64,000 nucleotides of DNA from Polyangiales bacterium (GCA_044229975.1 JBGARZ010000010.1:224001-288000); one strand, 5' to 3'. Shown: positions 1 to 64,000, counted from the stretch's first letter. The notes: generated from the letters alone by a model not told the origin. Program-made: numbers and translations.

Positions 1-1110
1 GGTGGCGCGCGGCAGCGGGTGTACGACCGTCATGTGATTCGCGACCACGAGACGGTGACGGTGCGTACGCGCCGCGGCATCGAACTCTGCGGGTCGACCA
101 ACCACCGGGTGCTGTTGTCCGATGGGACGACGTGGAAACGCCTTGATGAGCTCGCACCGGGGGACAAGGTGCAGGTCTCAGGTGGCGGCGGGATGTGGGC
201 CGAAGAGGAGGTCGCGCTGTCGTACGAGGCACCGCACTCGGTGACCCTCGATGATGTGGCCGAAGTAGCAGGCGTGAGCGTGTGGACGGTGCTGCGGCAC
301 CGCGCAGGTCGCTCGACGCGATCGGGCGCGGCGGTGGCGCAGGCGCTGGAGTCGACCGCCTATGAGACGACGCCGTGGGTTCTGCCGACGCGGCGGAAGG
401 CGTTGAAGGTTCCGCGCACGCTCGACGCTCGGGTGGGCGCGATTCTCGGGTATCTGGTGGGTGACGGTCACATCAGCCGGGTCAAGCGACACCTCGGGCT
501 GACCACGGGCGATCTCGACCAGGCCGTGAGCTTCGCGACGCTGGTGCAGGACGCCTTCGGGGTGGAGGCGCAGACGCACCTCGATGAAAACCGATACCGG
601 GTGCTGGTGCACGCCGAGGCGCTGTCCGATCTATTGGTCGAGGAGTTCGGTCTCACCGAGGGTCCGAGCGCGGCGCAGAAGCGGGTCCCGGCGAAGGTGA
701 TGCGCTCACCGGTCGGCGTGGTGCGCGCCTTCCTGCGGGCGTACTTCGATTGCGACGGGTATGCAGGGAAGCAGGGCGTGATCCTATCGACCGTGTCGAC
801 GGAGATGTCCCGCGAGGTGCAGCTCCTCCTCTTGAACTTCGGTGTGCTGTCGCGCCGTCGTCGCCAGAAGGACGGTTGCTGGCACGTTCACGTGGCGGGC
901 GCCTCGGCGGCTCGCTTCGCCGAGGTGGTTGGCTTTGGTCTGGCGCGGAAGCAGCGCGCGCTGGAGGCGTACGTCTCCGGTCATCAATGGACGAAGGTAG
1001 AGCGCTGGGACGACGAGGTGGTGTCGCTGGAGCGCGGGCGCTCGGACGTCTACGACATCTCGGTGGAGGACACGCACCGCTACGCGGCGGGCGGTGTCAT
1101 CAACCACAAC
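1..1110 (+). mobile_element. Intein with LAGLIDADG homing endonuclease (N-terminus lies outside the window)
   Basis: Block B-like GSTNHRVL; LAGLIDADG helices ILGYLVGDG and FLRAYFDCDG; block F VYDISVEDTHRY; block G INHN ends at 1110 and is followed by Ser+1 (TCG, 1111). Confidence 0.93.
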
Positions 1111-1773
1111 TCGTTCTGGCATTCGAAGATCATGACCGGCTACGCGTGTGACGCGAGCGAGATCATCGATTACTCCGACCGCAACGCGTCGGTGATGGGC
1201 GGCGGCGGGCGCAACCTCAACCCGTACAAGCTGGGCGTCGAGCTCTATCGCCACATCGAAGAGCGCTGGAACAAAGGGCGCTTCGGCAAGGAGTGGGAGG
1301 ACTGCACCGACCTCGAAGACCGGTTGCACTGGGACCGGCAGTTGGGCCTCGGGCGCAAGAAGATCTTCGAGGTGCGGGCGCTCTACACGGACGTGATGTT
1401 CATTGACGAGTTCCTGACGCCGGAGTTCGTGATGGAGCACAAGCTCTTCACCTACGCGTGGTCGAACCGCAATGACCGGTTTGAGATCGACACCCGCGAG
1501 TTCAAGGCCATCAAGGAGAAGCTGCTCTTCCAGATGACCAACTTCGGGAATCCCTTCATCTACGTGGAAGACGGCAACTACGAAAACCGGGGCGAGCTGC
1601 TCTTGCGGCACGAGCACCAGGGCGTCGACCTCGACCAGGAGAAGGGCAAGGAGACGCTGCGCAACCTGTTCCGGGTGTGGCGGCGGCCGTGCACGCTGGC
1701 GACGCAGTTCGACGGTCGCGCGACGCTGCTGCGCTACGACGGCAAGGAGCACTCGTCCAAGCCGGTGAAGTGA
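1..1773 (+). CDS. spoVR: SpoVR family protein (5'-partial) interrupted by an intein
   Basis: Frame is open from base 1. After the intein end the C-extein reads SFWHSKIMT...LNPYKLG.EL...IFEVR..Y.D..FI.EFLT...TNFGNPFIYVEDGNYENRGELLLRHEH.G.DL...ETLRNL..VW.RP, matching SpoVR/YcgB. Confidence 0.9.
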   Translation, partial: GGARQRVYDRHVIRDHETVTVRTRRGIELCGSTNHRVLLSDGTTWKRLDELAPGDKVQVSGGGGMWAEEEVALSYEAPHSVTLDDVAEVAGVSVWTVLRHRAGRSTRSGAAVAQALESTAYETTPWVLPTRRKALKVPRTLDARVGAILGYLVGDGHISRVKRHLGLTTGDLDQAVSFATLVQDAFGVEAQTHLDENRYRVLVHAEALSDLLVEEFGLTEGPSAAQKRVPAKVMRSPVGVVRAFLRAYFDCDGYAGKQGVILSTVSTEMSREVQLLLLNFGVLSRRRRQKDGCWHVHVAGASAARFAEVVGFGLARKQRALEAYVSGHQWTKVERWDDEVVSLERGRSDVYDISVEDTHRYAAGGVINHNSFWHSKIMTGYACDASEIIDYSDRNASVMGGGGRNLNPYKLGVELYRHIEERWNKGRFGKEWEDCTDLEDRLHWDRQLGLGRKKIFEVRALYTDVMFIDEFLTPEFVMEHKLFTYAWSNRNDRFEIDTREFKAIKEKLLFQMTNFGNPFIYVEDGNYENRGELLLRHEHQGVDLDQEKGKETLRNLFRVWRRPCTLATQFDGRATLLRYDGKEHSSKPVK

Positions 1774-2393
1774 GCGACGCGCGGCGGCTCGCGCTGCTGG
1801 GCGACGTTCATCGGGAGCTGGTGGCGTGTCGGGCGTGCCCGGGAATGCACGGGCCCGCGGTGCACGGGCCGGCCGTGCTGCGCGGCGTGATGCTCATTGG
1901 GCAGGCGCCCGGTCCGCACGAGGGGAAGATCGGGCGGCCGTTTGCGTGGACGGCGGGGAGGACGCTGTTTCAGTGGTTCGAGGCGGCGACGGGGGTGGGC
2001 GAGGCGCGCTTCCGCGAGCGGGTGTACTTCGCGGCGGCGGCGCGGTGCTTTCCGGGGAAGGCGCCGAGCGGCGGTGACCGGAAGCCCGATCGCGACGAGA
2101 TCGAGCGCTGCGGGCGCTTCCTCGCGAGAGAGGTGGCCATCGTGGCGCCGGGGCTGGTGATTCCGGTGGGGTCGCTCGCCATCGAGCAGGTATTGGGGCA
2201 CCGGGGCAAGCTCGTGGAGGTCATCGGAACGCAGCAGCGGGCGCGGTATCACGGTGTCGAGACGGATGTGATCGCGCTGCCGCACCCGAGCGGCGTGTCG
2301 ACGTGGCATCGGATGGAGCCGGGGAAGTCGCTATTGGCGAAAGCGCTGTTGCTCATCGGACAACACCCGGCGTGGAGAGAAGCGGTGGGTTGA
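1770..2393 (+). CDS. Uracil-DNA glycosylase family protein (Fe-S type)
   Basis: CRAC, IGQAPG, GRPF, RCFP, EIERC and LPHPSG motifs. The GTG start overlaps the spoVR stop (GTGA). Confidence 0.85.
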   Translation: MSDARRLALLGDVHRELVACRACPGMHGPAVHGPAVLRGVMLIGQAPGPHEGKIGRPFAWTAGRTLFQWFEAATGVGEARFRERVYFAAAARCFPGKAPSGGDRKPDRDEIERCGRFLAREVAIVAPGLVIPVGSLAIEQVLGHRGKLVEVIGTQQRARYHGVETDVIALPHPSGVSTWHRMEPGKSLLAKALLLIGQHPAWREAVG

Positions 2394-2406
2394 CGGGGGA
2401 AGGCGC

Positions 2407-2862
2407 CTACCGACAAGCGAGCGAGCTCGTCGTACGCAAGCGCGCGGGGCACAGACAGGCGTCCGCCAGGCCATAGGAGACGACCCGACCGGCGCCTTCG
2501 GTCACGACGACGACGGTCCGAACCGATGCTCTCCCCGCTTGCGAGAGGGTCACGCAAGCGACCCCATTCGAGAACTGTCCCGATGTGGCCGTGACGGAGG
2601 TCTCAAAGGATCCGCCACCGAGCAGCGCGCCGAGCGCCGCGGCGCTGGGGGGCGCGCTGTCGGGCGCACGACCCTGCGCGGCCTCGCTGGCGAACGACAG
2701 GGCCGCGCGCGTCGCGCCTTCCCTCAATCCCGACGTGGCGAGCAACGCGAGACCCGCCATCGCGCCCAGGCCCACGACGACGAGAGCCCCGACGATGAGG
2801 CCGGTGCGCCAGGAGCCAGGGTTTCGCGCGGGTGGGGGAGGAGCGGCGGGAGGGACGTTCAT
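2407..2862 (-). CDS. Hypothetical single-pass membrane protein
   Basis: ATG start, N-terminal hydrophobic helix, fills the gap between genes. Confidence 0.55.
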   Translation of the reverse strand: MNVPPAAPPPPARNPGSWRTGLIVGALVVVGLGAMAGLALLATSGLREGATRAALSFASEAAQGRAPDSAPPSAAALGALLGGGSFETSVTATSGQFSNGVACVTLSQAGRASVRTVVVVTEGAGRVVSYGLADACLCPARLRTTSSLACR

Positions 2863-2944
2863 CGTGGCCGCACTCTATCCCGCTCTGGCCCTTGTCCCCT
2901 GTCATTGACCGCGGGCCCCCGCAGCGACGACCATCGCTGCCACC

Positions 2945-3664
2945 ATGATCGTCTTCGGCCAGCGCCTCTACGGGAAGACCCTCCGCTGCGGTGATGCCTA
3001 CGTGGCCACCCGCTTCTTCCACGTGTGGTTCATCCCGCTCATCCCGATGGGGTCGTCCATCGTGCTGCGGTCGCTCGACGGTGGACTCGTCGAGTCCATC
3101 CGCACGCCGTTTCATTTTCCCTCCGTCGGCCTCGCGCTGCTCCGCGGCTGGAGCGTCGTCCTCCTCCTGCACGGCCTCCTCAACTGGATGGAGCCCGACC
3201 CCGCCGCCCCGTACGACGGGCCCGTCGTCAGCGCCGTCGCGCTCGTCGGCCTCGTGCTCGGACTCTTCGTGCTCGGTCGCACCTCCAAAACGAAGCGCGC
3301 CCAGCTCGAGACCTACGCCCAGGTCTTCGGTCATCCCATCGACCTCGCGCTCCTCGGCGACGCGCGCGAGCAGCTGGCCAACGCCATCCGCGAGCAGCTC
3401 GTCGTCCACGGTTGCCAGTACGCCGTCCACTACCGCGCCACCTACGATCCGGCGACGCAGTGGGGCGCCCTCGCGCTCGACCCCGCCATGCGCGACCGCG
3501 TGTACCTCACCCAGGCGCTCGCGCTCGCGCGCATCGAGGCGTCGCGCGCGTCGGGCCCCGCGAAGGCCGAGCTCACGCAGACCCACGACCGCATCTGGGC
3601 GCGGATGCAGGAGCTCGGTCCGGTCGCCGCGCCCGCGATGACCCACGAAGTCACCGCGGGCTGA
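2945..3664 (+). CDS. Hypothetical membrane protein
   Basis: Strong GC3 codon bias, ATRFFHVWFIPLIP motif, two TM segments. Confidence 0.75.
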   Translation: MIVFGQRLYGKTLRCGDAYVATRFFHVWFIPLIPMGSSIVLRSLDGGLVESIRTPFHFPSVGLALLRGWSVVLLLHGLLNWMEPDPAAPYDGPVVSAVALVGLVLGLFVLGRTSKTKRAQLETYAQVFGHPIDLALLGDAREQLANAIREQLVVHGCQYAVHYRATYDPATQWGALALDPAMRDRVYLTQALALARIEASRASGPAKAELTQTHDRIWARMQELGPVAAPAMTHEVTAG

Positions 3665-3673
3665 GCAGTTGTT

Positions 3674-4957
3674 TCAGAGGGGAGCGGGCGCGCGGCGCAT
3701 CTGACCGCGCACCTCGCCGCCAGGGTTCGCCGTGGAGTGGGCGTTGGCGTAGAGGTTTCCCTCGGTGAGGGCGGTGATGATCGCGGCGCTGGGCATCGCG
3801 GTGCCGCGGAAGTTCATGCCCGTCACGTCGAAGGTGACCACCACCCCGCCGGACGCTCCCACGGCTCCCTGGTGCAGGTGCGCCGCCGACGGCGTGAAGC
3901 CCGTCACTGCCCCCTCGTAGGTGATGCGGTCGCGGTCGGCGCCGAGGATCACCGCGGTGCTCCCGGTCGACGTCGTCGTCACCGGCGGAACCTCCTGCGC
4001 GCCCGTCATGCGACCGATGTAGAGCTGCTCGCCCGGCCGCAGGATCTGCCCGCGCACCTCGCCGCCCGCGTTGGCCGCCGTGTGCACGTTGGCGTACCAG
4101 CGGCCGCCTTCGAGGTCGCCCACCGAGGTGATGGGGCGCGTTCCCGTGATGGTCGCAGAGGCCGCGCCGAAGTCGATGGCGACGCCGCCGTTGGTGCCCG
4201 CCGCGCCCGTGTGGATGTGCGCCGCGGAGGGGGCACCGGTGAGCCCCGTGGTGCGAACGATGTAGCGCACGCGCAGCGCCGTCGGGTCGACGAGAAACTC
4301 CGCGAGCCCGGTGCCCGTCGAGGTCGTCGGCGGGTTCTCCTGGTCGGCCGAGAGACGCGCCACGTAGACCGTCTCACCCGGGCGAACGATCTGCCCGCGG
4401 ATCTCTCCGCCCGCGTTGGCCGCGGTGTGGATGTTGACGTACGCGCGGCCCTCCTCGATGGCGGCGGCCTGCTCGGCGGTCACCGTCGCGGTGCCGGTGA
4501 TGACCGCAGGCGTGGCCGTGAAGGGGATGGCGACCGCGCCGTTTTCCCCGGCGATGCCGAGGTGGATGTGAGCGCCCGTCGGCAGCAGGATGGAGTGCGT
4601 CACCGAGTACATCAGGCTGGTGCGGTCGGCGCTGAGCGTGAAGGTCGCCGTGCCCGTCGCGGTGGTGTCGTACACCGCGGGGACCTCCTGCCGACCCGAC
4701 AGCGTGGCGACGAAGCTCTGCGCGACGGCGGGGACGTCGGTCGCGGTCTGTACGTCGGTCGCAGTCTGGACGTCGGTCGCAGTCTGGACGTCGGTCGCGG
4801 TCTGGACGTCGGTCGCGGTCTGGACGTCGGTCGCGGTCTGCACGTCGCTACCCGGAACATCGGTGGCGGCGTCGGTGGTGGTGGCCGCGTCGTCGCAGGC
4901 CGCGAGACCGACGGAGGCGCAGAGGCAGAGGAGAAGGGAGGGGTACTTGAAGGACAT
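3674..4957 (-). CDS. Lipoprotein with three CHRD domains
   Basis: Lipobox GLAAC; three repeats of L/M-x-G/A-x-QE-x-P...AHI/LH-x-G...Y-x-N-x-H-T/S-AAN-x-GGE-I/V-RGQ. Confidence 0.92.
   Translation of the reverse strand: MSFKYPSLLLCLCASVGLAACDDAATTTDAATDVPGSDVQTATDVQTATDVQTATDVQTATDVQTATDVQTATDVPAVAQSFVATLSGRQEVPAVYDTTATGTATFTLSADRTSLMYSVTHSILLPTGAHIHLGIAGENGAVAIPFTATPAVITGTATVTAEQAAAIEEGRAYVNIHTAANAGGEIRGQIVRPGETVYVARLSADQENPPTTSTGTGLAEFLVDPTALRVRYIVRTTGLTGAPSAAHIHTGAAGTNGGVAIDFGAASATITGTRPITSVGDLEGGRWYANVHTAANAGGEVRGQILRPGEQLYIGRMTGAQEVPPVTTTSTGSTAVILGADRDRITYEGAVTGFTPSAAHLHQGAVGASGGVVVTFDVTGMNFRGTAMPSAAIITALTEGNLYANAHSTANPGGEVRGQMRRAPAPL
4734..4841. repeat. 18-bp tandem repeat x6 encoding (TATDVQ)n linker of the CHRD lipoprotein
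   Basis: Unit ACGTCGGTCGCRGTCTGN is repeated six times. Confidence 0.95.
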
Positions 4958-5055
4958 GCGAGACCTCGTTCGGAGTGTGGTGAGGGCGGCGTCAGGTACG
5001 GTCGACGTCGTCCGCGGGTCGCGGCCCTGGCCGCAGCGTCCCCCTCATCCAACCG

Positions 5056-5071
5056 TGGCACCCGAACCGCA
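5056..5071 (+). promoter_or_regulatory. Candidate sigma54 -24/-12 promoter
   Basis: TGGCACCCGAACCGCA has GG-N10-GC spacing; intergenic and oriented toward the gene at 5158. Confidence 0.45.
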
Positions 5072-5157
5072 ACCCCGGGGAGAGGACGACCGTCAGACCC
5101 TACACCCGGAACCCCACGACGCGAGCGTTGTCTCTCCCGCCTGGAGGCACTCGTCAG

Positions 5158-6588
5158 GTGAAACGCTTTGTAGACCCGGTTCAGGCGCCCGTGTACCGCT
5201 CGGCCGCCCGCCCCTCCGTCACGGAAGAACGCGGCGAGACCGTCATCGAGGTGGTGGTGTCCTGGGGTGCGGAGCCGATGCTCGCGGTGGCCCACCTGCG
5301 ATCGGGCGAACGCTTCGTGCTGACGTCCCGCGGGAGCAGCTCTCCCGACGCGCACACCTTCGTGCACCCGGCGATGGAGCACGGCGTTCATGTGCTGGTG
5401 GACTTCGTCGGGCGCGAAGGGCGGGTCACGCCGTTGGGTGGAGCGGCCTTCGTGCTGGCGCGGGGTGAGGGCGCGCGCATCGAGCACGACGAGGTGCGGT
5501 ACGAGCTGAGGCATGTCCCGCGGGCGGAGCGGCTGCCGGCGCGGCGGGGCGATCGGCTCTTCGGTGTCGCCACGATGGTCACGCTCGTTGGGACGATCGC
5601 CGCGGGCTCGTGGATCGGACACGGTGAGCACGACGATCGCCTCACGCGCGAGGACGAGGACGAGCGCCGCGGGTACCTCATCGAGCACGCGCTGCGGGCG
5701 CGGTCGTACGCGCCGACGCACGCCGAGGGTACTGGCGCGAGCGAAGGCGGCACCGGGTTGCGGGCGGTGGGCGACGAAGGGGCGGCGGGTTCACGTCGGG
5801 CGCCGCGGGTGTCGCGGGCGTGGTCGACGCCGCCGCAACGCGGGCCGACGCGCGACGGCTCGCGCAGCGGCGAGGCGGTGCTGAGCGCGAGGGATCGGGT
5901 GCTGCGGCGCGGGGTGTTCTCGGCGCTGGGCGAGGTGGGGTCGGTGCCGTGGGGCGTGGTGCTGCCGGGCGACGGCGCCACGCGACAGGCGACGGGCGCG
6001 ATGTACGGCGAGACGACGGGCGACGCGCGCGGCTACGAGGGACTCGGGCTGCTCGGAACGGGCTGGGGCGGCGGCAGCACCGGCGGGCTCATCGGCCTCG
6101 GTCGGATGCCAACGCGCGGGCACGGCACCGACGACGGCACGGGGCAGGGCATCGGCGGTGGGTCGTACTGCGGGTGCGGCGAGGGGATGCTGCCGTCGCG
6201 CGCGACGGGGCGTGCGGGCATCGGGGTGCGGGCGCTCGCGAACGTGGGTACGACCACCGGGTGCGTCCTCGGCCGCGATGCAGCGAGCGCAACCTACGAC
6301 GCGGGCGAAGTCCGCAGGGTCGTCGTTCGCAACCTGGGTCAGGTGCGCCACTGCTACGAGCAGGCGCTCACGGAGGTTCCGAACGCCGAGGGGCGCGTCG
6401 CGATGCGTTGGGTGATCGGGGGCGACGGCGCGGTGATCGCGTCGACGGTGACGGACAACGGAACGGGCTCCGCGGGGCTCGGCGAGTGCGTCGCGAGCGC
6501 CGTGCGACGGTGGCAGTTTCCCGCGCCCGAGGGCGGCGGCGTGGTGACGGTGAACTACCCCTTCGACCTCAGCGTCGTCGATCCGTAG
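5158..6588 (+). CDS. AgmX/PglI C-terminal (TonB-like) domain protein, GltG-like
   Basis: GTG start with GGAGG upstream; one TM; Gly-rich GLGLLGTGWGGG stretch; C-terminal VRRVV..NL..VRHCYE...EGRV..RW.I...G.V...L..CV...VRRWQFPAP.GGG.V.VNYPF. Confidence 0.85.
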   Translation: MKRFVDPVQAPVYRSAARPSVTEERGETVIEVVVSWGAEPMLAVAHLRSGERFVLTSRGSSSPDAHTFVHPAMEHGVHVLVDFVGREGRVTPLGGAAFVLARGEGARIEHDEVRYELRHVPRAERLPARRGDRLFGVATMVTLVGTIAAGSWIGHGEHDDRLTREDEDERRGYLIEHALRARSYAPTHAEGTGASEGGTGLRAVGDEGAAGSRRAPRVSRAWSTPPQRGPTRDGSRSGEAVLSARDRVLRRGVFSALGEVGSVPWGVVLPGDGATRQATGAMYGETTGDARGYEGLGLLGTGWGGGSTGGLIGLGRMPTRGHGTDDGTGQGIGGGSYCGCGEGMLPSRATGRAGIGVRALANVGTTTGCVLGRDAASATYDAGEVRRVVVRNLGQVRHCYEQALTEVPNAEGRVAMRWVIGGDGAVIASTVTDNGTGSAGLGECVASAVRRWQFPAPEGGGVVTVNYPFDLSVVDP

Positions 6589-6631
6589 CGCCGCTCCGAC
6601 GCTCTCTCTTCGCTTCCGGAGAGCACCCGCT

Positions 6632-6787
6632 CACGCCCTCGGTGCGCGCCCTTACCCGAAGGGACGCGACCACCCACGCCCGCTGCGAAAATCGGGGCCT
6701 CCGAACGCCGAGCCTCCCGACGAAGGACGACGACCGTCGGCGTGGGCGGTCGCGTCCCTCCGGGTAAGGGCGCGCACCGAGGGCGTG
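6632..6787. repeat. Intergenic inverted repeat (49-bp arms, REP-doublet/MITE-like)
   Basis: 6632-6680 is the reverse complement of 6739-6787 with 2 mismatches; lies between convergent genes. Confidence 0.9.
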
Positions 6788-6820
6788 GTCGTCGCTCCGG
6801 AGCGCGGAGCTCGTTCCCCC

Positions 6821-9217
6821 TTACGCCGCGGCCGCCTTTCCGAGCGCGTAGAGTTCGCGTCGCAGCGCCGCCGGGTCGCTCGCCACCGCCGTAAACCCCG
6901 GCAGCGAACCCCTCGCCGCCGCGGCCTGCTCGACGGCGAGCGCCGCCCGCTCACCATCCGCTGCGAGCGCGCACGCGGCCAACGCCCACGCGGCCAGCGC
7001 GGGCGACCCTAACCCCCCCGCGACCAGCGAGACGAGCGCCGCGACGGCCTTCCGCATCTGCGGCCCGTAGGTCGGGTGCGTCGCCGTCACGCCCTCGCGC
7101 ACCAGCGTCGAGAGCGCCTCCGCCATCGATCGCATCCGCGCGACGTCGTCACCGTTGTCGCCCGTGAGCTGCGCCTGGAGCAGCGCCTTCCACGCCTCGA
7201 CCACGCCCTGCGCAGGCGGGGGCGCGGCGGCCATCGAGCGACCTGCCACCATCGGTCGCGCCATCGACGAGCCCGGTCGTCCCGCCGAAACCTTCACCTC
7301 CACCCAGGCGCCCGTTCGTCGCGGCGGCGGACAACGCATCGACGACGACGCCCCCACCGACTCGTAGACCACCACGCGCGCAACCGGGTCCCACCGCGCG
7401 ATGCCGCTCTTCACTGGCGACGTGTGCATCGCCCACCCCGCGGGCGCGCTCACCGGGACCACGCGCGTCTCCGGCGCTGCGTTGCCGACGCGGTCGCCCG
7501 TTCGCTCTTCCACCAATACGAAGGACGTGTGCCGCGACGCCACGCCGTGCTCGACCGCGATGGCCACCACGCGCGCCTTCATCGCCGATGCGCGTCGCGG
7601 GTCGGTGATCGCCGCGCCCTCCAGGTCGCGCACCCGCTCGGCCGCCCACAGCTTCGGCAGCGCAGGCTGCGACGCCTCCGCTGGAAAGCGCACCGGAACC
7701 TCCAGCAGGTACGGCTCCGTCCCGCGCGTCCCGGTGATGAGCGCGAAGCCCTCGCCCGCGCCCTCGTAGCGTCCGAAGACCGACCACGGCTCGCCGTCGA
7801 CGAGGTCAGGCGCGCTACCCGGCGCGAGCTCCGACGCCGCCACTCCCTCGAACACCACGCGCACCCCCGTCACCCGCGCCGCGGCCACCCGCGCAAACAT
7901 CGCGGTGACCTTGGCGTCGACCTTCTCGCCGGGGTGGACGAACTCCACCTCGCCGCTCGTCCGCCGCGCAAGGTCGCGCAGCAACCCCTCACAGATGTTG
8001 GTGCCGAGACCGAAGGCACACACCCGCGTCGTGCGGCGCGCTGCCATCACCGCGCCCACGAGCTCGGACTCGTTGCCCACCTGACCGTCGGTGAGCATCA
8101 CCACCACGCCATCCGGAACCATCTCCACCGCGGCCACCAGCGGCGCGAGCAGATCGGTTCCGCCGTCGGCCTGGCGGGAGATCACCCACCGATCGGCCGC
8201 CTCCACCGTCGCCGGCGTGAAGGGCACGAGCCGTCGCTCGAACCACGACGCGTGACCCGAGAACGCCACGATGTTGAAGCGATCGCCCGCGCGCAGGTGA
8301 CGCAGGCACGCTCGCAGCGTCTTGCGCGCCTCCCTGATCGACGGGCCTTCCATCGAGGCCGACTCGTCGAGCACGAACACCACGCTCCTCGGCGCGAGCG
8401 CTCGCTCCGCGTCGAAGAGGTCGGGCAGCACGCCCAGCGAGAAGAACCCGCGGCCCTGCCCCTCACAGTGCGCGACGAGGCCCGCCGTGGGGCCGTCGCC
8501 GACGCCGCGGGCGATCACCACCACGTCGCGGTCGAGGGCCACGCTGGTAGCGGCGAGCTTCACGTGGGCGGTGCGTTCGTCGTGCTCGACGGCGAGGTCG
8601 TGCGAGGGGGACTCGACGCGCAGCGCGCGACCGAGGTGGAGCGCGAGGTCGAGCGTGAGACCATAGCGGGCGTCGCCGATGGGCGGCGTGACGAGGTCGG
8701 CGTCGGCGACGCGGTCGGTGGGGGCGGAGGTCCCGTGGCCGGTGCGGTCGCCGTGCGGTGTGCCCGGGATGTAGCGCGGTGCGACCAGCGTCGGGATGAC
8801 CCAGCGGAGGGCGCCCTCGTCGCGGTGCAGGCGCTGGAGGTACGAGACCTCGACGTCGACCGACTCGCCCGGCAGGAGGTTGCCCGCCGTCGCCGTAAAC
8901 ACCTCGTCGCGCTGCTTCTCCAACAGCGCCGCGCCGTGGCCCTGGACGATGGCGTCGTCGTAGGTGCGGAAGGCCGCCTCGCGCTCGCGCACCACCGCGT
9001 CGATGCGCCGTCCGGCGACGTTCATCGCGAAGCCCACGAGCGCCGCCTCGGAGGGAAGCGGGAAGGTGTAGACCGCCTCGATGGCCCGCGCTTCGGTGTT
9101 GAGATAACGCTGCCGCACGGTGACGCGCGCGTGCGCCCCGAGCAGCTCTCCCGTGATGTCGACTCCCCGCAAGGGGACCGCGGCGCCGTCTGCGGCGTGG
9201 AGACCAGTTTGCTTCAT
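6821..9217 (-). CDS. VIT + vWA domain protein
   Basis: VIT motif QRYLN.EARAIEAVYTFPLPS.AA...F; vWA MIDAS-like DESASM, GGT and LTDGQV. Real start MKQTGL at 9217; the longer ORF is the shadow of the LRR gene. Confidence 0.9.
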   Translation of the reverse strand: MKQTGLHAADGAAVPLRGVDITGELLGAHARVTVRQRYLNTEARAIEAVYTFPLPSEAALVGFAMNVAGRRIDAVVREREAAFRTYDDAIVQGHGAALLEKQRDEVFTATAGNLLPGESVDVEVSYLQRLHRDEGALRWVIPTLVAPRYIPGTPHGDRTGHGTSAPTDRVADADLVTPPIGDARYGLTLDLALHLGRALRVESPSHDLAVEHDERTAHVKLAATSVALDRDVVVIARGVGDGPTAGLVAHCEGQGRGFFSLGVLPDLFDAERALAPRSVVFVLDESASMEGPSIREARKTLRACLRHLRAGDRFNIVAFSGHASWFERRLVPFTPATVEAADRWVISRQADGGTDLLAPLVAAVEMVPDGVVVMLTDGQVGNESELVGAVMAARRTTRVCAFGLGTNICEGLLRDLARRTSGEVEFVHPGEKVDAKVTAMFARVAAARVTGVRVVFEGVAASELAPGSAPDLVDGEPWSVFGRYEGAGEGFALITGTRGTEPYLLEVPVRFPAEASQPALPKLWAAERVRDLEGAAITDPRRASAMKARVVAIAVEHGVASRHTSFVLVEERTGDRVGNAAPETRVVPVSAPAGWAMHTSPVKSGIARWDPVARVVVYESVGASSSMRCPPPRRTGAWVEVKVSAGRPGSSMARPMVAGRSMAAAPPPAQGVVEAWKALLQAQLTGDNGDDVARMRSMAEALSTLVREGVTATHPTYGPQMRKAVAALVSLVAGGLGSPALAAWALAACALAADGERAALAVEQAAAARGSLPGFTAVASDPAALRRELYALGKAAAA

Positions 9218-9365
9218 CGTATCGACCGAACGCTCTCTGCCACCATCCGTGGCGGGTGTGCGGAACAGGTCGGCGGGCGCCGCAACCCCCGATGGCCGCG
9301 ACGTCCATGGGAGGTGCAGTGAGACCGTGAATTGGCCCACCGAAACGGGGCGCACCGTGCGACAA

Positions 9366-9402
9366 GACAGTGGTAGTGTCAAGTCGACATCGGTGGTGTC
9401 AA
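9366..9402. promoter_or_regulatory. Tandem palindromic operator (2x GACA-N7-TGTCAA, 20-bp period), each with a minus-strand TTGACA
   Basis: GACAGTGGTAGTGTCAA at 9366-9382 and GACATCGGTGGTGTCAA at 9386-9402, in the divergent VIT/LRR intergenic region. Confidence 0.65.
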
Positions 9403-9436
9403 TGCGGAGCGCGGTGGTCGGGTAGATTTCCCCCGC

Positions 9437-10507
9437 GTGATCATCACCGCTCCCGAGAACCTCTTCTACGACCTCGACGAGGCGCTCGCGCAGCCCGATC
9501 GCGTCGAGGCCTTCTACCTCCATGACCACCAGATGGAGGCGCTCCCCGACGCCCTCCTTCACCTCCCCAACCTGCGCGCGCTGCGCCTCGCGCTGCCGCG
9601 TCTTCGTCGGCTGCCCGACGAGTTCCCCGCTGTCACCGAGCTGTCGCTGGAAGGAACCTCCGCGCTCGACCTCGACCAGGCCTTCGTGCGCCTTGGCGCG
9701 CTGCCGTCGCTCAACGCCCTCGGCGTGTACTCCGTCGCTGCGTCGCTGCCGCCGTCCGTCGGGCGCCTCACGCAGCTCGACGCGCTTGCGATGGATGGCG
9801 GCGCGCCTGATCCGGTGCCCGCCGCGATCGGTCGGCTCACCGGTCTCACCCGACTCAGGCTCACGTCGCTCTCGCTCAGCGCGCTGCCGCCGGAGCTCGG
9901 CGACCTCGCGTCGTTGCGGTCGCTGCACATCATGGGCGGCGTCATCAACGGGCGCCCGGTGACCATCGAGCGCCTGCCCGACTCCATCGGCCGCCTCGCC
10001 TCCCTCGAAGAACTCTTCCTCTGGCACCTCCCGCTTACCGAACTGCCGACCACCCTCGGCGGGCTCACCGCGCTGCGCCGACTCACCGTCGCCTTCGCGA
10101 AGTTTTCCACGCTGCCCGACTCGGCCCGCGAGCTCATCTCGCTGGAAGAGCTCGCGCTGCGCGGTCCTCCCATCGACGTCGCCCAACTCGTGAAGGTGCT
10201 TGCCCCGCTACCTCGCCTCCGTCGCCTCGCGCTGGAGTGTTGCAGCGAGGTGTCTCTCACTCGTGGGCTCGTCTCCCTGGAATCGCTCTCGGAGTTGTTG
10301 GTTCCGCGGTGCATGAACTTCAGCGTCGAGGAGGGCTTCGCGCCGCCCCCGCAGCTGGCCCTGCTCTCGGTGCCGAAGTGGAACCTCACCGCCGTCACCC
10401 GCGACCGCCTCGACGCGGCGCTGCCGAAGAAGCGCTGGAGCGGTCGCAACGAGCGCGACGAGCGCATCTACCGGCGCAAGGCCCCGAAGGCGCCGCGCGT
10501 TCCGTGA
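9437..10507 (+). CDS. Leucine-rich repeat protein
   Basis: Repeated LP.S/EIG.L..L..L.L units. Confidence 0.88.
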   Translation: MIITAPENLFYDLDEALAQPDRVEAFYLHDHQMEALPDALLHLPNLRALRLALPRLRRLPDEFPAVTELSLEGTSALDLDQAFVRLGALPSLNALGVYSVAASLPPSVGRLTQLDALAMDGGAPDPVPAAIGRLTGLTRLRLTSLSLSALPPELGDLASLRSLHIMGGVINGRPVTIERLPDSIGRLASLEELFLWHLPLTELPTTLGGLTALRRLTVAFAKFSTLPDSARELISLEELALRGPPIDVAQLVKVLAPLPRLRRLALECCSEVSLTRGLVSLESLSELLVPRCMNFSVEEGFAPPPQLALLSVPKWNLTAVTRDRLDAALPKKRWSGRNERDERIYRRKAPKAPRVP

Positions 10508-12870
10508 CGCGTGGCCGCTCGACACCGGGTGCGCTCGTCGGTCGACGGCGTGAGCTCGCACTGCTGACCACGTCGCTGCGAGCGCGCTCGGCGCTGGTGA
10601 CGGTCCATGGTCCTGGGGGTGTGGGCAAGACGGCGCTCGCGGCGGTCGCAGCGGCGGCCGCGAGGGCGAGCGGGCGCTTTCCGGGGGGCGTCGTAGAAGT
10701 GTCGCTCGTCGGGCTCACCACCGCCGATGCGCGGGTGCTCGCGGCGCGCGTGGCGGCGGGTCTGGGCGTGGTCGCGCGTGCGAGGGTGGGTCACGACGCC
10801 GTGGCCGCGGCCCTCGCCGCGCGGGGCAGGGCGCTGGTGGTGCTCGACGAGTGCGAGGGCGTCGTCGAGGCGCTGGGGGTGGTTCTTCCGGGGTGGCGTG
10901 AGGTGGCGGCCGACGTGGCGTGGCTGCTCACCTCGCGGCGTGCGCTGGGCTTCCGCGACGAGCGCGTGGTCACGCTGGAGGGGCTCACCACCGCGTCGGC
11001 CGTGGTGCTGTTCGCGGCGCGGCTCGCGCACGCCCGCCCGGGGTTCGCGCCCGCCGACTCCGACGTCGCGTCGATGGAACACATCGCCCGCGCCCTCGAC
11101 GGCCTGCCGCTCGCCCTGGAGCTCGCCGCCTCGACCGCCGCGTCGCAGCCGCTCGCCTCGCTCGCTGCGTCGCTCGTGGCGCACCCGCTGCGGCTCGTCG
11201 GAGCGCCCGATCGCAAGGCCCGCCACCGCAGCCTCGCGGCCGCCGTGGAGTCGTCGCTCGCGGACCTCGGTCCTGCGGCCACGGCCGATCTCGCGGCGCT
11301 TGCCACGCTGCGCGCTCCCTTCGACCTCGATGCGGCGGCTGCGGTCATGGGTCGCGACGCGACGACGGTGCTGTCGGCGCTGGTGGCTCGCTCGCTGGCG
11401 CGCGTCGACGAGGTGAGCGGGCGTCACCGTCTCTACGCCGCGGTGCGGGCGTTTGCGCTCGAACACCTCGACCACGCCGATGCGTTGGCGCGGCACGCGG
11501 CGCACTTCAGCGAGCGGGGAGAGCGCTGGGCGCGGGCCTTTCATGACGGCGACGCGGGGTGGGCGAGGCCGCACCTCGACGCGGCGGTGGACGACCTCTT
11601 CGCGGCGGCGACGTGGACGGGGGTGAGCCTCGCGCAGCGGGTGACGCTGGTGGCGGCGTTGGATGCGGCGCTGACGCCGAGGGGCGGCTCGGATGCGCTC
11701 GATGGGTTGATGGACGAGACCGTCGCGTGGGCGGAGCGCGAGGGCGACGACACGGCATTGGTACGGTCGCGAACGATTCGGGCGAGGGGTCGCTTCCTGC
11801 GGGGTCAGGTGGCGCTCGCGGAGGAGGACGTGGTCGCGATGCGGGCGGCGACGGGGGCCGAGGGGTGGGCGCGGCGCGAGGCGATGGTGTTGCACTCGGC
11901 GGTGCTGCGCGGGGCGGGGCGCGCGGCCGAAGCGTTGGCGGCGGCGGAAGAGGGGATGGCGGCGGCCGAGGCGGCGGGTGACGACGACGCGTGGTTGCGC
12001 GCGGCGCACCAGCGGGCGAGCGCGCGGGTGTCGATGGGCGATCGGGTGGGCGCGCGGGAGGAGTACCTCGCGCTGCTGGCGAGGGCGCGGTCGCGGGGCG
12101 CGCGGCGGGTCGAGGCGCTGTGCCTGTCGAACCTGGGCATCGTGTCCGAAGAGGACGGCGCGCTGGAGGAGGCGGCGCTGCGCTTCGGGCTGGGCATCGC
12201 GGCCTTCGTGGCGGTGGGCGAGCGGCTGCTGGCGGCGAAGATCACCGCGGGCCTGGCGCGGGTGCTGGTGGCGCAGGGGGCGCTCGACGAGGGGGCGGCG
12301 CGGGTGGCGGAGGCGACGGCGATGGCGGCGGAGTCGCGCGACCAGGAGACGGCCATCGAGGCGGCGCTGGTGGGGGCGCGAATCAGTCGGCTGCGGGGAA
12401 GGAGCGCCGAGGCGGCGGTGGCGGTGGAGGACGCGTACGCGACGGCGTGGGCGCTCCGGATGTACGAACTGGCGGCGGTGGCGGCCGGGATGCGGGCAGA
12501 GGGCGGGGCGGCGGGCGGAGGAGCGGGCGCGCTGCGGGTGGGCGCAGGGGCGTATTGGTTCGAGGCGCCGAGTGGGAGTGGTGGTGGTGGCGGCGGTGGC
12601 GGCGGGCGGGTGGAGCTGGGGCGACGGCCGTCGTTGCGGCGGGTGCTGGCGCATCTGGTGGAGCTGCGGGCCAGGGAGCCGGGCGCGGCGGCGAGCGTGG
12701 AGGTGTTGTTGGCAGCGGGGTGGCCGGGCGAGCGGGTGCTGCCGGAGGCGGGCGCCGAACGGGTGTACACGGCGGTGCGGACGCTGCGCGGGATGGGGTT
12801 GGCGGCGGTGCTGGTGCGGCGCGATGGGGGGTATGCGTTGGACCCGGCGGTTGCATTGGCGCAGGGGTGA
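10504..12870 (+). CDS. STAND (NB-ARC-like) ATPase with TPRs and C-terminal winged-HTH; probable transcriptional regulator
   Basis: LVGRRREL, Walker A GPGGVGKT, Walker B LVVLDECE, GxP motif LDGLPLALELAA, TPR helices (LSNLG), C-terminal L..AGWPGE...RVYTAV..LR.MGL...L.R..GGY.LDP. GTGA overlap with the LRR stop. Confidence 0.85.
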   Translation: MTRGRSTPGALVGRRRELALLTTSLRARSALVTVHGPGGVGKTALAAVAAAAARASGRFPGGVVEVSLVGLTTADARVLAARVAAGLGVVARARVGHDAVAAALAARGRALVVLDECEGVVEALGVVLPGWREVAADVAWLLTSRRALGFRDERVVTLEGLTTASAVVLFAARLAHARPGFAPADSDVASMEHIARALDGLPLALELAASTAASQPLASLAASLVAHPLRLVGAPDRKARHRSLAAAVESSLADLGPAATADLAALATLRAPFDLDAAAAVMGRDATTVLSALVARSLARVDEVSGRHRLYAAVRAFALEHLDHADALARHAAHFSERGERWARAFHDGDAGWARPHLDAAVDDLFAAATWTGVSLAQRVTLVAALDAALTPRGGSDALDGLMDETVAWAEREGDDTALVRSRTIRARGRFLRGQVALAEEDVVAMRAATGAEGWARREAMVLHSAVLRGAGRAAEALAAAEEGMAAAEAAGDDDAWLRAAHQRASARVSMGDRVGAREEYLALLARARSRGARRVEALCLSNLGIVSEEDGALEEAALRFGLGIAAFVAVGERLLAAKITAGLARVLVAQGALDEGAARVAEATAMAAESRDQETAIEAALVGARISRLRGRSAEAAVAVEDAYATAWALRMYELAAVAAGMRAEGGAAGGGAGALRVGAGAYWFEAPSGSGGGGGGGGGRVELGRRPSLRRVLAHLVELRAREPGAAASVEVLLAAGWPGERVLPEAGAERVYTAVRTLRGMGLAAVLVRRDGGYALDPAVALAQG

Positions 12871-12915
12871 TAGACAGTCGAGCGCAGCCGACTGAGATCT
12901 TATACGGAGCGAGTC

Positions 12916-13323
12916 ATGCCAGCGTGGCCTAGGTTCCTGTTCACGGACTTCGCGGACGACGACCTGGACCTCTATTACGAACTCGATGACGAAGGCCATG
13001 TTCTGCGCGACATCAACGTCCGCCAGTCTTCGGGTGAGCCGCTGACTGCTGCTTCGCGCGACGAATGGTATGCCGCTCGGGACTTCGGGGACTTGCATGC
13101 CTATCGGACGAAGTTCGGTGGGGTGGGCGAGGGCGAGGTCGGCTCTGCGTTGAGCGACGTCTTCCCGTGGCGGGCAGTCAGCGAGGTCGAGTTTGAGGAG
13201 TTGTGGTCACGGGCGCGAACTGCATGTGAGGAGCGTTGGAGGGCGGGCGGCAGGGAAGCGTACGAGCGCAGTGAGTGGTTTGGGCGCTGGGTACCGTTGA
13301 ACGCAGACCGGTCGAAGGAGTGA
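12916..13323 (+). CDS. Hypothetical protein (acidic/aromatic, immunity-protein-like)
   Basis: ATG with GGAG upstream; first gene of the AT-richer island. Confidence 0.7.
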   Translation: MPAWPRFLFTDFADDDLDLYYELDDEGHVLRDINVRQSSGEPLTAASRDEWYAARDFGDLHAYRTKFGGVGEGEVGSALSDVFPWRAVSEVEFEELWSRARTACEERWRAGGREAYERSEWFGRWVPLNADRSKE

Positions 13324-13424
13324 GTCCTGCGCAACTCGTATGACAAGGCGATTGTGCCGACCGCTGTCTCCTCACTCACTACCAACCCGCTGTGCCTGCT
13401 GCGGAGGCTCCTAAAGGTCTGTCA

Positions 13425-14261
13425 ATGAACTCCCTGATCCAGCAGATCCGCGCCGCGGGAGTTGAACTACGACCCGGCTTGACTGCGGCTCAACTGGCGG
13501 AGTTTCGCGTTGCTCTCGGCGCGGACCTGCCATCCGATCTCGCGTCGCTCTACGTCGACCACGACGGCATGCTCGGCACCTCGAACCTGCCAATGCGAAT
13601 GCTCTCGTGCGCTGAGGCGCTTCGCGAGAATACGGCTGTGCGCGCTTTCGACGGGCAACTTCTGGAGCCCGGCGCCTGCTTGTTCTGGACGGACGACCAC
13701 AGCAATTACGCCGGGGTCTTCCTGAGCGGCCCGCTGGTGCATCGCGTCTTCATCCTCGATCACGACGACCCAGAACTGACGCCTCGATTCTTCGATGTAA
13801 GGTCATTCACGCGGCACCTGCTGGCCCACCCCGATGACGTGCTCGGCGGGGACGGCTACGACTATCCCGCGATCGAGGATCCTGGCCCTACGGCGGCCGA
13901 GGATCGCCGACTCGGGCGGGAGTTTCTTCGCGAACATACCGAGAGTCGGCAAGACCAGCGCACGGCCTTTCTCGCGCTGGCCCTGCTGCCGCCCGAAGAC
14001 ACACACCTCGCCGTCCCGCTGCTGGATTCACCCGATATGTGGATCCAGGAACGAGCGTGCCTTCTGCTCGGGGTGCGCCGTCATCGGGCAGCGATTCCGC
14101 GACTGGTCGAAGTCGCGCGGAGTGGACTGCACAACGGAAGGATCGCGGCCGTTGTCGCCTTGAAGCGGATGGCTACACCGGAGGCTGAGTCCGCTCTGCA
14201 TACGCTCGAAGGCGAGCTCGGCGAAGGCTTCCGGCTGTACTTTCGCCGCGCGTCATCGTAG
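13425..14261 (+). CDS. SMI1/KNR4 (SUKH) domain + HEAT-repeat protein
   Basis: PG.T..QL..F...LG..LP.DL..LY..HDG SUKH core; C-terminal HEAT-like helices. Confidence 0.8.
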   Translation: MNSLIQQIRAAGVELRPGLTAAQLAEFRVALGADLPSDLASLYVDHDGMLGTSNLPMRMLSCAEALRENTAVRAFDGQLLEPGACLFWTDDHSNYAGVFLSGPLVHRVFILDHDDPELTPRFFDVRSFTRHLLAHPDDVLGGDGYDYPAIEDPGPTAAEDRRLGREFLREHTESRQDQRTAFLALALLPPEDTHLAVPLLDSPDMWIQERACLLLGVRRHRAAIPRLVEVARSGLHNGRIAAVVALKRMATPEAESALHTLEGELGEGFRLYFRRASS

Positions 14262-14362
14262 TGCGATGCACATCAAATCGCTGCACCCACTGGAGACGGA
14301 GACGATCGCCCGCGAGGATGCGTCGAACGGCGAGTTCTACCTGCGTGCCGACGGAACGATTC

Positions 14363-14713
14363 ATGAGCTCGCAAAAATTCAGTGACGACCGCGACGACGA
14401 AACGCTGCTCCAGGTTGTGGCGTGGAATCTGGTTCGCTTCTTTGGCTACGAGCAGGACGCTGCCGAGAAGCTGATTGTCACATTCCGCGAGCACTATCGA
14501 TTGCTTTCGCCAGAGTGGGCCGAAAACGACAGCTTTTATCACCATGAAGGAGCCTTTCGGTCGGCTGCGTTCATGCACTTCTATGCGATCAACGGAAGTT
14601 CGATGGGTGCCGGCGGATTCCATGACTGGTTTCAAGCGCAGCATTTCGAGAGCGCTGAACAGGAGGCGTGCAACTACTTCAATGCGGTGTTCTGGACCCG
14701 CGAGAAGGCGTAG
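14363..14713 (+). CDS. Hypothetical protein
   Basis: Compact 116-aa ORF, protein-like composition, inside the island. Confidence 0.6.
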   Translation: MSSQKFSDDRDDETLLQVVAWNLVRFFGYEQDAAEKLIVTFREHYRLLSPEWAENDSFYHHEGAFRSAAFMHFYAINGSSMGAGGFHDWFQAQHFESAEQEACNYFNAVFWTREKA

Positions 14714-14724
14714 ATTCAGCGTGA

Positions 14725-15180
14725 ACTCTCACTCCCGTCCAGCAAGTCGCGACGTTCGGGCCGGGAGGTGACCCGGACTACCTCAAGCATCTATGGGTGG
14801 CGATGGGCCGGAGCAGGCCAGATGAAGAGCAGGTCTCGGTGGTGGGAGCGTCGACGTGGCACCGAGGGCCAGACACGAGGCCAGAACTGCTGGTCTTGAC
14901 GTTTCCAACGCCGGTCGTGCGGAACGAGGCGTACTTCATCGCGGTAGTTCGGCTCGACGACGGATCGTATCGGGTATTCGGCCTGGAGCGGACTGTTCTG
15001 GCGAACGAATCAGAAGGCACCATGCTCGCGGAATTTTCTTCTACCGGCCGTAGCAACTGGGGGATCGGAACAACGGCCATGATCGAAGAATTTGACGCTT
15101 TGACAACCCAGGTCGTATCCGATCCAGAACGCACGGCCACTGGCGTTCGTCTCGATGCAGCTTGGGTAGCGCACCGGTGG
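14725..15180 (+). pseudogene. Probable gene fragment (no convincing start, 3' end degenerates)
   Basis: Protein-like segment YLKHLW...LTFPTP...EAYFIAVV...YRVFGLE...TMLAEF...SNWG follows an in-frame stop at 14722, then runs out of frame over the next gene. Confidence 0.45.
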
Positions 15181-15235
15181 CATCAGCCGGCCGTCGGGCC
15201 GAGAAGAACAGCCCCTTCACCCCGGAGACACTCCC

Positions 15236-15697
15236 ATGAACAAAGTGACGCCTTTCCTCATGTTCAGCGATCAGCTCGAAGCGGCGATCGAGTTCTACAC
15301 CGCGACGTTTCCCAACTCCGAAGTGCGCAACGTCGCCCGCACGGGCAAGGACGGTCCCATCAGCTCCGCCGAGTTCGTCGTCGGTGGTCAATCCTTCATG
15401 GGCTACAACGGAGGCTCGTACTTCAGCTTCTCTGAAGGGGTCTCGTTCTATGTGGACTGCGCGGATCAGGCTGAGGTGGATGAATACTGGGACAAGCTCG
15501 TGAAGGCAGGAGCGACGCCGACCCAGTGCGGTTGGATCAAAGACCCCTTCGGTCTCTCCTGGCAGATCGGTCCGCGACGGTTCACCGAGCTGATCAGCGA
15601 CAAGGACCCCGGGAAGGTGAAGGCTGTGATGGAAGCCATGATGACGATGGTGAAGCTCGACGTGGCGGAGCTCGAAAGAGCCTACGGCGAGGCGTAG
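15236..15697 (+). CDS. VOC / PhnB-like (3-demethylubiquinone-9 methyltransferase-like) protein
   Basis: KVTPFLMF...AIEFY...NGG..F.FSEG.S..V.C.DQ.EVD.YW..L......CGW.KD.FG.SWQI...AMM.M.KLD. Confidence 0.92.
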   Translation: MNKVTPFLMFSDQLEAAIEFYTATFPNSEVRNVARTGKDGPISSAEFVVGGQSFMGYNGGSYFSFSEGVSFYVDCADQAEVDEYWDKLVKAGATPTQCGWIKDPFGLSWQIGPRRFTELISDKDPGKVKAVMEAMMTMVKLDVAELERAYGEA

Positions 15698-15736
15698 TCG
15701 GGCAATGGTCCCAATGCGAACGCGGAGAAACGAACG

Positions 15737-16078
15737 ATGACGAAGTACCTTGTCTCCTTCCCCGCAGCGGCGATGGACGTCTCCGCCGAAGACATGCCCG
15801 CCGTCGGCGAAGCGTCACACGCGGTCATCCGCGAGGCGAAGGAAGCCGGCGTCTATGTGTTCGGCGGTGGTATCAACGCGGCCGTCGCGCCGCTGATGGT
15901 CGCCGCCGACGGCACCGGCACCCACGAGACCTATCCCCAGACCAGTGAGTTCGATGGCGGCTTCTGTGTTCTGGAACTCCCATCGCGCGAAGCCGCCGTC
16001 CAATGGGCCGCGAAGATCGCCAAGGCCTGCCGCTGCTCGCAAGAACTCCGCGAGTTCGGGTACGACCCCGAGAGCTGA
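15737..16078 (+). CDS. YciI/YCII-related protein
   Basis: MTKYL.SF...AGVYVFGGG...GGF.VLE.PSRE.A..WA.KIA.ACRC.QE.REF. Confidence 0.85.
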   Translation: MTKYLVSFPAAAMDVSAEDMPAVGEASHAVIREAKEAGVYVFGGGINAAVAPLMVAADGTGTHETYPQTSEFDGGFCVLELPSREAAVQWAAKIAKACRCSQELREFGYDPES

Positions 16079-16124
16079 CCGGCATGAGAGGCAGACCCGC
16101 GATGCGCGACGGGAGTACCCACCC

Positions 16125-16394
16125 ATGACCTGTGAGAAGTGCGGCCGGGGTTTTGCGCTCGTGACCGGAGGCATGGGCGACTCCGACAGGCCCGGTTACT
16201 ACTTCCGCGTTGGCGTCGCGTTCCTGCTGGTGTTTCTCGTGCTGCTGGCCTTGCGCCTCTTCATCGGGGCCGCGGTCGTGTCTCTGTTCGTGTTCATCAT
16301 GATCGGTTGGGCCTTTGTTGCCATCGGTGATGTTCGTTCGTCAGAGTGTCCAGGGTGCAAGCACCGCAACAAGGTCAAGGCGTGGTCGGTGTGA
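16125..16394 (+). CDS. Small membrane protein with CxxC...CxxC around two TM helices
   Basis: CEKC at the N-terminus, two hydrophobic helices, CPGC near the C-terminus; GGGAG RBS. Confidence 0.65.
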   Translation: MTCEKCGRGFALVTGGMGDSDRPGYYFRVGVAFLLVFLVLLALRLFIGAAVVSLFVFIMIGWAFVAIGDVRSSECPGCKHRNKVKAWSV

Positions 16395-16453
16395 ACTGAC
16401 GTGAATGGCCTTCAACCATCCAAAATCGATGAGCAGACAGAGGGAGGCCGACC

Positions 16454-16795
16454 GTGACGGATGCGATCTACTGTGAGGTATGCCGACTGCCGCACCGGCG
16501 CGGCGTCACGCTGTGCGAGGTCTGTGGGCACTACCTGGGCAGCAAGCCCGATTGGGAGGGCATTCGCGGCGAGCTCCCGCCGCTCCGAACGAAGATGGTC
16601 GTCGGCATGGTCACCCTCCTGGCGATGATCGCTGCGAACGCCTTTCTCTTCGGGGGCGCCGGGTACGTCATCGCGCTGGCGCCGCTCGGGTGGATCGCCT
16701 CCAGCGCCTATCGGCATCACGTCCTGTCCACGCACCTGAAGAACGCTGACCAGGAGGTCGATGACCGCAGGCCCGACCCTCGCGCGCCGCGCTGA
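16454..16795 (+). CDS. Zinc-ribbon + 2-TM hypothetical protein
   Basis: CEVC..CEVC followed by two TM helices; GGGAGG RBS before GTG. Confidence 0.7.
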   Translation: MTDAIYCEVCRLPHRRGVTLCEVCGHYLGSKPDWEGIRGELPPLRTKMVVGMVTLLAMIAANAFLFGGAGYVIALAPLGWIASSAYRHHVLSTHLKNADQEVDDRRPDPRAPR

Positions 16796-16837
16796 CGCCG
16801 CGGCGTGGGCCCGAAGCACCACCGCCGTCGTGATCGG

Positions 16838-18541
16838 TCAGTCCCCCCAGAGGCTCGGCACACCGAAGATCTGTCGACTCAACGCAGGTGTCGCCGCGAA
16901 GGCCAATGGGATCGTCCGCGTCAGGCACGCGGTGTCCGTCGGCGCTCGCGGGTCGCGGAGAAACTGCAGGATCATCTCGCGCCCGCAGGTGGTGCTGGTG
17001 TCGTCGGCGAGCGCTCCCTGCGCCACCACCGAGTGCGCCGCGCCGGGGATCTCCACGTAGCGCTGGAGGGGCGCCCGCAGCCGCGACACGAAGCCGCGCG
17101 CCAGCCGCGCCGGCGTCGCCGAGTCGATCTCCGCGTTGAGCATCAACACCGGAACCTCACTGGCAAAGAACCCCTCCGCCAACGGATCGCGATACCGCGG
17201 CCAGCCCGGTGTCTGCCATCCCGCCTGACGCGACACACCACGACACGCGAGGGTCTCGCCCCAGCGACGGGTGAGCTCGGCGGGCGTCGGGTCGGTGGGC
17301 TCCCAGAGCTCGGAGACGAGGATGTTCACCGCGAGGGGGAAGGAGTAGCCGGAGCCTGGTCCGCCGCCGAAGGCGGGCGTGGCGATGCTGGGGATGAGCG
17401 GCGTCCCCGGAGCGCCCGTCGCGAAGAGAGACGCCACCGCCGACCACTGCGCGCCCCACATCGAGGCGTACAGCGTGGTGAGCGCCGCGCGGTCGCCGTC
17501 GTTGCAACGCATCATGCGATGGATCACCGCGGGGATCGCCCGCCGCTGCGGCGCGCTCATCATCATGTTGCCCAGCGCCGAGCGCAGCAGCCACACGTTG
17601 CGCGCAGGCTGTCCCGCCAGCGGGCAGTGGCCTTCGCCAAGACGGCGGTAGAGCTCGGTGAGGCGCGCGGCGGCGTCGGGCCCGAGTCGGCTGGCGCAGT
17701 CGGGCTCGGCGGCGCAGCGGGCGAGGAGCGCGCGGGCCTCGGTGTCCTCCCAGCGGTCCTCGTCGCTGAGAAGGCAACCGCCGGGCGGACACATCGAATC
17801 GAGGATCACCCCGGCGGACTGCGTCGGCGCGACCTGGAGGTAGCGATGGGCGAGGTACGTCCCGTAGGAGACGCCGAAGACGAAGACGCGGTCGGCGGTC
17901 GCGCGGGTGGCGTCGATGAGACCGGCGATGTCACGGGCGGCCGCGGTGGTGGAGAAGTGGCGCAGGCGATCGCCCCACTCGGCGACCACATCGTCGCGGC
18001 AGCCGGGCCACTCCGACGGGAGGATGCCGGGGCCGCCGGGCGACGTGATGTCCTCGGCGCGCGCGCAGGTGAGCGGGGTCGAAGCGCCGGTTCCGCGGTG
18101 GTCGGGGAGGAAGACGTCGAGGCCAGGGTCGCGCGCTGACAACACGGCCGCGAGCGTCTCGCCGTCGTCACCCGCCTGGCCGGGGCCGCCCATGAGAATC
18201 CACACCGCGCGGCCCGAAGGGGAAGGCGCGCGCAGGTGGCGAACGTGAAGGGTGATGCGCTCGGCGGCGGGGAGGTTCCAGTCGAGGGGGACCTCCACGT
18301 CCGCGCACTCCGCGCGCTGGTCGTCGACGCCCGCGAAGGTCTCGCACGGCGCCCAGTCGATGGTGAGCGAGGAGCGCGGCACATCGGGCGTGGTGTCGAC
18401 GATGGGCGCGGCGTCGATGGCGGGAGGGATGTCGACGGCGGGCGCAGTGTCGACGGCGGCATCGACGGGGGAGGTGGTGGCGGAGCCCGCGCAGCCCGTC
18501 AGGGCGAGGGCGGCGCAGATGAGAGCGGTGGTGGTTCGCAT
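16838..18541 (-). CDS. Alpha/beta-hydrolase lipoprotein (TAP-like peptidase family)
   Basis: Lipobox LTGC; CA.VEVPLDW, GGPG, DHRGTG.S, nucleophile GVSYGT, D.ATP and AHSV. Confidence 0.88.
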   Translation of the reverse strand: MRTTTALICAALALTGCAGSATTSPVDAAVDTAPAVDIPPAIDAAPIVDTTPDVPRSSLTIDWAPCETFAGVDDQRAECADVEVPLDWNLPAAERITLHVRHLRAPSPSGRAVWILMGGPGQAGDDGETLAAVLSARDPGLDVFLPDHRGTGASTPLTCARAEDITSPGGPGILPSEWPGCRDDVVAEWGDRLRHFSTTAAARDIAGLIDATRATADRVFVFGVSYGTYLAHRYLQVAPTQSAGVILDSMCPPGGCLLSDEDRWEDTEARALLARCAAEPDCASRLGPDAAARLTELYRRLGEGHCPLAGQPARNVWLLRSALGNMMMSAPQRRAIPAVIHRMMRCNDGDRAALTTLYASMWGAQWSAVASLFATGAPGTPLIPSIATPAFGGGPGSGYSFPLAVNILVSELWEPTDPTPAELTRRWGETLACRGVSRQAGWQTPGWPRYRDPLAEGFFASEVPVLMLNAEIDSATPARLARGFVSRLRAPLQRYVEIPGAAHSVVAQGALADDTSTTCGREMILQFLRDPRAPTDTACLTRTIPLAFAATPALSRQIFGVPSLWGD

Positions 18542-18746
18542 GGGTCCTCGGCGCGGCAGCGTCGCGGAGGGCACCCGTGCGGAGCGACCGAAAGAACCTG
18601 AAACCTCACGCGCAGACGCCGGGTCCTTCCTCCGATGGCGTGCACGCACCAGCCGCTCGCGCACGGCGATGGGGCGCATCGGCGAAAATCACGATGGCAG
18701 CCCGACGAGGGTGTCGAGCGTCGTGCGGGTGTGTGATGTTCGGGGA

Positions 18747-20672
18747 GTGACTTGTTTGCCGTACGGTGCGGGGCGCGCCTTCCTGTGCGGGGTGCTGGGG
18801 GCGTTGGGCTGCCAGAAGGGGGAAGACCGGCCCGACGTCCCCGCGGTCATCGCTCCGCCAGCGGCGGCGCCGAGCACCCTCGGGCGCGGCTTCGTGCAGG
18901 TGCCGTACGACCTCCCGGCAGGGGTGACGTTTCCGACGGCGGGCCTCATCTCCAACGACCCCATCGGACTGACCGGCGCAGTGGCGGGCGACATCAACGG
19001 GGACGGTGACCCCGAGGTGCTCATGGGCGCCGTCTCCGGGTTCGGTGGTGAGTACCTCCCGCTCGCGTGGACCTACCATCGCGACCGCGGCGAGCTGACC
19101 CCCGTGGCGCTGCCCAACCTGCGCGGCGTCGCGATGCCGATGGCGCTGCTCGACCTCGACGGCGACGGCTTCCTCGACCTCGTGGACAACCGCCCGGCCA
19201 TCGCGTGGGGCGCCGCCGGAGGGCAGTTCGGGCAGTCCGTCGCGCTGGTCCCGCGGCCCAACACCGGCCGCGCGTTTACCATCATGGGGCTCTACGTGCA
19301 GGACATCGATGGCGACGGCTGGCTCGACCTGCTCACCGGGCAGCGCGACTGTAGCCCCGACAGCCACGCCTACCGTCTCCTCCTCCGCACCGGCCCGCGC
19401 ACCTTCACGGAGCGCACCGAGCTCATCGAGGACAACCCCTTCGGCGGCTCGTACGCCCTGCTCGCCACGCCGCTTGGGCCCGACCCGATGGTGCTCGCGA
19501 CCTTCTCGACCTGCGCCAACAGCGAGCCGGCCTTCCACCGACAGACCTCCCTCGACGCCGCGGGGCTGCCGCGCTTCGCGGGCCACGACATCACCCGCCC
19601 CGACGCGGACTACCGCCAGCCGATGCCCGCGATCTGTCCCAACCTCTCGTGCCGCGCACCGATGGGGGCGTGGGTCGGCTTCCTCGACGAGGACGAACAC
19701 CTCGACCTCGCGGTCTCGCTCAACCCCCGCCACGATGTGTTCATGGGCGGGCGCACCTGGCCGCTGCGCGACCTCGCGCCGCAGGCGTCGTTCACCACGA
19801 CCCGGGCGGTGGAGACGAGCAAGGGGATGATCCCGTGGGGCGTGGCGTTCGTTGATTTCGACCAGGACGGCCGCCCCGACACGGTCAACGTCCACGGCAA
19901 CGACTTCATCCCCGACGAAGACCGCGAGCGCTTCATCGGCGTGCAGCACCCGACGCTCCACTGGAACGCCGGCTCCCTCCGCTTCTATGACCTCACCGCC
20001 CTGAGCGGGCTCGGTCCGATGCTGGGCCATTGGCGCTCGCTCTGGGTCGGCGACCTCGAAGGCGACGGCGACGCCGACCTCCTCGTGGGCGGCCACCGCT
20101 TCGCGCCGCGCGTGCTGCGCAACGAGATCGACGCGGGCCACCACGGGCTCGCGATCGCCCTGCGCGGCAGCACCAGCAACGCCTACGGGCTCAACGCGAC
20201 GGTGTTGGTGCGCGCGCGCGCCGACGCCACGCCGGTGCGCTTCTTCATGGGCGGCATCTCGTCGCCGCACAACGTCTCCGAGCCGCTGATCTTCGTGGGC
20301 CTCGGCGCCGAGGAGCAGGCCGCGCAGGTCGAGGTGCGCTGGCCGTCGGGGGCGGTGCAGGTGGAGCAGAACCTCGCGGCGGGGCGCGTCCATACGCTGC
20401 GCGAGCCGCCGCTGCTCCGCATCGAGCCGGCCGAGCGCAGGGCGCCCGCGGATGGACGGAGCGTGGTGACCTTCCGGATCGCGGCCGGGGCGGGCGCCGC
20501 GGTGGCCCTGGCGATCACGCACGGCGGCGGCGAGGTGATGGCCGCGCCGCAGCGAGAGGGCGACGCGTGGGTCGCGCGGGTGCGGGCGCCGAGCACGCCG
20601 GGGTCGACGCGCTTCGAGCTGCGCATCGACGGCGCCGTGTCGGGCGTTCACCCGCGGGTCTGGTGGGAGTGA
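18747..20672 (+). CDS. CRTAC1/ASPIC-UnbV family FG-GAP repeat lipoprotein
   Basis: D.NGDG/DLDGDG/DIDGDGWLD repeats; C-terminal SNAYG.NATV...IFVGLG.....VEVRWPSG; lipobox ALGC. Start is approximate. Confidence 0.85.
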   Translation: MTCLPYGAGRAFLCGVLGALGCQKGEDRPDVPAVIAPPAAAPSTLGRGFVQVPYDLPAGVTFPTAGLISNDPIGLTGAVAGDINGDGDPEVLMGAVSGFGGEYLPLAWTYHRDRGELTPVALPNLRGVAMPMALLDLDGDGFLDLVDNRPAIAWGAAGGQFGQSVALVPRPNTGRAFTIMGLYVQDIDGDGWLDLLTGQRDCSPDSHAYRLLLRTGPRTFTERTELIEDNPFGGSYALLATPLGPDPMVLATFSTCANSEPAFHRQTSLDAAGLPRFAGHDITRPDADYRQPMPAICPNLSCRAPMGAWVGFLDEDEHLDLAVSLNPRHDVFMGGRTWPLRDLAPQASFTTTRAVETSKGMIPWGVAFVDFDQDGRPDTVNVHGNDFIPDEDRERFIGVQHPTLHWNAGSLRFYDLTALSGLGPMLGHWRSLWVGDLEGDGDADLLVGGHRFAPRVLRNEIDAGHHGLAIALRGSTSNAYGLNATVLVRARADATPVRFFMGGISSPHNVSEPLIFVGLGAEEQAAQVEVRWPSGAVQVEQNLAAGRVHTLREPPLLRIEPAERRAPADGRSVVTFRIAAGAGAAVALAITHGGGEVMAAPQREGDAWVARVRAPSTPGSTRFELRIDGAVSGVHPRVWWE

Positions 20673-20673
20673 C

Positions 20674-21909
20674 TCACTCCACGAAGTCGAGCTCCCGGCC
20701 CCAGGTCTCTTCCATGCGCCACAGCGACACCAGCGCCAGCGCGAGGCACACCGCGCCGACCACCGCGGCGCTCGCCACCAGCGACAGCCCGTGGGTTTTC
20801 AGGCCGATGAAGCTCGCCGTCAGCAGCGGCACGCTGCCGCGCACGAAGTTGGGCACGCTCGTGGTCACCGTCGCGCGGAGGTTGGTCCCAAACTGCTCGG
20901 CCGCGATGGTCACGAACACCGCCCAGTACCCGATGCAGAAGCCCATCGCGCCGCAGAGCGCGTAGAGCTGCGTGGAGGTTCCGCCCGACTGCGCGAGGTA
21001 CGCGCTCACGAGCGCCGCGGCCCCCAGCAGGAAGCCCAGCACCACCTTGCGGCGTGACCCGATCCACTGGCTCAGCGCGCCGCTCACGAGGTCGCCCACC
21101 GCGAGCGCCGCGTAGGTCACCTGCACGGCCGTCGCCGCCGTCACCTCGCCCGTCACATGAAACGCCCGCGCGAACTCCGGCGCGCCCGTCACCAGGATGC
21201 CCACCACGTACCAGATGGGCAGCCCGATGAGCACGCAGCGCACCAGCCGCCACAGCCTCTTCCACGAGAAGAAGAGCATCACCAGGTCGCCGCGCTTCAC
21301 CGCCTCGTGGCGCACGCGCCCGAACATCCCCGACTCCAGCATCGACACGCGCATCAGCAGCAGCGCGAAGCCAAGCACCCCGCCGATGATGAAGGCCGTG
21401 CGCCACGGGTAGTGCTTGCCCACCCACGCCGCGGCCACCGCGCCGAGGATGCCGACGCCTGCGACGACGGCGGTTCCGTATCCGCGCAGCCTCGCGGGGA
21501 GCATCTCGCTCACCAGCGTGATGGCCGCGCCGAGCTCGCCCGCCAGACCGACGCCCGCCACGAAGCGCCAGAACTCGTACTGCCCCAGCGTGTGCACAAA
21601 CGCGTTGGCGATGTTGGCCGTCGAGTAGAGAAGAATGGACCCGAAGAGCACGCTCACCCGGCCGCGCTTGTCGCCGAGGACGCCCCACAACAAGCCTCCC
21701 AGGAGGAGTCCCCACATCTGCCAGCTGAGGAGCGAGAGGCCCACGGTGAGGCTCTGCGCAGGGGCGACGCCGAGGTCGGTGAGCGAGCGCGTGCGGACGA
21801 TGGAGAAGAGCAGCAGGTCGTAGATGTCGACGAAGTATCCGAGCGCTCCGATGAGCACCGTGGCGATCATCGTGCGACGGGAGGCGGTCTCGGCTGGAGG
21901 GGTTCCCAC
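20674..21909 (-). CDS. MFS transporter
   Basis: About 12 TM helices; LGYFVDIYDL, G.LGDKRGR, RF.AG.GLAGELG, EQFGTNLRAT. Confidence 0.93.
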   Translation of the reverse strand: MGTPPAETASRRTMIATVLIGALGYFVDIYDLLLFSIVRTRSLTDLGVAPAQSLTVGLSLLSWQMWGLLLGGLLWGVLGDKRGRVSVLFGSILLYSTANIANAFVHTLGQYEFWRFVAGVGLAGELGAAITLVSEMLPARLRGYGTAVVAGVGILGAVAAAWVGKHYPWRTAFIIGGVLGFALLLMRVSMLESGMFGRVRHEAVKRGDLVMLFFSWKRLWRLVRCVLIGLPIWYVVGILVTGAPEFARAFHVTGEVTAATAVQVTYAALAVGDLVSGALSQWIGSRRKVVLGFLLGAAALVSAYLAQSGGTSTQLYALCGAMGFCIGYWAVFVTIAAEQFGTNLRATVTTSVPNFVRGSVPLLTASFIGLKTHGLSLVASAAVVGAVCLALALVSLWRMEETWGRELDFVE

Positions 21910-21960
21910 GCGGCGGATGACACCACGGCGGAGAGTGGTGGTGTCAATCGACGACGACGG

Positions 21961-22536
21961 TCAGACGACCTGCCGACGCTGCCGCTCGGACACGCGCCGC
22001 ACCACCGCGGCGTAGAGCTCGTCGAGCCGATCGGCCACGCACGCGAGGTCGGCCCCGTTGCGCCGCGCCCCCGCTGCCTCGTCGTCGTGCGTCACCACCG
22101 CGACGCGCAGCATCGCGCCCATCGAGGGGTTGCGCGCGGCGGCTCGCAACAGCCGCGCGCCGTCGATGGCCGCCATCGGGACCACCGCCACCAGCACGTC
22201 GGGCTTGTGCGCGCCGATGGAGAGCAGCAACTCCAACGATGGTGGCCACACGCGCACCTCGAAGTCCTGCGCGAACACCCCGGCGAGCGCCTCGGCGCCG
22301 AGCGCGTCGCCCTCCACCGCGAAGAGCAGCGGCCGCACCCGCGTCACCTCGGGCGGAACCTCGTAGCCCTGCTGCTGGAGAAAGCGCGAGAGGTCGGGCC
22401 GCAGCACGCGTCGGTGGCCGCCCTGCGTGTGGCGCGCGGGGAGGAGCGACTGGGCGATCCACGAGACCACCGCGGGTCGCGAGACGCCGCAGTACTGGGC
22501 CACCTCCTCGGTCGTGAACTCGCGCTCGCCCAGCAT
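21961..22536 (-). CDS. Excisionase-like HTH + receiver-like domain regulator
   Basis: FTTEEVA.YCGVS...V..WI...L.A..T.GGHRR followed by a degenerate REC fold. Confidence 0.8.
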   Translation of the reverse strand: MLGEREFTTEEVAQYCGVSRPAVVSWIAQSLLPARHTQGGHRRVLRPDLSRFLQQQGYEVPPEVTRVRPLLFAVEGDALGAEALAGVFAQDFEVRVWPPSLELLLSIGAHKPDVLVAVVPMAAIDGARLLRAAARNPSMGAMLRVAVVTHDDEAAGARRNGADLACVADRLDELYAAVVRRVSERQRRQVV

Positions 22537-22563
22537 TCGCGGCGCGAAGGCTCGCACAATCTC

Positions 22564-22592
22564 TTGACGGCCGAAACCTTCGCTGATACACC
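22564..22592 (+). promoter_or_regulatory. Candidate sigma70 promoter for tRNA-Ala
   Basis: TTGACG-N17-TACACC, about 20 bp upstream of the tRNA. Confidence 0.45.
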
Positions 22593-22612
22593 CCGGCTCC
22601 CTCGAACGGAGA

Positions 22613-22685
22613 GGGGCTGTAGCTCAGCTGGGAGAGCGCCTCAATGGCATTGAGGAGGCCACCGGTTCGATCCCGGTCAGCTCCA
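22613..22685 (+). tRNA. tRNA-Ala (anticodon GGC), CCA not encoded
   Basis: Acceptor stem GGGGCTG/CAGCTCC with G3:U70; D arm AGCTCAGCTGGGAGAGC; anticodon arm CCTCA-ATGGCAT-TGAGG; T arm ACCGGTTCGATCCCGGT. Confidence 0.97.
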
Positions 22686-22717
22686 CAACACACGGTCTCG
22701 GTTGCCAACGAGACCAC

Positions 22718-22760
22718 CCAACGAACCTGATGCTTTCGAGTATCGGGTTCGTTGGCATTT
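22718..22760 (+). terminator. Strong hairpin after tRNA (17-bp stem, UUCG loop); probable terminator or processing signal
   Basis: CCAACGAACCTGATGCT-TTCG-AGTATCGGGTTCGTTGG followed by CATTT. Confidence 0.7.
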
Positions 22761-22899
22761 GGGGGTATCGGGTGGCAGCCATTTCACGGTCATCGCGCCC
22801 GGCCGCCGTGGGTTTCCAACCCGCGGTAGCCGAGTGCAATGGTGTGCGGACGGCCTTGGCTTGATCCAACGCCCGCGGTTGACGCATGGTGCGCGCCCC

Positions 22900-24861
22900 A
22901 TGCGACCCCTCCGCCCCACCACCCTCGCGATCGCGCTGCTCCTCTCGGCTTGTGGCGCTCGTCAGACCACGGCCACCAACACCCCGACGCCCGTCGCTAC
23001 CGCCGACGCGCAGGTCGTTGCTACCGCCGACGCGGCCGTTGCTTCGCCGTGGGCCTCGCTCGGTCGCGCCGAGCTCTCGGCGCTGCTCACCGAAGACGCC
23101 CAGCGACGGCTGGTGAGCGAGGGCGACCCGGGCTTCGACGTGGCCCAGCTCGCGAACTACGTCGCCCACCCCGATCAGGCCCCGGAGCTGTCGGGCAAGC
23201 GGTGCGATCGGCTCCTCGACCTCGCCGTGGTGGCGCTCGCCAACCATCGCCTCGACGAAGCGGCGGGGCTGGTTGCTCTCGTGCGCGCCAAGGCCCGCAA
23301 TCGCAACATGGCCTTCACCGGGACGACCATCCTCGCCGAGGTCGCGCGGCAGCGCGCGGGCGCCGATGGCGCGGCCCAGCAGGCGGCGATCGAGGGTGTG
23401 TTGCGCGAGCTGCCGAGGCCGCGCTTCGGGGCGGCGACGGTGGTGTTCCAGGTGTTTCAGGCGCAGGCGCAGCTCGACGCGCGCGTGGAGCAGACGAAGC
23501 AGCAGATGGTGTCCGGCGAGACCGCGCGGGCGGTGCTGTGGTTCAGCGATGTGATGCCGAGCATCGTGCAAAACAGGGAGCGCTTCCTGGCGGCCGTGAC
23601 GGCGGTGCGCGCGGTCAACGACGCGATGCCCGCGGAGCCGGAGTTCAACTTCCACGACGTCGACCTCGCCCGTCAGGCCGACGCGCGCGACGTCAACGTC
23701 GCCGTCTGGGACGTCGGAACCAACCCCGAGCTCTTCCGCACGCAGCTCCTCGTGAACCCCGGTGAGCCCGCCAACGGCCAGGACGACGACCACGACGGCA
23801 TCGTCGACGACACCGTCGGCATCGCGAGCGACCCCGACCCGGCGCAGACGGCCCTCTTCTACAACCCCGGCGCGGAGATCATCGAGCGGTACTCGCCCTT
23901 CCTCCGCGGCGTGATGGACCTCCGCGCCGGCATGGCCTCCACCCCCGCGGCGCAGCGGGTGCTCGAACTCCAGCGGGGCATCACCGATGCGGCCCAGGCA
24001 CGCCAGCTCGATCAGCGCCTCGACGCGGTGGGCGAGTGGGCCCACGGGACCCACGTCGCCGGCATCATGCTGCGCGGCAATCCCCACGCGCGGTTGGCGA
24101 TCTTCCGCAGCGCGTGGGCGGGCGAGAACCGCGTCTACGACGAGCGCGGCCCGACGGACGCCGAGCTCGACACCGAGCAGGCCAACATCGACGCCATCGC
24201 GGCCTTCATCAACCGGCACCACATCCGCGTGGTCAACGCGAGCCTCGGGTTTTCGCAGGAGTACGTGGAGGACTCGCTGCGCCACCAGAGCGCGCTCTAC
24301 CGCACCGACGCGGACGTACGCGCTCGCGCGGCCGTGGTGCAGGAGCGGCGGCGAAGCAACTGGCAGCGGGTGTTCACGACGTGCCCGGAGACGCTCTTCG
24401 TGGTCGCGGCGGGCAACAGCAACCAGGACGTGATGGAGTACGGGGAGGTTCCGGCGAGCAACCAGAACGCGCCCAACCTGCTGGTCGTGGGCGCGGTCGA
24501 CCGCTTCGGTCACTGGGCGACGTTTACCAACAGCAACCCCGAGCGGGTGCAGGTGTTCGATCACGGCGTCGAGGTGGACAGCCTGGTTCCGTCGGGTGAG
24601 CATGTGCCGTTGTCGGGGACGTCCATGGCGTCGCCCAACGTCGCCAACCTCGCGGGCAAGCTGGTGTCCCTCGACCCGGCGCTCACGCCCGCGCGGCTCA
24701 TCACCATCATCCGCGAGACCGGCCGCGCCATCGCCGCGCCCTTCAGCGGGCGCATCACCGACGAGGTCGCCGCCATCGCTCGCGTGCGGCGGGAGCGTCA
24801 GAGCCCGCGCAGCGGCGCAATTGCCCCGCGCGCTGCGGCTCCGGCGAGGCCCGCCCGCTGA
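22900..24861 (+). CDS. S8 (subtilisin-like) serine peptidase lipoprotein
   Basis: Lipobox LSAC; catalytic motifs VAVWDVG, HGTHVAG, AAGN and SGTSMASP. Confidence 0.93.
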   Translation: MRPLRPTTLAIALLLSACGARQTTATNTPTPVATADAQVVATADAAVASPWASLGRAELSALLTEDAQRRLVSEGDPGFDVAQLANYVAHPDQAPELSGKRCDRLLDLAVVALANHRLDEAAGLVALVRAKARNRNMAFTGTTILAEVARQRAGADGAAQQAAIEGVLRELPRPRFGAATVVFQVFQAQAQLDARVEQTKQQMVSGETARAVLWFSDVMPSIVQNRERFLAAVTAVRAVNDAMPAEPEFNFHDVDLARQADARDVNVAVWDVGTNPELFRTQLLVNPGEPANGQDDDHDGIVDDTVGIASDPDPAQTALFYNPGAEIIERYSPFLRGVMDLRAGMASTPAAQRVLELQRGITDAAQARQLDQRLDAVGEWAHGTHVAGIMLRGNPHARLAIFRSAWAGENRVYDERGPTDAELDTEQANIDAIAAFINRHHIRVVNASLGFSQEYVEDSLRHQSALYRTDADVRARAAVVQERRRSNWQRVFTTCPETLFVVAAGNSNQDVMEYGEVPASNQNAPNLLVVGAVDRFGHWATFTNSNPERVQVFDHGVEVDSLVPSGEHVPLSGTSMASPNVANLAGKLVSLDPALTPARLITIIRETGRAIAAPFSGRITDEVAAIARVRRERQSPRSGAIAPRAAAPARPAR

Positions 24862-24868
24862 TCCATCG

Positions 24869-25570
24869 ATGCGACGCACCGACCCCGACCTGACGCCGCT
24901 CCACGCGACGGGAGCGCTGCCCTACACCGCCGAGGAGATCGAGGCGGCTTTACAGGGCGTCGTATTGCCCGAGCGCCTGGAGCGCCTCATGGCGGTGGCG
25001 GGGTCGCGCATCGGGTCGGTGACCGTGGTGCTGGAGGGCGTGATCGACCCGCACAACACCGCGGCCGTGCTGCGCACCGCGGACGCGCACGGCGTGGGCG
25101 AGGTGCACCTCATCGAGCGGGGGCTGAAGCCGCTGCTGGCCCAGCGGGTGACGCGCGGGTGCGAGCGCTGGATGGACGTGGCGATCCATCGTGAGACGGC
25201 CCCGTGCGTGGAGGCGCTGCGCGCGAAGGGCTTCGAGCTGTGGGTCGCCGACATGAACGGCACCGCCACGATGGAAGAAGTCGCCGCGCGGCCGAGGGTG
25301 GCGCTGGCCTTTGGCAACGAGCACCTCGGGGCGAGCGCGGAGCTGCGGGCGGCGGCGACGGGGACCTTCGCGGTTCCGATGCGGGGGATGGTGGAGAGCC
25401 TCAACGTGTCGGTGGCGGCGGGCATCGCGCTGCACACCGTGACGAAGGAGCGCGCGGGCGACCTTGGCACCCAGGAGCTGCATACGCTAAGAGCGCGCTT
25501 CCTCATGGAGAGCGTGCGCAGCCCGGAGATGATCATCGAACGCTGGCGACAGACGCAGGGGCGGTCGTGA
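24869..25570 (+). CDS. trmH: TrmH/SpoU family tRNA/rRNA 2'-O-methyltransferase
   Basis: DPHNTAAVLRTADA.G, FGNEH.G and PM.GMVESLNVSVAA SPOUT motifs. Confidence 0.9.
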   Translation: MRRTDPDLTPLHATGALPYTAEEIEAALQGVVLPERLERLMAVAGSRIGSVTVVLEGVIDPHNTAAVLRTADAHGVGEVHLIERGLKPLLAQRVTRGCERWMDVAIHRETAPCVEALRAKGFELWVADMNGTATMEEVAARPRVALAFGNEHLGASAELRAAATGTFAVPMRGMVESLNVSVAAGIALHTVTKERAGDLGTQELHTLRARFLMESVRSPEMIIERWRQTQGRS

Positions 25571-26547
25571 GCGTGCGGGTCGAGCGCGCCAAGAGCGACT
25601 CGCCGCGGCTGCCGTTCACGCTGGCGGGCGTGGCGCTGTGCGGGGTCATCGGGTTCTACGGGGCGAAGGCGATTCCGTGGGTGGCCGAGGGAGAGGGCGG
25701 CCCCGAGCACGGCAACGGAGCTGAGCCGGTGGGTGGCGGCACCGAGCCGACGGCGGCGGTGGACGCGGGGCGGGCGACGGTTCCGGTGGCGGCACCGGCG
25801 GCGCCGAGGGCTCCGGTGCGGGTCAACGCGGGGGCGCTCCAGGGCTGCGGTGATGGAGAAGAGACCGACCAGGCGCCGTCGGCGTGTGACGCGCCCGCGG
25901 CGGTGGAGGCGGCGTTGCGCGCGCGGCTGACGGAGGTGCTCGCGACGTGCCCGTCGGCGATGGAGGCGGCGCGCGAGCCGTCGCGGATGCTGAGCATCGG
26001 GCTGCGCGTCGATCGGCAACGGCATCGGGTGGCGGTGCTGCTGGGGCGGAGTTCGTCGGTGGCCGATCGGCTGTCGTACGTGGCGTGCGTGCGCGAGCAC
26101 ATCGGTCCGATGGACGCGTTGTGGGCGCTGCCCGCGGCGCACCCGCGGTACCTGTATTACTTCGTGGCGCGGTTTGGTCCGCTCGGGGCGGGAGACGTGG
26201 TGCCCGCGGCGCCGGTGGTGGCACCGGTAGCGCCGGTTGCGGTGGCACCCGTGGCGCCGACGCCGGTTGCGGTGGCACCCGTGGCGCCGACGCCAGCGCC
26301 GACGGAGCCTGCGCCTGCGGGGTTGCCGACCGCGCAGGAGCTGCAGCGGATGCGCTCGCTGGGCAACGCGACGGTGACCTGGAGCGTAGCGATCATCCGC
26401 GACGCGCCGCGCACCGGGGCGATCGTCGGGCGGCTGGTGCAGGGGACGGCCGTGGAGCTGGTCGACCGTCGCGGCGGGTGGCACGCCATCCGGTGGGGCG
26501 GCGGGTCGCATGTGGGGTGGACCTTCCGCGAGGCGATCGGGCAGTAG
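25567..26547 (+). CDS. Membrane-anchored protein with Pro/Ala linker and C-terminal bacterial SH3 domain
   Basis: N-terminal TM; VAP repeats; C-terminal IRDAP.TG.IVGRL.QGT.VE......GW..I......GW. GTGA overlap with trmH. Confidence 0.75.
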   Translation: MSVRVERAKSDSPRLPFTLAGVALCGVIGFYGAKAIPWVAEGEGGPEHGNGAEPVGGGTEPTAAVDAGRATVPVAAPAAPRAPVRVNAGALQGCGDGEETDQAPSACDAPAAVEAALRARLTEVLATCPSAMEAAREPSRMLSIGLRVDRQRHRVAVLLGRSSSVADRLSYVACVREHIGPMDALWALPAAHPRYLYYFVARFGPLGAGDVVPAAPVVAPVAPVAVAPVAPTPVAVAPVAPTPAPTEPAPAGLPTAQELQRMRSLGNATVTWSVAIIRDAPRTGAIVGRLVQGTAVELVDRRGGWHAIRWGGGSHVGWTFREAIGQ

Positions 26548-26552
26548 GGCCG

Positions 26553-27347
26553 TCAGGTCTCGTCGGGGTCGACACCCAGCGCGCGCAGCTTCGCCGCGAG
26601 CCGATCGGCGCGAGCCTTCTCGCTCTCGGCGCGAGCCCTCTCGCTCTCAGCGCGTGCCTTCGCATCATCGGCGCGTGCCTTCTCGGTCTCGGCGCGAGCC
26701 CTCTCGTCTGCGGCGCGCTCGTCGCCCGTGGGGATGAGCGCTCCTCGGGCGTCGTGCCAGCGCAGCCAGCGCTCGGCGCAGGTCTCGAAGACGCCCTCCC
26801 ACGGGAGGAGCTCGAGCTCGAGCTGTGGAATCCACGCCCGGTCGATGGGCGAATACACCTTCCCGTGGAGCTGAAAGGCATGGAGCTCGCTGCCGCCCAG
26901 GATCTGCTCCGGGTCCCACACCACATAGAACGGGATTCGCATCCGCGCGTAGCGCCGCAGCTTCGTCGACAGCTCGCCGCCCTCGCGGTTGGACACCACC
27001 TCGATGACGACGTCGGGCACCTTGCCGTACTCCCACACGAAGTACGATCGATGCTGCTTCACCCAGATGTCGTCGGGGAGGGTCACCTCCACGCTGACGA
27101 GGGCGTCGGGGACGAGCGGCGGCTCCTTCGCCGTCGCGAAGAGGCCCACGTTGGCCATGGCGACGAAGGTGCCCGGCGTGCCGTCGTCCCCGCCCGGCGC
27201 CATCCAGCCGGCGTAGAGCGGCGACGTCAGGAGGCGCTGCTGCTTCTCGGAGTAGAGGTTGTCCACGGGCGTGTCGTCCTCGGTGACGAGGCCGCTCACG
27301 TCGGGGACCGGAACGTCGAACCCCAGGTCATGCGAGTAGGTGACCAT
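26553..27347 (-). CDS. Uma2 family (PD-(D/E)xK) endonuclease
   Basis: TEDDTPVDN, VPD, SYFVWEYGK.PDVVIEVVSN, Y.V.DP; C-terminal ERARAE coiled coil ending in KLRALGVDP. Confidence 0.92.
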   Translation of the reverse strand: MVTYSHDLGFDVPVPDVSGLVTEDDTPVDNLYSEKQQRLLTSPLYAGWMAPGGDDGTPGTFVAMANVGLFATAKEPPLVPDALVSVEVTLPDDIWVKQHRSYFVWEYGKVPDVVIEVVSNREGGELSTKLRRYARMRIPFYVVWDPEQILGGSELHAFQLHGKVYSPIDRAWIPQLELELLPWEGVFETCAERWLRWHDARGALIPTGDERAADERARAETEKARADDAKARAESERARAESEKARADRLAAKLRALGVDPDET

Positions 27348-27475
27348 CGGGACGCAGCCTCGCGCGGCCCACGCAGCGGGTCAACCACCTCGCCGACGCG
27401 TGCTCCCAACCTCAGCCCGCGGTGCTGTGGTGGCGCTTGACCCGATGCGCAGAGTGCCGTCTCGTCCCCAGCGCC

Positions 27476-27973
27476 ATGAACGACCGCCGTCGAGACCCCC
27501 TCGCGCCCACGCTCTCGCCCCCACCCACCACGCCCGCGCTGGTGCGCCGCACGGCCCTCGCGGTGGCACTCAGCGCCCTCGGCCCGCTCGCGTGCAGCTC
27601 GACCACCACCGCGCTCGACGCCGCGCCCGTCGACACCGCGTCGTCCACCGACGCCACCGACGCCCCGCTCGTCGACGCCCCCGCTCCGCCCGATCGCATC
27701 ACCCCGATGCCTCCGCCGATGCCCGCTCCGCCCGACGTCATCCCGCCGATGCCGCCACCGATGCCTCCGCCCGTCGACAGCGGGTTCATCCCGCCGATGC
27801 CGCCACCGATGCCTCCGCCCGAGGACAGCGGCGTCGTCCCCCCGATGCCCGGTCCCCTCGACGGCGGCTTCATCCCGCCGATGCCTCCGCCGATGCCTCC
27901 GCCGATGCCTCCGCCCGCGGACAGCGGCTTCATCCCGCCGATGCCTCCCCCTCCACCCGACGGCGGCGACTGA
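27476..27973 (+). CDS. Proline/methionine-rich repeat lipoprotein (putative modified substrate or precursor)
   Basis: Signal peptide with lipobox PLAC; six repeats of I/V-(P/T)-P-M-P, mostly IPPMPPP(MPPP), four preceded by DSG/DGG. Confidence 0.8.
   Translation: MNDRRRDPLAPTLSPPPTTPALVRRTALAVALSALGPLACSSTTTALDAAPVDTASSTDATDAPLVDAPAPPDRITPMPPPMPAPPDVIPPMPPPMPPPVDSGFIPPMPPPMPPPEDSGVVPPMPGPLDGGFIPPMPPPMPPPMPPPADSGFIPPMPPPPPDGGD
27696..27958. repeat. Nested coding tandem repeats (12-bp CCGCCGATGCCT within ~45-bp units)
   Basis: Recurring GACAGCGGCTTCATCCCGCCGATGCCTCC-like units. Confidence 0.85.
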
Positions 27974-27981
27974 GCACCGGC

Positions 27982-29031
27982 ATGCGTCCGCTCCGCTCGC
28001 GCCATCGACGCCCGACGCGCGCCCGCGCCGCCCTCACCCTCGCGCCCGACTGGCAGGTCTGGATCGCCGACAACCTCCTCCGCCAGGCGCCCCGCGATGA
28101 GCTCACCGCCGCGCTCGCTGCGCAGGGCCTCACCCCCGCCGCCATCGCCGCCGCCATCGCCGCCGTCGAGTCGTCGCCCGCCTTCGTCGCCGCGCAGCGC
28201 CACGCCCGCCACCACCGCCGCGCCGAGCTCGTCGCCCACCTGCACCGCAGCCTCGCGGCCACCAGCACCGCACCCCGCGCCATCGAGCGCCGCGCCCACC
28301 TCACGCCCGCCGAGTTCTTCGAGCGCTACTACGCCACCAACAACCCGGTGGTGCTCACCGACGTCGTGACGGCGTGGCCCGCCTTCGGCCGCTGGACGCC
28401 CGCCTTCCTCAAAGAGCGCTTCGGCCACGTCGAGGTCATGGCCGCCGTCGGCCGCGACTCCGACCCCGACTACGACCTCCACACGCCGACCCTCAGCCAG
28501 CCCACGTCCCTCGGCGACTTCGTCGACCGCGTGCTCGCCGTCGGTGAATCCAACGACCTCTACCTCGTCGCCAACAACCGCAACTCCGACCGCGACGGAC
28601 TGCAACCGCTCTTCGACGACGTCACCTTCGCGCCCGGCTGGCTCGACGATGCCCGGCGCCGCGGCTCCACGGCCCTGTGGTTCGGCCCCGGCGGAACGGT
28701 CACCCCGCTCCACCACGACACCTCCAACATCCTCTTCGGCAACCTCTACGGAACCAAGCGCTTCACCCTCATCGCCCCGTGGGAGACCGCCCTCCTCGAC
28801 TGCACCCGCGGCGTCTACTCCCTCGTCGACCCCGAGCGCCCCGACCTCCAACGCTTCCCCCGCTACGCCGACGTCGTCACGCGCGAGGTCACGCTCCAGC
28901 CCGGCGAGATGCTCTTCCTCCCCGTCGGCTGGTGGCACCACGTCCGCGCCCTCTCGGTGAGCATCAACCTCGCGTTCACCAACCTCGCGCGACCCAACGC
29001 CTTCGACTGGTATCGCCCCGGCGAGCAGTGA
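27982..29031 (+). CDS. JmjC/cupin-like 2-oxoglutarate Fe(II) oxygenase (FIH/JMJD5/TYW5-like)
   Basis: FFERY....PVVLTD....WPA..RW; LWFGP.GT.TPLHHD (HxD); G.KRF.L (2OG Lys); L.PGEMLFLP.GWWH.V (distal His). Starts 8 bp after the repeat lipoprotein. Confidence 0.92.
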   Translation: MRPLRSRHRRPTRARAALTLAPDWQVWIADNLLRQAPRDELTAALAAQGLTPAAIAAAIAAVESSPAFVAAQRHARHHRRAELVAHLHRSLAATSTAPRAIERRAHLTPAEFFERYYATNNPVVLTDVVTAWPAFGRWTPAFLKERFGHVEVMAAVGRDSDPDYDLHTPTLSQPTSLGDFVDRVLAVGESNDLYLVANNRNSDRDGLQPLFDDVTFAPGWLDDARRRGSTALWFGPGGTVTPLHHDTSNILFGNLYGTKRFTLIAPWETALLDCTRGVYSLVDPERPDLQRFPRYADVVTREVTLQPGEMLFLPVGWWHHVRALSVSINLAFTNLARPNAFDWYRPGEQ

Positions 29032-29201
29032 CGGCGAACGGTCCTCCGACGCTGCTGAATGGTCGCGGGCCCGCGAACCCTTCACCGATACACGGCGGTC
29101 CGCAGCGGCGGTCAGGGAGGGCACTTCGCCGCACCACGATGGCGCTGTGCTTCGCGCGCCGACGGTGCATCCTCCGCGCTCACCAAGGACGGAGGTCTCC
29201 G

Positions 29202-30365
29202 ATGAAGCGATGCGTACGTGGGTCTGCCGTAGCCGTGGCGATGCTGGTCGCCGGGTGCGGCGCGCGCACGGGGCTCAACGTCCCCGACGTGACCTTCCCC
29301 GACGACGCGGCCTTCGACGTGAGCGACGTGACGGACGTCGCCGACGTGCGCGACGTGCTGCGGCCGCCCACCTGCGCAACCGGTCGCTTCACGCTCACGC
29401 AGCGCGGCGCCGACATGATGCTCGTGATCGATCGCTCGGGCTCCATGGGGCAGCGCCTCGGCAACCTGCGTGTGGGGCCGTCCAAGTGGGTGCTGCTCCG
29501 CGCCGCGCTCGCCACCACGCTGCCGATGTTTCAAGACCGCATCGGGACGGGCGCGCTCTTCTACCCGCAGGAGGGCGCCGAGAGCCGCGTGTCGACCTGC
29601 GCGCTGCCCAACATCCCGAGCGTCGACATCAGCCCCGCGGCCAACACGGCCTCGCGCGTGCTCGACGTGTTCGACACCGAGCCCGGCGGCAGCACCCCTA
29701 CTGCGGCGGCGCTGCTGCGCGCGTATACGTGGTTCGTGCGCAACCCCAACCGCGCCCGCGCCCGCTACCTCGTGCTGGCCACCGACGGCGGGCCCAACTG
29801 CAACGCCGACCTCGACCCCTCGCGCTGCGTCTGCGTCGGCGCCGGCGGCATCGGCGGCGGCCGGAGCTGCGCCCGCGACGCCGACGGCCTGCGCTGCCTC
29901 GACGACACGCGCACCGTGTCCAGCATCGCGCAGATGGTCGCCAACCCCGTGGCGTCGATTCCCACCTTCGTCATCGGGCTCGCCGACGAGACCGACCCCA
30001 CCTACGCCGCCACGCTCACCGCCATGGCCGTCGCGGGCGGTCGCCCCTTCCGCGACGCCACGGGGCGCGCCACCTACTACAACGTCGAGCGCGCCGAAGA
30101 CCTCACGCGGGCCTTTACGACCATTCAAGACACCGTGTCGCGCTGCGCCTTCGTGACCCCATCACGCCCCGGAGACACCGGGTCCATCGCGCTGAGCGCG
30201 GGCGGCGTGACGGTTCGTCCCGACCCGACGCGCGTCAACGGCTGGGACTGGACCGACCGCGCCTTCGGCGAGATCACCCTCTTCGGCGCGGCGTGCGAGC
30301 AGGTCATCGCGCAGCGCACGACCGAGGTGGTGGCCACGGTGGTCTGCGAGGCCGACGGTGGTTGA
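29202..30365 (+). CDS. vWA-domain Cys-containing lipoprotein (CglB-like)
   Basis: GGAGG RBS; lipobox VAGC; MIDAS DRSGSM, GSTPT and LVLATDGGPNC; C-terminal NGW.W......I.L.G.AC. Confidence 0.85.
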   Translation: MKRCVRGSAVAVAMLVAGCGARTGLNVPDVTFPDDAAFDVSDVTDVADVRDVLRPPTCATGRFTLTQRGADMMLVIDRSGSMGQRLGNLRVGPSKWVLLRAALATTLPMFQDRIGTGALFYPQEGAESRVSTCALPNIPSVDISPAANTASRVLDVFDTEPGGSTPTAAALLRAYTWFVRNPNRARARYLVLATDGGPNCNADLDPSRCVCVGAGGIGGGRSCARDADGLRCLDDTRTVSSIAQMVANPVASIPTFVIGLADETDPTYAATLTAMAVAGGRPFRDATGRATYYNVERAEDLTRAFTTIQDTVSRCAFVTPSRPGDTGSIALSAGGVTVRPDPTRVNGWDWTDRAFGEITLFGAACEQVIAQRTTEVVATVVCEADGG

Positions 30366-30873
30366 TCGTCGCGCCTGGTGGTTCGCCGCGACGGTGGCGC
30401 TGCTGTCCATGGACTGCGCGCCGGGAGAGACCTGCGCGCCGGGTCAGTCGCGCTCGTGCTCGCGCACCATCGACGGTGGCGTCACGCAGTCGGGCTTCGA
30501 GTCGTGCGAGGCCAACGGCCGATGGAGCGCGTGCGTCTCCGTGGGCGGGTGTAGCTCCGCGGCGGGCGCGCTGCCCATCTACTCGCGCTGCGAGGAGACC
30601 GCGCAGTGCGGCCCCGAGGGGTGCGCGACGTGCACCAACTACGTGGGCGTCAACAACCCGGGCGGATACAGCGTGTGCTTCGTGTACTGCCAGAACGACG
30701 CTGACTGCGCGCCCACGACGGCGAGCAGCGGGGTGGCGCCGCGGTGCCTGCTGGGCCAGTGCGCGCTGCTGTGTCGCAACGGGTCGACGTGCCCACGCGA
30801 CTCGCAGTGCCTCGCGTGGGCCAACGACACGCTGGCCGCGGCGTATCCGGGCTACGACGGGCTCTGCGAGTAG
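30358..30873 (+). CDS. Small Cys-rich exported protein
   Basis: Signal-like N-terminus and many spaced Cys; overlaps the vWA gene stop. Confidence 0.75.
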   Translation: MVDRRAWWFAATVALLSMDCAPGETCAPGQSRSCSRTIDGGVTQSGFESCEANGRWSACVSVGGCSSAAGALPIYSRCEETAQCGPEGCATCTNYVGVNNPGGYSVCFVYCQNDADCAPTTASSGVAPRCLLGQCALLCRNGSTCPRDSQCLAWANDTLAAAYPGYDGLCE

Positions 30874-30875
30874 GC

Positions 30876-31778
30876 TCACGCGCCCGTTGCAGCGGGTGCC
30901 AGCACGCGCAGGCTGCCCGGCAGGCTTCGCACGACGATGGGGGCGTCGAGCGCGTCTTCGCCGTCGACCATCACGCGGCGGGGCTCTGTCGTCTCGATGC
31001 GAACCTCGCCGGTCTGGAAGTGTTCGATGTTGTCGCGGTCGGCGTCGCGGCGTAGGAGCGAGCTCGCGGCGAGGTGGGCTGCCGTCGCGACGGCGTCGAG
31101 CAGGCCGCGCGTGGCGACCACGGTGACGCTCAGGTGACCGTCGTCGGCCTCGATGGTGGCCGGGCCCTGGGCGAGCAGCGCGGTGGGGCGCGCGATGTTG
31201 GCCACCGTCACAGCGTTGGCCGTGGTGGTGATGCGCTGGCCGTCGGCCTCGATGGTGACCTCGAAGAGCTCGTTGCCGACCATGCGCTCGACGCCCTCCA
31301 ACACATAGGCGAGCAGCCCGAGCGCCTGCTTGCGCGCGGGGTCGACCTCGGTGATCGCCTCGGCGTGAACACCGAGCGTGGCCATGAGCAGCATCGGGCG
31401 GCCGTTGACCGTGGCGGTGTCGATGACCCGGAAGTGGCCCGCGGTGATGACCGCGCAGGCCGCGTCGACGTCGCGGGGAATGCCGAGGTGACCGGCGATG
31501 GAGTTGGCCGTCCCGCGCGGAAGGATGCCGAGCAGGGTGTCGGTCTTTCCGACGAGGGTGCCGCCGACGGCGGAGACGGTTCCGTCGCCGCCGGAGGCGA
31601 TGAGCAGCTTGGAGCCGGACGCGAGAGCACGGTGTGCGAGGGCGACGGGCGAGGCGTCGTCGGAGACCTCGAGCACTGCCAGATCGAACACGGCGGAGAG
31701 GAGTTCGCGCGCTCGCGCGAGGTCTTCGGCGCTCGCGCTGCCGCCGCCGGGACTATGGATCAAGGTCGCAAGGGCCAT
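30876..31778 (-). CDS. YegS/DAGK family lipid kinase
   Basis: SGGDGTV, LGILPRGTAN, DDGHL and VDGE motifs. Confidence 0.9.
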   Translation of the reverse strand: MALATLIHSPGGGSASAEDLARARELLSAVFDLAVLEVSDDASPVALAHRALASGSKLLIASGGDGTVSAVGGTLVGKTDTLLGILPRGTANSIAGHLGIPRDVDAACAVITAGHFRVIDTATVNGRPMLLMATLGVHAEAITEVDPARKQALGLLAYVLEGVERMVGNELFEVTIEADGQRITTTANAVTVANIARPTALLAQGPATIEADDGHLSVTVVATRGLLDAVATAAHLAASSLLRRDADRDNIEHFQTGEVRIETTEPRRVMVDGEDALDAPIVVRSLPGSLRVLAPAATGA

Positions 31779-31843
31779 GGGCGCATCGTCGCACGCCGAC
31801 GTGCCCGCGCGTCGCGCCATCCCGCGGTGTACCGTCCTCCTCC

Positions 31844-33157
31844 ATGGAACGCCCGAACACCCTCGTCGGCCTCTCCCTGGAACTCCTCCGTCGCCGCGGC
31901 TCCCTCCGCGCGGTGCGCCCGCTGCTCGTCGCGCTCGCGGCCCTCTCGGGCGTCGCGCTCGTCGCCCGCGCGCACCACCGCCCCGTCGCTCCGCCGCCCG
32001 TCGACGCCGCGCTCGCCGCGTGGCGCGCCGCTCCCTTCGCCGGCGAGGTGGCCTTCGTCGACGCGTCCATCGTCGCCACCCCCAACGGCTGGGTGCTCGC
32101 CTGGACCCGCTGGCCGCGGCGCGGATCACCCCAGGTGCAGGCCGCCGTTCTCGCGCGCGACGGCTCGCTGCGTGGCGCGCCGCGGACGCTCTCCGTCGGC
32201 CACACCTGGGCGCGGGGCCCGGTGCTCTCTCGTCAGGCCGACCGCATCGCCGTGAGCTGGACGGCGATGACCGAAGACGACGAGAGCTACGCGCGCCGAC
32301 CGTGGATCACGGTCATCGACAGCGACATCCGCGAGATCGTCGCACCGCGGGCGCTGGTCGCGAGCGACGAGCTCAGCTTCGGCGTGAGCATCGCCAGCGA
32401 CGGTCAGGGCTGGGGCGTGGCGTGGGACGCGTACAACGAGCGCGGGCGTGTGTTGAGCCTCGCGCGGGTGAACACCGACGGAACCCTGCGCGGCCCCGTC
32501 ACGCGGGTCGGCGACCCGAACGATGGGTTGCTGCCGTCGCTCGCGTGGTCGGGTGACGCGTGGTTCGTGGCGGAGCGCTGGGTCAACCACGAGCGGATTC
32601 GTAGTGGTCTCCTGCTGCGCTGGTTCGACCGCGGCGGAAGTCTGGTCGACACGCAGCGGGTCGCCTCGTCGCTGGGCGAGGGTGGCAGCGTGCAGGTCTT
32701 CGCGCGAGGCGCGACGTCGTGGCTCTCGTGGGGCGACGACGGGGCCTTCAGCGCGCGACACGACCCACGCTTCGCCCGCGTCGAGGGGCGTCGCGTGGTG
32801 GCGGGTCCGCGCGTGTTGGGTCCGCGTCGCAGCGGGAGCGTGGCGTCGGTCGCGTGCACCGGCGCGTCGTCGTGCGTGAGTGTGTGGGTGGGCGTCGCCG
32901 ACGATCGCGACGAGCCGACGGCGTTGCAGGTGCAGGCGCTCGACGGCGATGGGGCGGCGCGCGGCCCGGTGCGGCGCATCGGTCCGCCGGCGCCGGTGGC
33001 TCGGATCGGAGAGACGGGCCTCGCGTACTCGGTGGACGAGCGCGACGCGATGGCAGTGTGGACGCTCGGCGAGCGCGACGGCTACCGGCTCATGCGGGTG
33101 CGCCTCGACGCCAACGGGGCGCCGATGGGAGAGCCCGCGGTGTTGCCGCTGCCTTGA
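31844..33157 (+). CDS. Hypothetical exported beta-repeat protein
   Basis: N-terminal TM; repeated (I/L)A.....W.VAW.......R...DG strands suggest a beta-propeller. Confidence 0.65.
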   Translation: MERPNTLVGLSLELLRRRGSLRAVRPLLVALAALSGVALVARAHHRPVAPPPVDAALAAWRAAPFAGEVAFVDASIVATPNGWVLAWTRWPRRGSPQVQAAVLARDGSLRGAPRTLSVGHTWARGPVLSRQADRIAVSWTAMTEDDESYARRPWITVIDSDIREIVAPRALVASDELSFGVSIASDGQGWGVAWDAYNERGRVLSLARVNTDGTLRGPVTRVGDPNDGLLPSLAWSGDAWFVAERWVNHERIRSGLLLRWFDRGGSLVDTQRVASSLGEGGSVQVFARGATSWLSWGDDGAFSARHDPRFARVEGRRVVAGPRVLGPRRSGSVASVACTGASSCVSVWVGVADDRDEPTALQVQALDGDGAARGPVRRIGPPAPVARIGETGLAYSVDERDAMAVWTLGERDGYRLMRVRLDANGAPMGEPAVLPLP

Positions 33158-34471
33158 TCAATGCGCGGGCGCGTCGGCCTTCTTCCCGACCTCGCCCGCG
33201 CGCAGCAGCGCCGCGCGCAGCGCCACCGGGCCGACGATCTGGTTCACCGTCACCACCGCCAGGATGAGCGCCCGCGCCCCGGCGCCCCACGTCGGGAAGC
33301 CCCGCGCGAGCAGCTCGGCGAGGCCCACCGACACACCCGCCTGCGGCAACAACATGAACGGCACCCATCGCCGCACCGCCGGCTCCGCCCCGGACAATCG
33401 CGCGCCCAGCAGGGCGCCCGCCGACAGCGTCAACCCGCGCGCCACCACGAAGATCAGCGCGGCGACCCAGACCGTGCGCACCACCGCGAGGTCGAGCGAG
33501 GCGCCCGCCAGCGCGAAGAACACCGCGAAGATGGGCAGCGACGCGGGCGTCAGCGCGTGGGTGATCTCTTCACCGGAGACCTTGAGGACGTTCTGGAGGA
33601 TGAGGCCCGCGGCGAGGTTGATGAGCAGCGGGTCGAGGTGCAGCCGCGAGCCCACCTCCGCCGCCACCACGCACACCGCCAGGATGAACAACACCAGCCC
33701 CTGCCGCACGCGCCGCACCCACAGGCGTATCGCGACGGCCACGACGGCGCCCACCGCGATGGAGCCGAAGATCTCGACGGCGAGCCGCACCGACGCGGGC
33801 ATGCCGTGCCCGCCCGACGCCCCGAAGGACTGCTGCGCTACGCTCAGCGACACGCCGAAGAGCACGATGATGGCGATGTCGGCGAGCACCACGACGCCGA
33901 GGCCCGTCTCGCTCACCGGTCCGTCGGCGCGGCTCTCGGAGAGCAGCGCCAGCACCACTGACGGCGAGAGCGACGCGAGCAGCACCCCCAGGTTGAGCGC
34001 CACCGCCCAGCGCTGCGCGCTCCCGAGGCCGCGCATGAACGGCAGCAGCGGGGCGAGCGCCGTCGCGAGCGCGGTGATGACGCCGAGGCACAGCGCCAGC
34101 GAGATGCCCGAGACGAGCAGCACCGAGCGCAGCCGTGGGCGCAGGTGGCGCAGGTCGAGCTCGCAGCCCGCGGTGAGCGCGATGAGTCCGACGGCGACGG
34201 AGCTCACCAGCTTGAGCCCGGCGATCATCGGCGGGGTCACGAGGTTGGCCGAGGCCGGGCCGCACGCGAGGCCGCACAAGAGGTAGCCCGTGAGGCGCGG
34301 GAGGCGGATCGAGGCCGCGATCTCGCCGCTCTGCACCGCGGCGAGCACGAGGAAGCCGAACGCGAGCGCGGTGCCGGCGTCGGTGGTGGCAACGCCCCCG
34401 GGGCCGAGGAAGCTGCGCGCCGAACTCATCAACGCGACGATCACGATGAGCAACAGCAGCGAGCGGATCAC
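33158..34471 (-). CDS. Cation:proton antiporter (CPA2-like)
   Basis: LP.LTGYL..G...GP, SPSVV.A, VV.AD and PQAGV.VGL motifs; many TM helices. Confidence 0.88.
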   Translation of the reverse strand: MIRSLLLLIVIVALMSSARSFLGPGGVATTDAGTALAFGFLVLAAVQSGEIAASIRLPRLTGYLLCGLACGPASANLVTPPMIAGLKLVSSVAVGLIALTAGCELDLRHLRPRLRSVLLVSGISLALCLGVITALATALAPLLPFMRGLGSAQRWAVALNLGVLLASLSPSVVLALLSESRADGPVSETGLGVVVLADIAIIVLFGVSLSVAQQSFGASGGHGMPASVRLAVEIFGSIAVGAVVAVAIRLWVRRVRQGLVLFILAVCVVAAEVGSRLHLDPLLINLAAGLILQNVLKVSGEEITHALTPASLPIFAVFFALAGASLDLAVVRTVWVAALIFVVARGLTLSAGALLGARLSGAEPAVRRWVPFMLLPQAGVSVGLAELLARGFPTWGAGARALILAVVTVNQIVGPVALRAALLRAGEVGKKADAPAH

Positions 34472-36162
34472 GGGGCCTTCCCTTCGCCGGGCGGGATGCT
34501 GGTGGAGGTGTCGGGGCGCTCGTCGTCGGGGTCGTCGTGGTCGATGGAGAGCGCGCCGACGGAGCCCGGCGGGTGCGCCGCGCCGCGGCCCGCGAGCGAG
34601 TAGGCGGCCACGCGAAACACCAGCTCCGACAAGAGAGCGCCGCCGATGACGACGGTCTCCAGGGTTCCGCGGAGGAGCTCGGGGTAGCTCTGCCGCGCGC
34701 TCACCACGACGGCGATGGACACCGCGCTCGACGGGACGAACGCGAGCCAGGTGGTGGCCGCGGAGCCGAGGCGCACGCCGTCGGGCGCGTCACCGATGAG
34801 CGCGGCGCGGGCGGCGCGCACGCCGAGGAGCTTCCCGAGGAGGCGGGCGACGACGTAGAGCGGGAGCATGATCCAGCCGCGGCGATCGTCGGGCGACCAG
34901 AGGGCGCCGACGACGACGAAGAAGGCCATGTAGATGGGGCGTTCGAGGGCGCGGAAGCGGGGGCGCGAGAGCCACGAGTTGGCGGCCGCGGCGCCGGGCA
35001 TGTTGGCGGCGGTCATGCCGGAGACGAAGCACACGGCGAGGGGCGAGAGGCCGACGTAGCCCGACATGCCCGCGGCGAAGGCGAGGGCGCCGAGGGTCAT
35101 GGCGACGTCCTCGGTGGCGTTGCGGGCGTTGCGCACCGCGACCCAGACGAGCAGCCCCAGCGCGACGCCGAGCCCCACCTGCAAGAACACCCACCCGAGC
35201 GGCGGCAGGTGCCACGCGCCGGGGTCGACGGGCCGGAAGGCGGCGGTGACGAGGGCGAGGGCGAGCAGGGCCATCACGTCGTCGAGCGAGGCGACGCGAC
35301 GGAGCTGACGCGAGGACGCAGCGTCGATGAGGCCGAGCAGTCCGAGCAGGCGGGCGCCGGTGGGCGCGCTCACGGCGGCGCAGGCGCCGATGATGACGGC
35401 GTTGCGGACGACGCGGGCGGCGGCGTCGGGGGCGTGCGGGCTGAGCAGCGTGAGCACGGCGGCGGAGAGGACGCCGACGACGAGCATGGTGCACGCGCTC
35501 TCGATGGCCATGGCGCGCAGGGTGTTGCGGGGCCAGCGTTCGACGTGGCGGAGGTCGAAGTCGGTGCCGACGCGGAAGCCGATCCAGCCGAGGCCAAACT
35601 CCAAGAGCGGGCGCAGGTCGTGGAGCACCGCCGGGGTGAGGATGCCCACCTCGGGACGACGCGCGACGAGGCCGAGCACGAGGAAGGGCAGCCCGCTGCC
35701 AGTGACCATGGCGAGTCCCGAGCGCTTCTCCCAGGCGCGCACCGAGGGATGTCCACCGAGGAGGGCGAGCCCGAGGAGCAGCATGAGCCCGACGGTGACG
35801 CGCGCGATGGCCCCGGCCGACGGCGGCGGTGGGACCGGCGGCGGCGCCGCGATGGTTGGCGAAGCGGGCGGGGGTTCGGAAGGGACTTCGACCGCGACGC
35901 TGGCGTCGACCGCGAGCACATCGACGACGACCGCGGCATCGACGGCGACCGCGGCATCGACGACGACCGCGGCATTGACGGCGACCGCGGCATCGACGGC
36001 GATGGGCACGTCGACGGTGGATGCGGCATCGACGGCGATGGGCACGTCGACGGTGGATGCGGCGTCGGGCACCTGCGCGGCGGCGGGTGCGGCGCAGAGG
36101 GCGGCCACGAGCGCCGCGAGGAGCGCGATTCCGGCGCGTGGGTGTGTCGACCGCGCGGCCAT
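34468..36162 (-). CDS. Second cation:proton antiporter-like protein with exported low-complexity N-terminal extension
   Basis: LGWIGF.VG, A.LDD, LE.P.Y..F.VVVGA and R..GK motifs; signal peptide plus (VDAA)n linker; GTGA coupling to the downstream antiporter. Confidence 0.8.
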   Translation of the reverse strand: MAARSTHPRAGIALLAALVAALCAAPAAAQVPDAASTVDVPIAVDAASTVDVPIAVDAAVAVNAAVVVDAAVAVDAAVVVDVLAVDASVAVEVPSEPPPASPTIAAPPPVPPPPSAGAIARVTVGLMLLLGLALLGGHPSVRAWEKRSGLAMVTGSGLPFLVLGLVARRPEVGILTPAVLHDLRPLLEFGLGWIGFRVGTDFDLRHVERWPRNTLRAMAIESACTMLVVGVLSAAVLTLLSPHAPDAAARVVRNAVIIGACAAVSAPTGARLLGLLGLIDAASSRQLRRVASLDDVMALLALALVTAAFRPVDPGAWHLPPLGWVFLQVGLGVALGLLVWVAVRNARNATEDVAMTLGALAFAAGMSGYVGLSPLAVCFVSGMTAANMPGAAAANSWLSRPRFRALERPIYMAFFVVVGALWSPDDRRGWIMLPLYVVARLLGKLLGVRAARAALIGDAPDGVRLGSAATTWLAFVPSSAVSIAVVVSARQSYPELLRGTLETVVIGGALLSELVFRVAAYSLAGRGAAHPPGSVGALSIDHDDPDDERPDTSTSIPPGEGKAP

Positions 36163-36221
36163 GCCACGCCCCTCGTAGACCACTCGCGGACCAGGCGTCT
36201 ACCGCGACGTGCTCCGCGGGG

Positions 36222-38054
36222 TCAGCGCCCCGCCATCACGCCCAGCACAAACGCCACCGTCACCACCAGCGCCATCACCAGCGCCGCCGTCCGCAGCGAC
36301 GACGACGGCTTCGGCGCCTGCGCCGTCACCGCCGTCGGCAATGGCAGCGTCATCTGCACCGTCTTCGGGGTGTCCATCCACGGGTTGGGCGACGGCGGTG
36401 GTGCCATCGTCGGCATCCGCGGCTGCGTCGACCAGTCGGGCTCCGGTGGCGCCAGCGACGGCCGCGCCAGCACCTCCGGAACCAATCCCTCCGCCCACGG
36501 ATCGGCCGGCGTCTCCTGCGGCAGCTCGGTGCGCTCCTCCGCAATCACCTCCGTTGGACCACCGGGATCGGGCGCCACCGTGGTCACGCTCGTTCCTTCG
36601 TAGCGCTCGGGCTCACGTCGCGGCGCCGTCAGCACCAGCGATTGCAGCTTCACGCCCGACACCAGCATTCCCCCCGATGGTCGCGGATCGAAGGCCCCCG
36701 GCGAGTCTTCCAGCGCCCTCGTCGGCTCGCGCGGAAAGGCCCTCTCGCCCGCCAGCTCATCCTCGAAGAGGTCCTTCGCGGGCACCACCGGGACCGGCCC
36801 CGTCGGCTCCTCCACCACCTCCTCGTCCGGCGGCAGCGTGCGCTCGTCCGTCCCGTCGCGGGCGCCTTCGCGCGCCAGCTCGCGGAAGGCCACGAGCGCG
36901 TCGACGGTGGTCACCTGCGACGGCGCCGCGAAGCTGCGCGCGTCGGGCTCGTGCACCGGCGGGTCGAGCGCGATGGACGTCACCGTGGGCTCCCGTCGCA
37001 CCGGAGCCGGCGCGAGCGCCCCGTTGAACATCTTCTGCGTCGGAACCGACGCGCGGAGGTTCATCGGCAGCGGCCCGAGGTCGGCGACCAGCGCGGACGG
37101 CAGCCGCATCATCGGCTTGGAGTGATCGTCGCCGCGGTCGCGCGTGCTGGCCTCCGCGGGGTCGACCATGCGGGGCGGCGGCGCGAGCTCGGCGAGGGGT
37201 TCCCACGACACGCGGCGCAAGGCGGTGCGCAGTCGGTCGGCGTCGGCGTGGCGGCTCGACGGGTCGCGCGCGAGCGCCTTCACCAGCTCGGCGTACACGG
37301 GCGGCGGAACATCCGCCCGCATCGACACCAGCAGCCCCCGCACGGCCTCGGGGTGCTGCGCCTCGACGGCGTGGGCCCAGCATTTCGGCCGTGCAGGCAG
37401 CGCAAACGGCACCAGCATCGACGCGAGCAGCACCCCCAGCGAGAACACATCCCCCGCGGTGGAGAGCGCCTCGCGATCGGCGAGCTGCTCGGGCGAGCGC
37501 GGGTCGGAGAGCGGGCTCGTCGCGGGCTGCGACCACGTCACGCCGGGCAGCGCGGCGAGCGCGAAGTCCATCACGCAGACGTCCCAGACCGACGAGTCGG
37601 AGGCGCGCGACAGCAGCACGCTCTCGGGCGAGAGCAACCCGTGCAGGACGGGCGCCCCGGCGAGCGCGCGCATGCGATGGGCGACGGCGACGGCCGCGCA
37701 GACGCCGTCGATGAGGCCGTGCACCTCGGCGAGGTCGGGCCACGCGAGGCGCCGCCGGTGGTCGTCGGCCCAGGCGCGCAGGCTGAGTCCCTCGGTGGGT
37801 TCGAGCACGACGAAGGGGACGTCCCCGTCGAAGCCGTGGCCCAGCACCGGGACGATGGATCCGTGGCGCAGCGGTTCGAGCGTGCGGGCGACGGCGTCGA
37901 GGCGGTGGTGCTCGTCCGCGGGCAACGGTGGGAGGCGCTTGAGGACGACGGGCACGTTGCGGCGCGCGGTGTCGAGGGCGTCGACGCAGTCCCCGAGGCC
38001 CCAGCGGTCGCGGTCGCCGACACGCTGGAATCGATCGATAGGCACCAGGGGCAT
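36222..38054 (-). CDS. Ser/Thr kinase-like protein, probably a pseudokinase, with C-terminal TM
   Basis: VVLK, H..IV.VL, HGLLSPESV (in place of HRDLKPEN), DFA, SPEQ, DVFSLG and AL..DP..R. Confidence 0.8.
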   Translation of the reverse strand: MPLVPIDRFQRVGDRDRWGLGDCVDALDTARRNVPVVLKRLPPLPADEHHRLDAVARTLEPLRHGSIVPVLGHGFDGDVPFVVLEPTEGLSLRAWADDHRRRLAWPDLAEVHGLIDGVCAAVAVAHRMRALAGAPVLHGLLSPESVLLSRASDSSVWDVCVMDFALAALPGVTWSQPATSPLSDPRSPEQLADREALSTAGDVFSLGVLLASMLVPFALPARPKCWAHAVEAQHPEAVRGLLVSMRADVPPPVYAELVKALARDPSSRHADADRLRTALRRVSWEPLAELAPPPRMVDPAEASTRDRGDDHSKPMMRLPSALVADLGPLPMNLRASVPTQKMFNGALAPAPVRREPTVTSIALDPPVHEPDARSFAAPSQVTTVDALVAFRELAREGARDGTDERTLPPDEEVVEEPTGPVPVVPAKDLFEDELAGERAFPREPTRALEDSPGAFDPRPSGGMLVSGVKLQSLVLTAPRREPERYEGTSVTTVAPDPGGPTEVIAEERTELPQETPADPWAEGLVPEVLARPSLAPPEPDWSTQPRMPTMAPPPSPNPWMDTPKTVQMTLPLPTAVTAQAPKPSSSLRTAALVMALVVTVAFVLGVMAGR

Positions 38055-38105
38055 CGCGGCCGACGCGCGGACTCTTTCACGCCGGTGGGCTCCGGCGCAA
38101 TCGTG

Positions 38106-39122
38106 TCAGGGCACCACGGAGCGGACGTTGGCGCAGCCCCAGCTTTCGAGGGTGATGCGCGTGTCCGAGGCGCCCGAAAGGTCGAGGTTGCCGCGGCGCG
38201 ATCGGATCTCCCAGGTGCGCCCGTTGGTCATGGTGAGCAGCGCGCTGGAGGAGATGGTCTGCTGCACTTCGAGCACGGCGCTGTCGGCCATGGTGCTGAG
38301 GGATGAGCCGAGGATGGTTCCGAGGACGGAGACGGCGCCGAAGACCCAGCCGTAGCCGTCGGCGTGCATGGCGGCCATGCCCGCGCGGCCCGCGATGGCG
38401 TCGAGCACCCGCTGCGCCGCCGCGCCGCTCGACGCGAGGTAGCAGGAGTAGCTGATGGTGATGTTGGAGATGGAACGATAGAGGTCGGTCTGCCCCCAGA
38501 GCAGGCTCTGCCCGACGGGGAGGTTGTAGCGGGTGGTGTTGCGGTTGCCGGCGACCTCGCGCGGCGCGGTGAGCAGGAGCTCGGTGTGCCGCCCGTCCTC
38601 GGCGCTGATGACGCAGTACAGGTTGCGCGGCACGTCGAAGAACCCGCGTTGGATGGAGATCTCCTTCACGCGGATGCGGAGCAGCGGGTCGGTGCAGGTG
38701 GTGGCGCTGGGGGCGACGCCGAGGCCGGTTCCGCACGAGTAGTTGGTGCGCTGGTTGCCGTCGAGCGTGTTGTCGCAGATGGCGAGCGAGGTGCTCGTGG
38801 TGGGGACCGCGAGCGCGCCCGTGCACGTCGGCGCCATGTCGCAGGTGGGGCACTGGTTGCAGTCGAGGGGGCAGTCGGTGCAGGTCTCCATCGGGTGCGA
38901 GCACACGCCGTCGCCGCAGCGCACGGGCGGCGGCGGAATGTCCGACGTGCCGACGTCGAAGCCCGCATCGGCGGTGGTGCCTGCATCGAGGGCGACGTCG
39001 CTGGTGACGTCCTCGGAGGAGCCCGCATCGGGCAGGGTGATGACGTCGGAGACGGTCGAGCCCGCGCATCCCACGAGCACCGCGGCCAGCATCCCAAACC
39101 GCAGACCACGACGAGCGCTCAT
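38106..39122 (-). CDS. Cys-rich lipoprotein
   Basis: Lipobox LVGC; CGDGVC...ETCTDCP.DC myxobacterial-type Cys motif. Confidence 0.75.
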   Translation of the reverse strand: MSARRGLRFGMLAAVLVGCAGSTVSDVITLPDAGSSEDVTSDVALDAGTTADAGFDVGTSDIPPPPVRCGDGVCSHPMETCTDCPLDCNQCPTCDMAPTCTGALAVPTTSTSLAICDNTLDGNQRTNYSCGTGLGVAPSATTCTDPLLRIRVKEISIQRGFFDVPRNLYCVISAEDGRHTELLLTAPREVAGNRNTTRYNLPVGQSLLWGQTDLYRSISNITISYSCYLASSGAAAQRVLDAIAGRAGMAAMHADGYGWVFGAVSVLGTILGSSLSTMADSAVLEVQQTISSSALLTMTNGRTWEIRSRRGNLDLSGASDTRITLESWGCANVRSVVP

Positions 39123-39251
39123 GGGCGGCGATGGTGTGCCCGCGGGCGCTCCGAGGGCAAGCATCCCGCGACGTCGTTGCCATTCCTGCAACCCGACGTT
39201 GTGCCCTGGCCGCTTGTGTTCACGGCATCCGCTCCGCACTCTCCCTTCGCC

Positions 39252-40208
39252 ATGAACGACCACAACGACGATGGTCTCACCCGACGTCAGGCGCTCGCCG
39301 CAGCCGCTGGCGCCGCGCTCGCCGCCCTCCCCGGTTGCACCCGGGACCCCGTCCGCGCCCACCCGGAGGCTCGCACCATGAACCCCACCACCACCGCCAC
39401 CTCCTCCCGCCTGCCTGTCGCCTATCTTCCCCACGGCGGCGGCCCGTGGCCCTTCGTCGACCTCGGCATGGGCGAACCCTCCGAGCTCGCGGCCCTCACC
39501 ACCTACCTCCAGTCGCTCAAGCACCTCTCGGCGCAGACCCCGCGCGCCGTGCTCATGGTCTCCGCCCACTGGGAAGAACCCAACCCCACGGTGATGACCG
39601 CCGCCCACCCCCCGATGCTCTACGACTACTACGGCTTCCCCCCCGAGTCGTACCGCATCACCTGGCCCGCCCCCGGCAACCCGGCGCTCGCGGGTCGCGT
39701 GCGTGAACTCCTCGGCGCTGCGGGCTTCCAGACCGGCGCCAACGCCGACCGCGGCTACGACCATGGGACCTTTGTTCCGCTCAAGCTCACCTGGCCCGAG
39801 GCCGACATGCCGACGGTGCAGCTCTCGCTCAAGGAGGGCCTCGACCCGGCCGAGCACCTCGCCATGGGCCGCGCCCTCGCCCCGCTGCGCGATGAGGGCG
39901 TGCTCATCCTCGGCAGCGGCATGAGCTTCCACAACCTCCGCGCCTTCCGCGCGCCCGGCAATCCGGCCATGGCGAGCTCGATGGCCTTCGACACCTGGCT
40001 CAACGAGACCGTCGCCCTCGACCCCACCGAGCGCGATCGCCGCCTCACGGCCTGGGCCACCGCCCCCGCCGCGCGCCTCGCCCACCCCCGCGAAGAACAC
40101 CTCCTCCCCCTCATGGTCATCGCCGGCGCCGCGGGCTCCGACCGGGGCCGCGTCGGTTACCAGAACACCCTCATGGGCGCCCGCATCTCCGCCCACCACT
40201 TCGGCTGA
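39252..40208 (+). CDS. Class III extradiol ring-cleavage dioxygenase (LigB/DODA, YgiD-like)
   Basis: HGGGP, SAHWE, YDYYGFP, RGYDHG, SGMSFHN and HPREEHLLPL. Possible Tat leader; alternative start at 39378. Confidence 0.93.
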   Translation: MNDHNDDGLTRRQALAAAAGAALAALPGCTRDPVRAHPEARTMNPTTTATSSRLPVAYLPHGGGPWPFVDLGMGEPSELAALTTYLQSLKHLSAQTPRAVLMVSAHWEEPNPTVMTAAHPPMLYDYYGFPPESYRITWPAPGNPALAGRVRELLGAAGFQTGANADRGYDHGTFVPLKLTWPEADMPTVQLSLKEGLDPAEHLAMGRALAPLRDEGVLILGSGMSFHNLRAFRAPGNPAMASSMAFDTWLNETVALDPTERDRRLTAWATAPAARLAHPREEHLLPLMVIAGAAGSDRGRVGYQNTLMGARISAHHFG

Positions 40209-40275
40209 CAGGCACTCTCGCCACACCGCGCCGAACTCTTCGCCTGTCCAATCAAAAGGTACTAGAAGGCCCGTC

Positions 40276-41121
40276 ATGACCTTGACGGCCTCGGCGCTGA
40301 AGGCGCTCATCACCAGCACCCGCAAGAAGATGAAGGCGTCCTCGCCCTTCATCCCCGACCCGAAGGTCCGCACCGGGCTCCTCGAAGAGCACGGGCTCGA
40401 CGGCGTGCGGGTGCTGCTGGCGTGTGAGCACCCGAAGTGGTCGGCCGAGGTCGTCGCGCTCGGGTCACCCGACTGCCCGTGGCCCGCGGCGAAGACCCCG
40501 CTGGAGGTCGCCAGGGCGGCCTTTGGACCGCTGGCCGAGAAGCTCCCGCAGCTCATCAAGCGCCTCTCCAACGCGACGCTCACCTGCGCCGTTCGTCACG
40601 AGCCGCAGCCCGGCGCGCCCGACCTCGGTGGGTGGTTTCTCCTCTTCGCGCTGCCCGAGCGCGGCGGCCCCACGCTCTGGATCGGTGGCCCCCCCGACGA
40701 AGAGCCCCGCCTCGACGCCGACGGCTGGACGCTGCCCGACGACCTCAAGACCTTCTACCGCCAGCACAACGGCTTCGGCGTGCTCAACACCCGCGACGGG
40801 TGGACCGGCGTCGGCCCCGGGCTCCAGCCCTCGCTGCGCCTCGCCGTCCCGTCGCTCGGCAGCCGCGTGAAGACCGACGACCTCCTGCGCCTCTCGCGCG
40901 GCGAAGGCGACGCCGGTCAGGGCGGCTGGTGCCTCACCCTCACGACTCCCGCGCGCCGCCGCAAGTCCGACGTCGCGACGCCCTACGCCATCGTCGACCT
41001 CGATGATCGCTTCGGGCTGCGGGGTGAGCCCGTTCCGTTCGACCTCTTCGGCTTCTTCGATCGCTGGATGATCGGCGACCCGAAGGACGAACTCCCCCTC
41101 GCCGAATCCGACGACGAGTAG
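40276..41121 (+). CDS. Hypothetical protein with SMI1/KNR4-like core
   Basis: LPDDLKTFYRQHNGF resembles the SUKH motif; strong codon bias. Confidence 0.6.
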   Translation: MTLTASALKALITSTRKKMKASSPFIPDPKVRTGLLEEHGLDGVRVLLACEHPKWSAEVVALGSPDCPWPAAKTPLEVARAAFGPLAEKLPQLIKRLSNATLTCAVRHEPQPGAPDLGGWFLLFALPERGGPTLWIGGPPDEEPRLDADGWTLPDDLKTFYRQHNGFGVLNTRDGWTGVGPGLQPSLRLAVPSLGSRVKTDDLLRLSRGEGDAGQGGWCLTLTTPARRRKSDVATPYAIVDLDDRFGLRGEPVPFDLFGFFDRWMIGDPKDELPLAESDDE

Positions 41122-41129
41122 CGCGCGCG

Positions 41130-42086
41130 ATGCCGCCCCGAGGGAAGCTCGACACGCTTCGTCGCACGGTCGGCGCCGTGGTGGTCGATGGGTTCTTCCG
41201 CGGGGCCTCGCGCGCCGGGTCGTGGCACCCGAAGGCCGATCCGCGCGCCCACGGCGTCGAGCGCATCCGCGACCTCGCCTACCTCGACGACGGCACGCCC
41301 CAGCACCGCCTCGACGTGTACCGCCCGCCGGGCGACGGGCCGCACCCCGTGATGCTCTACCTCCACGGCGGTGGCTTCCGCATCCTCTCCAAGGACACCC
41401 ACTGGATCATGGCGCTCGCCTTCGCGCGTCGCGGCTGGTTGGTGTTCAACGCGTCGTACCGCCTCGCGCCGACGCATCCGTTTCCGTCGGGCCTCGAAGA
41501 CTGCGCCGCGGCCTACGAGTGGGTGCTCGCCAACGCCGCGCGCTTCGGCGGTGACCCGTCGCGCGTGGTGCTCGCGGGCGAGTCGGCGGGCGCCAACCTG
41601 GCCACGTCGCTCGCGGTCGCGGCCTGCTACGAGCGCCCCGAGGCGTACGCGAAGCGGGTGTTTGCGACGGGTGTGGTGCCGCGCGCGGTGATCGCGTCGT
41701 GCGGCATCTTCCAGGTGTCTGCGACCGATCGCTATCGCCTGGCGGGCAAGCTGCCGTGGTGGATCACCGACCGCATCGAGGAGGTCACCGACGCGTACCT
41801 CGGTGGCAGCACCGCGGGCTCGCTTGACCTCGCCGACCCGCTGTGCGTCTTCGAGCGGGGAGAGCGTCCCGCGCGGCCGCTGCCGTCGTTCTTCCTACCG
41901 GTGGGGACGGCTGATCCGCTCATCGACGACACCCGTCGCATGGCGCGCGCCCTCGACGCGATGGGTGTCACCGCCGAGGCCCGCTACTACCCGGGCGGCA
42001 TCCACGCCTTCCATGCGTTCGTGTGGCGCCCGCAGGCGCAGCGCTGCTGGCAGGACACCTACGCCTTCCTCGACCGCCACGGCTGA
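41130..42086 (+). CDS. HSL-family alpha/beta hydrolase (esterase/lipase)
   Basis: HGGGF, YRLAP, GESAGA, D.L.DD and H.FH motifs. Confidence 0.93.
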   Translation: MPPRGKLDTLRRTVGAVVVDGFFRGASRAGSWHPKADPRAHGVERIRDLAYLDDGTPQHRLDVYRPPGDGPHPVMLYLHGGGFRILSKDTHWIMALAFARRGWLVFNASYRLAPTHPFPSGLEDCAAAYEWVLANAARFGGDPSRVVLAGESAGANLATSLAVAACYERPEAYAKRVFATGVVPRAVIASCGIFQVSATDRYRLAGKLPWWITDRIEEVTDAYLGGSTAGSLDLADPLCVFERGERPARPLPSFFLPVGTADPLIDDTRRMARALDAMGVTAEARYYPGGIHAFHAFVWRPQAQRCWQDTYAFLDRHG

Positions 42087-42387
42087 CGGCACCGCCATCG
42101 CGTCGAGCAGCAGCCGCGTGAGCGCGTCGAAGCGGGCCCGGTCGGCGCCGCGCAGCCGATCGGCGCGCAGCAGGCGGGCGAGGGATTTGTGCTCGGCGAC
42201 CCACGCGAGCCACTCCGCCTGGCGCTCATCAATGGGCATGTGGACATCCGTTCAGTATCGCGGTCGGGCGTCGGGTGTCCAGAACCACGCCCATCGACGA
42301 GCGCTGCCCACGACATGGCGCGAGCGGTACCCTGCGCCGCGATGAGGCTCCCGAACCCCCTGACGGGGTTCGCGTCGAGCGCCCGCG

Positions 42388-43764
42388 ATGCACGAACCCG
42401 TCGTCACCAGCACGCTCCCTCCCTTCGACGCCGCCGAGCGCGTCGACCTCGTCTTCGTCATCGACGGTGAGACCACCACGCGACCGCTACCCCCCGCGGG
42501 CCGGGTGATGATCGGGCGCACCGTCGCGGCCGACGGCATCGCGGTGCCCCACACCTCGCTCTCGCGCGAACACGCCGCGCTCTCCGTCCCCGACCTCTCC
42601 CTCGAAGACCTCGGGAGCACCAACGGAACCTTCCTCCACCACACGCTCCCCGACGGCACCCGCGCGGAGACCCGGCTGGTCCCCGGGTGTCCGGTCGCCC
42701 TCGGTCCGGGCGCTACGGTGCGCCTCGGCGCCGTGACCATGGTGCTCGTCCCGACCTTCGTCCGCGAGCGATCCGCTGCGCCCGCGGAGGTCGCCGACCC
42801 GGAGCCCGCCCCGCTCGACCCGCGCATGCGCGAGGTGCACGCCCTCATCGAGCGCGTCGCGCCCGCGGACATCCCCGTGCTCCTGCTCGGTGAGACCGGC
42901 GTCGGCAAGGAGGTGCTCGCCGAGCGCATCCACGCGGCCTCGCCCCGCCACCGCCGCCCGATGCTGCGCCTCAACTGCGCCGCGCTCTCCGAGCAGCTCG
43001 TCGAGAGCGAGCTCTTCGGCCATGAGAAGGGCGCGTTCACCGGCGCCGTCACCGCGAAGCCCGGACTGCTCGAAGGCGCCGCCGGGGGAACCGTGCTCCT
43101 CGACGAGATCGGCGACCTGCGCCTGGAGTCACAGGCCAAGCTCCTGCGGGTCATCGAGGAGGGCAAGGCGCTGCGCGTGGGAGGCGTCACGGCCCGCCCG
43201 GTGGACGTCCGCTTCCTCGCCGCGACCCACCGCGACCTCGAGCGCGCCGTCGCCGCCGGGACCTTCCGGCAGGACCTCTACTACCGCCTCGCCGGCGTCG
43301 TGCTGCGCGTCCCGCCCCTGCGCGAGCGACCCGCCGAACTCCTGCCCCTCGCGATGGGCTTCATCCGCGCCGCCTGCGCGCGCTACCGCCGACCCGACAC
43401 GCTCTCCCTCGCTCGCGATGCCGAAGCCTTCCTCGCCGCCCACCCGTGGCCCGGCAACATCCGCGAGCTGCGGCACTGCATCGACCGCGCGGTGCTCCTC
43501 TGCGACGGGCCCACGCTCGGCCGCGCGCACCTCGACCCCGCGTCGGAGCCCGCGGATGGCCTCCGCCCGACGCCCGTCGCGGCGCCCGAAGTAGCGCCCG
43601 CGCGCGACGGCGGGCTGACCCGCGCGGCCATCGAAGAGTCCCTCACCCGCAACGCCGGCAACCAGACCCGCGCGGCCAAGGCGCTCGGCGTGTCGCGCCG
43701 CACGCTCGTCACCTGGATCGAGCGCTACGGCATCAGCCGCCCCCGCGCGCCCCGCGGCACCTGA
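42388..43764 (+). CDS. FHA-domain sigma54-dependent transcriptional activator (Fis HTH)
   Basis: FHA motifs IGR...SREHA...DLGSTNGT; GETGVGKE, ESELFGHEKGAFTGA, LDEIG and WPGNIREL; C-terminal GNQTRAAKALG. Confidence 0.95.
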   Translation: MHEPVVTSTLPPFDAAERVDLVFVIDGETTTRPLPPAGRVMIGRTVAADGIAVPHTSLSREHAALSVPDLSLEDLGSTNGTFLHHTLPDGTRAETRLVPGCPVALGPGATVRLGAVTMVLVPTFVRERSAAPAEVADPEPAPLDPRMREVHALIERVAPADIPVLLLGETGVGKEVLAERIHAASPRHRRPMLRLNCAALSEQLVESELFGHEKGAFTGAVTAKPGLLEGAAGGTVLLDEIGDLRLESQAKLLRVIEEGKALRVGGVTARPVDVRFLAATHRDLERAVAAGTFRQDLYYRLAGVVLRVPPLRERPAELLPLAMGFIRAACARYRRPDTLSLARDAEAFLAAHPWPGNIRELRHCIDRAVLLCDGPTLGRAHLDPASEPADGLRPTPVAAPEVAPARDGGLTRAAIEESLTRNAGNQTRAAKALGVSRRTLVTWIERYGISRPRAPRGT

Positions 43765-43771
43765 CGCGCCG

Positions 43772-45160
43772 TCACCGCCGCCAGCGCAGGAGGTGAACGC
43801 GCGACTGCGTGATCACCAGAGCCTCCTGGTGGCCATCGCCGTCGACGTCCTCGGCGAGCAGCCGGGAGATCATGTCGGGGTGCGCCTCGGCCTCGGTCCA
43901 TGACCCCTCGCGGTCGATGTGGGGCGCGTCGAAGGAGTAGAGGTCGCAGCGCACCCGGTGGTCGGCCAGCGGGTCGAGCGCGCGCGCACACTGGAGCGCC
44001 TCGGGTCGGCCGTCGCCCAGCGCGTCGAGGGCCGTCACCATGTGCTGCGCGCCGCGCGGGAAGGCCGGGTGCGGCGCCTCGGCGTAGTAGCGAAACGTCG
44101 CGCCCACGGGTCGCAGCCAGCGCAGCGACGTGTCGGGGCCGAAGCCTCCGTTGCACCGGGGGGTCGTGGCCGCGAGGTAGTCGAGCACGCCGTCTCCGTC
44201 GAGGTCGGCGAGCGCGCCGTGCGAGGGCTGCCCGATGGACGCGAGCGGCGTGAGGGCCTGGTCCCAGCTCGCGTCGACGCCGAAGAGACCGCCGCCGTTG
44301 CACCCGAGGTCGACGACGAGCTCGTCGGCCGGGTCGCCGTCGATGGACGCGACGAAGAGGTCGTTGGCGTCGAGCGCGTCGAAGAACTCGCGGTTGTACA
44401 CCGCGCGCGGGCACCGCCGCTCGCCCGCGCACCCGCCGGGCGAGAACTCCCAGGCGCGCACGAAGGCGTTCTGCGTGCGGCCCTCGGTGGTGACCGTGCC
44501 CGCCACGGCGAGCTCGCGCGACCCGTCGCCGTCGAGGTCGAGCGTCGCCAGGACGTGACCCACCCCGCGCACGTGGCGGTCTTCCGCGAGGGCCCACGAC
44601 GTCGGCCAGCGCCAGCGCCAGCGCGCGCCCCGCTCGTCGGCGGGCTCGACGTGCCCGGCCGTCACGCTGTCGAGCGCGCGCCCCTCGTAGCGCTCGTCGA
44701 GGCGCGCCGCGAAGCGCACGCTATGGGCGAGGGCGAGCTCCGGAGCGCCGTCGCCGTCGAGGTCGGCAATCGTGCAGGAGCGCGCGTACGGCGGCACGTC
44801 GAGGGTCGTGCGGAGGCACAGCGTTCGCGGGTCGTACACCTCCGCGAAGGCGTCGGCGCGCAGCACCACGAGCTCGGGGGCGCCGTCGCGGTCGAGGTCG
44901 CCGAGGCACGCCCCGCGGCCAACGTCCGCCGTCGTCGGGCGCAGCAGGGTGCGGGTCGATCGCAGCGGACCCGCCGGGTCGCCATCGATCGCTTCGGGGC
45001 CCGGTTCGGTGCAGGCGGGCAGCCGCGGCGGGGCGATGTCCACCGGGGCGTCCACCGCGGCGTCGCGGGCGTCGTCGGGCGGCGCGCGCAACGTCCACCG
45101 GCACGCGCCCACCGTCAGCGCCGTGAAGACCAAGGCCAGGCGTGGTGAGCCCATGGTCAT
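43772..45160 (-). CDS. FG-GAP/VCBS repeat lipoprotein
   Basis: DLDRDG, DLDGDG and DVDGDG repeats; lipobox VGAC; ATGA coupling to the upstream paralog. Confidence 0.8.
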   Translation of the reverse strand: MTMGSPRLALVFTALTVGACRWTLRAPPDDARDAAVDAPVDIAPPRLPACTEPGPEAIDGDPAGPLRSTRTLLRPTTADVGRGACLGDLDRDGAPELVVLRADAFAEVYDPRTLCLRTTLDVPPYARSCTIADLDGDGAPELALAHSVRFAARLDERYEGRALDSVTAGHVEPADERGARWRWRWPTSWALAEDRHVRGVGHVLATLDLDGDGSRELAVAGTVTTEGRTQNAFVRAWEFSPGGCAGERRCPRAVYNREFFDALDANDLFVASIDGDPADELVVDLGCNGGGLFGVDASWDQALTPLASIGQPSHGALADLDGDGVLDYLAATTPRCNGGFGPDTSLRWLRPVGATFRYYAEAPHPAFPRGAQHMVTALDALGDGRPEALQCARALDPLADHRVRCDLYSFDAPHIDREGSWTEAEAHPDMISRLLAEDVDGDGHQEALVITQSRVHLLRWRR

Positions 45161-46575
45161 CGCCGTGGTCCGCGCAGGACGTCCACGTGCTCCTGCCCTT
45201 GGATGAACACCTCGCGCGCGCCGTCGCCGTCCAGGTCGTCGACGAGCACGCTCGACAGCACCGCCCGTCGCGCGGGCGAGGTCCACACGAAGGGAGCGCC
45301 CGCCGAGGGGACGGGTTCGAGCGTCGCGGGTGTGCCCTCGCGCAGCGCGAAGAGGCGGCACGTGCGCGGCGGCGCGGCGACGGCCATCGGCGCGGTGCAC
45401 AGCAGCACCTCCTGTGCAGCAGAGCCCACGACGTCGATGCCCACGGCGAAGGTCGACTCGCGGGTGGCGTTGGTGGTCACCCGCGAAGCGACCAGGGCCA
45501 GCGCCCCGCTGAGCGGGTCGTAGCGGCGCACCTGGAGCGCGCTCGTGGGCATCGGCCCCTGCGCCCCACACGGGACACGCTCCGCCACGACCACCTCCAA
45601 CGGCGCGACCCCGTCGAGGTCGGCCAGGGCGGCCATCGCGGGCCCGGCGAGCTCCGTGTCCACCGAGCGCGTCGTCGCCCAGTCATCGAAGACCCGCAGC
45701 AGGTGACGCCCCGCCCGCGTACACCCGCCGACCACCACGACCTCGGCCGCGCCGTCGCCGTCGACGTCGCCCGTCAGCAATCCGTTGGTGTCGTCGAGGG
45801 TCGCGGCGAGGTCCTGCGCGAAGTGCGGCGCCCAGCTCGCGGCGTCTCGCTCCCACACCCGCACAAAGGCCGTCGGGTAGTTGCCGCTCACCGCGAGCTC
45901 GACGCGACCGTCGCCGTCGAGGTCGGCCACCGCGGCGTGCGGCGCCCCGATGGGCGACACCGACCGTCGCTCGTCGAAGGCCGCGAGCTCGCGCCAGACG
46001 TAGCGCTCGGCCGTCCAGTCCGCGGCGGTGGCGCGCTCGACGCGGCCGACGGTCACGCGGCTCTCGGCGGTCCAGCCGACGTTGCTCAGCACCACCAGCT
46101 CGTCGCCCGGCAGCCCGTCGACGTCTGCCACCACGCAGTCCCGCGCGTGTTCGGGCAGCAGCACACGCCCGCGCGAGCAGAGGTCAGGCCCGATCAGCTC
46201 GGAGGGCTCCGCCATCCGCGGCAGCACGTACTCCCGTCGCCCGTCGCCGTCGACGTCGCCGACGCAGCCGCTGCCTCCGTTGGAGAGCCCGCCGGACTCG
46301 CGCGGAATCGACCCGACATGCGCCAGCAGACCGGGCTCGCCCGGCACCCCGTAGCACCGCGGCGGGGTTGACCCGTCCGGGCGCACGCGCACCACGTCAC
46401 GGCCGACGTCATCGGGGCCGCTCACCTCGGGCGCGTCGGGCGCCACGTCGAGGGACACATCCGTCGTCGCCGTGCTCGCGTCGGGCGCGCGTGGTGCCTC
46501 GGCGCACGCGGCGACCACGACGGCGATGAGGCCTGACCCTCGATGGCTCCCTCGTGATGCGCGGCGGGTCGTCAT
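45157..46575 (-). CDS. FG-GAP/VCBS repeat lipoprotein (paralog of 43772-45160)
   Basis: DVDGDG and DLDGDG repeats; lipobox VAAC; same block order as the neighbouring gene. Confidence 0.8.
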   Translation of the reverse strand: MTTRRASRGSHRGSGLIAVVVAACAEAPRAPDASTATTDVSLDVAPDAPEVSGPDDVGRDVVRVRPDGSTPPRCYGVPGEPGLLAHVGSIPRESGGLSNGGSGCVGDVDGDGRREYVLPRMAEPSELIGPDLCSRGRVLLPEHARDCVVADVDGLPGDELVVLSNVGWTAESRVTVGRVERATAADWTAERYVWRELAAFDERRSVSPIGAPHAAVADLDGDGRVELAVSGNYPTAFVRVWERDAASWAPHFAQDLAATLDDTNGLLTGDVDGDGAAEVVVVGGCTRAGRHLLRVFDDWATTRSVDTELAGPAMAALADLDGVAPLEVVVAERVPCGAQGPMPTSALQVRRYDPLSGALALVASRVTTNATRESTFAVGIDVVGSAAQEVLLCTAPMAVAAPPRTCRLFALREGTPATLEPVPSAGAPFVWTSPARRAVLSSVLVDDLDGDGAREVFIQGQEHVDVLRGPRR

Positions 46576-46604
46576 CGCGGGGCCGTGCCGATGATACTCC
46601 GCGA

Positions 46605-47861
46605 TCACTGGAGGACGAAGTGTCGACCGCGACGTTCGAAGGCGAGCGCGTCGCCGGCGAGCAGCGCCGTGAGCGCGTCGGTCTGCACCTCGCCCCCCGC
46701 CCCGCCGCCGAGCGCGAGGGCCCGATCCAACGCCGGGCCGCGCGGCCACGCAGCCCGCGCCTCGCCGTCGCCGACCGCCACCGACCAGCGCTGCGACGGG
46801 AGGCTCCGCGCCAGCGACGCCGCGCACTGCAACGCGCGCACGGCCGCGTCGGCGTCCATCCGCGCGGCGGCCATCCACACCACGGTCGAGCCGTCGGCCA
46901 GCGTGCGGGCCCTCGCACCGCGCGGGAGCCGCGCCCCATCGACGCCGTGCGCCCCGTCGAGCTCGATGAGCTTCGGGGTCTCACCCTCCACACCGATCTC
47001 GCGGCACGGATGACCGACGATCACGGCGAGGAAGCCCGGCGCCTCGCCCGCTCCGAGGTCGAGCGCGGTGAGGAGGTCGCGCACCACCACGGCCGACGCG
47101 GGTCGATCCATCTCCCGCGGCGCGAGCATCGACCGCAGCAGCGCCGCGAGCTGCGCGTCGATGGCGCCGAGCTCGGGCGGTGCTCCCGCGAGCGTGCGCG
47201 CAAGAACGCCGGGCGTATCGGGCGCCGCGAAGGGCGCCGCGCCGGTGGCGCACTCGCAGAGGACACAGCCGAGGGAGAAGACGTCCCATCGCGGGTGCGC
47301 AGTCGGAGGCGCCGCGCGCAGTTGCTCCGGGGGGAGGTAGCCGGGCGTTCCGACGACGCCGCCCGCGGTGATGGCGCGGCGGTCACCGTCGCTCACGGTG
47401 AGGCCCAGGTCGACGAGGGCGACGCGCTCCACGCCGCGCTCACGGTCGAGGAGGATGTGCTCGGGCTTCAGGTCGCGGTGGACGAGGCCCGCGCCGTGGA
47501 GGGCCGCCAGTGGCTCACACACGGCGAGGCCCAGGGCGCGCACGGCCGCGGCAGCCATGGGACCGCGCAGCGCCGTACGCAGCGCAACGCCTTCCAGCAG
47601 GGTCATCGCGACGTAGGGGCGCCCGTCAGCCTCGCCGCTCGCCACCAGCGACGGGAGCCCCGGGTGCGTGACCCGTTGCAACGTCGCCACCTCGCGCGCG
47701 AGTCGCCGCGGGTCGGCCGTCTCCGCGTCCCAGATCTTCACGGCGACCCACCGCTGGTCGAGCCGATCCCAGGCGCGCCACACCGCGCCGTGAGCCCCGT
47801 CGCCGAGAGGGTCTTCCAGCGCGAAGCGGCCCGCGAGGAGGGTGCGTGCGAGGCCGCCCAC
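46605..47861 (-). CDS. Ser/Thr protein kinase with degenerate cyclase-like C-terminal region
   Basis: LGDGAHGAV, VAVK, HRDLKPEH, DLG, GTPGYLPPEQ and DVFSLG. Confidence 0.85.
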   Translation of the reverse strand: MGGLARTLLAGRFALEDPLGDGAHGAVWRAWDRLDQRWVAVKIWDAETADPRRLAREVATLQRVTHPGLPSLVASGEADGRPYVAMTLLEGVALRTALRGPMAAAAVRALGLAVCEPLAALHGAGLVHRDLKPEHILLDRERGVERVALVDLGLTVSDGDRRAITAGGVVGTPGYLPPEQLRAAPPTAHPRWDVFSLGCVLCECATGAAPFAAPDTPGVLARTLAGAPPELGAIDAQLAALLRSMLAPREMDRPASAVVVRDLLTALDLGAGEAPGFLAVIVGHPCREIGVEGETPKLIELDGAHGVDGARLPRGARARTLADGSTVVWMAAARMDADAAVRALQCAASLARSLPSQRWSVAVGDGEARAAWPRGPALDRALALGGGAGGEVQTDALTALLAGDALAFERRGRHFVLQ

Positions 47862-47862
47862 G

Positions 47863-49182
<1,320 letters not shown>

Positions 49183-49260
49183 CGGCGGGGTGTAGCTCTC
49201 TCCGACGGAGAGGTTGCTCGTCCGCGGCCCGCGCGCGCAAGTGTGATGGCCGCATTGAGG

Positions 49261-49468
49261 TTCGGAGTAGGCGGCATGGGCGGGCAGAAGCCGCAAGGGC
49301 GCGAGGGTCGCAAGGGTCGGAAATTCAGGAGCAGCAGAGACGAGCGCAATGCGCGCAAGGGCGTCGCCCTGAACGACTGCTGGCCTATCCATCGGCCCTC
49401 CTGAAACTCCGACCCTTGCGACCCTCGCGCCCTTGCGGCTTCTGCCCGCCCATGCCGCCTACTCCGAA
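49261..49468. repeat. Long intergenic inverted repeat (71-bp arms, 66-bp spacer), MITE/REP-like
   Basis: 49261-49331 is the reverse complement of 49398-49468 with 2 adjacent mismatches. Confidence 0.95.
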
Positions 49469-49578
49469 CGTCAGGCTGCGCAATCCGAGCAGCCGCCGAC
49501 CTGCGCGAGTTGTGAACTCCCTGCGCTGTCTGCGCAGCGGTGATGGAGTTCGGGCTATGGTGCTCGTCGCCCGCCGCG

Positions 49579-50571
49579 ATGAAGCCCGCCCACGCCGCCC
49601 TGCTGATCGCCGCGTCTGCGCTCGCTCCGCGTGCCGCGCTTGCCCAGGAGAGCGCACCACCGAGCGTCGCCGTGGAGGACGAGGAGTCGCTGCTGCGTGA
49701 GGGCGTCGAGCTGAGGCGGCAGGGGCGCGACGAGGCCGCGGTGGCGGTGCTCCGCCGGGCCTACGCGCTGCGGGCCTCGGCGCGAGCGAGCGGGCAGCTC
49801 GGGCTCGCGGAGCAGTCCATCGGGCGGTGGGCGCGGGCCGAGGCGCTGCTGCGGTCTGCCCTCGCCGCGGTCGACGACCCGTGGGTCACGCTCCGGCGCG
49901 CGACGCTCGAAGGCGCCCTCGCCGTGGCCGAGCAGCACCTCGCGACCGTCGAGGTCGTCGGTGGGAGTCCGGGCGCCGAGCTCTGGGTCGACGGCGAGCG
50001 GGCCGGCGCGCTGCCGGGCGATCGGGTGCTGCGCGTGGCTGCTGGCACTGTTCGCGTGGAGCATCGCGCGCCGGGTGGGGTCGTCACCGCGCGCGTTCTC
50101 GACGTCGTGCCGCGCGCGATCGAGCGCGTGTACTTCGCGGCCGACGCGGCCCCCGAGCGCCCCGTCCCCGCGGCGGTCGCCCCCGTGGTGGTCGCCCCCG
50201 CGGTGGTGATCCCGACGAGCGCGCGACGGGTGCACGCGCTCACCTGGGCGGGCGCGGCGACCGCCGGCGCATCGGCCATCGCGCTGACCGCGGTCTGGGC
50301 CGTCGGTGAGGGCGTCGCGGGCGACTACGACGCAGCGTGCACCGCGGCGGCGCGGCCCGATCGCGCGCAGTGTGCGGTGCGCCTCGTCGACGATCAGCGG
50401 CGCCTCGATACGCTGGGCGCGGTGACCGACGCGGGGTGGGTGCTGCTCGGCGCGGGCCTCGCAGCGACGGCCGTCGGGCTGGTGCTATCGGCGACGTCGA
50501 CGCACGGACATCCCCCGCGCGTGACCCTCGCGCCGATGCCCGCGGGCGCGGTGCTCGTGGCCACGTTCTGA
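49579..50571 (+). CDS. TPR + PEGA domain exported protein
   Basis: Signal peptide; GVELRRQGRD..A...LG.AEQ..GRW TPR; PEGA motif PGAE.WVDG...G.LP; C-terminal hydrophobic hairpin. Confidence 0.82.
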   Translation: MKPAHAALLIAASALAPRAALAQESAPPSVAVEDEESLLREGVELRRQGRDEAAVAVLRRAYALRASARASGQLGLAEQSIGRWARAEALLRSALAAVDDPWVTLRRATLEGALAVAEQHLATVEVVGGSPGAELWVDGERAGALPGDRVLRVAAGTVRVEHRAPGGVVTARVLDVVPRAIERVYFAADAAPERPVPAAVAPVVVAPAVVIPTSARRVHALTWAGAATAGASAIALTAVWAVGEGVAGDYDAACTAAARPDRAQCAVRLVDDQRRLDTLGAVTDAGWVLLGAGLAATAVGLVLSATSTHGHPPRVTLAPMPAGAVLVATF

Positions 50572-50584
50572 CGCACGGCCTCAC

Positions 50585-50600
50585 CGGCACAACCCGTGCT
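50585..50600 (+). promoter_or_regulatory. Candidate sigma54 -24/-12 promoter
   Basis: CGGCACAACCCGTGCT has GG-N10-GC spacing, upstream of the LCCL gene. Confidence 0.5.
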
Positions 50601-50651
50601 GAGCGTCGCACCCTCGGGCGCCGTCGCGCCCGCGACGGAGAAACGAGGACC

Positions 50652-51806
50652 ATGAAGCACAGCTACCTTCGGACCGGACATCTCGTGGCGTGGACCCTCG
50701 CGGCGATCACCGCGGGGTGCGAGCGCAACCAGCCGGCCCAGGCGCAGCCGACGCCACCGCCACCGCCGCCCGCCCCGGTGGCGCCCGCGGCGACGGTGAT
50801 CGGGTGGGACGCCAACGCCAACGCGCAGCGCGCGCAGATCGGCGCGACCTTCACCTACGCGTGCCCGCCCAACGGAACGCCGGGCACCGTGTGGGGCACC
50901 GACACGTACACCAGCGACTCGTCCATCTGCGGCGCCGCGGCGCACTCCGGGCGCATCACCCGCGCGGCGGGAGGCACGGTGCAGATCCAGATCGCGCCCG
51001 CGCTCCCGTCGTACGCGGGCACCGTGCGCGCGGGGGAGACCACGCGGCACTTCGGCAGCTACCCCGGGAGCTTCATCATCGTGGGCGGCGCGGCGCCCGG
51101 CCTCATCGCAGTGCCGGTGCCCCGCCTCAACGAAAACGGCATCAACATCGGCGGCGTGCAGATCGCCGTCGGCACCGGCGGGAGCGGGGCGTGGTCGACC
51201 AACGCCACGAGCCACCGCGGCCAGGCTGGTCAGAGCTTCACCCAGGAGTGCACGCCCGGCGGAACGCTCGGCAACGTCTGGGGCACCGACGTGTACACGG
51301 ACGACTCGTCGGTGTGCTCCGCGGCCGTGCACGCCGGGCGCATCACGCTCGCGCAGGGCGGCACGGTCACCGCCTTCGTCCACCCGGGCCGCGCGCGCTA
51401 CGTCGGCTCCGCGCGCAACGGCGTGACCTCCAGCAACTTCGCGACCTACCCGGGGAGCTTCGCGTTCAGCGCGGTGGTCGCGCCTGAGGTGGCCGCCCCG
51501 GCGGGCGTCACGGTGATCGGTTGGAGCGACAGCGCGACGCGGTTTCGCGCGCTCGCGGGGCAGCGGCAGGAGGTGTTCTGTCCGCCCGGTGGGACGGCCG
51601 CGACGGTGTGGGGTCGCGGGCCCTTCACCGACGACTCGAGCGTGTGCACCGCGGCGGTGTTCGCGGGGCGCATCACCCTGGAGCGCGGCGGCGTCGTGCG
51701 TCTCCGCCCGGGGCCGGGGCGCTCGCACTACGAGGGCGACACCCGCAACGGCATCACCACCCGCGACTACGCCGTCTTCCCCGGGTCCTTCGACATCGTG
51801 CGATGA
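50652..51806 (+). CDS. Lipoprotein with three LCCL domains
   Basis: GAGG RBS; lipobox TAGC; three copies of C.P.G....VWG...YT.DSS.C.AA...G.IT...GG...NG.T. Confidence 0.92.
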   Translation: MKHSYLRTGHLVAWTLAAITAGCERNQPAQAQPTPPPPPPAPVAPAATVIGWDANANAQRAQIGATFTYACPPNGTPGTVWGTDTYTSDSSICGAAAHSGRITRAAGGTVQIQIAPALPSYAGTVRAGETTRHFGSYPGSFIIVGGAAPGLIAVPVPRLNENGINIGGVQIAVGTGGSGAWSTNATSHRGQAGQSFTQECTPGGTLGNVWGTDVYTDDSSVCSAAVHAGRITLAQGGTVTAFVHPGRARYVGSARNGVTSSNFATYPGSFAFSAVVAPEVAAPAGVTVIGWSDSATRFRALAGQRQEVFCPPGGTAATVWGRGPFTDDSSVCTAAVFAGRITLERGGVVRLRPGPGRSHYEGDTRNGITTRDYAVFPGSFDIVR

Positions 51807-52708
51807 GCCGCGGCGGGGTCGACCTCGCGCGCGCGGGGTGGCCGGCGCGCCTCGGGCTCGTCGCCTCCCTCGCGGCCTCCCTCGCGGTGCTCGCGACGGG
51901 CGTGGGCGTCGAGCTGCGGTGCGACGCCGACCGCTGCCGCGTCGCCTCGGGCTCGCTGCTCTCGTCGCCGGTTGCCTTCACCTTCCGGCGCGACGAGGTC
52001 GCGGCGATTCGTGACGTCGGCAGCGTCACGCGCACCCGGCCGAACTCTCGCGTGGCGTGCTCGCTGCCGCTCGTCGTCGCGCCCGGCGGCACCGAGCGGG
52101 CCCTCTATCCCCGCGAGGTCTGCCCCCTCTACGCCACCGTCGACCTCGTCGCGCTGCGCCAGTGGGTCGCCGGGGTTCGTCCCGAGCTCGCCGCCTTCGA
52201 CTGGATCGTCGGCCTGCACCCCGGTGTCCTGCTGGGGTTGCTGCTCTCCGCCGCGTGGATCGCGGGGCTCCTCCTCGGGCGCGAGCGCATCGTCGTCGAC
52301 CCCGATGGCACCCTCACGGTCCGCCGCGGGGGCTTCGTCTCCCGCGCCCGCTACACGCTGCGCCCCGACGTGCTCGCCTGCTCGGTCGGCGTGAAGCTCC
52401 ACGCCGCCACCGACGCGCCCGTCGCCTCGCCCGTCCCGCTCCCCTCGGGTCACCTCTACGTCGAGACCCGCGACGGTCGGTGGCACCTGGTGACGGCCCA
52501 TCGCGCGACCGCCGAGCGGGTGTTCGCCGCCCTCGCCGCGCTCGGCCTCCCGCACCGGGTCTACGGGGACGGCGCCGTGACCCGCCGCGCGGCGGGCGTC
52601 CTCGGTCGCGGCCTCGCGGGCGCTGCCGTGTGGTCGACGCTCCTGGGCGCGCTTGTCGCCGTCGCGGTGCGCGCCCTCTTCGAGCAGGCGGTGCCGCCGC
52701 TGCCCTGA
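51803..52708 (+). CDS. Hypothetical membrane protein
   Basis: Three TM segments; ATGA overlap with the LCCL gene. Confidence 0.65.
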   Translation: MSRGGVDLARAGWPARLGLVASLAASLAVLATGVGVELRCDADRCRVASGSLLSSPVAFTFRRDEVAAIRDVGSVTRTRPNSRVACSLPLVVAPGGTERALYPREVCPLYATVDLVALRQWVAGVRPELAAFDWIVGLHPGVLLGLLLSAAWIAGLLLGRERIVVDPDGTLTVRRGGFVSRARYTLRPDVLACSVGVKLHAATDAPVASPVPLPSGHLYVETRDGRWHLVTAHRATAERVFAALAALGLPHRVYGDGAVTRRAAGVLGRGLAGAAVWSTLLGALVAVAVRALFEQAVPPLP

Positions 52709-52782
52709 CCTGCACCGCGCCGGCGGCCGCCATTGACACCGTTCCCTGCGGGGATTGATCGTCGGCCCATCCCGCCAACGCG

Positions 52783-54522
52783 ATGCGCGCCCGGACGCCC
52801 ACCAACGAGACCGAACGCCTCGCCGCCCTCCTGGGCTGCGCCATCCTCGACACGCCCCCGGAGCCGTCCTTCGACGACATCGCCCGGCTCGCGGGGCAGC
52901 TCTGCGACACGCCCGTCGCCCTGGTCTCCCTCGTCGCCGACGATCGCCAGTGGTTCAAGGCGCGCGTGGGCCTCGAGCTCGCGGAGACCTCGCGCGACGT
53001 GTCGTTCTGCGCGCACGCCATCCACTCGCCGGAGATGCTCGTGGTGCGCGACACCCGCGAGGACGAGCGCTTCGCCGACAACCCCTTCGTCACCGGCGAA
53101 GACAGCATCCGCTTCTACGCCGGCGTCCCCCTCGTCATCGAGCCCGACGTCGCCGTCGGAACCCTCTGCGTCATCGACTACGTCCCGCGCGACCTCACGC
53201 CCGTGCAGATCGACGCCCTCGCGGCGCTCGCGCGGCAGGTGTCCTCCGAGCTCAAGCTGCGTCGCACGCTCGCCAAGATGCGCCCGCAGGGTGTCCCCAC
53301 CGAAGCACCGGGCGGGCACCGCGCGGTCGAGGGGCGGGTCGTCGACGGGCGCTACCGCATCGAGCGGGTGCTCGGCGTGGGCGGCATGGGCATCGTCGTG
53401 GCGGCACACGACGAGACCCTCCACGAGCGGGTGGCGATCAAGTTCCTGGTGTCGGAGGCGAGGGGCGAGCCCGAGGCGCAGGAGCGCTTCGTGCGTGAAG
53501 CGAAGGCCGTGCTGAAGGTCGGCGGCGAGCACGTGGCGCGGGTGCTCGACGTGGGCAACCTGGGCAACGGCGCGCCCTACATCGTCATGGAGCACCTCGA
53601 CGGCGAAGACCTCGAACGCCGCCTCGAACGCTACGGCGCGCTCACCGCGCAGGAGGCCATCGCCTACGTGCTCCAGGCGTGCACCGCCGTCGGCCGCGCG
53701 CACGAGGTCGGCATCGTCCACCGCGACCTGAAGCCCGCCAACCTCTTCCTCACCGAGCGCGCCGACGGCAGCGCCCTCATCAAGGTGCTCGACTTCGGCG
53801 TGTCGAAATTCTCGCGCTCCTCGGCGCTGGTCGAGGACATCAGCCTCACGCAGGGCACGGCGCTGCTCGGGTCGCCTTGTTACATGTCGCCCGAGCAGAT
53901 GCGCGGCGTCGGCAGCATCGACGGGCGGGCCGACGTCTGGGCCTTCGGGGTGATTTTGTATGAGCTGGTCACCTGCACGCTGCCCTTCGAGGGGCGCACG
54001 TTCATCGACCTCTGCAACGCCGTGCTCTCCGCCGCGCCGCGCCCCATCCGCTCGCGCCGCGCGACCATCCCGCAGGGCCTCGACGCCGTCATCGAGCGCT
54101 GCCTCGCGAAAGACCGCGCCGCCCGCTACCCCTCCATCGACGCCCTCGTCGTCGCGCTGACGCCCCTCGTCGACCCCTCCGCGCCCGTCGAACCCTTGTC
54201 GCTCGAACCCACGCCGCCCGATCCCGTCCGCTTCGCCGTGGTCACCGACGAGGCCGCCGCGCCCGCGTTGCTCCCACCGTCTCCCATCTCGCTCCCCGTC
54301 GTCGCTGACGAGGCCGACGCGGACGAGGTCCTCCCGCCCGATCCCATGGCCCCCGCCGTGGCGTCGGAGGAGTCCGACGTCGCCGCGTCGCTCCCGCCGC
54401 TGCCGCTGGTGAGCTCGCCGCGTCAGCCGCTCTGGCACACGTGGTTCGCGGCGCTGGCGCTGCTGGCGCTGCTCGTCACCGTGGTGCTCATCATGGCGGG
54501 CACCGTACGCGTCGGACGCTAG
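52783..54522 (+). CDS. GAF-domain Ser/Thr protein kinase with C-terminal TM
   Basis: GAF motifs E.ERLAAL...ILDT.PE..FD..SFCAHAI...IRFYAGVPL...GTLCVID; kinase motifs GVGGMG, VAIK, HRDLKPAN, DFG and YMSPEQ. Confidence 0.93.
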   Translation: MRARTPTNETERLAALLGCAILDTPPEPSFDDIARLAGQLCDTPVALVSLVADDRQWFKARVGLELAETSRDVSFCAHAIHSPEMLVVRDTREDERFADNPFVTGEDSIRFYAGVPLVIEPDVAVGTLCVIDYVPRDLTPVQIDALAALARQVSSELKLRRTLAKMRPQGVPTEAPGGHRAVEGRVVDGRYRIERVLGVGGMGIVVAAHDETLHERVAIKFLVSEARGEPEAQERFVREAKAVLKVGGEHVARVLDVGNLGNGAPYIVMEHLDGEDLERRLERYGALTAQEAIAYVLQACTAVGRAHEVGIVHRDLKPANLFLTERADGSALIKVLDFGVSKFSRSSALVEDISLTQGTALLGSPCYMSPEQMRGVGSIDGRADVWAFGVILYELVTCTLPFEGRTFIDLCNAVLSAAPRPIRSRRATIPQGLDAVIERCLAKDRAARYPSIDALVVALTPLVDPSAPVEPLSLEPTPPDPVRFAVVTDEAAAPALLPPSPISLPVVADEADADEVLPPDPMAPAVASEESDVAASLPPLPLVSSPRQPLWHTWFAALALLALLVTVVLIMAGTVRVGR

Positions 54523-54555
54523 TCCTCGCGGGCCGCGTGCCCTATGAGAGTCGCG

Positions 54556-57285
54556 ATGAGCGACCCCTTCGACTCCTTGCGACGCGACGTGGACTACCTC
54601 GGGCACATCCTCGGCGACACGCTCGTCGAGCAGGCGGGCCCCGCGCTTCTCACCGTCGTCGAAGAGGTGCGCGCGCTCGCCAAGGCCCGCCGCGCGTCGC
54701 CCCGTCGCGAGGCCGCGGCGCCCCTGCGCGAGAAGATCGCCGCCCTCGACCTGCCCGCCGCCGAGCGCGTGGTGCGCGCCTTCGCCCACTACTTCCAGCT
54801 CGTCAACCTCGCCGAGCAGCACCACCGCGTGCGCCGCCGTCGGCAGTACGCCCGCGCCGGTGAGCCGCAGCCCGGCTCCCTCGTCGAGACGCTCCGCGGG
54901 TCCCGCGCGTCGACCCCGCAGCCCGCGATGGAGGCGCTGCTCGCGCGCGCGTCGCTGGAGCTCGTCTTCACCGCGCACCCCACCGAGGCCCAGCGCCGGA
55001 CGGTGCTGGAGAAGCACCGGCGCATCGACGCCGCGCTCGCGCAGCGCGACCTCACCGATCGGCTCACCGCCCGCGAGGCGCAGGAGGTCGACGAGGCCAT
55101 CCGCGAGGAGGTCACCGGCCTGTGGCAGACCGACGAGATCCGCCACGAGCGCCCCCGCGTCGGCGACGAGGTGAAGAACACCCTCTTCTACCTCGAAGAA
55201 GTCCTGCACCCGCTCGTCCCACGCTTCTACTCCGCGCTGGAGGAGAGCCTCGCGGCGGAGTACGGAGCGCCCCTGCGCGTCCCGCCCTTCGTCCGCTTCG
55301 GATCGTGGGTGGGCGCCGACATGGACGGCAACCCCAACGTCACGCCCGACGTCGTCGTCGATACGGCGCTCGGTCAGGGCGCTCGTGTCCTCGCCCTGCA
55401 CGCTCGCGAGATCACCCGCCTCGGCGAGACCCTCTCGCAGAGCACCCGCGCGGTGCCCGCGTCGCCCGAGCTCGACGCCTCCATCGCCGCCGACGAACAC
55501 CGCCTCCCCGCGCTCGCCCGCGAGCTTCGTGCCCGCGCCACCCACGAGCCCTACCGCCGCAAGCTCGCCTTCATGGGCGCTCGCATCGACGCCACCCGCG
55601 ACACGCTCCTGCGCGCCCGCCGCGAGGGCCGGACGATGTCCGCGCCCGACTGGGACATCGGGTACGCGAGCCCCGACGAGCTCGCCGCCGACCTCGCGGT
55701 GATCGCACGCTCTCTCGCCGACAACCGCGGCCAGCGCGCCGGGATGCGACTGGTGCAGGGCGTTCGTCGCCAGGTGGAGGTGTTCGGGTTTCACCTCGCG
55801 CGGCTCGACGTGCGGGTGCCCGCCGCGTGGGTGCGCGAGGCCGCCCGCTCGGCGCTCTGGCTCGACGACGCCGCCGCGCTCGACGAGGCGCAACTCTCCC
55901 GCGCGCTCGACAGCAGGCGAGTGCCCGCTCGCCCCGACCTCGACGGGATGCGCGCGATGGAGGCCGTCGGTCGCGTCCGCGCGCTGGTGGGCGACGGGGG
56001 AGCGGGTTCGTTCATCATGAGCATGGCGCGGGGTCGCGACGACATGCTCGCGGCGCTGGTGCTCGCGCGCGTCGCGGGGCTCTACCGACCCGACGAGGGC
56101 GTCGCGGCGGTGTCGGTGGTTCCGCTCTTCGAGACGCTCGACGACCTCGATCGCTCCGCCGACGAGCTGCGCGCCGCGGTCACGCACCCGGCGTATGTGC
56201 GCTACCTCGCGCTGCGCGGCGGCGTGCAGGAGGTGATGATCGGCTACTCGGACTCCAACAAGGACGCCGGGATGCTCACCGCGTCGTTCGCGCTCTACCG
56301 CGCGCAGCAACGACTGACGGCGGTGGCGCGCGAGCACGGCGTCGCGCTCCAGATCTTCCACGGGCGCGGCGGCTCCATCGGTCGCGGTGGTGGTCCCGCG
56401 CAGCGCGCGGTGGAGAGCCTGCCGGCCGGGGCCGTCGATGGGCGCTTCAAGCTCACCGAGCAGGGCGAGGTCATCGGGTGGAAGTACCTCCTGCCCGAGA
56501 TCGCCGAGCGCAACCTGGAGCTCATCACCGGCGGTGTGCTCCGCGCCTCCATGGTCTCGCATGACGATGACGCCGACGCGCTCGCCGCCGACGAACGCCG
56601 CTTCGGAGCCGTCGCCGACGCCGCGCTCGTCGCCTACCGCGAGCTGGTGCGCGACCCGGGGTTCATCCCCTTCTTCGAGTCGGTGACGCCGCTCTCCGAG
56701 CTCAGCGCGATGCCCATCGGGTCACGCCCCGCGCGCCGCACGACCTCGACGCGCCTGGAGGACCTCCGCGCGATCCCATGGGTGTTCGCGTGGACGCAGT
56801 GCCGGCTCAACCTCCCCGGCTGGTACGGCGCGGGCGCGGGGCTCGCGGCGCTCCTGCGCGAGACCGGCGTGGACGAGGCGCGTCGCATGCGGGCGCGGTG
56901 GCCCTTCTTCGCGTCGACGCTCGACGCGATCGCGGTGGCCCTCGCGACGGCCGACCTGGGCATCGCGTCGCAGTACCTGTCGCTGCATCCCGACCCCGCG
57001 GCGGCGCGTCGGTTGTTCGTCCGCATCGCCCTCGATCACGGCCGTGCGGTGCGGGCGATTCGCGCCATCTACGGGCAGGCGACGCTGCTCGCGCACAACC
57101 CGACGCTCGCGCGCTCCATCGAGCTGCGCAACCCGTACGTCGACCCGCTGAGCTTCCTCCAGGTGGAGCTGCTGCGGCGCAAGCGGGCGCTCGAAGCGCG
57201 CGGCGAGCCGGTGCCGGGCGACCTGACGCGGGCCATCTTGCTGACGATCAACGGCGTCGCGGCGGGTCTGCGCAACACTGGCTGA
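54556..57285 (+). CDS. ppc: Phosphoenolpyruvate carboxylase
   Basis: VFTAHPTE, SW.G.D.DGNPNVT, PLFET, QEVMIGYSDSNKDAG, FHGRGGSIGRGGGP, LRAIPWVFAWTQ and terminal GLRNTG. Confidence 0.98.
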   Translation: MSDPFDSLRRDVDYLGHILGDTLVEQAGPALLTVVEEVRALAKARRASPRREAAAPLREKIAALDLPAAERVVRAFAHYFQLVNLAEQHHRVRRRRQYARAGEPQPGSLVETLRGSRASTPQPAMEALLARASLELVFTAHPTEAQRRTVLEKHRRIDAALAQRDLTDRLTAREAQEVDEAIREEVTGLWQTDEIRHERPRVGDEVKNTLFYLEEVLHPLVPRFYSALEESLAAEYGAPLRVPPFVRFGSWVGADMDGNPNVTPDVVVDTALGQGARVLALHAREITRLGETLSQSTRAVPASPELDASIAADEHRLPALARELRARATHEPYRRKLAFMGARIDATRDTLLRARREGRTMSAPDWDIGYASPDELAADLAVIARSLADNRGQRAGMRLVQGVRRQVEVFGFHLARLDVRVPAAWVREAARSALWLDDAAALDEAQLSRALDSRRVPARPDLDGMRAMEAVGRVRALVGDGGAGSFIMSMARGRDDMLAALVLARVAGLYRPDEGVAAVSVVPLFETLDDLDRSADELRAAVTHPAYVRYLALRGGVQEVMIGYSDSNKDAGMLTASFALYRAQQRLTAVAREHGVALQIFHGRGGSIGRGGGPAQRAVESLPAGAVDGRFKLTEQGEVIGWKYLLPEIAERNLELITGGVLRASMVSHDDDADALAADERRFGAVADAALVAYRELVRDPGFIPFFESVTPLSELSAMPIGSRPARRTTSTRLEDLRAIPWVFAWTQCRLNLPGWYGAGAGLAALLRETGVDEARRMRARWPFFASTLDAIAVALATADLGIASQYLSLHPDPAAARRLFVRIALDHGRAVRAIRAIYGQATLLAHNPTLARSIELRNPYVDPLSFLQVELLRRKRALEARGEPVPGDLTRAILLTINGVAAGLRNTG

Positions 57286-57288
57286 GCC

Positions 57289-57819
57289 TCACCGCCGCCG
57301 CCCGAGCGCCACCTGCGAGAAGAACTGCCCGCGCCCTTCACAGTCGTCACCGAGTCGGTCGAAGCGCAGCGTGGTGCAGTCGGTGGTGAAGTTGATGGTG
57401 TACTGGCCGCGGTCGATCATCGCGCAGCCGGAGCTTGAGCTGGTGTTGGGGTTCCTCTCATCGGTCAGGACGAGGTTGCTGCCGGTGAGGGCGTAGTTCC
57501 CTTCGACGATGGGCGTGGTGAGCCCCTCCTCGGTCTGCGAGCCGCGCCAGAGGCCGCCCGCCGTGAACTCGAACCACAGCGCGTTGCTCTCGATGCTGCC
57601 GGTGTACCGACCGACGAGGGGACAGGTCGTCGGCATGGTGCTCGGGACGTCGGGCGTTGTCATGGGTCGATCGGGCAGGCTGACAGGGACGTCGGTCGTA
57701 ACGGAGGCATCGACGGGTTGGCCGACGACGGCCGTAGCGCCGCAGCCGACCGTGCCGAGGACGCCCAGGGTGACGCAAAGGAGATACGAAGAAAGCACGG
57801 TGCGAGGGTGGGTCGTCAT
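57289..57819 (-). CDS. Hypothetical lipoprotein
   Basis: Lipobox TVGC; Asp-periodic linker; small beta domain with Cys pairs. Confidence 0.7.
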   Translation of the reverse strand: MTTHPRTVLSSYLLCVTLGVLGTVGCGATAVVGQPVDASVTTDVPVSLPDRPMTTPDVPSTMPTTCPLVGRYTGSIESNALWFEFTAGGLWRGSQTEEGLTTPIVEGNYALTGSNLVLTDERNPNTSSSSGCAMIDRGQYTINFTTDCTTLRFDRLGDDCEGRGQFFSQVALGRRR

Positions 57820-57833
57820 GGTGCGGCGCACGG

Positions 57834-57881
57834 TGCCAGCGGTGTGCCGAGGAGGCCAGTCGCCGCGGCACGCTGCGTGCG
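57834..57881. promoter_or_regulatory. Back-to-back divergent candidate sigma54 promoters
   Basis: Minus strand CGGCACACCGCTGGCA (57849-57834) and plus strand CGGCACGCTGCGTGCG (57866-57881). Both have GG-N10-GC spacing and sit 12-14 bp from a start codon. Confidence 0.5.
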
Positions 57882-57893
57882 ACGCTCGCGCCC

Positions 57894-58868
57894 ATGAACA
57901 CGAACATCTCTCGGGCGCGCTGGCAGGCAGCGCTCACGGCGGCGCTCATGGCCGCGGGCTGCGGGTCGGGGACCAACCTGAGCGAAGGCCCGGTGTGCAC
58001 CGTCCCTCCGTTGGTGGTGCCGTTCTTCTCGGGCACCGACGCCAGTGTCGGCGACGCGGGCGCCCTCGACTTCGACGCCTCCGTGCCCCGCGAGACCTGC
58101 CTCGTCCACTGCCCCGCCAACGCGCCCAACGTGAACAACTTCTCGTCCATCATCGAGAGCTGCCGCCCTGTCACCGTCGACGCCGGCGCGCGCATGGAGT
58201 GCCGCTACCAGCTCCTCTGCACCGGCGGTCGCGCGGGCGACGTGGTCGCACCTGCCCCCGTCGACGACTCGGCCGGGGCGCTGCTCGCGGCGATGGCGAC
58301 CATGGAGGCCGGGTCGGTGGGGGCGTTCGATCGCCTCGCGCGTGAGCTGCGGGCGCACCACGCGCCGGGTCCGCTGCACGCCGCCGCGCGCCGCGCGAAG
58401 CAGGAAGAGCGACGGCACGCCCGGATGATGAGCTCGCTCGCGCAGCGGTACGGAGCGCGCCCGGCAACGGCCCCGCGCCTCCGCCAGCGTGTGCGCGACC
58501 TCGAAGCCGTGGCCCGCGAAAACGCCGTGGAGGGATGCGTGCGCGAAGCATGGGGCGCCCTCGTGGCGAGCTGGCAGGCGCAGCGGGCGGGCGACCCGCG
58601 GGTGCGCGCGGCCATGGCGGTCATCGCGCGCGAAGAGGCGTCCCACGCGGCGCTCGCGTGGCGCGTCGCGGAGTGGTCGGAGGGGAAGCTCACGCCCGCC
58701 GCGAGGGAGCGCGTCGCGGAGGCCCGTCGTGCGGCCGTCGAAGCGCTCTGCGCCGAGGCGGCGGAAGCGACCGTGGATGAGTCCGTCGCGCGCTCGCTGG
58801 GCTGGCCTCGCGCGGCGGAGTCGCGGGCCATGCTCGCCTCGCTGCGCGCCACGGTCTGGAACGCGTAG
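57894..58868 (+). CDS. Ferritin-like (di-iron) domain lipoprotein
   Basis: Lipobox AAGC; ME..SV.AF, EE.RHA, ENAVEGCVRE and EE..HA motifs. Confidence 0.85.
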   Translation: MNTNISRARWQAALTAALMAAGCGSGTNLSEGPVCTVPPLVVPFFSGTDASVGDAGALDFDASVPRETCLVHCPANAPNVNNFSSIIESCRPVTVDAGARMECRYQLLCTGGRAGDVVAPAPVDDSAGALLAAMATMEAGSVGAFDRLARELRAHHAPGPLHAAARRAKQEERRHARMMSSLAQRYGARPATAPRLRQRVRDLEAVARENAVEGCVREAWGALVASWQAQRAGDPRVRAAMAVIAREEASHAALAWRVAEWSEGKLTPAARERVAEARRAAVEALCAEAAEATVDESVARSLGWPRAAESRAMLASLRATVWNA

Positions 58869-58917
58869 GCCCGAAGGCCCGCACGCGCTACGACGCGGGC
58901 CCAGCTATGCTCCGGCG

Positions 58918-60681
58918 ATGAGCGACGACGTCCTGCTGCACAGCCTCTCCCGCGCGTGGTCTCGCGCCCTGACCGTCGCGGGCTCGGACGACCTGCCGCG
59001 CGAGTACGTCAACGTGCTCCTGCCGCTGATGCCCGAGGTCGCCGCCGACCTGCTCCGCGCGCACCGCGGCAGCGACTTCGCCGAGGTGTTCCTCCTGCTC
59101 GATCACGCGCCGCTGCTCGGCCGCCACGCCCGCGACGTGCTCCTCGCGCGCGTCGCCGAGCTCCACCTGCCGCTGTCCCCCGTCGAGATCGTCGCGTCGG
59201 CCGCTCTCGGTGTGCCGCCCGACGAGCGCGGCCCCTTCCGCGAGCGCGCGCTCGCGTTGCTTGCCACCGAGACCCGGCCCGACGCCCGCCTAGGCGCGCT
59301 CCTCGCGTGGGCCGGCGCCGAGACCGCCGACGTCGCGCCGCGGCTCATCGCGGAGGCCTTCGCGCTGCTCCCGCTCCTCGCCCCCTTCGACGTGGCGCGG
59401 GTGGTGCGTCGGTTTGGCGCCGACCTCGACGCGACCTCTCGCGCCGCGCTGTTCGCCCACGTCGACTCCATGCTCGGCCCGGAGAGCGATCCCGATTTCA
59501 TCATGACCTGCTGTCCGATCGCGCCCGCCGATCGGCAGTTGGCCCTTGCGCAACAGGCCATCGAGCGCGCGGCTGCGCGCAAGGACGGGCGCTTCATCTC
59601 CACCGCGCTCGCCGCCGAAAAGTTCGTGGGCTTCGCGCCGCTGTCGTCGTGGTTCGAGCGGCACCTGCGCGAGCTCGACTCGCTGCGCGACCTCGACTTC
59701 CTGCTCCACAAGGTCGGCGATCGCCTGCCGCCTCCGCTGCTCGACCTCGCCGAGCAGCGCGCCCGCTCGATGCAGGAGGGCGCCGGCGACGAAGCCGAGA
59801 CGCTGGCCGCGCTGTCCCGCTGCCACGTCGCGCGCCGCGAGGCGCTGCTGGCCGAGCTGCGCCCGCTCGTCGCGCGCGTGGTGGGCGATCCCCTCGCGGG
59901 TCACACCATGCAGGCGGGCGAGTACTGCGAATACGAAAACCTCGACGTGCTGCGCGCCGCCGTGGCGATGTCGGTGAGCGCGGCCTTCGAGGGCGACGAG
60001 CGGCGGTCGCTGCAACGCCGCGCGCTGGCCATCGTCGAGCGCACCGAGTCCGGCTTCGAACAGCACCACGAGCTCGACGACCTGCCCTGGGACCAGCTCG
60101 GCGCCTGCCTCGACCCCACCCTCTACGCCGAGGCCGCGCGCGTCGCCCTCGCCCTCGGCCACCGCCCCTCGGCGCTGAAGGCCCTCGGACAACTGGTGTC
60201 GGCGCTCCCGGAGTCGGCGCAACACCTTGCTCTCCTCGGCATGGCCCGCCTCGCCGATGGGGCCGCGCCCGAGGGGCTGACGCGGGCGCTCGCGGCGCTC
60301 GACGCGGCGCAGTCGCTCCCGGCGCGCGCGAGCCGTGGAGCGAGCCTGGCCGAGCGGGACGCCGCCATCGCGGCGCTCGGCGCTGCGCGGGGCTGGTCAC
60401 CGCCGCTGCGGCACGAGCTGGCGGCCATCGCGTCGCGGTTGGAGGCAGTGTGCGGCGCCGATCGGGCCGAGTGGTCCGAGCGGGTCGCGGCGTACTTCGA
60501 CACGCAGCCCTGGGACGCCGAGCGGATGTTGACGGCGGTGGAGCTGTTCGCTCCGACGCTCGTCACCCTCGGCGGCGCGCGGCTCGCGCGAGAACTCTCC
60601 GCGCGGCTCGGCGAGCCGATCGCCCCGGCGGAGATCGCACGCCCGTGGACGCAGGCCGCCATCGGGGACTTCCAGGCGTAG
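58918..60681 (+). CDS. Hypothetical alpha-helical repeat protein
   Basis: Long Leu/Ala-rich helical ORF with coding codon bias. Confidence 0.65.
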   Translation: MSDDVLLHSLSRAWSRALTVAGSDDLPREYVNVLLPLMPEVAADLLRAHRGSDFAEVFLLLDHAPLLGRHARDVLLARVAELHLPLSPVEIVASAALGVPPDERGPFRERALALLATETRPDARLGALLAWAGAETADVAPRLIAEAFALLPLLAPFDVARVVRRFGADLDATSRAALFAHVDSMLGPESDPDFIMTCCPIAPADRQLALAQQAIERAAARKDGRFISTALAAEKFVGFAPLSSWFERHLRELDSLRDLDFLLHKVGDRLPPPLLDLAEQRARSMQEGAGDEAETLAALSRCHVARREALLAELRPLVARVVGDPLAGHTMQAGEYCEYENLDVLRAAVAMSVSAAFEGDERRSLQRRALAIVERTESGFEQHHELDDLPWDQLGACLDPTLYAEAARVALALGHRPSALKALGQLVSALPESAQHLALLGMARLADGAAPEGLTRALAALDAAQSLPARASRGASLAERDAAIAALGAARGWSPPLRHELAAIASRLEAVCGADRAEWSERVAAYFDTQPWDAERMLTAVELFAPTLVTLGGARLARELSARLGEPIAPAEIARPWTQAAIGDFQA

Positions 60682-60692
60682 CGCTCGCCTCC

Positions 60693-62627
60693 TCAGTCCG
60701 CGACCCCTTCGTCGCTGAAGTCCGCGCTCCGCACGTCGTTGGCCACGTACTCGCTGAACTCCGGGCTCGTCACCACCCGCACCCCCGCGTCGAGAAACAC
60801 CTTCGCTGCCTCCGGGCTCACGTACCCGCTGGCCATGAGGTCGATGCCCTCCAGCGCGCGCACCAGCGCCGACCCGCACAGCGCCTTCGCCTGCGGGACG
60901 CCCATCTTCCACCCGTGGATCGACAGCACCTTCAACCGCGGCAGCGCCTCGGCGTCGCACAGCGCGCGGTGCGCCTTGTCGTGCTGCGCGTAGACCCCGC
61001 CCAGCACCAGCACCTCGACGTTGTCGAGGTTGCCGCAGCTCAGAAACTTCGCGAACTCCCCGCCCGGCAGCGCCTCCACCCGCAGGTGCGTCACCGACCG
61101 CAGGAAGCGTGCGTCCTTCCACTTCGGCTTCGGCCCGCCGTACCAGCTCGACGCATCGAGGTGCGTCACCGGAAGCGTCTCCACGCCATCGAGCTTCGCG
61201 ATGAGCGCTCCCCAGGTGGCGCTCGTGTAGCTCACGTTGAGCTTCCGCAGCCGAGGCAGCGCGGCGCTCGCAAGGAGTGCCGCGACCCCATCGGTCTGGA
61301 GCGGCTGCCCCATGAGGAAGAGCGAGTGCAGGTTGCGCAGCGACGCTGCTTCGCCGAGCGCCTGCGCGCCCACCGCGGTGATGGGCCCTTCGGTGGCGTT
61401 GGACGACAGCGAGAGCCAGCGCAGCTCACCAAGGCCGGGCGAGCGCGCGATCGCTACGGTTCCCTCGTCGCCGATCTCGTTGGCCGAGAGGGTGAGCGCG
61501 CGCAGCGAGGGATGGCCCGCCCCCGCGAACATCGCCGCGACCCCTGCCGGGCCGAGCTCGTTGTACGGCAGCGTCATGGACTCCAGCGGGTGGAGCGCGC
61601 CGATCGCCGCGATGGCCTTGCCCGCTGCGGCGCCGGTGAGGCGGGCGTTTTCCAGCTTGAGGTGGCGGAGGTGTCCGTCGCCGCGGGTGAGCGGTTTGAG
61701 CTCGGCCGCGCCGATCTTGATGCCGTAGGTGGTGAGCGTGTGGAGGCTGCGTCCAAGCGGAGCGTCCCACCAGCGGGCCGTGTCGAGGCCGGTGACGTTG
61801 CGCGAGGTGAAGTCCTGCACCGCGATGGCGTCGAGGGGAGTCTCCTTGAGCGCGTCCCACTGCGCCGTCGTCGGAACCCCTCGCACGTTGAGCGCGCGCA
61901 CCCTGGGCAGCGCCGCGCGGTGCTTGAGGAAGACCTCGATGTCGTCGACGTAGAGCAGCTCGGTGTCATCGAAGCGCCCCGACGAGAGACGCTCGTCGAT
62001 GTCCTTGCTCCCCTGCGAGCGGACGAACTTCCGGTGGAGGGAGAGGTCCCCCGCGTCGGCTGCGCGTTGGGAGCGCGTCGTCCCACCGCGGAAGTAGGTC
62101 GGCCACGCTTCGAGGGCGGCGAGCGCGCGGGCCTCGGCGGCGTCGGGGTGCTGGTCGTCGGGCCACGTCGCGAGGAGCATCTCCGTCTCGCTGTACGCCT
62201 CGGAGGTGCGCTCTCCGAGGGCGCGATCGAGCCGCTGCAACCGCTCGTCTTCGGTGAGGTGGGCGGGGCTCTGTCGGTCGAAGTCCGAGGCCGTGATGAC
62301 GGGACGGTTCTTGTTGAAGTACCTGGCGGCGGTCGCGGTGTCGTCGTCGTCGACGACCCCGTAGCCCGAGATGTCTTCGTCGGTGGTGATGGTGGTGAAG
62401 CGCTCCAGGAAGGCCCTGATGGCCGCGCCGCGTTCACCGGCGACCTCGACGGTGAAGGGGTACCCCCAGTGCACCGGCCCCGCGGGCGCGAAGGCCTTGG
62501 GGGTGAGCGCGGTGGCGGGCTTCTTCGCGGCAGGTGCCTTCTTCGCGGCGGCCTTCTTCGCGGCGGGCTTCTTCGGGATGGCTGGGGTTTCAGAGCGTGC
62601 GCGAGGAGAGCGTTTGCTGGTGGCCAT
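60693..62627 (-). CDS. Leucine-rich repeat (RI/GALA-like) protein with Lys/Ala-rich N-terminus
   Basis: L..L.L..N.(I/L)G..G..A repeats; N-terminal KKPAAKKAAAKKAPAAKKP. Confidence 0.82.
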   Translation of the reverse strand: MATSKRSPRARSETPAIPKKPAAKKAAAKKAPAAKKPATALTPKAFAPAGPVHWGYPFTVEVAGERGAAIRAFLERFTTITTDEDISGYGVVDDDDTATAARYFNKNRPVITASDFDRQSPAHLTEDERLQRLDRALGERTSEAYSETEMLLATWPDDQHPDAAEARALAALEAWPTYFRGGTTRSQRAADAGDLSLHRKFVRSQGSKDIDERLSSGRFDDTELLYVDDIEVFLKHRAALPRVRALNVRGVPTTAQWDALKETPLDAIAVQDFTSRNVTGLDTARWWDAPLGRSLHTLTTYGIKIGAAELKPLTRGDGHLRHLKLENARLTGAAAGKAIAAIGALHPLESMTLPYNELGPAGVAAMFAGAGHPSLRALTLSANEIGDEGTVAIARSPGLGELRWLSLSSNATEGPITAVGAQALGEAASLRNLHSLFLMGQPLQTDGVAALLASAALPRLRKLNVSYTSATWGALIAKLDGVETLPVTHLDASSWYGGPKPKWKDARFLRSVTHLRVEALPGGEFAKFLSCGNLDNVEVLVLGGVYAQHDKAHRALCDAEALPRLKVLSIHGWKMGVPQAKALCGSALVRALEGIDLMASGYVSPEAAKVFLDAGVRVVTSPEFSEYVANDVRSADFSDEGVAD

Positions 62628-62728
62628 GGTGGTCGCCGAGCGTATCGAACCGGCGCACGCCTTCAAGGATCGAGGCAGCTACATGAGCGAGGTCCCAACT
62701 ACGTCGCGGCCCAGAAGGTTGCGCTCCC

Positions 62729-63364
62729 TCAGCAGGCCGCCCCGCTCGGGATGCACGCGTACACGACCCCGCCGACGCCGCGGCACGGCATGCAGCTACT
62801 CGTGCTCGAACACCCGCGCGTGCGGCAGTCGCCGCCCCCTGCGTCGTCGTCCGTGCCCGCGTCCTTCGCCCCCGCGCACTCGCCGCGATGGTCGACGCTC
62901 ACGCTCTCCGACGCCGCCCCGCAGGCGTTGCCGTACGTCCGCCCGTCGCAGCCGCACACCGGGTCGTAGAGCCGGTTGCAGATCATCGGCGGCGTCGTGC
63001 ACACGCCCGGACCATCGGCCCGCCCGCAGATCGACGAGACGGGGAAGTCGCAGAACTGCCCATCGGGACACGGCGACCCACCGCGACCGCCGCACGCGCG
63101 CCCCTCCGGAACATCCTGCGCCACCGGCTGATCCACCGCCGCCACGTCCACCACCGCCGGCCGATCGACCGCGACGGGCACATCCACGGCGACCACGACG
63201 TCGCGACCCGCGTCCATCGCCGCGGGCACATCGACCGTCACGCCCGCATCGACGACGGACCCACGATCGGTGCTCGCCGGGACATCGGTGAAGGCCGACA
63301 CGTCGTCACCGCATCCCGCGAGCGACAACGCCAACAAACCCATCAGACCAACCGTGGACTTCAT
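62729..63364 (-). CDS. Kazal-type domain Cys-rich lipoprotein
   Basis: Lipobox LAGC; CGG.....C..GQFC.....CG.AD..GVC; Kazal motif C...[16 protein letters not shown]. Confidence 0.88.
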
Positions 63365-63389
63365 CCCATGACCTCGCAGCACCAACGAC

Positions 63390-63941
63390 CTACGCCCGCC
63401 GCGACCACGGAACATCCTCCACGCCCGCGCGGTGGTTCACCTGTCGCGCCAGCGAGAAGAGCAGGTCGCTCAAGCGGTTGAGGTACACCTTCAGCTCCGC
63501 CCTCGCGCCTTCGCCCTCGGGCAGACCCACCACCGCCCGCTCGGCCCGTCGACACACCGTCCGCGCCAGGTGCAGCGCCGCGGCGCCCGGGGTGCCCGCT
63601 GGCAACACGAAGTTCTTCAGCGGCGCGAGCGTCGACTCGCTCTCGTCGATGGCCACTTCCAGCCGCGCGGTGTCCTTCTCGTCGAGCAGCGGAATGCCCA
63701 GCGAGCGCTCCTTGCCCGGCACCGTCGCCAGCTCCGCGCCCAGCGTGAACAGGTCGCTCTGCACCGCGCCCAGCAACCCGTCGATGTCTCCCGGCAGGCC
63801 CGTCGCGCGCGCCACGCCGAGCACCGCGTTGAGCTCGTCCACCGTCCCGTACGCCTCGACCCGCGCGCTCGCCTTCGACACCCGCGCGCCGCCGAAGAGC
63901 CCCGTGTCCCCGTCGTCGCCCGTCTTCGTATAGATCTTCAC
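63390..63941 (-). CDS. PduO-type ATP:cob(I)alamin adenosyltransferase
   Basis: [34 protein letters not shown] and YLNRLSD.LF. Confidence 0.95.
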
Positions 63942-64000
63942 GTCGCCCCCAGCAGCGTCCCGGTGCGCAGCGGGTGACCCGCCAGGAATTCCCTCGCCCC

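Follow-up and report, generated by a model that had tools for sequence, protein, structure and literature searches.

A Polyangiales genome encodes a short, proline- and methionine-rich predicted lipoprotein directly ahead of a JmjC oxygenase, which raises the question of whether the lipoprotein is the substrate of the enzyme and, if so, which of its residues is modified. The two genes occupy positions 27476 to 29031 of the window, i.e., the whole 64,000-nucleotide stretch of DNA analyzed here. The lipoprotein is quite probably the substrate, and the reading that we favor, with a probability of roughly 0.5, is that the cytoplasmic JmjC enzyme hydroxylates prolines of the PPMPPP repeats before export. 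The features of the pair are:

27476..27973, plus strand: Pro/Met-repeat predicted lipoprotein, candidate substrate (165 aa, no folded domain)
27512..27550, plus strand: Pro-rich motif L-[ST]-P-x-P-x-x-P-A-L-V-R in the signal-peptide n-region (residues 13-25, conserved in partners)
27551..27595, plus strand: predicted hydrophobic signal helix (residues 26-39) and lipobox Cys40, based on the Cys, the -1 residue, and the model helix
27695..27958, plus strand: six repeat units with core (I/V)-P-P-M-P-P-P and acidic DSG/DGG spacers (residues 74-161)
27982..29031, plus strand: putative JMJD5/FIH-like JmjC (Cupin_8) Fe(II)/2-oxoglutarate (2OG) oxygenase (349 aa, 8 bp after the lipoprotein gene)
28033..28260, plus strand: N-terminal four-helix extension of the JmjC enzyme (residues 18-93)
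28711..28719, plus strand: metal-binding H244-H245-D246 (H244 and D246 invariant in 31/31)
28756..28758, plus strand: K259 (invariant in 31/31)
28936..28938, plus strand: distal H319 (invariant in 31/31)

The Pro/Met-repeat lipoprotein

The lipoprotein consists of a basic n-region, a hydrophobic stretch (residues 26-39), a D/A/T-rich linker, and six Pro/Met units; Cys40 is its sole Cys, and the 88 residues of the repeat region include 45 Pro and 11 Met. The first-pass annotation had described six near-identical units and no fold. The six units and the absence of a fold hold, as the AlphaFold2 model contains a signal helix alone (residues 21-33, pTM 0.16), but the units are similar rather than near-identical, with unequal lengths of 12-20 aa and, in the gene, a 48-nt period with 67-87% matches (TRF). 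The protein has no Pfam or NCBIfam match and falls only into unnamed clusters under 0.9 in the ESM Atlas. Its segment holds 10 copies of PPMP and is not a product of chance, because no other six-frame segment of the 10-Mb genome exceeds 3. Reading the region in antisense, as Gly-Ile repeats of the minus strand, was rejected, since the signal, the Cys, and the motif are conserved on the plus strand, where the Pro codons vary at the third base.

Conserved across the partners of related JmjC enzymes are the Cys, the core (I/V/P)-P-P-M-P-P-P, and the Pro-rich n-region motif. The lipobox of the window's protein is non-canonical at -3, which is Pro (P-L-A-C). The Cys is invariant in 26/26 aligned partners, the residue before it is Ala, Gly, or Ser in 53/53, and the residue at +2 varies (Gly in 24, Ser in 14, Asn in 5, and Asp in 3 of the 53). 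With a basic n-region, a hydrophobic helix, and a small residue before an invariant Cys, the partners have the features of bacterial lipoproteins, and they are predicted to be lipid-anchored at the membrane or surface. Tat export was rejected, as the Arg pair is not conserved. Sorangium partners (L028-L049) end in PPPCE or PPPCK, and their spacers often hold extra Cys residues, which may form cross-links. A second Pro-rich predicted lipoprotein in the window's genome (L153:3654-4178, G000:C39, about 67.3 kb), with NPP repeats and one PPMPPPMP, has neither the motif nor an oxygenase neighbor and is a possible substrate in trans.

The n-region motif is new here, having been absent from the first-pass annotation. 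With 3 duplicates and 1 cut locus set aside, a pattern tuned on the partners themselves matches 47 of 53 partners versus 9 of 635 lipoprotein-like ORFs used as controls from the window's genome, and a profile of the motif found nothing else in that genome below E 0.08. Export needs no such motif, and signal peptidase II would cut it away; we therefore infer a role in cytoplasmic recognition or in delaying export. The partners at L052 and L102 carry only a short form, so the motif may be dispensable.

The JmjC oxygenase and its N-terminal extension

The ATG of the enzyme gene follows the lipoprotein ORF after 8 bp, as first noted. The product matches Cupin_8 in Pfam (E 5.5e-40) and no NCBIfam family, and it lacks a signal peptide; source annotations call it "cupin-like" and its partner "hypothetical." The model (pLDDT 92.8) has four N-terminal helices at residues ~22-93. 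Its nearest structures are JMJD5, JMJD7, TYW5, and FIH, with JMJD5 as the top match (Z 25.7, rmsd 2.4, 227 aligned) at about 28% identity. H244, D246, H319, K259, Y194, and T241 are invariant in 31/31 aligned members, and H244/D246/K259/H319 are equivalent to JMJD5 H321/D323/K336/H400, counted from the alignment and from PMC5862942. The JMJD5 residues that bind 2OG-C5 (Lys, Tyr, Ser/Thr, and Trp) are all retained in the clade. This pattern points to an Fe(II)/2OG oxygenase with an intact metal triad, in agreement with the first-pass annotation, which had reported an intact HxD...H triad, the Lys, and an extra N-terminal helical segment.

The 2OG-C1-binding Asn of JMJD5 (N327) falls at position 250, which is Ile in the window's enzyme, Ile/Val/Leu in the family, and Asn in 0/73 rows; the adjacent N249, conserved in 67/73, may replace it. 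Clade-typical positions over the 73 rows are R158 (73), D/E165 (71), A197 (69), H245 (68), and N249 (67). They are fixed whatever the partner and variable in paralogs, and the JMJD5 alignment suggests that they line the pocket. JMJD5 is described as binding substrate Arg through E238 (salt bridge) and Y243 (cation-pi) (PMC5862942). In the clade, the former position is Glu in 2/73 rows and the latter Tyr in 0/73; on this alignment the clade lacks the substrate site of a JMJD5-type arginyl hydroxylase.

The window's genome has seven JmjC paralogs, none of which has the N-terminal extension (0/7) or a Pro-rich neighbor (0/7). Clusters of several JmjC paralogs and 2OG oxygenases lie at G000:C30:79000-88500 and C39:212400-215300, the former also with B12-radical-SAM-like genes identified by eye.

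No Pfam family matches the extension in more than 1 of 28 members, and the ESM Atlas gave no usable match to it; its profile matches 797 representatives at 50% identity. Its first ~45 residues are a module that recurs before prolyl-4-hydroxylase (P4H) domains in fusion proteins. The extension is not specific for PMP partners, as it is also found in cyanobacterial enzymes without an adjacent Pro-rich gene and before P4H domains. Substrate recognition would proceed through this module, the signal-peptide motif, or both.

Conservation of the gene pair

Among the best 80 of 356 confirmed JmjC loci, 51 form a myxobacterial clade in the tree, of which 49 could be evaluated, two being cut upstream. 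Directly upstream of the enzyme gene and on the same strand, 45 of the 49 have a PMP-repeat gene and one a PPQP-repeat gene (46/49), although the loci are not independent, 16 being from Sorangium. The linked loci span Polyangiales, Nannocystaceae, and Bradymonadia. At the other three (L014, L015, and L060), the partner is elsewhere in the genome, in L060 at a distance of 11 kb upstream, with a broken reading frame in that assembly; enzyme and partner thus co-occur even when the genes are separated.

When 401 genomes were drawn evenly across the phylum, 14 held the enzyme (called at E <= 1e-50), 4 of which overlap with the best-80 set. Besides the window's own locus there were 13, one of them cut, and all 12 evaluable loci have a Pro-rich gene upstream (8 PMP, 1 PQP, and 3 other Pro-rich); two of the last three genomes have, in addition, another copy of the enzyme gene that follows a PMP lipoprotein gene. 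In the other direction, the partner profile gave 11 matches in the 401 genomes, 11/11 directly ahead of a JmjC gene of the clade. Seven of these had built the profile and four were outside it, and its sensitivity is partial, as it missed known partners in G182 and G245. A raw DNA-pattern count (30/401 genomes) was dropped, since 5 of the 6 unlinked places inspected lacked a JmjC gene and resembled antisense Gly-Gly-Met frames. The linkage of JmjC homologs to PMP-repeat lipoproteins, on which the first-pass annotation hinged, is thereby confirmed: the pairing is real and conserved in both directions.

Neither gene was matched in G365 (same genus, 93% complete) or G120 (same family, 96% complete), and the unit is therefore accessory. 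Within about 5 kb at 45 loci, a third gene was never shared by more than 3 close relatives; the filter applied to the ORFs misses some genes, as it retained the JmjC gene itself in 38/45 of these loci. The pair is apparently undescribed, no description having been found in the open literature; the supplements or data sets of PMC13056109 may list such loci.

Which residue may be modified

Partners outside the myxobacterial clade bear on the target residue. A quick tree was built on 80 rows, without 12 of the 16 Sorangium loci, most of those from Microcoleus, and duplicate or cut loci. In it, every member of a 44-row myxobacterial group (SH-aLRT 93) has a PMP or PQP partner. A second group, of 24 rows (support 83), holds acidobacterial, cyanobacterial, and metagenomic enzymes, and five of its rows have a signal-less or 5'-cut Pro-rich peptide upstream: PTPHP at L071, with a stop codon that overlaps the enzyme start, PTPTP (L057), PPHPT/PPHEP (L124), PSPTP (L133), and PPGHH (L134). 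At L128, L130, and L140, Pro-rich stretches lie inside larger nearby proteins, and the remaining rows have no Pro-rich gene or are too short to judge. Most loci outside the myxobacterial clade lack a Pro-rich neighbor, which speaks against the favored reading: adjacent Pro-rich genes occur at 0/23 cyanobacterial and 2/6 other non-myxobacterial loci of the best 80. At 5/23 cyanobacterial loci, PT-repeat surface proteins are encoded two genes on, which may be chance. A draw of 251 Acidobacteriota genomes gave one match, the center genome itself. A PHP/PQP frame at L064 was removed from the partners, as it lacks a start codon and is probably the antisense of a Cys/Gly peptide.

The central residue varies across partners (M, Q, H, T, S, or E). 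Since the non-myxobacterial partners are PHP, PTP, or PSP repeats without Met, Pro is the sole residue common to all. The first-pass annotation had left Pro, Asp, and Met as targets. Asp is unlikely, being absent beside the core in Nannocystis and from the acidobacterial L071 peptide, and sulfur chemistry on Met is unlikely as the reaction of the family because Gln takes its place in L063, L094, and L152.

Several of the non-myxobacterial loci are of interest in themselves. The peptides at L071:4627-4929, L057:4735-4965, and L124:3283-3732 lack a signal and are almost pure Pro/His/Thr, and a class I methyltransferase gene follows the JmjC gene in L071, L124, L127, L128, and L134. L128:2-6728 encodes a PPPG-repeat protein, presumably Hint-like in its C-terminal part, two Stf0 sulfotransferases, further 2OG oxygenases, an SDR, the JmjC enzyme, and a methyltransferase. 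L064:2017-8100 is an MNIO cluster with an acyl-CoA dehydrogenase, a JmjC-clade enzyme, an Stf0 sulfotransferase, and probably a Cys/Gly-repeat precursor.

Fusions were surveyed among 38 proteins picked for odd length from the best 150 extension matches. Two of the 38 (P0149 and P0168) join the JmjC domain to a 2OG-FeII_Oxy_3 domain, ahead of which sits an extra copy of the extension module. The fused domain of P0149 resembles Bacillus, human, and algal P4H structures (E 3.6e-26 for 5iax to 1e-18); its JmjC domain is 34% identical to the window's enzyme and deviates at some clade-typical positions. In the window's genome, a search for the fused P4H domain gave one weak match (E 3.6e-5). L099, from the same order, has in one gene row a PF11397 GlcNAc transferase (E 3e-51), a flavoprotein, a PPEPG-repeat protein, and a 2OG-oxygenase-JmjC fusion; this operon (L099:389-4903, G190:C61) is a candidate bacterial hydroxyproline glycosylation pathway. 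We take PF11397 to be the GT60/Gnt1 family. Gnt1 glycosylates hydroxyproline, and the family also includes a trypanosome polypeptide transferase (PMC6939170). The P4H fusions and L099 tie the JmjC clade to proline chemistry and would be consistent with such a reaction by the JmjC domain, although a P4H fusion could equally mean that the JmjC domain performs a different one.

A serious rival keeps the same pair and substrate and places the reaction on the residue between the prolines, which would only present it: C3 hydroxylation of Met (Gln in PQP) or, less likely, Met oxidation or S-demethylation. The center of all myxobacterial-clade lipoprotein partners is Met or Gln, two near-isosteric residues in the same IPPxPPP frame, so it may be the target; Glu or Gln recurs there in L098, L099, and L124, and JMJD5 is reported to hydroxylate C3 of an unbranched side chain (PMC5862942). 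On the other hand, the L071 peptide has no Met, Gln, or Glu past the initiator and the L133 repeat is only P/T/S, and both enzymes share the clade-typical residues; sulfur chemistry is, moreover, impossible on the three Gln variants. We consider a central target unlikely on balance.

Less likely still is that the enzyme acts on a lipid, glycan, small molecule, or other proteins, with the lipoprotein as a co-regulated partner, scaffold, or acceptor. Many loci outside the clade adjoin Stf0 sulfotransferases, methyl-, glycosyl-, or carbamoyltransferases, or an MNIO, as at L064, a setting that could fit glycan or small-molecule substrates; the 38 odd-length proteins include five sister-clade fusions to Stf0 sulfotransferases and one to another sulfotransferase, and the cyanobacterial members lie among housekeeping genes. 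Against this, the lipoprotein is the sole conserved neighbor in the 45 myxobacterial-clade loci, accompanies the enzyme even when the genes are apart, and has no domain for anything beyond being modified or displayed.

Excision of the hydroxylated repeats as small peptides by a housekeeping protease, i.e., a multi-core RiPP, is improbable: repeated cores, a tailoring enzyme, a conserved leader-like motif, and the JmjC enzymes of RiPP pathways described in PMC12707348 and PMC11575548 fit it, but the lipobox Cys is invariant, the spacers differ by lineage (DAG, TTG, DEGE, AGEE, and GGSGG) without a common cleavage motif, cores often merge, and the lack of a third conserved gene, and of any conserved peptidase or transporter within about 5 kb at the 45 loci (trans-acting proteases being possible), argues against the released cores that the first-pass annotation had offered as one outcome.

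Proposed route to a hydroxyproline-rich lipoprotein

Under proline hydroxylation as we favor it, the two adjacent genes would be co-translated and the cytoplasmic enzyme would bind the unfolded, newly made prolipoprotein and hydroxylate many of its PPMPPP repeats; modification is placed before export because the enzyme lacks a signal peptide. By analogy with JMJD5 and FIH, carbon 3 of Pro would be the site. Sec export, lipidation at Cys40, and removal of the signal would then yield a cell-envelope lipoprotein displaying a stiff, hydroxyproline-rich polyproline rod. As a stiffened polyproline II rod, it might confer protease resistance, accept glycans, or serve in adhesion, and its stripe of Met residues may act as a soft-metal ligand or an oxidant sink. 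The extensin-like surface protein proposed in the first-pass annotation gains support. A broader version is possible, and we offer it tentatively: an extensin counterpart built by the first JmjC-fold prolyl hydroxylase, which would read a signal-peptide motif, modify prolines by the dozen, with 3-hydroxyproline as the probable product (or dihydroxyproline in the P4H fusions), and send the rod to the myxobacterial surface, while in other phyla the same enzyme would start longer glycosylating, sulfating, or methylating pathways on Pro-rich peptides.

Comparison with known systems

The DAG-RiPPs DybA and NedA, which are hybrids of RiPP and lipoprotein, likewise pair a short lipoprotein-signal gene with a cytoplasmic iron oxidase (Chen et al. 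2026, PMC13056109). There, cytoplasmic MNIOs modify prolipoproteins, outrunning export, and lipidation follows, the order that we propose here by analogy (PMC13056109). Those MNIOs act on a Cys motif, whereas here a JmjC/2OG enzyme (Cupin_8) would act on many Pro-rich repeats, and a Cys-containing core is absent, the only Cys being that of the lipobox. DAG-RiPP pathways are described as leader-independent, in contrast to the conserved motif inside the signal peptide here, and the main text of that study never mentions JmjC, cupin, or proline (PMC13056109). The pair would accordingly add a different enzyme class than MNIO to lipoprotein-linked peptide modification.

JMJD5, JMJD7, FIH, and TYW5 (PDB 6F4N etc.) share the closest fold, the metal triad, and the 2OG-C5 binders with the window's enzyme, which differs from JMJD5 in lacking the Arg-binding E238/Y243 and the 2OG-C1 Asn and in its extra N-terminal helical module (JMJD5 residues as given in PMC5862942). 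The bacterial JmjC enzymes BipG (ornithine) and CzlI (Phe to Tyr) also hydroxylate RiPP precursors encoded by a neighboring gene; they belong to multi-gene clusters and modify one residue of a released product, and are set apart by published description rather than by sequence (PMC12707348, PMC11575548). The reported top structural homolog of CzlI, 1VRB, scored Z 12.6 here, far below JMJD5. In the literature covered, no JmjC prolyl hydroxylase and no JmjC RiPP hydroxylase for Pro was found, and known prolyl hydroxylases are placed in another subfamily (PMC4543633).

Plant extensins similarly combine a signal peptide with unfolded Pro-rich repeats and multiple hydroxylation, the last being proposed here (PMC4769139). 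Some relatives of the enzyme carry a fused P4H domain, with Bacillus and Chlamydomonas P4H among the PDB matches. Extensins differ in their Ser-Pro3-5 repeats, as opposed to (I/V)PPMPPP, in being modified by a P4H-type rather than a JmjC enzyme, and in lacking the lipoprotein anchor; the myxobacterial unit has no glycosyltransferase, and its protein would carry hydroxyproline that might accept glycans. The pair would thus work like a DAG-RiPP or a plant extensin while lacking tested features of membership in both. Esi of Sorangium So0157-2 is a myxobacterial protein with homologs annotated cupin/jumonji, and was rejected as the same family by its description (356-419 aa, mostly Pseudomonas, 3 myxobacterial strains; PMC5442856); the JmjC clade, at about 330-350 aa and in at least 16 Sorangium genomes among the best 80 of 356 loci, is set apart by description.

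The locus supplies a candidate substrate for a bacterial JMJD5-like clade that is uncharacterized and annotated only "cupin-like" beside "hypothetical" genes. If the target is Pro, the JmjC fold would gain a new reaction and bacteria a dedicated route to hydroxyproline-rich envelope proteins; Met or Gln as target would be an unusual protein modification too. Lipidated RiPPs would, if the proposal is true, extend beyond MNIO enzymes, with a recognition motif inside the signal peptide. Cultured carriers are Sorangium So ce56 and Nannocystis exedens, and a polyproline-hydroxylating enzyme would be useful for biomaterials.

Genomic surroundings

The flanking genes are unrelated (Uma2 nuclease, SpoU methylase, lipid kinase, and antiporters). 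A promoter scan, with 0 sigma-70-like sites and 1 terminator-like site on the opposite strand, was uninformative, and a single small-share RNA run covering only 28730-28887 of the JmjC gene has no bearing on expression. A subtilase-family predicted lipoprotein (22702-24861, plus strand; Peptidase_S8, E 3.7e-24) and a Uma2 nuclease with a C-terminal repeat (26553-27347, minus strand) are not conserved beside the pair. Downstream, at 29201-30365 on the plus strand, lies a predicted lipoprotein gene with a vWA-like motif (recognized by eye and unmatched in Pfam), which is otherwise found beside the JmjC gene only in L009-L011.
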